This document shows, piece by piece, positions 1-32,000 of a stretch of DNA of 32,000 nucleotides. How positions within the stretch are numbered: position 1 is the stretch's first letter; the number at the start of each line of letters is the position of its first letter. Made by a program: the position numbers and the translations under genes. The notes under the pieces are model-generated. The model searched no databases, had not been told where the DNA came from, and saw only the letters and a program-made list of their open reading frames with translations. The stretch is from positions 1,500,001-1,532,000 of the forward strand of contig NZ_CP080507.1 of NCBI RefSeq assembly GCF_019464535.1. Reading direction: 5' to 3'. The DNA comes from Horticoccus luteus. GTDB taxonomy: Bacteria > Verrucomicrobiota > Verrucomicrobiia > Opitutales > Opitutaceae.

Positions 1-317
1 GCGGCGTCGACGGCGGTGAGGACGCGGTAGGTATCCTCGGAAAAATCCTTGTGACCGGGCGTGTCGAGGAGGTTGACGGCGCAGCCGGCGAAATCGAACT
101 GGAGGACGGTCGAGGAGATGGAAATGCCGCGCTGTTTTTCGAGTTCCATCCAGTCGGAGGCGGTGGCGCGCTGATTTTTGCGGGCGGTGACGGAGCCGGC
201 GAGATGCAGGGCGTTGCCGTAGAGGAGGAATTTCTCGGTGAGCGTGGTTTTGCCCGCGTCGGGGTGAGAGATGATCGCGAAGGTGCGACGGCGGGCGATT
301 TCCTGAGCGGGTGACAT
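1..317 (-). CDS. prfC: Peptide chain release factor 3 (RF3), N-terminal GTPase part; gene continues beyond the left window edge
   Basis: Absent from the ORF track because it runs off the window. Reverse translation from ATG (317-315) gives [105 protein letters not shown]. It has the G1 (HPDAGKTT) and G3 (DTPGH) GTPase motifs and is collinear with the E. coli RF3 N-terminus as I remember it. Confidence 0.93.
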
Positions 318-454
318 GGCGAAACCCGCAAGGAAACGGGCTCCAGGCGGGGAATGAAAGCCAATTTCCGGAGAGCAGAGCGGTCGACACACCGCAGCGG
401 CGGGCGGGCATGATCCGGAAGCGAGCGCCGTTATACGGCGGACGCGAGGCGGGG

Positions 455-479
455 GCCGGCGTGCTCGCGCCGGCGTTTT
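455..479. terminator. GC-rich hairpin, possible terminator/insulator between the 516-1178 gene and the prfC promoter region
   Basis: Stem GCCGGCG (455-461) pairs with CGCCGGC (468-474), with a 6-nt loop. It is followed by GTTTT on the + strand, where there is no upstream + gene. On the - strand it lies about 42 nt after the stop at 516 but is followed by a C-run, not a U-run. Orientation and function are unresolved. Confidence 0.2.
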
Positions 480-515
480 GAGGGGTGAGGCGGCCGCGGC
501 GGGTCGCCGCTGGGC

Positions 516-1178
516 TTAGTGCTGGCTGGCTTCGAGGTCGCGGCGGAGCGCCTTGAGGGCGTCGATCTCTTTCTGCAATTCGTCTTTCTCGGCCTTGGTT
601 TTGGCGAGGGATTTTTGCTCGAGCAGGTCGTGTTCGTCCTGCAACAACTCGACGCGTTGGGCGGCGATGCGTTCGCGTTCGGTCGCGCCTTGGCCGCCGA
701 AAATGGAGAGGGCTTTGGCGACTTTGGAATTGTTGAGCGCTTTGTCGGCCTCGCTGGATTTGGTGAGTTCCTTCTCCTTCGCGGCCTGTTCTTCGTTGGC
801 TTTCAACTTGGCGTCTTCATCGGTGACGCGGTTGCGGCGCACCTCGAGTTTGGGCAGCATGGTCGCCGGATCTTCGCGCGCTTCGGTGACGTTGTCCTTG
901 GGCTTGTTCACGGGCGCGGGTGCCGGATCTGTTTTGCCGGCGGCGGCGGCAGTGGCCGCGACGGTGGTCTTCGGGGCGTCGGCGGGCGGTGGGGCGAATT
1001 TGATGTCCTCGGCGAGACTTTCGCGAATGGCCTCTTTCACGTGATCGCTGGTGCCAGAGTCGGCAGGCGCGGGCGGGGGCGGCGGAGGTGCCGAAGGTTC
1101 GGCCGCCAGCGCGGCGACAGCGAGGAACAGGCCGAGCGACGCGAGGCGAAAGGGAGAGGAGGCAAACATGGGGCGCAC
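516..1178 (-). CDS. Secreted Pro-rich / coiled-coil protein, unknown family (last gene of the PEP-CTERM operon)
   Basis: 220-aa ORF with GTG at 1178 and an in-frame ATG at 1169 (MFASSPF...). Signal-like N-terminus (RLASLGLFLAVAALAAEP), then PPPPPPAP, an Ala/Pro/Lys-rich middle and a K/E-rich heptad-like C-terminus (EKDELQKEIDALKALRRDLE). Codons are C-ending like other - strand genes. It starts 40-49 nt after the stop of the upstream gene. Confidence 0.6.
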   Translation of the reverse strand: MRPMFASSPFRLASLGLFLAVAALAAEPSAPPPPPPAPADSGTSDHVKEAIRESLAEDIKFAPPPADAPKTTVAATAAAAGKTDPAPAPVNKPKDNVTEAREDPATMLPKLEVRRNRVTDEDAKLKANEEQAAKEKELTKSSEADKALNNSKVAKALSIFGGQGATERERIAAQRVELLQDEHDLLEQKSLAKTKAEKDELQKEIDALKALRRDLEASQH

Positions 1179-1217
1179 GGTAGGAGCAACCGCGCGCGAG
1201 TCCAGACGAGACGGGAT

Positions 1218-2360
1218 TCAGGCCGGGGGCGTGCCGCGGGGGCGCGGGCGGCGGCGCCAGACGACCGCGACGAAGCCGAGGCCGACGGCCACGAGGGCGT
1301 AGGTGCCGGGCTCGGGGACGGGCGAGAACACGACGGGGCCGGAGTAGCCGTCGGCGTAGTGAATCTCGGCGTTGGTCTGCGTGTAACTGCCGGCGACGAG
1401 CTGGCCGTTGAGGTAGTGGTTGTTGTTTTCGATGTCGACCAGCGGGGCGAGAATGCTGCCGTAAAAATTGGTGCTCAAGGTGAGCTTGTCGGGGGTGGCC
1501 GCGTTGTTGTCGGGCAGGATATTCCAGAGCAGCTGCTGGTTGTTGGAACCGCCGCTGAGGTTATTGACGCCGTCGAAGAGAATTTTGCCGCCGGCGGAAG
1601 TCGCGTTGAGGACGTTGATAACGAAGTATTGGTCGGCGGCGAGGTTGGCCTTGATGTCGCTCAGTCGCTCGGTGTTTTGGTCGAAGAAGCCGTCGCCATT
1701 GGCATCGTAGTAGCCGTTGACGATGCGACTGGCATCGAGGTTGAAGACGGTGACGCCGGACGCGTTGCTGGTGAAGGTGAGTGTCTGACCGGAGACGCCG
1801 ATGGTGCCGGTGGCGTTGGCGGCGGCGAGGGCGTTGGAAACGGCGATGAGGCTCGAGCCGACGGAGGACCAGTTCCAGCCGTTGGGCCCGGTGACGGTGC
1901 GAGGATCGGTGTAGGCGCGCGCGTCGCTGGTGTTGTAGGCCATCATGCCGGAACCGGTGACGAGCTGGCGTTGGTAATTATTGCCGGCGGGGTTGTAGGT
2001 CCACGTCACGGAGCCCGACATGGCGGGCGTTGAGACGTAGCCGTTGTTGATCTGGCTGTTGCCGTTGAAGGTGACGGCGCCGTTGGCGTAGAGCGCGGGG
2101 TCGGCGCCCGCGGAGGGGTTGGAAAACAGGCCGATGATGGTGCCGCTTCCGACGGTCAAATTGCCGCCCACGGCGATGCCGCCATCGGTATGGGTGTTGT
2201 TGAGCGTGAGATCGCCGAGCGTGATGACGTTATAGGACCGCGTGAGCTGATCGTAAGTCGCGAGTGCTTGATCGGGAGTAAGTTGGGCACGGAGGGGAAT
2301 CCCGCTACCCAAAGAGAGCAACAGGGCAGCGCCAGAGAGAAGGAGGCGTGACCGATTCAC
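1218..2360 (-). CDS. PEP-CTERM-anchored surface protein with choice-of-anchor-A-like N-terminal domain
   Basis: GTG start at 2360 and signal peptide MNRSRLLLSGAALLLSLGSGIPLRAQ. The segment YNVITLGDLTLNNTHTDGGIAVGGNLTV resembles the choice-of-anchor A signature as I remember it. The mature part is Gly/Asn/Thr-rich with 8 N-x-S/T sequons. The C-terminal sorting signal is listed as the next feature. Confidence 0.85.
   Translation of the reverse strand: MNRSRLLLSGAALLLSLGSGIPLRAQLTPDQALATYDQLTRSYNVITLGDLTLNNTHTDGGIAVGGNLTVGSGTIIGLFSNPSAGADPALYANGAVTFNGNSQINNGYVSTPAMSGSVTWTYNPAGNNYQRQLVTGSGMMAYNTSDARAYTDPRTVTGPNGWNWSSVGSSLIAVSNALAAANATGTIGVSGQTLTFTSNASGVTVFNLDASRIVNGYYDANGDGFFDQNTERLSDIKANLAADQYFVINVLNATSAGGKILFDGVNNLSGGSNNQQLLWNILPDNNAATPDKLTLSTNFYGSILAPLVDIENNNHYLNGQLVAGSYTQTNAEIHYADGYSGPVVFSPVPEPGTYALVAVGLGFVAVVWRRRPRPRGTPPA
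1221..1322 (-). other. PEP-CTERM sorting signal (exosortase recognition motif + TM helix + basic tail)
   Basis: C-terminal PVPEPGT (PEP = CCC GAG CCC at 1316-1308), then hydrophobic YALVAVGLGFVAVVW, then RRRPRPRGTPPA. This is the classic tripartite PEP-CTERM architecture. Confidence 0.85.
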
Positions 2361-2379
2361 GCAGCGATTCGTAGGGTAT

Positions 2380-4170
2380 TCACTCTAGTCGGGGCAAGTG
2401 ACTTTTCGCGCTTTCCAGTGATTTGTCGGGTGCGAGGTTGGGCGTGCGTGGGAGCGCGGCCAATTTTCTCCGCGCTTCGTCGGCAAGAGCTTGGCGAATC
2501 GTGCTTAGGTCTTTGAAAACGAGAGTCTTGTTTAACAAAGAAGCGTCGATTGTCTGACCAGAATTTGCGGAGATCAACAGGGTCCAAAAGTCGAAAGGCG
2601 GTGCGGAGCGCGTCGTGAGGGAGAGCTTTTGAAGCAGAGCGGCGGCTCCGTTGAAGTCGCCTTGGCGCCAGCGAAAGGCGATCAGGGCGAGCGTCGTGGG
2701 CGGACTGTCCGGCGATTGCGCGGCGAGAGCGGCAAGACGCGCTTCGACCGCGGGAGAAACGCGGTTGAGCAGGCACGCCGTTTCAATCCAGTGGGCGGCG
2801 AGGTCGGCATCGTCGGGTGCTTCGGCCTGCCATTTGCCGTAAAGCCAGAGGAGGTCGAGGTCGTTGCCGCCTCGCACGAAAATATCGCGCAGAGAGGCGT
2901 AGGCCCAGAAGCGTTTCGGCGTGAGCGTGACGAGGCGGCGCAGCACCACCGCTGCGGCGGCGTCGTCCTGCCAGATTTGCGCGAGGCGGGCCAAGGTGAC
3001 GAGTGTCGCGGGGGATTCGCGAGCGGTGTCGAGGGCGTCGGTCCACGTGGCGCGGGCGCGCTCATCGGCGCGGCGTTCGTGTTGGAGACGGGAGGCGATG
3101 GCGAGAGGCAGGGCGTTGCCGGGATCGGGTCCCCATGCGCCGGCGAGCAACAAGGTCTGGAGACGGCCGTAATCGCCCGTTTGAGCGGCTAGTTCAGCGG
3201 TGACGTCGCGAACGCGGGGCGACGCTGAGAGTGGCGCCGGAAGGGTGTCGAGCCAGGTGAGCGCGCCGGAGGCTTGGCGGACTGATGCGAGCCAACGGGC
3301 CGTCAAGCTGACGTCGTCGGCTGACCCTTGGCGGGCGGCGTGCTCCAAGCTCGCGAGCAACTGCGACCACAGGTCGGACGCGGCGACGGGTTGAGGCGCA
3401 GCCGGCAAGCGGTCGATGAGGAGGCGGACAACGGTGCCGGCGCGTTCGGGGTCGTTGGAGCGAGCGGCATCGCGGAGGAGTTCGATCGCAGCGCGGACGC
3501 GCATGGCGGGATCGTCGAGCAACCCGGCGAGGGAGGCGAGGGCTTGGGGCCGTTGACTGGGGGCGCCGTGCCACAGATCAAGCAGAGCGAGATTGAGCCG
3601 CGCGGCGGAGTCGGCTGGCGCGAGCGCGAGGACGGCGCGAAGTTTTTCGGCAAACGCGTCTTCATCGCCCATGGCGCGGGCGAGCTCGGCGGAAAGGCGT
3701 TGAATTTCCACGGCGCGGGCCGGAGCGGGCGTGACGTCCTTGAGGGCGTCGAGGCCCGCATCCGGCTGGTCAAAACGAAGGGCGGCGGCAGCGAGTTGCA
3801 GGCGGGCGTCGAAGTCGGCCGGCGAAAGGCGCACGATGTTTTCGCGGGCGAGGACGGCGTCGCTCAGACCGAGGCGCTCGAGTTCGGTGGCGACACGGCG
3901 CCAAGTAGCGAGATCGCCGGGCGCGATTTCGGTGGCGCGGCGCAGCGCGAGGAGGAGGTTGCGATTATCGTGCTGGCGTGAAAACGCGTCGACTTGCGCC
4001 ATGGCCTGCTGGTGACGCCAGCGCACCCAGAATGGCTTGCCGATCATCCAGCCGAGAGAAATCACGAGGGCGCACGCGCTGAGAGCGACGAGAAAAATCA
4101 ACGCGCGGCGCTGATTTTCATACATGCCATCATAGCGGGAGCGCAGGAGATGCCAGAAACGCGAGAACAC
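2380..4170 (-). CDS. Membrane-anchored TPR-like helical-repeat protein (first gene of the PEP-CTERM operon)
   Basis: 596-aa ORF with GTG at 4170 and an alternative ATG at 4125 (MYENQRR). One N-terminal TM helix (ALIFLVALSACALVISLGWMI) is followed by about 540 aa of Ala/Leu/Arg/Asp-rich repeated helix-pair sequence (e.g. LATWRRVATELERLGLSDAVLARENIVRLSPADFDARLQLAAAALR). The stop lies 19 nt before the PEP-CTERM gene start. The TPR assignment rests on composition and periodicity only. Confidence 0.65.
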   Translation of the reverse strand: MFSRFWHLLRSRYDGMYENQRRALIFLVALSACALVISLGWMIGKPFWVRWRHQQAMAQVDAFSRQHDNRNLLLALRRATEIAPGDLATWRRVATELERLGLSDAVLARENIVRLSPADFDARLQLAAAALRFDQPDAGLDALKDVTPAPARAVEIQRLSAELARAMGDEDAFAEKLRAVLALAPADSAARLNLALLDLWHGAPSQRPQALASLAGLLDDPAMRVRAAIELLRDAARSNDPERAGTVVRLLIDRLPAAPQPVAASDLWSQLLASLEHAARQGSADDVSLTARWLASVRQASGALTWLDTLPAPLSASPRVRDVTAELAAQTGDYGRLQTLLLAGAWGPDPGNALPLAIASRLQHERRADERARATWTDALDTARESPATLVTLARLAQIWQDDAAAAVVLRRLVTLTPKRFWAYASLRDIFVRGGNDLDLLWLYGKWQAEAPDDADLAAHWIETACLLNRVSPAVEARLAALAAQSPDSPPTTLALIAFRWRQGDFNGAAALLQKLSLTTRSAPPFDFWTLLISANSGQTIDASLLNKTLVFKDLSTIRQALADEARRKLAALPRTPNLAPDKSLESAKSHLPRLE

Positions 4171-4249
4171 GAGGAGAAGCGGGAGACTTGCGGTGAAGTG
4201 AGATTACGGAAAATAGAAGGACAGGATGCATTCACATTTCGACCGATAG

Positions 4250-5824
4250 ATGCGTCAAGGGGAGGACAAAACGCGGACGGCGGGCGTGGCGGGGGCGGCG
4301 CAGAGCGGCGCCTCGACCAAATGGGCGGGCGCGGCGCCGTGGGTCGTGGTCGCGGCGTTCTGGCTGCTGTTATTCGTGCGGTTGACGACGACGTGGCGTG
4401 CCAGCGTGGAGCAGGCGCACGGGTGGGCGGTGCCGGGGTTGCTCGTGTACTTTATCTGGGAGCGGCTGCGCAGGGGCGCGCGGCCGGGGTTGGTATCGCC
4501 GGGCGGGCGTATTGCGGCGGGGGCGGGGGTGGCGGTCGGCATGGCGGTAATGTGTGCGGTGCTGCCATGGTTTGAAGCGAACCGGATGTGGCCGGCGGCG
4601 CAGTGGGTGTTTACGGCGGGCGTGGCGGTCGCGAGCACGGGTGTGCTGGCGTGGGTGGGCGGCTGGCGTTGGAGCGCGAATTTTTTCTTTCCGTGGTTTT
4701 TTGCGACGACGGCGTTGCTGTGGCCGACCATGGTGCAAACGCCGTTGATGAACGCGCTCGCGCAGGGCAATGCGCAGGCGACGGCGGAACTGGTTTCGCT
4801 GACCGGTCACCCGGCGGTCGCGCGGGGCAACATCATCGAGGTCGGTGCGGGCTTCGTGGGCGTGGAAGAAGCGTGCAGCGGGCTGCGGTCGTTGCAGGCG
4901 GTTTGGATGCTGGCGTGGTTGCTCGGCGAACTGGCGTTTTTGCGTTGGTCGCGCCGGGTGGGGCTCGTCGCACTGGCGGTCGCGATCGCTGTGCTGACGA
5001 ACCTCGCTCGCACGGTGTTTCTCACCTGGCGCGTGGCGGGGGAAGGGTTGGGGGCGATCGAGCGCTGGCACGATCTGGCGGGAGGAATTGAAATGGTGGT
5101 GACGCTCGCGGCCGTGGCGGCGGTGGCGTATGGGTTCGCGCGCGGGGAAAAAACGCCGGCGCCTATTCTGGCCCCGCCGAGGCCGGTGTGGCGCGGTCGG
5201 TCCGCGGTGGTGTTGCTCGGAATTTGCGGGCTGGCTGAGGGTGGCACGCGGGCGTGGTTTGCGTGGCATCACGAGGAGGGCGGGCGGCAATGGGCCTTGG
5301 CGAGCGCGGTGCCGGGATGGCCGTCGGCTCCGATTCCGGAGCGGACGCAGGAGATTCTCCATGCTTCGAGTGCGGATGGGCGGACGTGGGAGCGCAGCGG
5401 GGATGATCGGCGCGGTCTGGCGTATGTTTTCCGCTGGGAGAACGACACGGCGGTGGCGATGGAGGCGCGACGGCACGATCCGACGGTGTGCATGCCGGGC
5501 CTCGGGGCGGAGCTCGAAGCGGAACTGGCGCCCGTGGTCGTGGAGACTGGCGGGGAGACCGTGCCGTTTCGAGCGTATCGCTTCAGGGCGGAAGGAACGA
5601 CGCAGCACGTTTTCTTCTGCGTGTGGGATGTGTTTGAGAGCCGCGTCGCGCCGATCGAAGTGGAGAACGAAGTCGCGTTTAGCTATCGTTGGGCCCGCGT
5701 GCGGGAAGGACGTTCGCGCGCCGACCTCGCGCAAATTATTTTTGTGCTGCAGGGCGAACCGAGCGACGCTGCGGCGTGCGCGTGGCTGCGGCGGCAGGTC
5801 GGGGTGCTTCTCCGGCGAAAATAA
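4250..5824 (+). CDS. Exosortase fused to a C-terminal EpsI-like domain
   Basis: Polytopic N-terminal half carrying the exosortase catalytic landmarks: EEACSGLRS (Cys codon 4874-4876), LTNLARTVFL (Arg 5009-5011) and WHDLAGG (His 5069-5071). After one more TM segment, the soluble C-terminal part (about 5237-5821) contains RRHDPTVCMPGLGAE, matching the EpsI-family H-x-P-x-x-C-x-P-G-x-G motif as I remember it. The gene is divergent from the PEP-CTERM operon. Confidence 0.88.
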   Translation: MRQGEDKTRTAGVAGAAQSGASTKWAGAAPWVVVAAFWLLLFVRLTTTWRASVEQAHGWAVPGLLVYFIWERLRRGARPGLVSPGGRIAAGAGVAVGMAVMCAVLPWFEANRMWPAAQWVFTAGVAVASTGVLAWVGGWRWSANFFFPWFFATTALLWPTMVQTPLMNALAQGNAQATAELVSLTGHPAVARGNIIEVGAGFVGVEEACSGLRSLQAVWMLAWLLGELAFLRWSRRVGLVALAVAIAVLTNLARTVFLTWRVAGEGLGAIERWHDLAGGIEMVVTLAAVAAVAYGFARGEKTPAPILAPPRPVWRGRSAVVLLGICGLAEGGTRAWFAWHHEEGGRQWALASAVPGWPSAPIPERTQEILHASSADGRTWERSGDDRRGLAYVFRWENDTAVAMEARRHDPTVCMPGLGAELEAELAPVVVETGGETVPFRAYRFRAEGTTQHVFFCVWDVFESRVAPIEVENEVAFSYRWARVREGRSRADLAQIIFVLQGEPSDAAACAWLRRQVGVLLRRK

Positions 5825-5851
5825 AAAACGCGGCCCCGGGGAGAGGCCGCG
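5823..5851 (-). terminator. Rho-independent terminator of eno (hairpin shared with the convergent exosortase gene end)
   Basis: Stem CGCGGCC (5829-5835) pairs with GGCCGCG (5845-5851), 9-nt loop. It is preceded on + by AAAAAA (5823-5828), which is a U6 tract after the hairpin on the - strand. It lies 24 nt downstream of the eno stop (5876-5878). The A-tract overlaps the exosortase stop codon TAA (5822-5824). Confidence 0.6.
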
Positions 5852-5875
5852 TGGAGAAACCGAGCGGAGTTGATT

Positions 5876-8306
<2,431 letters not shown>

Positions 8307-8410
8307 GTTCCGGATTGCACGCGGAGAGAAGGCCGCGGAAGCACGGCTGGCAAATCCAAAGCCCGGGCGCTGCGGAATTCGTTTTACTTCGAAGGCATCT
8401 ACTTTTCACC

Positions 8411-8845
8411 ATGCGCCGAATGAGCAACGACGCAGGAGCCCCCGGAAACGCCGAGAAGCCCGCGGTCCTCGTCGTCGATGACGAGCGGCCGTTATTAGAT
8501 GTGTTTAGCGCGGCATTGTCGGGGGCGTTTGACGTGACGGCGGTGATGTCGGCGCGCGAGGCGGAGTTCGCGCTGCACAAGCGGGCGTTCAAGGTGCTGA
8601 TCGCCGACCATTTGATGCCGGGAGGAAACGGCATGAATCTGCTGGTGCGGGCGCGGGAGGAGTTTCCGCACATGCAGCGCATTTTGGTGACGGGTTACAT
8701 GAAGCCGGAAATGCTCATGCGCAGCGTGAACGAGGCGGCGCTGTTTCGGTATCTGCTGAAACCGGTCGCGCTCGCGGAACTGGTCAAGGTGGTGCACGAC
8801 GCCGCGAAGGCGCACGACGCGAGCGTCGCCGTGGCGGCGCAGTGA
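8411..8845 (+). CDS. Single-domain response regulator (CheY-like receiver), orphan
   Basis: The track ORF starts at 8315, but ATG 8411 (MRRMSNDAG...) is the first ATG and avoids crowding the divergent ankyrin start. Receiver landmarks: LVVDDERP (acidic pair), LIADHLMPGGNG (phospho-Asp), ILVTGY (Thr), LLKP (Lys). No output domain and no kinase gene in the window. Confidence 0.85.
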   Translation: MRRMSNDAGAPGNAEKPAVLVVDDERPLLDVFSAALSGAFDVTAVMSAREAEFALHKRAFKVLIADHLMPGGNGMNLLVRAREEFPHMQRILVTGYMKPEMLMRSVNEAALFRYLLKPVALAELVKVVHDAAKAHDASVAVAAQ

Positions 8846-8879
8846 GCGGACGCCGGGGCGCGCGGCGCGGTCGCGGCGG

Positions 8880-11800
8880 TTATTTTCTGAGTTTGGCGCG
8901 CAGGTAGGGCGCGGTCGGGCTGGACTTCACTTTGAGCAAGCCCGCGAGTTCGCCTTGGTAAATCAGCTCGCCGCCGGCGGGACCACCGCCGGGCCCGAGT
9001 TCGACGACGTAATCGGCCTCGGCGAGGAGATCGAGATGATGCTCGATCACGACGACGGTGTGGCCTTGATCGACGAGGGAATGGAGGACGCGGATGAGTT
9101 TTTCGCAGTCGCTCAGGTGAAGGCCGATGGTCGGTTCCTCGAGGAGGTAGAGGTTGCGCACGGCGGTGCCGCGGGAGCGTTCCTTGTAGCTGGGAAGTCC
9201 GCGCGCGAGCTCGGTGACGAGCTTGAGGCGCTGCGCCTCGCCGCCGGAGAGCGAGGGCGAACTCTGGCCGAGCGTGAGGTAGCCGAGGCCGCAGTCGACC
9301 ATGAGCTGGCAGACTTGGGAGAGCTGGGAATGGAAATCGAAAAACGTGGCGGCTTCGTCGAACGTGAGTTGCAGGACCTGCCCGATGTTTTTCCCTTTCC
9401 AGGCAATCTCGGCGAGGTCGGGGCTGTAGCGGGAACCGTGGCAGTTTTCGCACGGCAGATAAGTGTCGGGCATGAACGCCATCTCGAGCTTGATCCGACC
9501 GGCGCCCTGGCAGGTGTCGCAGCGACCGCCGGCGGTGTTGAAGGAGAAACGCGAGGCGGTGTAGCCGCGCATTTTCGATTCGGGCAACGACGCGAAAAAC
9601 TGGCGGATGATGTCGAAGATGCCGAGGTAAGTCGCGGGCGTGGACCGCGGGGTTTTGCCGATGGGCGACTGGTCGACCTCGATGACGCCTTTGAACCCGT
9701 TTGCGCCGCTGAGTTGGGCGAACGGGAGGCGTTTTTCCTCGGCGTTGAAATGGGTGGCGCGGACGAAACCGCGACCGGAAAGGCGGGGCGTATTCTCCGC
9801 GATGGCGTGTGCGACGGCGGGGTGCAGGAGATCGCGGAAGAGCGTGGACTTGCCGGCGCCACTCGGGCCCGCGGCCATGATGAGGCGACCGTGCGGGAGG
9901 CGCAGGGTGAAACCGCGGAGGTTGCGCAACGCGGCGCCCTTGAGCGTGAGCCATTCCTTCGGTGAGGCGGGCAGCGGCCGATAACTGCCGCGGAGCGGAT
10001 GGGTGATGCCGCGCTGGAGAAAAAGGCCGGTGAGGGATTTTTCGCTGCGCTGGATCTCGGCAGGCGTGCCGTTGGCGAGCAGTTCGCCGCCGTGGATGCC
10101 GGCGGCGGGACCGAGATCGATGATGCGGTCGGCGCGCGCCATGAGCTCGTCATCGTGCTCGACGACGAGGAGCGTGTTACCTTTTTCGCGGAGCGAGATG
10201 AGGGTGTCGATGAGGCGGTCGTTGTCGCGTGCGTGGAGTCCGATGGACGGTTCGTCGAGCACGTAGAGGACGCCCGAGAGATTGGAGCCGAGCTGGGCGG
10301 CGAGGCGGATGCGTTGGGCTTCGCCGCCGGAAAGGGTTTCGGTGGGGCGATCGAGGGAGAGGTAACCGAGGCCGACGTGATCGAGAAACTTCAGGCGTTC
10401 TTCGATCTGCGGCACGATGTCCTGCACGATGAGCCGGCCGCGCGAGTCGAGGTCGAGCTGATGCAGATGCGCGAGAAGTTCGGACGAGGTGCTCGCGAGG
10501 AGTTGCGGCAGAGAAAGTGCGGCGGCGGATTTTGGCGCGGTGGTGCGGGATCTGGCGGGGGCGCGGAAGTGAAGTTTGACGGCGCGCGAGACGCGGTTGA
10601 GGCGGGCGCCGCGGCAATCCGGGCAGGGCGTGCCGGCGTCGGAAACGTCGTCGGACGAATCGATGCCGAACTCGCGAAGGCGGGCGGCGGGATCGTTTTC
10701 GTCGTCCTCATCGGGCTCGAGCATCCAAGGGAAAACGCGACCGTGACCGCGGCACGTCGGACACCAGCCGCGCGGGGAGTTGAACGAGAAATCCTTGGGG
10801 TCGAGTTCGGAAAACGATTCGCCGGTTTCGATGTCGGTGCGCGTGGTGGAGAACCAGGAGAGGACGGCGCCGTCGGGGGTGAGGAGGAAGCACGCGCCTT
10901 TGCCGAGGCGGAGGGCGGTGTCGAGGGCGCTGGAGATCGAGCGCGCGGGCGTGGCGCGTGGGGCGGAGGTGCGCGACGGCGGGGCGGCGGCGGCGGATTC
11001 TTTCAGGTCGGCAACGACGACCTCGATATCGTGCTCTTTGTAGCGATCGAGTTTTTGAAAGGCGTCAACGGGGACGAGCTGGCCGTCGGCGCGCATGAGT
11101 GGGTAGCCCTGTTTGCCGATCCATGTGGCGATGGGCTGATGGTGGCCCTTGCGGCCGCGGATGAGCGGGGCGCAGAGGTAAAGGTGCTTCGCGCGGCGGG
11201 CTTTCGGCGTGGCGAGGACGCGCGCGAGAAGGTTCTTGAGCTGGCCGAGCGAGAGCGGCTGCACGGCTTTGTCGGTGTCGGGATGATGCTGAATGCCGAG
11301 GCGCGCGTAGAGAAGCCGCAGGTATTGCGCGACCTCGGTGATGGTGGCGACCGTGGACTTGCGGGAGCCGCGAGTGACGCGTTGCTCGATGGCGACGGTC
11401 GGTGGAATGCCGGTGAGGCGATCGATCGCGGGGCGCGGGAGTTGTTCGACGAACTGGCGCGCGTAGGGCGACATGGATTCCATGAACCGCCGCTGGCCCT
11501 CGGCAAAGACGATGTCGAATGCGAGGGTGGATTTGCCCGAACCGGACACGCCGGTGACGACGTTGAGTTGATGGTGCGGGATGGTGAGCGAGAGGTTTTT
11601 GAGGTTGTTCTCGCGGGCGCCGGTGATGACGAGCTCGGCGGGTCGATGGGCCGGTGTTGGTCGATAGGGCGCGGCCTCTTCGGCGGCGGCGAGCGCGGTG
11701 GAATTGTCACCTGAGAGGCTGCCATCGCGGAGGGCGGCGCGGAGGAAGGGCGATGTGGCGGTGTCGGCGGCGGCGACCTGCTCGGGGGTGCCTTCGGCGA

Positions 11801-14717
11801 CGATGCGGCCGCCGGCGGCACCGGCGTCGGGGCCGATTTCGAGGACCCAGTCGGCGGACTTGAGGACGTCGAGATTGTGCTCGATCACGATCACGCTGTG
11901 GCCGCGGTCGACGAGCGCCTGGAGAACGAAGAGGAGGCGTTTGACGTCGTGGCGGTGGAGGCCGGTCGTGGGCTCATCGAGCAGGAGGAGCGCGCCAGAG
12001 GACGGCGGCGCGGAGAGCGGCGAACCCTTCGCGTCGCCGGTGAAGGTGCCGAGGTAGCGGACGAGTTTCAGTCGTTGGGATTCGCCGCCACTGAGGGTGT
12101 TGAGGGGTTGACCGAGCGTGAGGTAGCCGAGACCGACGGAGTCGAGGGAGGCGAGGCGGCGGAGGATTTCGGGGTGCGCGGCGAAGAGCGGGAGCGCATC
12201 GGTGACGCTCGTGGCGAGCAGGTCGGCGACGGAACGGTCGTGCCACTGGATCGCAAGGACTTCGGGTTTGAAGCGGCGGCCCTCGCAGATGGGACACGGG
12301 ACGAAAACGTCGGAGAGAAACTGCATCTCGACGCGTTCGTAGCCAAGGCCCTGGCAGTGATCGCAACGGCCTTCGCCGCTGTTGAACGAAAATGAGGACG
12401 CGTTGAAACCGGCTTGCTGTGCGGCAGGCGTGGCGGCGTAGAGGTCGCGGATGAGTTCCCATGCATCGGTGTAGAGCGCGGGGTTCGAGCGCGGCGTGCG
12501 CGAGAGGGGGGATTGATCGACGAGGACGATTTCGGAAAACGGCGCGTCGGCCGGCGCGGGCAGGATGGATTCGATCGCGGCGGGGTCTTCGGTGAGCTGG
12601 AGACGTTGCGCGAGGAGGCCTTGGTAAATGACGTTGTCGAGGAGCGTGGACTTGCCGGAGCCGGAGACGCCGCTGAGGCAGACGAAGCGTTGCAGTGGCA
12701 GGCGAAAGGAGAGTGCGGCGAGGTTGTGCTTGGTGGCGTTTTTGAAATGGAGAAACGGAGGCGCGCCAGCGGCGCGTGCGTTCACCGAAACGGGTCGGCG
12801 CTGCGCGGGCGCCTCGATCGACTCGCGCCCGGAGAAATACGCGCCGGTGATGCTTTGCGGGGCGCGCAGCATGGCGGCCACGGGGCCTTGGAAAACGATG
12901 TGGCCTCCGCGGCTGCCGGGTTCGGGGCCGACCTCGATGACGTGATCGGCGGCGCGAATCATCGCCTCGTCGTGCTCGACGACGACGACAGTGTTGCCCG
13001 CATCGGTGAGCGTGCGGATGATGCCGATGAGGCGGTCGATGTCGCGCGGATGCAGGCCGACGCTGGGCTCGTCGAGGACAAAGAGCGTGTCGACAAGAGA
13101 CGTGCCGAGACAGCTCGTGAGGTTGACGCGTTGGACTTCGCCGCCGGACAGCGTTTTCGAGGTGCGGTCGAGCGTGAGGTAGCCGAGGCCGACCTGTGCG
13201 AGATAACGCAGGCGCGTGACGATCGAATCGTAAGCGAGGGACGCGGAGTGCGCGTCGGACGGAGTTTCGTTTAACGGGCGGAAAGCCACGAGTCGGGCGA
13301 GCAGTTCGGAAACGGGGAGTTGATAAAGTTCGGGAAGCGTTTGCTGCTGCCATTTCCAGCAGAGCGCGTCGGGTTGGAGACGTTGTCCGCCGCACGCAGG
13401 GCAGGGGTTATAGGCGCGATAACGAGCGAGGAAGACGCGCACGTGCATCTTGTAGGTGTTCTTCTCGAGCCAGCGGAAGAAACCCTTCACGCCATACCAA
13501 TATTGCGGCCACGTCTTGCCGTTTTCTTCGCCGTAGCCGGGCTCGCCGTTGACGATGAAATCGCGCTGCTCGGGCGTGAGGGACGCGAAGGGAACGTTGG
13601 TCGGGATCTTGAGGCGACGGGTGAATTTCAGCAGGTCCTTTTTGGACTCGCCGTAGATTTCGCTCTCCCAGCATTTGATCGCGCCGTCGTCGATCGAGAG
13701 CGACTGATCGGGCAGTGCGAGGCGGTAGTCGATCTCGATGATGCGACCGAAGCCGCGACATTGAGGACAGGCACCGAGTGGAGAGTTGAAGGAGAAAAGG
13801 GGCGGCGTGGCGGCGCGAAACGTGCGGCCGGTGCGGGGCGAATGCAGACCGCGCGAATAGTGGCCGATCTGCTCAAGGGGAACGGTGCTGGCGGTGGCGG
13901 CAGGCGTGGCGAAGAGGTAGACTTCGCCTTGCCCGAAATGCAGCGCGGTTTCCGTGGCTTCGAGGAAACGCGACCGCTGATCGGAGCTGAGCGTGACGCG
14001 ATCCTGGGCGACAAAGATGCGCTCCCGCGGAGCGAGGATGGAGTCGTTGGCCAGAAGGTCGTCAACGCGATGCAGGGCGCAGCGAAGGCCGGCGGAATCG
14101 TCGGTGGTCGATTCGGGCACGAGGACGCGAATGTAGGACTGGCCTTTGAGATTCTGCAGGATCTCCGGCCAGGTGAGGTTCGCGGGTTTGACGATTTTGA
14201 ATGCGACGACAGTGGCGCGGTCAGGGTGCGCGGACGCGGCTTTGGTCCAGATGGTGGCGGGCGTATCGTCTTCGACTTTCTCGCCGGTGGCGGGATCGAA
14301 GCACTCGGCGACGTGGCTGAACCAGACTTTGAAGAAGTCGGTGAGCTCCGTCATCGTGCCGACGGTGGAGCGGGAGGTTTTGACGGTGTTGGTCTGCTCG
14401 ATGGCGATCGACGGGCGGATGTTTTCGATTGAGTCGACCTTGGGTTTGTCGAGGAGGTCGAGGAACTGGCGCGTGTAAGCGCTGAACGTCTCGACGTAGC
14501 GACGCTGGCCCTCGGCGTGCAGCGTGTCGAAAACGAGCGACGATTTCCCCGCGCCACTCAGGCCGGTGACGACGACGTATTGCCCGAGGGGCAGATCGAG
14601 ATCGAAGCCTTTGAGATTGTTTTGGCGCACGCCGCGCAACCGAATGGAGGAGGACGCGGCGAAAGATGCAGCGAGTGACACGGCGACCACCGATGAGCAC
14701 CCGATGCGAGAATGCAA
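8880..14717 (-). CDS. Tandem-duplicated (double-length) UvrA-family ABC ATPase, 4 nucleotide-binding modules
   Basis: 1945 aa. Four Walker A loops: GLSGAGKS (14541-14564), GVSGSGKS (12648-12671), GVSGSGKS (11529-11552), GPSGAGKS (9846-9869). There are four LSGGE signatures followed by Walker B (LDEPS/LDEPT/LEEPT), two FSFNSP..CPxCxGxG motifs and two GRCDxCQGxG...PCxxCxGxR Zn-fingers. The start is ambiguous: TTG 14717, GTG 14690 or GTG 14681, all before IRLRGVRQNNLKG. Confidence 0.9.
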   Translation of the reverse strand: MHSRIGCSSVVAVSLAASFAASSSIRLRGVRQNNLKGFDLDLPLGQYVVVTGLSGAGKSSLVFDTLHAEGQRRYVETFSAYTRQFLDLLDKPKVDSIENIRPSIAIEQTNTVKTSRSTVGTMTELTDFFKVWFSHVAECFDPATGEKVEDDTPATIWTKAASAHPDRATVVAFKIVKPANLTWPEILQNLKGQSYIRVLVPESTTDDSAGLRCALHRVDDLLANDSILAPRERIFVAQDRVTLSSDQRSRFLEATETALHFGQGEVYLFATPAATASTVPLEQIGHYSRGLHSPRTGRTFRAATPPLFSFNSPLGACPQCRGFGRIIEIDYRLALPDQSLSIDDGAIKCWESEIYGESKKDLLKFTRRLKIPTNVPFASLTPEQRDFIVNGEPGYGEENGKTWPQYWYGVKGFFRWLEKNTYKMHVRVFLARYRAYNPCPACGGQRLQPDALCWKWQQQTLPELYQLPVSELLARLVAFRPLNETPSDAHSASLAYDSIVTRLRYLAQVGLGYLTLDRTSKTLSGGEVQRVNLTSCLGTSLVDTLFVLDEPSVGLHPRDIDRLIGIIRTLTDAGNTVVVVEHDEAMIRAADHVIEVGPEPGSRGGHIVFQGPVAAMLRAPQSITGAYFSGRESIEAPAQRRPVSVNARAAGAPPFLHFKNATKHNLAALSFRLPLQRFVCLSGVSGSGKSTLLDNVIYQGLLAQRLQLTEDPAAIESILPAPADAPFSEIVLVDQSPLSRTPRSNPALYTDAWELIRDLYAATPAAQQAGFNASSFSFNSGEGRCDHCQGLGYERVEMQFLSDVFVPCPICEGRRFKPEVLAIQWHDRSVADLLATSVTDALPLFAAHPEILRRLASLDSVGLGYLTLGQPLNTLSGGESQRLKLVRYLGTFTGDAKGSPLSAPPSSGALLLLDEPTTGLHRHDVKRLLFVLQALVDRGHSVIVIEHNLDVLKSADWVLEIGPDAGAAGGRIVAEGTPEQVAAADTATSPFLRAALRDGSLSGDNSTALAAAEEAAPYRPTPAHRPAELVITGARENNLKNLSLTIPHHQLNVVTGVSGSGKSTLAFDIVFAEGQRRFMESMSPYARQFVEQLPRPAIDRLTGIPPTVAIEQRVTRGSRKSTVATITEVAQYLRLLYARLGIQHHPDTDKAVQPLSLGQLKNLLARVLATPKARRAKHLYLCAPLIRGRKGHHQPIATWIGKQGYPLMRADGQLVPVDAFQKLDRYKEHDIEVVVADLKESAAAAPPSRTSAPRATPARSISSALDTALRLGKGACFLLTPDGAVLSWFSTTRTDIETGESFSELDPKDFSFNSPRGWCPTCRGHGRVFPWMLEPDEDDENDPAARLREFGIDSSDDVSDAGTPCPDCRGARLNRVSRAVKLHFRAPARSRTTAPKSAAALSLPQLLASTSSELLAHLHQLDLDSRGRLIVQDIVPQIEERLKFLDHVGLGYLSLDRPTETLSGGEAQRIRLAAQLGSNLSGVLYVLDEPSIGLHARDNDRLIDTLISLREKGNTLLVVEHDDELMARADRIIDLGPAAGIHGGELLANGTPAEIQRSEKSLTGLFLQRGITHPLRGSYRPLPASPKEWLTLKGAALRNLRGFTLRLPHGRLIMAAGPSGAGKSTLFRDLLHPAVAHAIAENTPRLSGRGFVRATHFNAEEKRLPFAQLSGANGFKGVIEVDQSPIGKTPRSTPATYLGIFDIIRQFFASLPESKMRGYTASRFSFNTAGGRCDTCQGAGRIKLEMAFMPDTYLPCENCHGSRYSPDLAEIAWKGKNIGQVLQLTFDEAATFFDFHSQLSQVCQLMVDCGLGYLTLGQSSPSLSGGEAQRLKLVTELARGLPSYKERSRGTAVRNLYLLEEPTIGLHLSDCEKLIRVLHSLVDQGHTVVVIEHHLDLLAEADYVVELGPGGGPAGGELIYQGELAGLLKVKSSPTAPYLRAKLRK

Positions 14718-14864
14718 ACAGCGGCGCGGGGAGAGCAGAGCGGGGCGGTAAAATTAGGGCGAGCGTGAGGGCCGGCGGAGAAAATTAATTTCAACTAATT
14801 GTGCGGTCGACGCCTTGCGTTTGTGATTAGGACGCTAATTATCAGGCTCCTGATTTCACTGAAG
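14718..14864. promoter_or_regulatory. Divergent control region between the double-UvrA gene and the marR-efflux operon; candidate MarR operator
   Basis: This is the most AT-rich stretch of the window. It contains AAAATTA twice (14750-14756, 14781-14787), the palindrome AATTAATT (14783-14790), CTAATT twice (14795-14800, 14835-14840) and the inverted repeat ATCAGG-CT-CCTGAT (14841-14854) 10 nt upstream of the marR ATG. Short palindromes of this size are expected several times by chance in 32 kb, so only the position supports this call. Confidence 0.3.
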
Positions 14865-15458
14865 ATGCCATTGGTCATGCTGAAGAACGTGCCGCGCTAC
14901 GAGTGCCTCTTGGAGGCAGCGAAGCAGTTTCCCGACTTGGAACCGTCGGCCTGCGAGGCGTTTTTGCATCTGGTGCGCGCGGGCGACGAGGCGCTTTCGG
15001 TGGCGGAAAAGCATCTGGCGCAGCATAGTGTGACGCAGGGGCGGTTTGGGGTGCTGATGATCTTACTGAACAGCCGCGACGACCAGTGCGTGCGCCGGCC
15101 GTTGAGTCCGGCGGAGTTGGCGGAACGCACGGGCGTGACGCGGGCGACGATCACCGGTTTGGTCGATACGTTGGAACGCGACGGCTTGGTGAAGCGGGAT
15201 CCAGACGCGACCGATCGCCGCATGATGGCGGTGAGTCTGACGGCAAAAGGCGAAGAGGTGTTGCATCAGATCCTCCCGGGATATTTTCAGCAGATGTCGG
15301 CGCTGATGCAGCCCTTGACCGTGGCCGAACGGCGTCTGCTCGTGCAGTTGCTGACCCGGCTGGTGCGCCCGCTTCCTCCGGTGACGGAGGACGAATCGAG
15401 CGACGCGGAGCTGACTTCCGAAACCGCGCCGGGACATAATGTTTCGGCTCGCGCGTGA
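14865..15458 (+). CDS. MarR-family transcriptional regulator
   Basis: The track ORF starts at TTG 14799; the first ATG is 14865 (MPLVMLKNV...). It has a winged-helix core typical of MarR: FGVLMILL...LSPAELAERTGVTRATITGLVDTLERDGLVKRDPDATDRRMMAVSLTAKGEE. The C-terminal tail is acidic. It sits directly upstream of the efflux genes. Confidence 0.85.
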   Translation: MPLVMLKNVPRYECLLEAAKQFPDLEPSACEAFLHLVRAGDEALSVAEKHLAQHSVTQGRFGVLMILLNSRDDQCVRRPLSPAELAERTGVTRATITGLVDTLERDGLVKRDPDATDRRMMAVSLTAKGEEVLHQILPGYFQQMSALMQPLTVAERRLLVQLLTRLVRPLPPVTEDESSDAELTSETAPGHNVSARA

Positions 15459-15478
15459 TTGAAACGCGGCCTTTTTTT
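15446..15478 (+). terminator. Candidate partial terminator/attenuator between marR and the efflux genes
   Basis: GGC(T)CGCG (15446-15453, one bulged T) pairs with CGCGGCC (15465-15471), 11-nt loop containing the marR stop TGA (15456-15458). It is followed by T7 (15472-15478), 20 nt before the adaptor gene ATG (15499). The loop is long and the stem imperfect. Confidence 0.35.
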
Positions 15479-15498
15479 CTCCATTTCCCTCTACCTAT

Positions 15499-16653
15499 AT
15501 GGCTAAACGAATGATCTTAATGCTCGTCCTGACGCTCGCGGTTCTCGGCGGCGTTTTCGGATGGTGGATTTATAAAGGCATGAAGATGGGCAAGGCAATG
15601 GCCGCCCAGAAACCGGCCCCGACGGCAGTCTCCGCGGCCGTGGCAAAGGCAGATACGTGGGAGCCCACGTTGCACGCCGTCGGTTCGCTGGCGGCGGTGC
15701 AAGGCGTGACCCTGTCCGCGGAAGTCGCCGGCAAGGTCGTGCGCATCAACTTCGAGTCGGGCCAGAAGGTGAAGAAGGGCGATGCGTTGGTGGAGCTGAG
15801 CGTGTCGACTGAAAAGGCGCAACTTGCGGCCGCCGAAGCGGCGATGGCGCTGGCGGAGTCGAACTTCAAGCGGACCAACGGCCTGTTTGAAAAGAAGACG
15901 CTTTCACAGTCCGAACTCGATGCGGCCGACGCGCAGTTGAAGCAGGCGCAGGCGCAAGCCGCGGGGTTGAAGGCGATGATCGCGAAGAAGACCATTCGCG
16001 CGCCGTTCGACGGTGATCTCGGGATCCGGCTCATCAATCTGGGTGAAGTGCTCAAGGAAGGCCAGGCGGTGGTGGACCTCCAAGCGCTCGATCCGATCTA
16101 CGTCAATTTCACGCTGCCGCAGCAGGACGTGAAGTCGATCAAGAGTCAGCAACCCATCAATCTCACCGTCGACGCTTATCCGGGCGAGACGTTCAAGGGT
16201 AAGGTCAACGCGCTGGATTCACGGCTCGATCCCACGACGCGCAGCTTGCAAGTGCAGGCGACGCTGGAGAACAAGGACGGTCGCCTGCGGCCCGGCATGT
16301 TCGGGAGCGTGGATGTGCTTTTGCCCGCCCAAAAACGCGATGTCGTCGTCGTGCCGCAGACCGCGATCATCTACAACCCCTATGGCAACGCCGTTTACAT
16401 CATCGAGCCGGCCAAGGACAAAGAAGGGCACGAAGTGAAGGACGAGAAAGGCCAGCCGGCGTTGTCCGTGCGGCAGCAGTTCGTGAAGCTCGGCGATACC
16501 CGCGGAGACGTGGTGGCGATCGAAGACGGGGTGAAGCCCGGCGAGCGCGTGGTGACCGCCGGCCAGTTGAAGCTGCGCAACGGCGTTGAGGTGACCATTA
16601 ATAATTCCATCGCGCCGGCCACCAATACTGCGCCGACCCCGCCGAACACCTGA
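15499..16653 (+). CDS. RND efflux periplasmic adaptor subunit (HlyD/MFP family)
   Basis: 384 aa. N-terminal TM anchor (MILMLVLTLAVLGGVFGWWIY), lipoyl-like motif (LSAEVAGKVVRINFESGQKVKKGDALVEL), coiled-coil hairpin (AQLAAAEAA...AQLKQAQAQAAGLKAMIAKKTIRAPFDG) and beta-barrel/MP domains. It ends 10 nt before the RND gene. Confidence 0.9.
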   Translation: MAKRMILMLVLTLAVLGGVFGWWIYKGMKMGKAMAAQKPAPTAVSAAVAKADTWEPTLHAVGSLAAVQGVTLSAEVAGKVVRINFESGQKVKKGDALVELSVSTEKAQLAAAEAAMALAESNFKRTNGLFEKKTLSQSELDAADAQLKQAQAQAAGLKAMIAKKTIRAPFDGDLGIRLINLGEVLKEGQAVVDLQALDPIYVNFTLPQQDVKSIKSQQPINLTVDAYPGETFKGKVNALDSRLDPTTRSLQVQATLENKDGRLRPGMFGSVDVLLPAQKRDVVVVPQTAIIYNPYGNAVYIIEPAKDKEGHEVKDEKGQPALSVRQQFVKLGDTRGDVVAIEDGVKPGERVVTAGQLKLRNGVEVTINNSIAPATNTAPTPPNT

Positions 16654-16663
16654 GCCCGCGCCC

Positions 16664-19600
16664 ATGAAGTTTACGGACTTATTCATCCGGCGACCTGTCC
16701 TCGCGACGGTCGTCAGCCTGCTCATTCTGCTGGTCGGCTTGCAGTCGATGTTGTCGCTCAACGTGCGGCAATACCCGGTGAGCAACAGCGCCGTCGTCAC
16801 GGTGACGACGGTTTACACGGGCGCGAGCGCGGATCTGATCCGCGGCTTCATCACGACGCCGCTGGAGAAGGAAATCGCGAGCGCCGACGGCATCGACTAC
16901 ATGGAGTCGACCAGTTCGCCCAATGCCAGCACGATCACCGTGCACTTGCGGTTGAATTACGACCCCAACGCCGCACTCACCCAAATCACCTCCAAGGTGA
17001 ACCGCGTGCGCAATCAACTGCCCGCCGGATCCGAAGATCCGACGATCGATGTGCAGGTGGGCGAGACGACGGCCTCGATGTATTTAAGCTTCTCGAGCGA
17101 TACGCTCGAATCCAACCAGATCACGGATTACCTCACGCGCGTGGTGCAGCCGAAACTGGTGTCGGTGCCCGGCGTGCAGAGCGCGCAGGTGCTGGGTGGC
17201 CGCGTATTCGCGATGCGCATCTGGCTCAAGCCCGACCGCATGGCGGCCCTCGGCGTCAGCCCTTCGCAGGTTAACCAAGCGTTGCGCGCGAACAATGCGC
17301 TCGCCGCCGTCGGGGCCACAAAAGGCAGTGTGATCAGCGTGAACCTCAACGCCGCGACGAATCTCCATACCGCGGACGAGTTCAAGCAGCTCGTCGTCGG
17401 CGAGCACAACGGCACGATCATCCGCATCAGCGATGTGGCTGACGTGGTGCTCGGTGCGGAGAGTTACGAGAGCACGGTGAGTTTCAACGGCAAGACGGCG
17501 ACGTTCATCGGCATCAATGTGCTGCCGACGGCCAACGCCCTCACCGTCATCAAGGATGTGCGGAAGGTGCTGCCCGAAATGCAGCAGGAACTGCCGACCG
17601 GCATGAGCCTGACGATTCCTTACGACGCGACCGCCTATATCAACGACTCGATCAACGAGGTCATCCATACGCTCGTCGAAGCCCTGGTGATCGTCGTGAT
17701 TGTGATCTTCTTGTTTCTCGGCTCGGTGCGCTCCGTCGTGATTCCGATCGTGGCCATGCCGCTGTCGCTCGTCGGCGCTTTTTTCCTGATGCTGGTGCTC
17801 GGTTTCACGATCAACCTGCTGACGCTGCTGGCGATGGTGCTCGCGATCGGCCTGGTGGTCGACGACGCGATCGTGGTCGTGGAAAACATCCACCGGCACA
17901 TCGAAGAAGGCCTGTCGCCTTTTGCGGCGGCGTTGAAGGGCGCGCAGGAGCTCGCGGGACCGGTCATCGCAATGACGATCACGCTCGCGGCGGTGTATGC
18001 TCCGATCGGCTTCATGGGCGGCCTGACGGGCAGCTTGTTCAAGGAGTTCGCGTTCACGCTCGCCGGCGCCGTCATCGTGTCCGGTGTCGTGGCGCTCACA
18101 TTGACGCCGATGATGTGCTCGAAAATCCTGAAGCACGATCCGTCCAAACGCGGCTTCGCGCATTTCCTCGACACCACGTTCGACAAATTGCGGTTGCGCT
18201 ACGAACGCATGCTCCATGGAGCGTTGGACTACCGTCCGGTGACGGTGGTTTTCGCGATCATCGTGCTGCTGGCGTGCATTCCATTCCTGAAGTTCTCGAA
18301 GAGCGAACTCGCGCCGGATGAGGACCAAGGGATCGTCATCGCAGTCAGCAACGCCGCGCCCAACGCGAACATCGACCAGACGACTGCTTACGCGCAGCAG
18401 ATCATCGCGGACTACAAAACGATTCCGGAGAAGGACAACATCTTCCAGATCGTGGGACTCGGGTCCTCGAACAGCGCGCTGACGGGTCTCGTCTTGAAAC
18501 CGTGGAGCGAGCGCAAACGCACCACGATGGATCTGCTGCCCGTGGTGACGAACAAGCTCAACAGCATCGCCGGTCTGCAGAGTTTCGCTTTCTTGCGGCC
18601 GCCGCTGCCGGGCGGCGGTTCCGGTGCGCCGGTGCAGTTTGTCATCAAGTCCACCGACGATCCGCAGAACGTCGCGGAAGTGGCGCGTAACCTCGTCGGC
18701 GAAGCGATGAAGAGCGGCATGTTTTATTATTCGGACTCGGATCTGAAATTCGATCAGCCGCAGATGAACCTCGAAATCGACCGCGACAAGGCGGCCGATC
18801 TCGGTGTGAACATGGCGCAACTCGCCGGCGACGTGGGCTCGATGCTCGGCGGCGGCTATGTCAACCGCTTCGACATTCAGGGCAACAGCTACCGCGTGAT
18901 TCCGCAGGTGGAGCGCAGCCAGCGGCTGAATCCGGAGCAGATCCTCGACTATCAAGTCGGCACCGGCAGCGGTGCGCTGGTGCCGTTGCGGACGTTTGCC
19001 ACCCTGCAATCGACGGTGCAGCCGCAGACCTTGAAGCGGTTCCAGCAGTTGAACTCGGCGACAATTTCCGCCGTGCCGCGCTTTGGCGTCTCACTCGGCC
19101 AGGCGCTCGATTGGTTCAAGGCGGAGGCGGGCAAGACGATGCCGGCCGGCTACCAGATCGACTACGCCGGTCAGTCGCGCCAATATATCCAGGAGGGAAG
19201 CGCGCTTCTCGTGACGTTTCTTTTTGCCGTGGTCATCATCTTTCTGGTGCTGGCGGCGCAATTTGAAAGCTTCCGGGATCCGTTTGTGATCATGCTCACC
19301 GTGCCGCTCGCAGTCAGCGGCGCACTGGTGTTCATCTTCCTCGGGTTCGCGTCGCTCAACATCTATACGGAGGTCGGTCTGATCACGCTGGTGGGTTTGA
19401 TCACCAAGCACGGTATTTTGATCGTGCAGTTCGCCAACCAGCTGCAGGAGGAAGGCGTCGCCAAACGTGAGGCGATCGAGCGCGCCTGCGGCGTGCGTCT
19501 GCGCCCGATCTTGATGACCACTGCCGCGATGGTGCTCGGCGTATTGCCGCTGGTGCTGGCGTCCGGCGCCGGCGCGGCGAGCCGTTATAACATGGGCTTG

Positions 19601-19726
19601 GTCATCGCGACCGGGATGACGATCGGCACGCTGTTCACGCTCCTGGTTGTGCCGACGGCTTACCTGCTGATCGCGCCCAATCTGGCCCAAACCAAGCATG
19701 CGGCTCCGGTCGCGCCGCACGCATGA
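16664..19726 (+). CDS. RND efflux transporter permease subunit (AcrB/HAE1-like)
   Basis: 1020 aa. MKFTDLFIRRPVLATVVSLLILLVGL... is a typical N-terminus. It has a 12-TM layout with two large periplasmic loops and conserved TM4 VVDDAIVVVENI. The stop overlaps the next gene's ATG (ATGA at 19723-19726). Confidence 0.95.
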   Translation: MKFTDLFIRRPVLATVVSLLILLVGLQSMLSLNVRQYPVSNSAVVTVTTVYTGASADLIRGFITTPLEKEIASADGIDYMESTSSPNASTITVHLRLNYDPNAALTQITSKVNRVRNQLPAGSEDPTIDVQVGETTASMYLSFSSDTLESNQITDYLTRVVQPKLVSVPGVQSAQVLGGRVFAMRIWLKPDRMAALGVSPSQVNQALRANNALAAVGATKGSVISVNLNAATNLHTADEFKQLVVGEHNGTIIRISDVADVVLGAESYESTVSFNGKTATFIGINVLPTANALTVIKDVRKVLPEMQQELPTGMSLTIPYDATAYINDSINEVIHTLVEALVIVVIVIFLFLGSVRSVVIPIVAMPLSLVGAFFLMLVLGFTINLLTLLAMVLAIGLVVDDAIVVVENIHRHIEEGLSPFAAALKGAQELAGPVIAMTITLAAVYAPIGFMGGLTGSLFKEFAFTLAGAVIVSGVVALTLTPMMCSKILKHDPSKRGFAHFLDTTFDKLRLRYERMLHGALDYRPVTVVFAIIVLLACIPFLKFSKSELAPDEDQGIVIAVSNAAPNANIDQTTAYAQQIIADYKTIPEKDNIFQIVGLGSSNSALTGLVLKPWSERKRTTMDLLPVVTNKLNSIAGLQSFAFLRPPLPGGGSGAPVQFVIKSTDDPQNVAEVARNLVGEAMKSGMFYYSDSDLKFDQPQMNLEIDRDKAADLGVNMAQLAGDVGSMLGGGYVNRFDIQGNSYRVIPQVERSQRLNPEQILDYQVGTGSGALVPLRTFATLQSTVQPQTLKRFQQLNSATISAVPRFGVSLGQALDWFKAEAGKTMPAGYQIDYAGQSRQYIQEGSALLVTFLFAVVIIFLVLAAQFESFRDPFVIMLTVPLAVSGALVFIFLGFASLNIYTEVGLITLVGLITKHGILIVQFANQLQEEGVAKREAIERACGVRLRPILMTTAAMVLGVLPLVLASGAGAASRYNMGLVIATGMTIGTLFTLLVVPTAYLLIAPNLAQTKHAAPVAPHA

Positions 19727-21060
19727 TCCCTGTCACGTCTATGAAAACGTATCGTTTTTTCCTTCTCGCGGCGCTCGTGGGCGGCGTGTTGCAAGCGGCT
19801 CCGGCTCCGGCGACGGCACCGACGCCGACCCAGTTTGATTTGAACGGCGCGATTCGTTACGCGCTCGATCACAACTTCGACATCCGGCAGGCGCGTGAGC
19901 GCATCAAGCAGCAGGAAGGCGTCGTGCTTGAGGTGCGCTCGGCAGAAATCCCGAACGTCACCGCCTCCGGCAGTGTGCAGCTTAACGACCGCGACATTTC
20001 CACGACGGTCCCGCAAAGTGACAGCACGTGGGGCCTGACCATCCGCGCCACGCAGTTGATCGTCGGCGGCGGGGTGCGGCCGGCGGTGAGAAGTGCGGAG
20101 CTCGTGAAAGAAGCGGCGATCCTGGAGCTGCAGGCGCAGATCAACTTCTCGCTGTTCGACGTGCGCACGCGTTTCTACGACGTTTTGCTCAACCGCGAGA
20201 AGATCAAGGTGCAGGAGCAGAACATCGACCTGCTCAAACAACAGCTCCGCGAAACCACGGATCGGTTTAATGCCGGCACCGTGTCGGCGTTTGAAAAGCT
20301 CCGCTCCGAAGTCGCGCTCGCCAACGGCCAGGTGCCGCTCATCACGGCGCGCAACGATTACCGCATCGCGCTGGAGCAATTGCGCCAGGCGGTGGGTTTG
20401 GTGTCGACGCCCGGCGTCGAAGCGCCTCTCGACGTTGTCGGCACCCTCGAATTTTCGCCGACCGATTTCGATCTCGATGCGGCCTTGGGAGCGGCGCGCG
20501 CGCACCGCCCGGAACTGGCCCGACTCGAGCGGCTGGTGAAAGCGAACGAGGAAGCGGTGAGTTCGCACCGCGCCGGCTACTATCCCAACCTTTCGCTGTT
20601 CGGCGGGTATCAGTTGGGCAAAGGCGGGACCAATCGGTTTGAGGATTCGCGCAATGGTTTCCTCGTCGGTCTGCAATCGCAGTGGAACATCTTCGACGGT
20701 CGCGCCACCGCAGGTCGCGTGGCGCAGGCGGCGTCGTTGCTCGAGCAAAGCAAACTGGCGCTGGGTCAGCAGACACTCGCGATCGAGGTGCAGGTGCGGC
20801 AGGCCGTCTCGGGATTGCAGGAAGCGAATGAGCTTTCGCAGGCCACGCAGAAGACCGTCGCGCAAGCCGAGGAGAGTCTGCGGCTCGCCAACGCCCGTTA
20901 CCAAGCCGGCTCGGCGACGCAGCTCGATGTTTTGACCGCGCAGGTCGATTTGACGCAGGCCCGCACGAATTTGCTGCAGGCCTATTACAACTATAACACC
21001 GCGTTCGCCAATTTCCGCACGGCCACCGGCCAGGCGGATCCCGTGATCGCGGCGCCCTGA
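19723..21060 (+). CDS. TolC-family outer membrane efflux channel
   Basis: 445 aa from ATG 19723 (ATGA overlap with the RND stop). The alternative ATG 19741 gives a cleaner signal peptide, MKTYRFFLLAALVGGVLQAAPAPA. There are two OEP-type repeats (LNGAIRYALDHNFDIRQA..., LDAALGAARAHRPELARLE...) and the C-terminal ...LLQAYYNYNTAFANFRTATG. Confidence 0.9.
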   Translation: MIPVTSMKTYRFFLLAALVGGVLQAAPAPATAPTPTQFDLNGAIRYALDHNFDIRQARERIKQQEGVVLEVRSAEIPNVTASGSVQLNDRDISTTVPQSDSTWGLTIRATQLIVGGGVRPAVRSAELVKEAAILELQAQINFSLFDVRTRFYDVLLNREKIKVQEQNIDLLKQQLRETTDRFNAGTVSAFEKLRSEVALANGQVPLITARNDYRIALEQLRQAVGLVSTPGVEAPLDVVGTLEFSPTDFDLDAALGAARAHRPELARLERLVKANEEAVSSHRAGYYPNLSLFGGYQLGKGGTNRFEDSRNGFLVGLQSQWNIFDGRATAGRVAQAASLLEQSKLALGQQTLAIEVQVRQAVSGLQEANELSQATQKTVAQAEESLRLANARYQAGSATQLDVLTAQVDLTQARTNLLQAYYNYNTAFANFRTATGQADPVIAAP

Positions 21061-21146
21061 AGCGGCATCAGCCAGCCGCGGGCCAGGCGCGGCAGGTGAT
21101 CCATTGTCCGCAACTCCTTTCGGGTAACTGTGTCTTCCTCCCGCTC

Positions 21147-24095
21147 ATGAAAATAGTCCGCGTAGTCCTGATCGTAGTTGGGGCCGTCGTGGTGCTGTTG
21201 GCTGGCGCGGTCGCGATCGCCTTCACGTCCGGCTTCCAAACCTGGGCCGCCCGGAAGGCGCTGGCGGGACAAAGCGGCGTGGTGACGTCGCTCGATCGCG
21301 TCGACGCAGGCTGGCAGAAGACCGTGGTCAGCGGCATCACGGTGCGCACCGCCGGGGCGATGGTAACCGTGCCGCGCGTAGAACTGGACGTGCCATTGCT
21401 GCCGGCCGCGAGCCGGCGCGTGGAAATCAAGAAACTCGTCGCGCAGGGCTGGACAGTCGACCTCACGCCCGGCGGCACCGCCGTGGATGCCACGACCGCG
21501 GCGCAAGCGACCTCGGCGCAGGCGGCGGCGGTGTTTCGGGGCGTGTTGAGCGAACTGCAACTGCCGGTCGCCTTGACCATCGGCACAGTGGACTTGGAAG
21601 GCGTCGTGGTGTTGCCGGCGGCGGCCGGGCAAGCGCCTTTGCGGATGCAGGTGAAATTGACGGGCGGCGATCTCGGTCCGGGGCGGCCGGGCACGTTTAC
21701 GCTCGATGCGGCGGCGACGCTCGCCGCCGATGCGCCGGTGCACAGTCTCAAGGCGCACAGCGTCATCACCGCGGCGATGGACACCGCGAGCACGTTTTCG
21801 CATCTGGCGGTGACAACCGAGCTCGATGCCAACGGCCCGCAGCTCGCCGCGCCGGCGCATTTGGTTGTGCTGACCACGGCGGATCGCGATGGCGGCGGAG
21901 AGACCTACGCGACGAATATCGCCAGTGGCGGCCGGACGTTGTTGAAGGTGCACGCTGATTTTCCGGCGCAGGCGACCAAGCTGACCGGGACGTGGGAAAT
22001 CGCGATGGGCGACGCCGACGTCGCGCCTTACACCTTGGGGCTGCCGTTGCCGCAGTTTCGCGTGGAAGGAGGGGGAGAATTTTCCACCGAGGCGTCGTTC
22101 GCCACAGTGGCGGCGAGTGGCAAACTGGATGTGGCGACCGACAAACTCGCGAACGTGCGGCCGGACCTCGGGGTGCTGGGCGCGTTGAAGATCACGGCGG
22201 ATTTCGACGTGAGGCACGAGGGCGGGGCGACCGTGCGCGTCAACCGCCTGACGGCGGCCGTGGCGGGTGCGAAGCCGGTGCTGCACGTGCAGGCACTGCA
22301 GCCATTCGCCTTCAATCCGCAGACGGCGGAGCTCAAGATCGCCGATCCGGCAAAAGAGTTGTTGGAGCTGACGATCGATGGCGTGCCGCTCGCGTGGGCG
22401 CGGCCGTTTCTGTCGGAGATGAACATCAGCGGGAGCGATGTGCAGGGGCAGTTTTTTCTATCGCCGCGCACCGGAGGATTGTCGCTGCGGGCGCGGACGC
22501 CGCTCGCGGTGAAAGGCGTCACGGTGGCGGTGGCGGGGCAGGCGTTGGTGCGCGATCTCGATGTCGCGTTGTCCCCGAGTTTCGATTTCACGGCGCAGGG
22601 CTGGCAGGCGGGATCGGGCGATCTCAGCGTGCGCAGCGGCGGTGCGTTACTTTTTGCACTCAATGCCCGCGCCGGTCGGCTCGCGGGCGGACACGATCCG
22701 TTGAAGGCGACGGGGGAGTGGTCGGCTAGTCTGCCCGCGTTACTCACGCAGCCGCTCTTCGCGGGCAAACTGGCTTTGAAGCAAGGTGAAGCGACGGGGA
22801 ATTTTGCCGCCTCGGTTGATGGCCGGCAGGAGGTGCAGGCCAAGATCGCGCTCACGAAACTGGCGGCGGATCCGGCGCCGTCGGCGCCGCCGTTACCGAA
22901 TGTCACGCTGGAACTGCGCGCGAGCGTCGACCCCGATCACACCGTGACATTCACCGTGCCGATCGCGGTCGAGCGCCAAGGACGCAAGTCGGATTTGAAT
23001 CTCGCGGGGACATTGAGCCACTCCGCGCACCAGCCGGTGATCGATGCCCGGGTGACCAGCGATTATGTGTGGTTGGATGATTTGCAGCCTCTCGCGGCAC
23101 CGCTCGCATCGGGCGGTGATAGAGCGCCCGGCGAACCGGCGGGACGCGACGCTTCGCCGATTTGGGCGGGCGTGAGCGGGAAGATTTCGCTGGCGTTGAA
23201 GAAGGTCGTTTACGGGACGGACTACGAGCTGACCAATATCACGGGCACCGTCACCCTCGACGCGGGGGCGGCGAAACTCGATGCATTCCAAGCCCGTCTC
23301 GGCGCCGACAGCGACGTGCGCGCCAACGGAGCGGTGACGTTCGACACGCAGGCGGCGCGGCCCTACGCGCTCAAGGCGGATGTGCAGGTGGCAAATTTCG
23401 ATCCAGGGCCATTGTTCAAGGCGCTCAAGCCCGGACAGCCTGCGACCGTGGAAGGGATATTTAACGCGACCAGCACGCTCCGGGCGGACGGTGAGAATAT
23501 CGGTAACTTGATCAATCGCGCCCGCGGTGATGTGACGTTGACCAGCAAGGGCGGGAAATTCCGGGCGTTGTCGGCGGACTTGTCGGATAAAATTCAAAAA
23601 TCGTCGTCCACCGTCGCGGCGATCGGCGGTTTGATCGGTGCGGTGACGGGAAAATCGCAACCGGCGGAATATGCGAACAAGAGCCAGGTCGCGGCGGATA
23701 TTGCGAAGGCGCTTTCCGATATCGCCTACGATCAGATGACCGTCGATCTCACGCGCGATGACGCGCTGAATTTCAAGGTGAAGGACTTTTCACTGATCTC
23801 ACCCGAGGTGCGATTGACCGGCACGGGGGAAATTCGGCACGCGGAGAACGTGCCGATCTTGAAGAGTGCCATGGCGCTCTCGTTTCAGCTCGGGGCGCGC
23901 GGGAAGCTGGGCGAGAAGATGAAACACGTGAGCCTGCTCGCGGCGACCACCGACGCGCTTGGCTACACGACGTGCAATATTCCGCTGAAGATCGGCGGCA
24001 CGCTCGAAAACCCGGACGCGAGCAGCTGGCAGAACGCGTTGCTCAAGGCGGCCCTCGAAAAATCCGGCTTGTTCAACGAACTCCTGGGCAAGTAA
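21147..24095 (+). CDS. AsmA-like large envelope protein (N-terminal membrane anchor, long beta-rich body, AsmA-type C-terminus)
   Basis: The track ORF starts at 21096; ATG 21147 gives MKIVRVVLIVVGAVVVLLAGAVAIAF (anchor). About 980 aa of Ala/Gly/Thr/Val-rich repetitive beta-like sequence follows. The C-terminal part (...FKVKDFSLISPEVRLTGTGEI...NIPLKIGGTLENPDAS...) resembles the AsmA/TamB-type C-terminus as I remember it. The family call is unverified. Confidence 0.55.
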   Translation: MKIVRVVLIVVGAVVVLLAGAVAIAFTSGFQTWAARKALAGQSGVVTSLDRVDAGWQKTVVSGITVRTAGAMVTVPRVELDVPLLPAASRRVEIKKLVAQGWTVDLTPGGTAVDATTAAQATSAQAAAVFRGVLSELQLPVALTIGTVDLEGVVVLPAAAGQAPLRMQVKLTGGDLGPGRPGTFTLDAAATLAADAPVHSLKAHSVITAAMDTASTFSHLAVTTELDANGPQLAAPAHLVVLTTADRDGGGETYATNIASGGRTLLKVHADFPAQATKLTGTWEIAMGDADVAPYTLGLPLPQFRVEGGGEFSTEASFATVAASGKLDVATDKLANVRPDLGVLGALKITADFDVRHEGGATVRVNRLTAAVAGAKPVLHVQALQPFAFNPQTAELKIADPAKELLELTIDGVPLAWARPFLSEMNISGSDVQGQFFLSPRTGGLSLRARTPLAVKGVTVAVAGQALVRDLDVALSPSFDFTAQGWQAGSGDLSVRSGGALLFALNARAGRLAGGHDPLKATGEWSASLPALLTQPLFAGKLALKQGEATGNFAASVDGRQEVQAKIALTKLAADPAPSAPPLPNVTLELRASVDPDHTVTFTVPIAVERQGRKSDLNLAGTLSHSAHQPVIDARVTSDYVWLDDLQPLAAPLASGGDRAPGEPAGRDASPIWAGVSGKISLALKKVVYGTDYELTNITGTVTLDAGAAKLDAFQARLGADSDVRANGAVTFDTQAARPYALKADVQVANFDPGPLFKALKPGQPATVEGIFNATSTLRADGENIGNLINRARGDVTLTSKGGKFRALSADLSDKIQKSSSTVAAIGGLIGAVTGKSQPAEYANKSQVAADIAKALSDIAYDQMTVDLTRDDALNFKVKDFSLISPEVRLTGTGEIRHAENVPILKSAMALSFQLGARGKLGEKMKHVSLLAATTDALGYTTCNIPLKIGGTLENPDASSWQNALLKAALEKSGLFNELLGK

Positions 24096-24126
24096 CGCTC
24101 GGCGCGGGCGCGAACGTCCGCTGCGG

Positions 24127-24795
24127 TCACGTCAGATGGAAGCCGAGCGCATCAAGCTCGGAGAGGTGAAAGGGCGCGCTGGCGATCACGTCCTGCAAGA
24201 GAGTCCACGCATCCGCGAGTCGCTCGGTCTGGGCAATCGCGAGTCCGTCGTCGCTGTCGTGGAGGTGCAGTTCCCAGGCCGCCGCTGCGTCGGCGGAGAG
24301 CTGGAGCAGAGTGCCGTGAAGATAATTGCCCGGAATGCCGGGGTGCGGCCCGCCGCCCGGGACGAGAAACAAGCTGCGCACGGCGTCGTGGGCGATGATG
24401 CCGGCGTGCTTGCGATGTTGCACCGTCCGCCCCGCGACCGCGAGACGCAGCGCCTCGGCTTTCGGGCGGGACGCCGCAGGGAGTGATTGCACGTAGCGTG
24501 TGAAGATCGCGTCGTTGGGTTCCAGCGCGTCGGCTGAAATCTCGCCGGCGGCGAGCGCCGCGAGGTTGGCCGCATGGAAGGAGGGTTTGGCCGCGAGGGA
24601 GCGCGCGGTGACGTAGGCATCCTTATGCTCCGCGTGAGCGAAGACTTGATGCGAGGAACGCAGGCGCACGAGTGCGTCCTGGTAGGCGGGAGTGTGCGGC
24701 ACGGCGCCGGTGGGACTGTGGTCGATAAAGTCGAGGACAGTTTGATCGTATGCGTCGTGGGGGCCGTGACTCATGTGGGCCGAGCGTGGCAGCAA
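24127..24795 (-). CDS. Hypothetical His-rich cytoplasmic protein, no family recognised
   Basis: 222-aa ORF from TTG 24795; the first ATG is 24774 (MSHGPHDAYDQ..., 215 aa). It shows the strong C-ending codon bias and G-rich first positions of real - strand genes here, while the overlapping + frame ORF is a GNN shadow. There are 17-18 His (about 8 percent), often as H-x-H or H-x2-H (AHAEHKD, VQHRKHAGIIAHD, ELHLHDSDD). No signal peptide or TM segment. Confidence 0.6.
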   Translation of the reverse strand: MLPRSAHMSHGPHDAYDQTVLDFIDHSPTGAVPHTPAYQDALVRLRSSHQVFAHAEHKDAYVTARSLAAKPSFHAANLAALAAGEISADALEPNDAIFTRYVQSLPAASRPKAEALRLAVAGRTVQHRKHAGIIAHDAVRSLFLVPGGGPHPGIPGNYLHGTLLQLSADAAAAWELHLHDSDDGLAIAQTERLADAWTLLQDVIASAPFHLSELDALGFHLT

Positions 24796-24932
24796 CCGGC
24801 GTCGTTGACGAGGGCCATCTCAGGGCGGTGCGTTACGAGTGGGGCGGAGAGGCGTGGAGAATCGATAACCTGCGGGCACGAGGGTGGGGTGCAGGAGGAA
24901 ATAGCGATGCGTCGTGAGGGAAGTTCGCGGGG

Positions 24933-25967
24933 TTGCGGCTTGTGGCGGCGAGAGAGCCGCACCAGCGTGAGCCGGTGATCGCGTCGGTCCATTTTCAACG
25001 ATTCAAGGCGCTCCGGGATACGCGTCTGAACTTGCTGCCGTTTAACCTCGTGATTGGCCCCAACGGCAGCGGCAAGACGAGTTTGTTGCAGGCGATCGAG
25101 CGTTTGTGCGCTCTTGCGAAGCTTCCGCTGGCCACGGAGGAAGTGGCGGGGCGCACCGATGCGGCGGAAGTGAGTTTCACGTTCACGGCACCTCACGCGC
25201 ACGTGGAAGCGCGGCTGGGGTGCGTCGACGATCTGCGCTGCGATTTGCTGCGGACCTCGGCGGCGGGCCCGGAATGGGAGGCGTTGCGGGAAAAATTGCG
25301 GCGCGGGCGGAATTACGCGTTCGACCCGGCGACACTGGCTTTGCCGGCGAGGCGGGCAGAAGGAGGGGAACTGGCGGGCGACGGCAGAAACCTGGCGGCG
25401 GTGCTGGCGATGCGCCAGGAACGCCATCCGGGATGGTTTGCGCGAATGGAACAGGAATTTCTGCGCGTGATGCCGGAATTTTCTGCGCTCTCTTTCAGCA
25501 CGCCCGCGGCGGAGCAGGTGGCGTTGGAAATGGTGCTCGCGGGGAGCGAGCGTGGCGCGCGCGTGGCCGCCGACGATGTTTCCCAAGGCACGTTGGTGTT
25601 GCTGGCGTTGCTGGCCCTCGCGTTCGATCCGGCGCCACCGCCGATCATGTGTTTCGACGAAGTGGAGCGGGGCCTCCATCCGCGACTGCTGCGCGAAGTG
25701 CGGGATACCCTCTATCGCCTGAGTTATCCACTGACGGTGAACGAGACGCGGGAGCCCGTGCAGATTGTGGCGACAACGCATTCGCCGTATTTGGTGGATC
25801 TCTTTCGCGAGCATCCGGAGGAGATCGTGATTTCGCACAAGATCGGCACGCGGGCGCATTTCGAGCGGTTGTCGGAGCGGAAGGATTTGCCGGGGTTGTT
25901 GGGCGAAGGTTCGCTGGGCGACATCTGGTTCAGCGGGATTCTGGGCGGGGTGCCCGAGGAGCGATGA
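24933..25967 (+). CDS. Compact ABC/OLD-type ATPase (AAA_21/AAA_15-like)
   Basis: The track start is TTG 24933. The in-frame GTG 24975 gives (M)IASVHFQRFKALRDTRLNL..., the usual N-terminus of this ATPase class. Motifs: Walker A GPNGSGKTS (25056-25082, Lys 25074-25076), signature-like VSQGTLVLL, Walker B IMCFDEVERGLHP (Asp-Glu 25656-25661) and H-loop ATTHSPYLVD. There is no long coiled-coil insert. Confidence 0.85.
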   Translation: MRLVAAREPHQREPVIASVHFQRFKALRDTRLNLLPFNLVIGPNGSGKTSLLQAIERLCALAKLPLATEEVAGRTDAAEVSFTFTAPHAHVEARLGCVDDLRCDLLRTSAAGPEWEALREKLRRGRNYAFDPATLALPARRAEGGELAGDGRNLAAVLAMRQERHPGWFARMEQEFLRVMPEFSALSFSTPAAEQVALEMVLAGSERGARVAADDVSQGTLVLLALLALAFDPAPPPIMCFDEVERGLHPRLLREVRDTLYRLSYPLTVNETREPVQIVATTHSPYLVDLFREHPEEIVISHKIGTRAHFERLSERKDLPGLLGEGSLGDIWFSGILGGVPEER

Positions 25968-26605
25968 GGCTGGCGATTTTGAGCGAATCGCCGGCGGACG
26001 AAGCGGCGTTGGAGGTGTGGATTGCGGGGCTGCTGCGGGCTCCGATCGAGCGGGTGCAGGCGAATCTGCGGGCGCGCGGCTGGCCGTCGGTCGTCCAGAT
26101 TTTGCCCGCGGTCATCCGGCATTTGCATTTCAACACGCCCGCGCAGGCATTGGTCGTCGTGGTCGATGCGGATGACTCCGTCGTGCACACCGAAGAGCAT
26201 GATCGCCCGGGATATTTTCATCCGCACTGCCGCATGTGTCGCGTGCGGGCGGTGTTTCGGCAGACGACGAAAAATCTGCCGCCCGCGCACGGACGCTCGG
26301 GCGTGCTGCGGGGCGTCGGCATCGCGGTGCCCGCGATCGAAGCATGGTATCTTTGTGGACGCGATCCAACGGTCACGGAGCTGGCGTGGCGCGACGGGCA
26401 GGCGACGGACCGGCAACCGTATTCGCGGGCGGAGTTGAAGTGGCGGGTTTACGGAACGGACCGGCCTTCGCTGCCGCTCGAAACGAGTCGGGCCGTCGAG
26501 GAGGCCAAGCGGCAGCAAAGCGATACGCGCCGGCTGGAGAGCGATTTTCCGGGTTTCGCGGCGCTGGCGCGCGATGTGCGAAGTTGGGTGAAAAGTGCGC
26601 GGTAG
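25964..26605 (+). CDS. Small TOPRIM-like protein (DUF4276-like), translationally coupled to the ATPase
   Basis: 213 aa. This is the real 3' third of the chimeric 499-aa track ORF 25106-26605. ATG 25964 overlaps the ATPase stop (ATGA). Motifs: MRLAILSES (strand + Glu, 25985-25987), LVVVVDADD (strand + DxDD, 26165-26176), HPHCRMC (26219-26239) and AIEAWYL (Glu 26339-26341). The motif order E...DxD fits a TOPRIM core; the family assignment is from memory and unverified. Confidence 0.6.
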   Translation: MRLAILSESPADEAALEVWIAGLLRAPIERVQANLRARGWPSVVQILPAVIRHLHFNTPAQALVVVVDADDSVVHTEEHDRPGYFHPHCRMCRVRAVFRQTTKNLPPAHGRSGVLRGVGIAVPAIEAWYLCGRDPTVTELAWRDGQATDRQPYSRAELKWRVYGTDRPSLPLETSRAVEEAKRQQSDTRRLESDFPGFAALARDVRSWVKSAR

Positions 26606-26734
26606 TGAAAGGGGTGCAGAGGAAGGGCACGAGACCGCGACGAGTGGAGGACGAGGCGGATGGAACCGGGATGCTTGGGGAAATAAGCTTTCCAAACGCG
26701 AGCGGGTGAGTCGCCATACGGCGTTGCGATCATC

Positions 26735-28954
26735 GTGCTAAAACGACGCTCTTACCTGCCCCGACCGCTGGAGTGGATCGCGTGCGGCCTCGCGCGGTTG
26801 CTCTACCGCGTTCGCACGCGGGGCGGAGAGCACATCCCGGTGACAGGCGGCGCCGTGCTGATCGCGAATCACCTGTCGTATGTTGACGTGGTGGTGCTGC
26901 AACTGGCGTGTCCGCGGCCGGTGCGCTTCGTCGGGTTTCAGGGCCTCGGCGAGCACGCTTTTTTCGCGTGGGTGTTTCGGATGTCGGGCACGATTCCTTT
27001 GCAGGTGGAAAATCCGGCGGCGGGGATCCGCGCGGCGGTGCAGGCGGCGCGGGCCGGCGAGGTGGTCGCGATTTTTCCGGAGGGAAATATTTCGCGCACG
27101 GGACAGTTGATGGCGTTGAAGCGGGGCTTTGAGGTGGTGGCGCGGCAGGCGCACGTGCCGGTGATTCCGGCGGCCATCGATGGCGTGTGGGGCTCCGTTT
27201 TTTCCTTCGCCGGGAATCGTTACCTGTGGAAGTCGCCGCGCTTGATGCGCACGCCGGTGTTCGTGCAGTTCGGTCCGGCGTTGGCGCCAGAGCAGGCCGA
27301 TCTGGCGCGGGCGCGGCAGGCGTTGCTGGATGCGGGGGCGGAGGCGTTTCAGGAGCGGCCGGCGTTGCAGCGGCATCTGGGGCGGGAGTGCGTGCGGGCG
27401 CTCGCGCGGCAACCCGGGCGCGTGCGCGTGATCGATCGCACGGTGCAGCGGCGCGAAGTGAAAGCGGGGCAACTCCTCGCGGCGGCGGCGGCGTTTTCGC
27501 GGCGTGTGCGCCGCACCATCCCGGAGCAGCGCGTGGGGATCGTGCTGCCGCCGGGCGCGGGCGCGTTTATCGCGAACCTCGGCGTCTTGTGCGCGGGAAA
27601 AGTGCCGGTGAATCTCAACTTCACCGCGGGGCGGGCGGCGTTGGAAGCGAGCCTGCGGTTGGGCGAGATCAAGACCGTGATTTCGGCGGAGGCGATGCGC
27701 GGCAAAGTGCCGGACTTTCCCTGGCCGGAGCGGACGCTGGATTTGCGGCGCGAGCTGGAGGCGATGGGAGGGAAGCGCGCGATTTTGCCGTGGTTACTGG
27801 CCGCGTGGTTGCTGCCGAATCAGTGGGTGGCGGACTTGCTGGGTCTGCCGCGCGTGGGCGATCGCGCGGAGGCCGGTTTGTTGTTTACCAGCGGCAGCTC
27901 GGGCGAACCGAAGGGCGTGGCGTTGTCGCATCGCAACATCCTCGCCAACGCGGCGCAGGTGTCGTCGCTCTCGATCCTTCCGCCCAACGCGAGCCTCATC
28001 GGCTGCCTGCCGTTGTTCCACAGTTTCGGATTCACCGTCACCTTGTGGTATCCGCTGCTGCGCGGATGCCAGGTCGTCACGGTGCCGAGTCCGCTCGACA
28101 CCCGCAAAATCATCGACGCGATCAGCGAAGAAGGTGCGACCGTGTTGGTGGGGGCGCCGACGTTTATCCGACCGATTTTGCGCAAGGCGAAGCCGGAGGA
28201 GTTGCGTTCGCTGGACTTGGTCGTGACGGGTGCGGAAAAGCTGCCGCAGGATCTTTACGACAAGTTTCTCGAACAATTTCACATCGAGATTTTGCAGGGC
28301 TACGGGCTCACGGAAACGACGCCCGTGAGCAACGTGAACCAACCGCATCCGCCGGTGACGAGCGCGACCGCCCAGCCGCAAGTGGGAAAGCGGCCGGGCT
28401 CGACGGGGCGTTTGCTGCCGGGCATGACGGTGCGTATCGTGGATCCGGAGACGGCAGAGGAAATGCCGGCGGGCGAGCCGGGCATCGTGTGGTTTCGCGG
28501 AGCGAACGTGTTCAGCGGTTATTTGGGCGATGAAGCGAAAACAAAGGCGGCGTTTCGCGATGGCTGGTTCGTCACCGGCGATTTGGGGCGAATCGACGAA
28601 GAAGGGTTTTTGTTCATCGAGGGGCGGTTGTCGCGGTTCTCGAAAATCGGCGGCGAGATGGTGCCGCACGGGACGGTGGAGCAGAAAATCGAACAGGCGT
28701 TCGGCTGGGAACAGCAGGACGGCTACACGATTGCGGTGATGGGTGTGCCCGATGCGGCGAAAGGCGAGGCGTTGGTTTTGCTGACGACGGTGGAGATCAA
28801 TGCGGACGAACTTCGCACGCGGTTGCTCGCCGCCGGCCTGCCGGCGCTCTGGGTGCCGAAGATCATCCGGCGCGTGGAAAAAATCCCTGTGCTGGGCACG
28901 GGCAAGCTGGACCTCAAACGTTGCCGCGATCTCGCGATCGAACTGGCGGGCTGA
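26735..28954 (+). CDS. aas: Bifunctional lysophospholipid acyltransferase / acyl-ACP (AMP-forming) synthetase, Aas-like
   Basis: 739 aa, GTG start. The N-terminal PlsC-type acyltransferase has NHLSYVD (H-x4-D) and FPEGNISRTG. The C-terminal adenylate-forming domain has LLFTSGSSGEPKGVALSHRNI, GYGLTETTP, WFVTGDLGRIDEEGFLFIEGRLSRFSKIGGEMV and GTGKLD. Domain order and size match E. coli Aas (about 720 aa). Confidence 0.8.
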   Translation: MLKRRSYLPRPLEWIACGLARLLYRVRTRGGEHIPVTGGAVLIANHLSYVDVVVLQLACPRPVRFVGFQGLGEHAFFAWVFRMSGTIPLQVENPAAGIRAAVQAARAGEVVAIFPEGNISRTGQLMALKRGFEVVARQAHVPVIPAAIDGVWGSVFSFAGNRYLWKSPRLMRTPVFVQFGPALAPEQADLARARQALLDAGAEAFQERPALQRHLGRECVRALARQPGRVRVIDRTVQRREVKAGQLLAAAAAFSRRVRRTIPEQRVGIVLPPGAGAFIANLGVLCAGKVPVNLNFTAGRAALEASLRLGEIKTVISAEAMRGKVPDFPWPERTLDLRRELEAMGGKRAILPWLLAAWLLPNQWVADLLGLPRVGDRAEAGLLFTSGSSGEPKGVALSHRNILANAAQVSSLSILPPNASLIGCLPLFHSFGFTVTLWYPLLRGCQVVTVPSPLDTRKIIDAISEEGATVLVGAPTFIRPILRKAKPEELRSLDLVVTGAEKLPQDLYDKFLEQFHIEILQGYGLTETTPVSNVNQPHPPVTSATAQPQVGKRPGSTGRLLPGMTVRIVDPETAEEMPAGEPGIVWFRGANVFSGYLGDEAKTKAAFRDGWFVTGDLGRIDEEGFLFIEGRLSRFSKIGGEMVPHGTVEQKIEQAFGWEQQDGYTIAVMGVPDAAKGEALVLLTTVEINADELRTRLLAAGLPALWVPKIIRRVEKIPVLGTGKLDLKRCRDLAIELAG

Positions 28955-29106
28955 GCGGGCGGCGCGCGACGGGGCACTCACGGGCGGTCGCGTGAGGGTC
29001 GCGAATCGTGGAATATTCCGTGGGAGCAGATGACCGCGTTTTACCGGATTTTAGCGTCCACGAAGCTTGCGGGTCGTCACGGGAAACCAATGCTCCGCCG
29101 CTAAAC

Positions 29107-29529
29107 ATGACGGCAAGAAGGATTTTGGTAGTCGATGACGAACCGGAGGTTCGGGAGATTGTCTCCACGATCCTGCGGCTGGCCGGCTATCAGATCGGCG
29201 GAGCCGAAGAGGGGGAAGAGGCGTTGCGCCACCTCGCGGCGCAGCCGTTTGACATGATGATTACGGATTTGCTGATGCCGGATAAAGACGGCGTGGAAAC
29301 GATTCGCGATGTGCGCAAGCGTTACCCGGGCATCAAGATCGTGGCCATGTCAGGCGGCGGGCACGTGGCGAAGGAGAGTTATCTCAAAATGGCGCAGTTG
29401 TTCGGAGCGGATGCCGTGCTGGCGAAGCCGTTCACGCGCGAGGAATTGCTCCGCACGGTGGCGGCAGTGCTGGACGCGGATTCCTCGCGCGGAGCCTCGG
29501 CGGCGACGCCCGCGTCGCCTCAGTTATAG
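29107..29529 (+). CDS. Single-domain response regulator (CheY-like receiver), orphan
   Basis: The track ORF starts at 29008; ATG 29107 gives MTARRILVVDDEPEVREI... Receiver landmarks: VVDDEP, MMITDLLMPDKDG, IVAMSGGG, VLAKPF. The C-terminal tail is Ala/Ser-rich and there is no output domain. Confidence 0.88.
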   Translation: MTARRILVVDDEPEVREIVSTILRLAGYQIGGAEEGEEALRHLAAQPFDMMITDLLMPDKDGVETIRDVRKRYPGIKIVAMSGGGHVAKESYLKMAQLFGADAVLAKPFTREELLRTVAAVLDADSSRGASAATPASPQL

Positions 29530-30620
29530 AACTGCACGCACACGGGGAGCGGCACGGTGATGCGGTGGTCGGTCAGGTGCAGACGACCGGTGTCGGCGTC
29601 GACCGACAAAACGGTGAGCGAATTCGTGCCTTGGTTGGCGCAGACGAGCCAGCGGCCGTCGGGCGAGAGGGTGAAGTTGCGCGGATTCTTGCCGCCGCAG
29701 GGCACGATCTCGACCAGCGTGAGGCGGCCGTCTTCGGGCGAGATCGCAAAGACGGCGATACTGTCGTGTCCGCGATTGGAACCGTAGAGGAAGCGGCCGT
29801 TGGGATGCACCCGGATTTCTGCGCCACTGGAGGAACCGGAAAAATCCGCGGGCAACGAGGAAAGCTGCTGGCGAGGGGTGAGTTCACCGTGTTCCGGCGA
29901 ATAGTCGTAGGTGAGGATCAAGCTGCCCATCTCGCAGATGGCATACGCATGGCGGCCATCCCGGCCGAAGGCGAAGTGCCTCGGTCCGCTCCCGGCTGGT
30001 GTGACCACGAAGGCGGGCCGCTCGGGCGCGATACTGGCATTATCGAGGTCGAGCAGGTAAGTGAAGATGCGATCGAGGCCGAGGTCGCACACGATGACAT
30101 GGCGGTTGTCGGGCGAAAGGGTGACCGAATGGGTGTGCGGAGAGGACTGGCGCTCGGGGTTCACGCTGTGGCCGTAGTGCTGCACAATCGTGGGCGTGCC
30201 GAGCTGGCCGTCGGAACGGATCGGCAGGACGCCGATAATTCCCTTGTGGTAATTAGCGGTGAGGAGGACGCGGCCTGTTCGGTCCACGACGAGGTGGCAG
30301 GGCGCGGGGCCACCCGAGGGTTGCGGCGGCTGGAGTTTTTTGAGCAGGCCCGCGGCGGGATTGACGGCAAACGGCACGGCCATCGCGTCGGATTCGCTGA
30401 CGGCGTAGAGAAAATGGCGGTCAGGTGAGAGGGTGACGAAAGAAGGGTTCGTCGTGGCGGCGGCGAGTTTCGGCACGGAAAACGCGCCGGTCGTGGCGTC
30501 GAGCCGGGTGGAATAGATCCCAAGCCCGTCGGTACGGGTGTAGGTGCCGATGAAAATCAGGTGGTCAGCAGCGGAGGCGGAGAGCGTCATGAGAAAACAA
30601 ACGAGAAGGATGCGGCCCAT
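29520..30620 (-). CDS. Secreted lactonase-family 7-bladed beta-propeller (6-phosphogluconolactonase/YbhE-like)
   Basis: The track ORF extends to 30815, but ATG 30620 gives a signal peptide (MGRILLVCFLMTLSASAADHLIFIGTYT) and removes the overlap with the upstream gene. Repeated blade motifs are present (RHFLYAVSESD, RVLLTANYHKG, RHVIVCDLGLDRIFTY, RHAYAICEMGSLILTY, RFLYGSNRGHDSIAVFAI, RWLVCANQGTNSLTVLSV). Confidence 0.8.
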   Translation of the reverse strand: MGRILLVCFLMTLSASAADHLIFIGTYTRTDGLGIYSTRLDATTGAFSVPKLAAATTNPSFVTLSPDRHFLYAVSESDAMAVPFAVNPAAGLLKKLQPPQPSGGPAPCHLVVDRTGRVLLTANYHKGIIGVLPIRSDGQLGTPTIVQHYGHSVNPERQSSPHTHSVTLSPDNRHVIVCDLGLDRIFTYLLDLDNASIAPERPAFVVTPAGSGPRHFAFGRDGRHAYAICEMGSLILTYDYSPEHGELTPRQQLSSLPADFSGSSSGAEIRVHPNGRFLYGSNRGHDSIAVFAISPEDGRLTLVEIVPCGGKNPRNFTLSPDGRWLVCANQGTNSLTVLSVDADTGRLHLTDHRITVPLPVCVQFYN

Positions 30621-30754
30621 CGTGGAACGATTGAATGCTATGCCGACGACCGCGACCGGAGCCAAGTGTTTCCGGGGCGTCGCAAACGGGCGGGAAACAA
30701 ATTTGCCGGCGGAGAAGAGAGAAGGCGCGGCGGGCGGGCGGGCCATGATGGCAG

Positions 30755-32000
30755 TCAGACGGTGGCCGACGACGAGCCGGGCGCGGAAGGCATCGGGAAG
30801 TGGCGCAAAGCGCAAAGGTCGCGCTGCAGTTCGGCGCGGAAGTCGGGGTGGGCGATCGAGATCAACGCCTCTCCGCGTTCGCGGAGCGTTTTGCCGTGCA
30901 GGTTGACGGCGCCAAACTCAGTCACGATCCAATGCACATGGCCACGCGTGGTCACCACACCGGCCCCGGCGGCGAGTTGAGTGACGATGCGGGAAATGGT
31001 TCCATTCTTGGCGGTGGAGGGAAGGGCGATGATGGGTTTGCCGCCGGGCGAAAGCGCCGCGCCGCGGATGAAATCCATCTGGCCGCCGATGCCGGAGTAG
31101 ATGCGATGGCCGATGGAATCGGCGCAGACCTGGCCGGTGAGATCGATTTGCAGGGCGGAGTTGATGGCCACCACGCGCGGGTTCTGGCGGATGATCGAAG
31201 TATCGTTCGTCCAATCGCAGGGGTAAAAGGCGACGTGGGGATTATCGTCGATGAAGTCGAACAGGCGCTGGGTGCCGTTGACGAAACTCGTGATGATGCG
31301 CCCGAGGCCGACGACTTTGTAGCGGTTGGTGATCGCGCCGGCTTCGAAAAGATCGACGACGCGGTCGGAAAACATCTCGGAGTGAATGCCGAGGTCGCGC
31401 TTGTGGTGCATGCGGGCAAGGGCGGCGTCGGGAATCCCGCCGATGCCCATTTGCAACGTGGAACCATCGTCGACGAGGCCGGCGATCAATTCGCCGATGC
31501 GCGCATCGATCGGCGTCTCCGGTTCCGGCGCATGCGTGTGAAGCGGGCGATCAGTCGCGATGAAAGCATGCACCCGGCTGAGCGGCACGATGTTGTTGCC
31601 GTGCGTGCGGGGCATGCGCTCGTTGATCTCTGCGATGACGTAACGCGCGGATTCGACAGCGGCTTTGGCGGCATCGCAGGAGGTGCCCAGGGAGCAGAGC
31701 CCGTGGGCATCGGGCGCGGAAAGCTGCACGATCGCCACATCGAGCGGAACGGTGCGGGAGGTGAAGAGGCCAGGAATATCCGACAGGAAAATCGGCACGA
31801 AATCCGCCCGGCCTTCCGCAATCGCGGCGCGGACCGGACCGCCGGAAAAGACCGAGACAGAGCGAAACTCGTTTTCCCGGCCGGGCGCCGCGAAGGGTGC
31901 CGGGCCGGCGGTGTGCAAATGGTAAAGGCGGACGTTTTCGAGGTCGCGCCGGGCGGACAGCGCTTCGACGAGGGGCGTCGGCGTGGCGCAGGCTCCATGC
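30755..32000 (-). CDS. Acetyl-CoA hydrolase/transferase family protein (4-hydroxybutyrate/succinate CoA-transferase-like); 5' end beyond the right window edge
   Basis: The track ORF starts at TTG 31918, but the same frame stays open to the window edge (HGACATPTPLVEALSARRDLENVRLYHLHTAGP...), which matches the N-terminal region of this family. Downstream motifs: STLQMGIGGIPDA, SEMFSD, SGIGGQMDFIRGA, TTRGHVHWIVTEFG. Confidence 0.85.
   Translation of the reverse strand, partial: HGACATPTPLVEALSARRDLENVRLYHLHTAGPAPFAAPGRENEFRSVSVFSGGPVRAAIAEGRADFVPIFLSDIPGLFTSRTVPLDVAIVQLSAPDAHGLCSLGTSCDAAKAAVESARYVIAEINERMPRTHGNNIVPLSRVHAFIATDRPLHTHAPEPETPIDARIGELIAGLVDDGSTLQMGIGGIPDAALARMHHKRDLGIHSEMFSDRVVDLFEAGAITNRYKVVGLGRIITSFVNGTQRLFDFIDDNPHVAFYPCDWTNDTSIIRQNPRVVAINSALQIDLTGQVCADSIGHRIYSGIGGQMDFIRGAALSPGGKPIIALPSTAKNGTISRIVTQLAAGAGVVTTRGHVHWIVTEFGAVNLHGKTLRERGEALISIAHPDFRAELQRDLCALRHFPMPSAPGSSSATV

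Follow-up and report, generated by a model that had tools for sequence, protein, structure and literature searches.

Two plus-strand genes overlap by 4 nt in the 32,000-nt stretch of Horticoccus luteus DNA analysed here (the window). ORF1 (24975..25967) encodes a 330-amino acid ABC ATPase of the AAA_21/AAA_15 type. Although a TTG codon at 24933 is the mechanical start of this reading frame, four orthologues all begin with MIASV, corresponding to the GTG codon at 24975. ORF2 (25964..26605) runs from an ATG at 25964 to a TAG at 26605, encodes 213 amino acids and belongs to an unannotated family. The sequence ATGA at 25964..25967 combines the stop codon of ORF1 with the start codon of ORF2, an overlap indicative of translational coupling. 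The two co-oriented genes, their overlap and a GTG start giving about 330 amino acids were all part of the original prediction and are present in the sequence, as are the motifs quoted for the two proteins (Walker A and B, signature, H-loop, E8, DxDD, AIEAW and HPHCRMC); all motifs described below lie on the plus strand. Between an AsmA-like gene and ORF1 lies an unannotated 222-amino acid gene on the minus strand (24127..24795), outside the conserved module. The downstream neighbour on the plus strand (26735..28954) is an aas-like gene, identified by Pfam as an acyltransferase plus acyl-ACP synthetase, which likewise forms context outside the module.

Every ABC motif of ORF1 is intact. The Walker A motif GPNGSGKT (25056..25079, with K34 at 25074-25076) was read from the sequence, and the Walker B motif IMCFDE (25644..25661), which contains the catalytic glutamate E229, from the sequence and the orthologues. 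In a four-orthologue alignment the signature-like motif S203-Q-G-T206 (25581..25592) and the H-loop histidine H269 of TTHSP (25779..25781) are invariant, and so is a block in the C-terminal tail, GDIWFSGILGGVPEER (25917..25964). Among 50 species, the Walker A residues G28, G31, S32, G33 and K34 and the signature-motif residue G205 are at least 98% conserved; position 228 is D here and E in ∼98% of orthologues. Residues 41-200 form a variable insertion with a conservation of 0.47-0.63, compared with 0.72-0.89 in the core. The sequence W[FY]SGILGGVP of the tail is retained in relatives from other phyla, L086 and L088 among them, and may serve as a docking site for ORF2.

ORF1 scored above the Pfam gathering scores of AAA_21 (2.2e-30, 107.2 bits; GA 27) and AAA_15 (1.9e-18, 67.7 bits; GA 32.1). 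The top match from any library was PADLOC HEC-01A (6.6e-38, 128.8 bits). Other PADLOC models matched were AriA, at generic AAA_21/AAA_15-like coordinates, mad3, AbiLi (3.3e-16), Old and ATPase-Toprim. The score against NCBIfam antiphage_MADS3 was 72.5 bits, with an equivalog cutoff of 420, and a recF match (1.1e-8) was confined to residues 2-47. The nearest solved relative is Thermus OLD (Ts OLD, 6P74; 5.6e-8), and Rad50 and the ATPases of retron Ec83 and PtuA are further close solved relatives. Judged by its sequence, ORF1 belongs to the AAA_21/AAA_15 ABC ATPases and, within them, to the OLD/HEC-01/PARIS-type clade, in agreement with the OLD-type ATPase proposed earlier.

The ORF2 family comprises 2188 homologues in ∼566 clusters at 50% identity and includes a distant 210-amino acid clade; one source labels a homologue ‘predicted acyl esterase’. 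No match to ORF2 was obtained from Pfam (at E <= 10) or NCBIfam. Two confident AF2 models (pLDDT 86.5 and 90.5) predict an alpha/beta core, with strand 1 at residues 2-7, strand 3 at 62-68 and strand 4 at 116-122, followed by a C-terminal helical domain (∼residues 139-212). In the models and alignments, E8 (25985..25987) stands directly after strand 1 together with S9, D12 and E13. It is invariant in alignments of 38, 30 and 99 sequences, and S7 and S9 are almost invariant. D68-A-D70-D71 (26165..26176) marks the C-terminal end of strand 3. D68 is invariant throughout the family, whereas the invariance of D70 and D71 holds for Opitutaceae and is lost in some distant members. E126-A-W128 (26339..26347), part of the motif P-A-I-E-A-W, directly follows strand 4. 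The insertion between strands 3 and 4 carries H75-x3-H79-x9-C89-x2-C92 (26186..26239), a candidate zinc knuckle that includes R90. C89, R90 and C92 show no variation among 99 sequences, in which conservation of H75 and H79 is at least 90%, and the HHCC motif may bind zinc. At 35-70% identity within the family E8, D68, R90, E126, W128, E139 and K159 are invariant, and among 50 species 66 positions are at least 98% conserved.

The description of ORF2 as TOPRIM-like in the original prediction agrees with the placement of the acidic residues, a Glu after strand 1 and a DxD after strand 3 of a four-stranded alpha/beta core, and with the weak matches to ATPase partners given below. It found no counterpart in the structure searches. 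Foldseek comparisons of the ORF2 models with PDB and BFVD returned generic flavodoxin/Rossmann-like folds (E >= 0.009, TM < 0.5) and no TOPRIM protein; the non-significant matches included lumazine/riboflavin synthases and SGNH/GDSL esterases (TM 0.2-0.46). A suggestive match, 2P62/PH0156, which is the HHpred template for AriB/DUF4435, was gone from the top 50 when a better model was used, and RecR and RNase M5 were missing from the PDB profile matches. On the basis of the models, the TOPRIM assignment is plausible but unproven, and ORF2 is probably a small, metal-dependent, nuclease-like protein.

We also compared the ORF2 family with the profiles of known ATPase partners, of which HEC-01B, DUF4276 and RloB are described as TOPRIM-like in the literature. 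Of 38 family members, 19, 16 and 2 matched HEC-01B models (best 7.4e-6); the models concerned are PDLC04202, 04205 and 04196, not the DUF4276-type 04186-04190. ORF2 of the window itself matched one HEC-01B model (E 0.0058) with 14.7 bits, compared with 222-303 bits for true HEC-01B. The best Pfam link of the family was RloB (PF13707), matched by 6 of 38 members (best 1.2e-4) over residues 56-190 and profile positions 61-174 of 195; scores were 12-16 bits (three individually 12.6-15.9), with a gathering score of 31.5, and ORF2 of the window gave no match to Pfam RloB. Five of 38 members matched mad4 (best 1.3e-3) and three matched DUF4276 (PF14103; best E 0.066, 13.8 bits, gathering score 30.2). 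The matches to all four profiles are weak and all colinear. The P-x-x-E-x-W motif after strand 4 may resemble the F-E-x-W motif of RloB.

Among the profiles suggested for checking the original prediction, AAA_21 and AAA_15 were found on ORF1, and DUF4276, DUF4435 and TOPRIM_OLD were not found on ORF2; searches of ORF2 and its family with Pfam and PADLOC models for TOPRIM_OLD, DUF4435 and AriB gave no match. The likeness of ORF2 to DUF4276 that had been suggested was ruled out. Pfam gave no match, and hhalign of the ORF2 family with genuine DUF4276 aligned residues 2-22 with a probability of 0.42 (3 sequences) or 0.30 (123), null in both local and global mode, using a DUF4276 profile of limited (gammaproteobacterial) diversity. 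Genuine DUF4276 proteins score 166-210 bits with the DUF4276 profile. The nearest plasmid ATPases, with 21-26% identity to ORF1, each have a DUF4276 gene downstream.

ORF1 and ORF2 are almost never separated and are translationally coupled in hundreds of genomes. ORF2 is present in 368 GTDB species, a count that derives from the closer alignment A1 and is biased towards Opitutaceae-like sequences; the best 80 of the 368 are all Opitutales and represent at least seven named genera. In 76 of the best 80 GTDB loci the gene immediately upstream of ORF2 is the ATPase (contig edges account for two of the four exceptions), and the same holds for 6 of 6 distant relatives, so the consistent adjacency that the original prediction called for is found. 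Of 81 related loci, 41 show the 4-nt overlap and the others have a gap of 266 nt or less; the overlap is also seen in all six distant loci, which come from other lineages, Phycisphaerae among them. Pairwise distances for ORF1 correlate with those for ORF2 (matrix correlation r = 0.74, p <= 5e-4), and the pairing is far beyond chance. Two genomes have an intact ORF2 without an adjoining ATPase, so its dependence on ORF1 may not be strict. A third small gene between the two, comparable to a 55-amino acid call in O. terrae, was rejected since the gap peptides in 25 loci are unrelated.

In Opitutaceae the order AsmA-like gene, pair and aas is syntenic, and in most Opitutaceae loci aas lies no more than 6 kb downstream of the pair (in the window it matches NCBIfam PRK08633, 5.5e-229). 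Mantel correlations with aas were r = 0.77 for ORF2 and r = 0.79 for ORF1. Mean pairwise identity was highest for ORF2 (71%), followed by aas (67%) and ORF1 (57%), and ORF2 evolves more slowly than aas. Compared with an 86-87%-identical relative, dN/dS was 0.19 for ORF1 and 0.12 for ORF2, similar to the neighbours, and both genes are under purifying selection. The neighbours in the window are AsmA-like, aas, RND efflux and response regulator genes; those in relatives are likewise or are other housekeeping genes, in every lineage examined. A functional tie of the pair to aas or the AsmA-like gene was discarded because neither gene adjoins the pair at the six loci examined in other lineages, so that the synteny is lineage-specific. 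In other phyla the pair is a two-gene cassette at different chromosomal sites. In O. terrae, the gene directly upstream of the pair is transposase-like (rve).

No relative of ORF2 was found among 72,556 plasmids and 50,697 phage records, and a search of IMG/VR gave no close relative. The locus contains no tRNA, tmRNA, Rfam family or integrase, its repeats are short and at chance level, and promoter or terminator signals did not exceed those in shuffled sequences. The composition of the pair is like that of the neighbouring genes, and the earlier statement that there is no sign of recent mobility holds. There is no methylase in the window and no other defence gene nearby. The pair is chromosomally fixed and vertically inherited throughout Opitutaceae. 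With the synteny, the co-divergence with aas, the slow evolution and the lack of plasmid and phage relatives, it does not have the character of a mobile or variable defence island, and the inference of a conflict module was not sustained: the pair sits in the kind of conserved context that the original prediction itself had named as speaking against it.

HEC-01, the system with the top ORF1 match, is a PADLOC candidate composed of the ABC ATPase HEC-01A and the TOPRIM-like HEC-01B; no defence was observed in E. coli, nor has any defence activity been demonstrated for it (Payne et al., bioRxiv 10.1101/2024.01.29.577857). The gene order (ATPase, then small partner), a partner of ∼210 amino acids and the weak matches of half of the ORF2 family to HEC-01B models are shared with the pair. 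In contrast, ORF1 reaches 129 bits compared with 383 for true HEC-01A, and the score of ORF2 is as far from true HEC-01B as stated above, these being comparisons of plain bit scores against the PADLOC models. The pair also lies outside Hma (helicase-methylase-ATPase) or any other defence system, whereas Aeromonas examples of HEC-01 are flanked by a methylase and a helicase or SNF2, and it is vertically inherited, not patchy.

The DUF4276 and MADS Mad3-Mad4 arrangements likewise have a small partner directly downstream of an AAA_21 ATPase, and DUF4276/Mad4 resemble ORF2 in an N-terminal strand-E...E, a single Asp that follows a later strand, and a subsequent E-x-[EW]. However, DUF4276 has no HHCC knuckle, its SPSKR and other motifs are missing in ORF2, the MADS3 score of ORF1 is far from the cutoff and the pair has no methyltransferase context. 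RloB/AbiLii, the partners of the RloA/AbiLi ATPases, are linked to the pair by the RloB matches of the ORF2 family and the AbiLi match of ORF1, but a type I R-M or Abi plasmid setting is lacking here. OLD, GajA and PARIS share with the pair an ABC ATPase of the same broad clade, with Ts OLD nearest among solved structures, and an ATPase sensor gating a metal-dependent TOPRIM nuclease would be common to them and the arrangement proposed here. They differ in that OLD and GajA have ATPase and TOPRIM fused in one chain, their ATPases have ∼450-580 amino acids compared with ∼330 in ORF1, their TOPRIM_OLD or DUF4435 domains have no match in ORF2, and PARIS and OLD are carried by phages or satellites with a patchy distribution, whereas the pair is chromosomal and fixed.

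The two genes look like a remote relative of the anti-phage ATPase plus TOPRIM systems that is inherited like a core gene. We somewhat favor the reading that they form a self-contained, translationally coupled module, present lineage-wide and not as a mobile island, in which an ATPase serves as sensor or clamp and a TOPRIM-like nuclease as effector. ORF1 would dimerise head-to-head on ATP and hold ORF2, possibly via the W-F-S-G-I-L-G-G-V-P tail. A nucleic-acid or protein cue would lead to ATP binding or hydrolysis by ORF1, and ORF2 would thereby be licensed. The E/D/E cluster of ORF2 may coordinate Mg2+ or Mn2+, its zinc knuckle and C-terminal helical domain may bind the substrate, and the protein would then cut DNA or structured RNA such as tRNA. 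The general working mode may be likened to PARIS AriA/AriB and OLD. Since the pair is fixed and vertically inherited in Opitutaceae, we read it as a domesticated or lineage-wide module of nucleic-acid surveillance or maintenance. It is possible, but on balance doubtful, that an OLD/HEC-01-like pair was domesticated to a core role in Opitutaceae and some Planctomycetota and Acidobacteriota (genome maintenance, RNA processing or a fixed innate sensor), with ORF2 representing a new HHCC family missed by databases.

We consider it rather unlikely that, in line with the original prediction, ORF1 and ORF2 make up a conventional defence module against phages or plasmids, a split OLD/HEC-01/PARIS-like abortive-infection system whose ATPase senses a phage trigger and releases a TOPRIM nuclease. 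All detectable relatives of both proteins belong to known or candidate systems (HEC-01A/B, AriA, mad3/mad4, AbiLi, RloB and PDC-M07/25/31/38), and an ABC ATPase with TOPRIM recurs as a defence architecture in the literature. The variable insertion of ORF1 is of a kind often seen in sensor domains, and the cassette form in other phyla also fits defence. Nevertheless, the vertical inheritance, the evolution of ORF2 at a slower rate than a housekeeping enzyme, the dN/dS values and the lack of defence genes, integrases, tRNAs and repeats nearby do not, and neither does the absence of the ORF2 family from plasmid and phage collections. The defence-HMM scores of both proteins are far below those of true members, and HEC-01 itself gave no protection when assayed.

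A true housekeeping factor in DNA repair, recombination or stable-RNA processing, comparable to RecF/RecR and SbcCD, in which a metal-dependent nucleic-acid enzyme has an ABC ATPase as its partner, is less probable still. Housekeeping TOPRIM proteins include RecR, which also has a zinc motif, and RNase M5. The core-like distribution, synteny, slow evolution and housekeeping neighbours agree with such a role, as does the retention of an intact ORF2 without an adjacent ATPase. However, beyond the P-loop no similarity to RecF, RecR, SbcCD or RNase M5 can be detected, outside Opitutaceae no conserved functional neighbour indicates a pathway, the family has so far been found in a limited set of lineages, unlike universal repair genes, and every nameable relative is a conflict-system protein. 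It is highly improbable that ORF2 is another flavodoxin-like-fold hydrolase (e.g. SGNH-like, with S7/S9 after strand 1) or a non-catalytic regulator of the ATPase: the near-invariant serines, the Foldseek matches to synthases and esterases and the acyl esterase label fit this, but those structural matches are all non-significant, Pfam gives no esterase match, the conserved GxND block and C-terminal DxxH block are missing, the invariant set consists mainly of strand-end acidic residues and the HHCC knuckle, as fits metal-dependent nucleic-acid enzymes, and reproducible HMM links lead only to RloB, DUF4276, HEC-01B and Mad4.

ABC-ATPase plus TOPRIM modules (OLD, Gabija, PARIS, HEC-01, MADS) are usually regarded as mobile immunity with fast turnover. 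The coupled sensor-effector module favored here would be a remote relative that behaves as a core gene, syntenic, present in several hundred species and with ORF2 slower-evolving than the adjoining lipid-recycling enzyme. If its role is defence, it would be an unusual example of innate immunity that has become fixed, against which ideas on defence-island turnover could usefully be set; if it is housekeeping, it would be an exaptation of a conflict-system architecture. The ORF2 family, with more than 2000 sequences, has no Pfam or NCBIfam model, and DefenseFinder- or PADLOC-type annotation would miss or barely detect it. Clear point mutants are offered by K34 and E229 of ORF1 and by E8, D68, E126, C89 and C92 of ORF2.

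The 222-amino acid gene upstream of ORF1 has no Pfam or NCBIfam match and was not found at any of the 85 loci examined. It is present in the close relative L095 with 78% identity and a dN/dS of 0.13, and is lineage-specific.

The pair of genes that the original prediction placed at 24933-26605 as a split-OLD defence module was examined in the ORF table and in the raw sequence. Both genes lie on the plus strand. ORF2, the small downstream partner gene, runs from ATG 25964 to TAG 26605 (213 aa), and its start overlaps the stop of ORF1, the ABC-type ATPase gene, by 4 nt (ATGA, 25964-25967). The ORF table lists TTG 24933 as the ORF1 start; this was reset to GTG 24975 (330 aa), since all four orthologues, from Opitutus terrae, Nibricoccus and Rariglobus, have an N-terminus (MIASV or MISTI) that corresponds to this codon. 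The overlap, the GTG start and every motif quoted in the original prediction, each at its given position, were confirmed. GC content (0.64-0.66) and GC3 (0.77) of the two genes match those of their neighbors, as had been noted. Near the pair, the window has neither a tRNA nor an Rfam family, no meaningful repeat, and no promoter or terminator signal stronger than in shuffled sequences, in agreement with the reported lack of a tRNA or repeat boundary.

ORF1 matched the Pfam families AAA_21 (2.2e-30) and AAA_15 (1.9e-18), both above gathering scores. In PADLOC-DB the top match was HEC-01A (6.6e-38), followed by AriA, PDC-M07A/M25A/M31A, mad3, AbiLi and Old. A profile built from four orthologues and compared with PDB sequences matched Thermus scotoductus OLD (6P74, 5.6e-8), Rad50 and the retron Ec83 and PtuA ATPases. 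The conserved motifs are Walker A, the SQGT signature-like motif, Walker B (including its catalytic Glu) and the H-loop; the variable part of the protein is residues 41-200 (conservation 0.47-0.63). On the basis of these profile matches and motifs, ORF1 is a compact ABC ATPase of the OLD/HEC-01 neighborhood, presumably active, and the OLD-related type assigned to it earlier is upheld. It belongs to no named equivalog; the top NCBIfam match, the MADS Mad3 equivalog, scored 72.5 bits, far below the cutoff of 420 bits. At the C-terminus, the tail W-[FY]-S-G-I-L-G-G-V-P does not vary among the four aligned orthologues; it also occurs in relatives from other phyla.

Even with the cutoff relaxed to E <= 1, neither Pfam nor NCBIfam matches ORF2, and its sole PADLOC match is to one HEC-01B model (E 0.0058, 14.7 bits), which is marginal. 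A 90%-clustered database nevertheless holds 2188 homologues at E <= 0.01, the best 120 of which are all 67-99% identical, and an exhaustive HMMER scan gave 566 clusters at 50% identity, nearly all of about 210 aa. ORF2 is therefore part of a large, well-defined family that lacks a Pfam or NCBIfam model and that PADLOC touches only marginally. Among members 35-70% identical, E8, D68, R90, E126, W128, E139, K159, Y163, F195 and W208 are invariant, and conservation is 90% or higher at S9, D12, G39, H75, C89 and C92. Because C89 and C92 are invariant (as is R90) and H75 and H79 at least 90% conserved in a 99-sequence alignment, a motif H-x3-H-x9-C-x2-C can be defined, which from its sequence is a candidate zinc knuckle.

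Two AlphaFold2 models of ORF2 were confident (pLDDT 86.5/pTM 0.82 and pLDDT 90.5/pTM 0.87). Both have the layout strand 1 (2-7), helix, short strand 2, helix and strand 3 (62-68), then an insertion of 47 residues that includes the HHCC motif, strand 4 (116-122) and a helical C-terminal domain. E8 directly follows strand 1, D68-A-D70-D71 ends strand 3 and E126 comes after strand 4; acidic residues after such strands are the placement found in TOPRIM enzymes (PMC12065111). Foldseek comparison of both models with PDB and BFVD gave nothing at E <= 0.001 (best E 0.009), and the matches were generic flavodoxin/Rossmann-like folds only, e.g. lumazine synthase, SGNH esterases and the RadA core. The top TM-score for model 1 was to 2P62/PH0156 (TM 0.45; probability 0.89), a structure that a published table ranks first among HHpred templates for a PARIS AriB/DUF4435 protein; with model 2, the better one, it was no longer among the top 50.

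In searches of 38 family members one by one against PADLOC and Pfam models, the HEC-01B models PDLC04202, PDLC04205 and PDLC04196 were matched by 19 (best 6e-5), 16 and 2 members (7.4e-6), mad4 by five and PDC-M38B by four. RloB was matched by six members (best 1.2e-4) and DUF4276 by three (best 0.066), with colinear alignments that span the catalytic core. HEC-01B, DUF4276 and RloB are TOPRIM-like according to the literature. Genuine DUF4276 proteins were taken from beside the nearest plasmid-borne ATPases, of Aeromonas and Piscirickettsia, which are 21-26% identical to ORF1; two of the three are enclosed by methylase and helicase or SNF2 genes, a setting classic for HEC-01/Hma. By hhalign, the ORF2 family aligned with 3 and then 123 such proteins at probabilities of 0.42 and 0.30, only the first strand-Glu motif being aligned. 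Moreover, true DUF4276 proteins match HEC-01B models PDLC04186-04190 (1e-19 to 1e-91), whereas the ORF2 family matches a different subset. These two results rule out DUF4276 membership, and the DUF4276-like label of the original prediction falls with it: ORF2 founds a family distinct from DUF4276, RloB and DUF4435. Of the TOPRIM proposal, the acidic placement and the weak HEC-01B, RloB and mad4 matches stand, and the fold itself is unproven. We consider ORF2 to be probably a remote TOPRIM-like relative of DUF4276, RloB and DUF4435.

A pattern scan covering a single genome from each GTDB species, biased towards Opitutaceae-like sequences, found a relative of ORF2 encoded in 368 species, the best 80 of which are all Opitutales/Opitutaceae (Opitutus, Lacunisphaera, Oleiharenicola, Nibricoccus, Rariglobus, Didemnitutus and Salsuginivita). 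When related loci were probed by tblastn with the window genes, an ORF1 orthologue lay immediately upstream of ORF2 in 76 of 80. Two of the other four are contig edges; in two Opitutaceae MAGs (L011:4196-4849 and L035:5054-5701) ORF2 is intact and fully conserved with no adjoining ATPase gene; upstream, one has a large ORF on the minus strand and the other has ATP-synthase-like genes. In these MAGs, either the ATPase has relocated within the genome or ORF2 can work alone. Of 81 loci, 41 share the 4-nt overlap; in the others the gap is at most 266 nt and contains no conserved small ORF. Six distant members (40-50% identical to ORF2, one from a Phycisphaerae MAG) all have an ATPase of 330-360 aa directly upstream with a 4-nt overlap, so the adjacency expected from the original prediction extends to them. 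In four distant relatives (L086, L087, L088 and L094), the ATPase upstream of position 6004 is shortened to 120-227 aa by public gene calls; in the two checked, L086 and L088, a full 348-357-aa ORF with Walker A is present. Such calls would hide the pair from domain-based searches.

Within 6 kb downstream of the pair, most of the 80 loci have aas (acyltransferase and acyl-ACP synthetase), and many have an RND/OEP/AsmA-like block upstream. Since the six distant loci keep the pair amid wholly different housekeeping neighbors (SmpB and pantothenate, NAPRTase, pyruvate-ferredoxin oxidoreductase, QueG, MoaA and ThiC, methylmalonyl-CoA mutase, purine genes), ORF1 and ORF2 form a self-contained module, and the aas/AsmA association is lineage synteny rather than function. 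Across 50 Opitutaceae species having all three genes, pairwise distance matrices correlated strongly for ORF1-ORF2 (r = 0.74), ORF2-aas (r = 0.77) and ORF1-aas (r = 0.79), all with permutation p <= 5e-4; mean pairwise identities were 71% (ORF2), 67% (aas) and 57% (ORF1). Against one relative (ORF2 86-87% identical), dN/dS was 0.19 for ORF1 and 0.12 for ORF2, and 0.10-0.17 for the AsmA-like gene, OEP and an inserted 222-aa gene. A tblastn search of 72,556 plasmids and 50,697 phage records gave no match to ORF2, and no close relative was found in a scan of viral contigs. The remainder of the window (a UvrA-like giant protein, a PEP-CTERM protein and exosortase, MarR and an RND efflux system) contains no defense or mobile genes that we could find. 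The module is fixed, vertically inherited and constrained like its housekeeping neighbors, which runs against the defense-island idea on a ground, conserved housekeeping context, that the original prediction itself had named as refuting.

We propose that an ABC ATPase dimer (ORF1) would be coupled to a small enzyme (ORF2) as an ATP-gated nuclease-like complex, by co-translation and probably by the invariant ORF1 tail. ORF2 would contribute an E/D/E metal site, the candidate zinc knuckle and a helical domain for binding substrate, presumably nucleic acid, or partner; gating by ATP is suggested by analogy with OLD and PARIS. Of this model, the identity of ORF1, its obligate pairing with ORF2, the conserved residues with their placement and the vertical inheritance are observed; complex formation, binding of metal and zinc, the substrate and the gating are proposed. 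As to biological role, homology points to conflict systems, and evolutionary behavior points to core function. We lean, by a little, towards a fixed module for surveillance or maintenance in which ORF2 is a TOPRIM-like nuclease gated by the ATPase. A conventional anti-phage system is an unlikely reading, and the defense claim is weakened. A strictly housekeeping repair or RNA-processing factor is less likely still, and a non-nuclease ORF2 is highly improbable. The nearest named candidate, HEC-01, had no defense activity in E. coli tests, so no relative offers a phenotype to lean on. The architecture of ABC ATPase and small TOPRIM-like partner is of a known kind; this unmodelled family has a distinctive HHCC insertion and behaves like a core gene. 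A fixed, slowly evolving relative of defense ATPase-nuclease pairs is unusual and directly testable.

Several other genes were noted. The 222-aa gene (24127-24795, minus strand) lies between the AsmA-like gene and ORF1, which in other Opitutaceae are about 60-110 nt apart; it has no Pfam or NCBIfam match and is absent from 85 related loci tested. It is real and lineage-specific, because a close relative keeps it (L095:6003-6650) at 78% identity and dN/dS 0.13. In O. terrae (CP001032; L001:5493-6656 and L001:7837-8004), cytochrome oxidase genes replace the upstream RND/OEP/AsmA-like synteny, an rve-family transposase lies immediately upstream of the ATPase, and a 55-aa gene annotated in the 160-nt ORF1-ORF2 gap has no equivalent at the other loci and is probably a false gene call. 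The window aas is standalone (739 aa); at L011:4957-8529 a multi-pass membrane domain (MFS/LplT-like) is fused to the N-terminus of the aas-like product, which is 1190 aa long. Where 1.3-2 kb separates ORF2 from aas, the transporter may be encoded by a gene of its own or as part of a fusion. A 1944-aa ORF (8880-14717, minus strand), with several ABC_tran/P-loop matches plus UvrA_inter and UvrA_DNA-bind, appears to encode a UvrA-like protein of giant size, roughly double the canonical length. Finally, one distant genome has, some 4 kb away from its ORF1/ORF2-type pair, a further AAA_15/AAA_21 ATPase of a different kind (514 aa), followed downstream by an unannotated partner of 155 aa (L087:10946-12633); this is possibly another ATPase and effector system.
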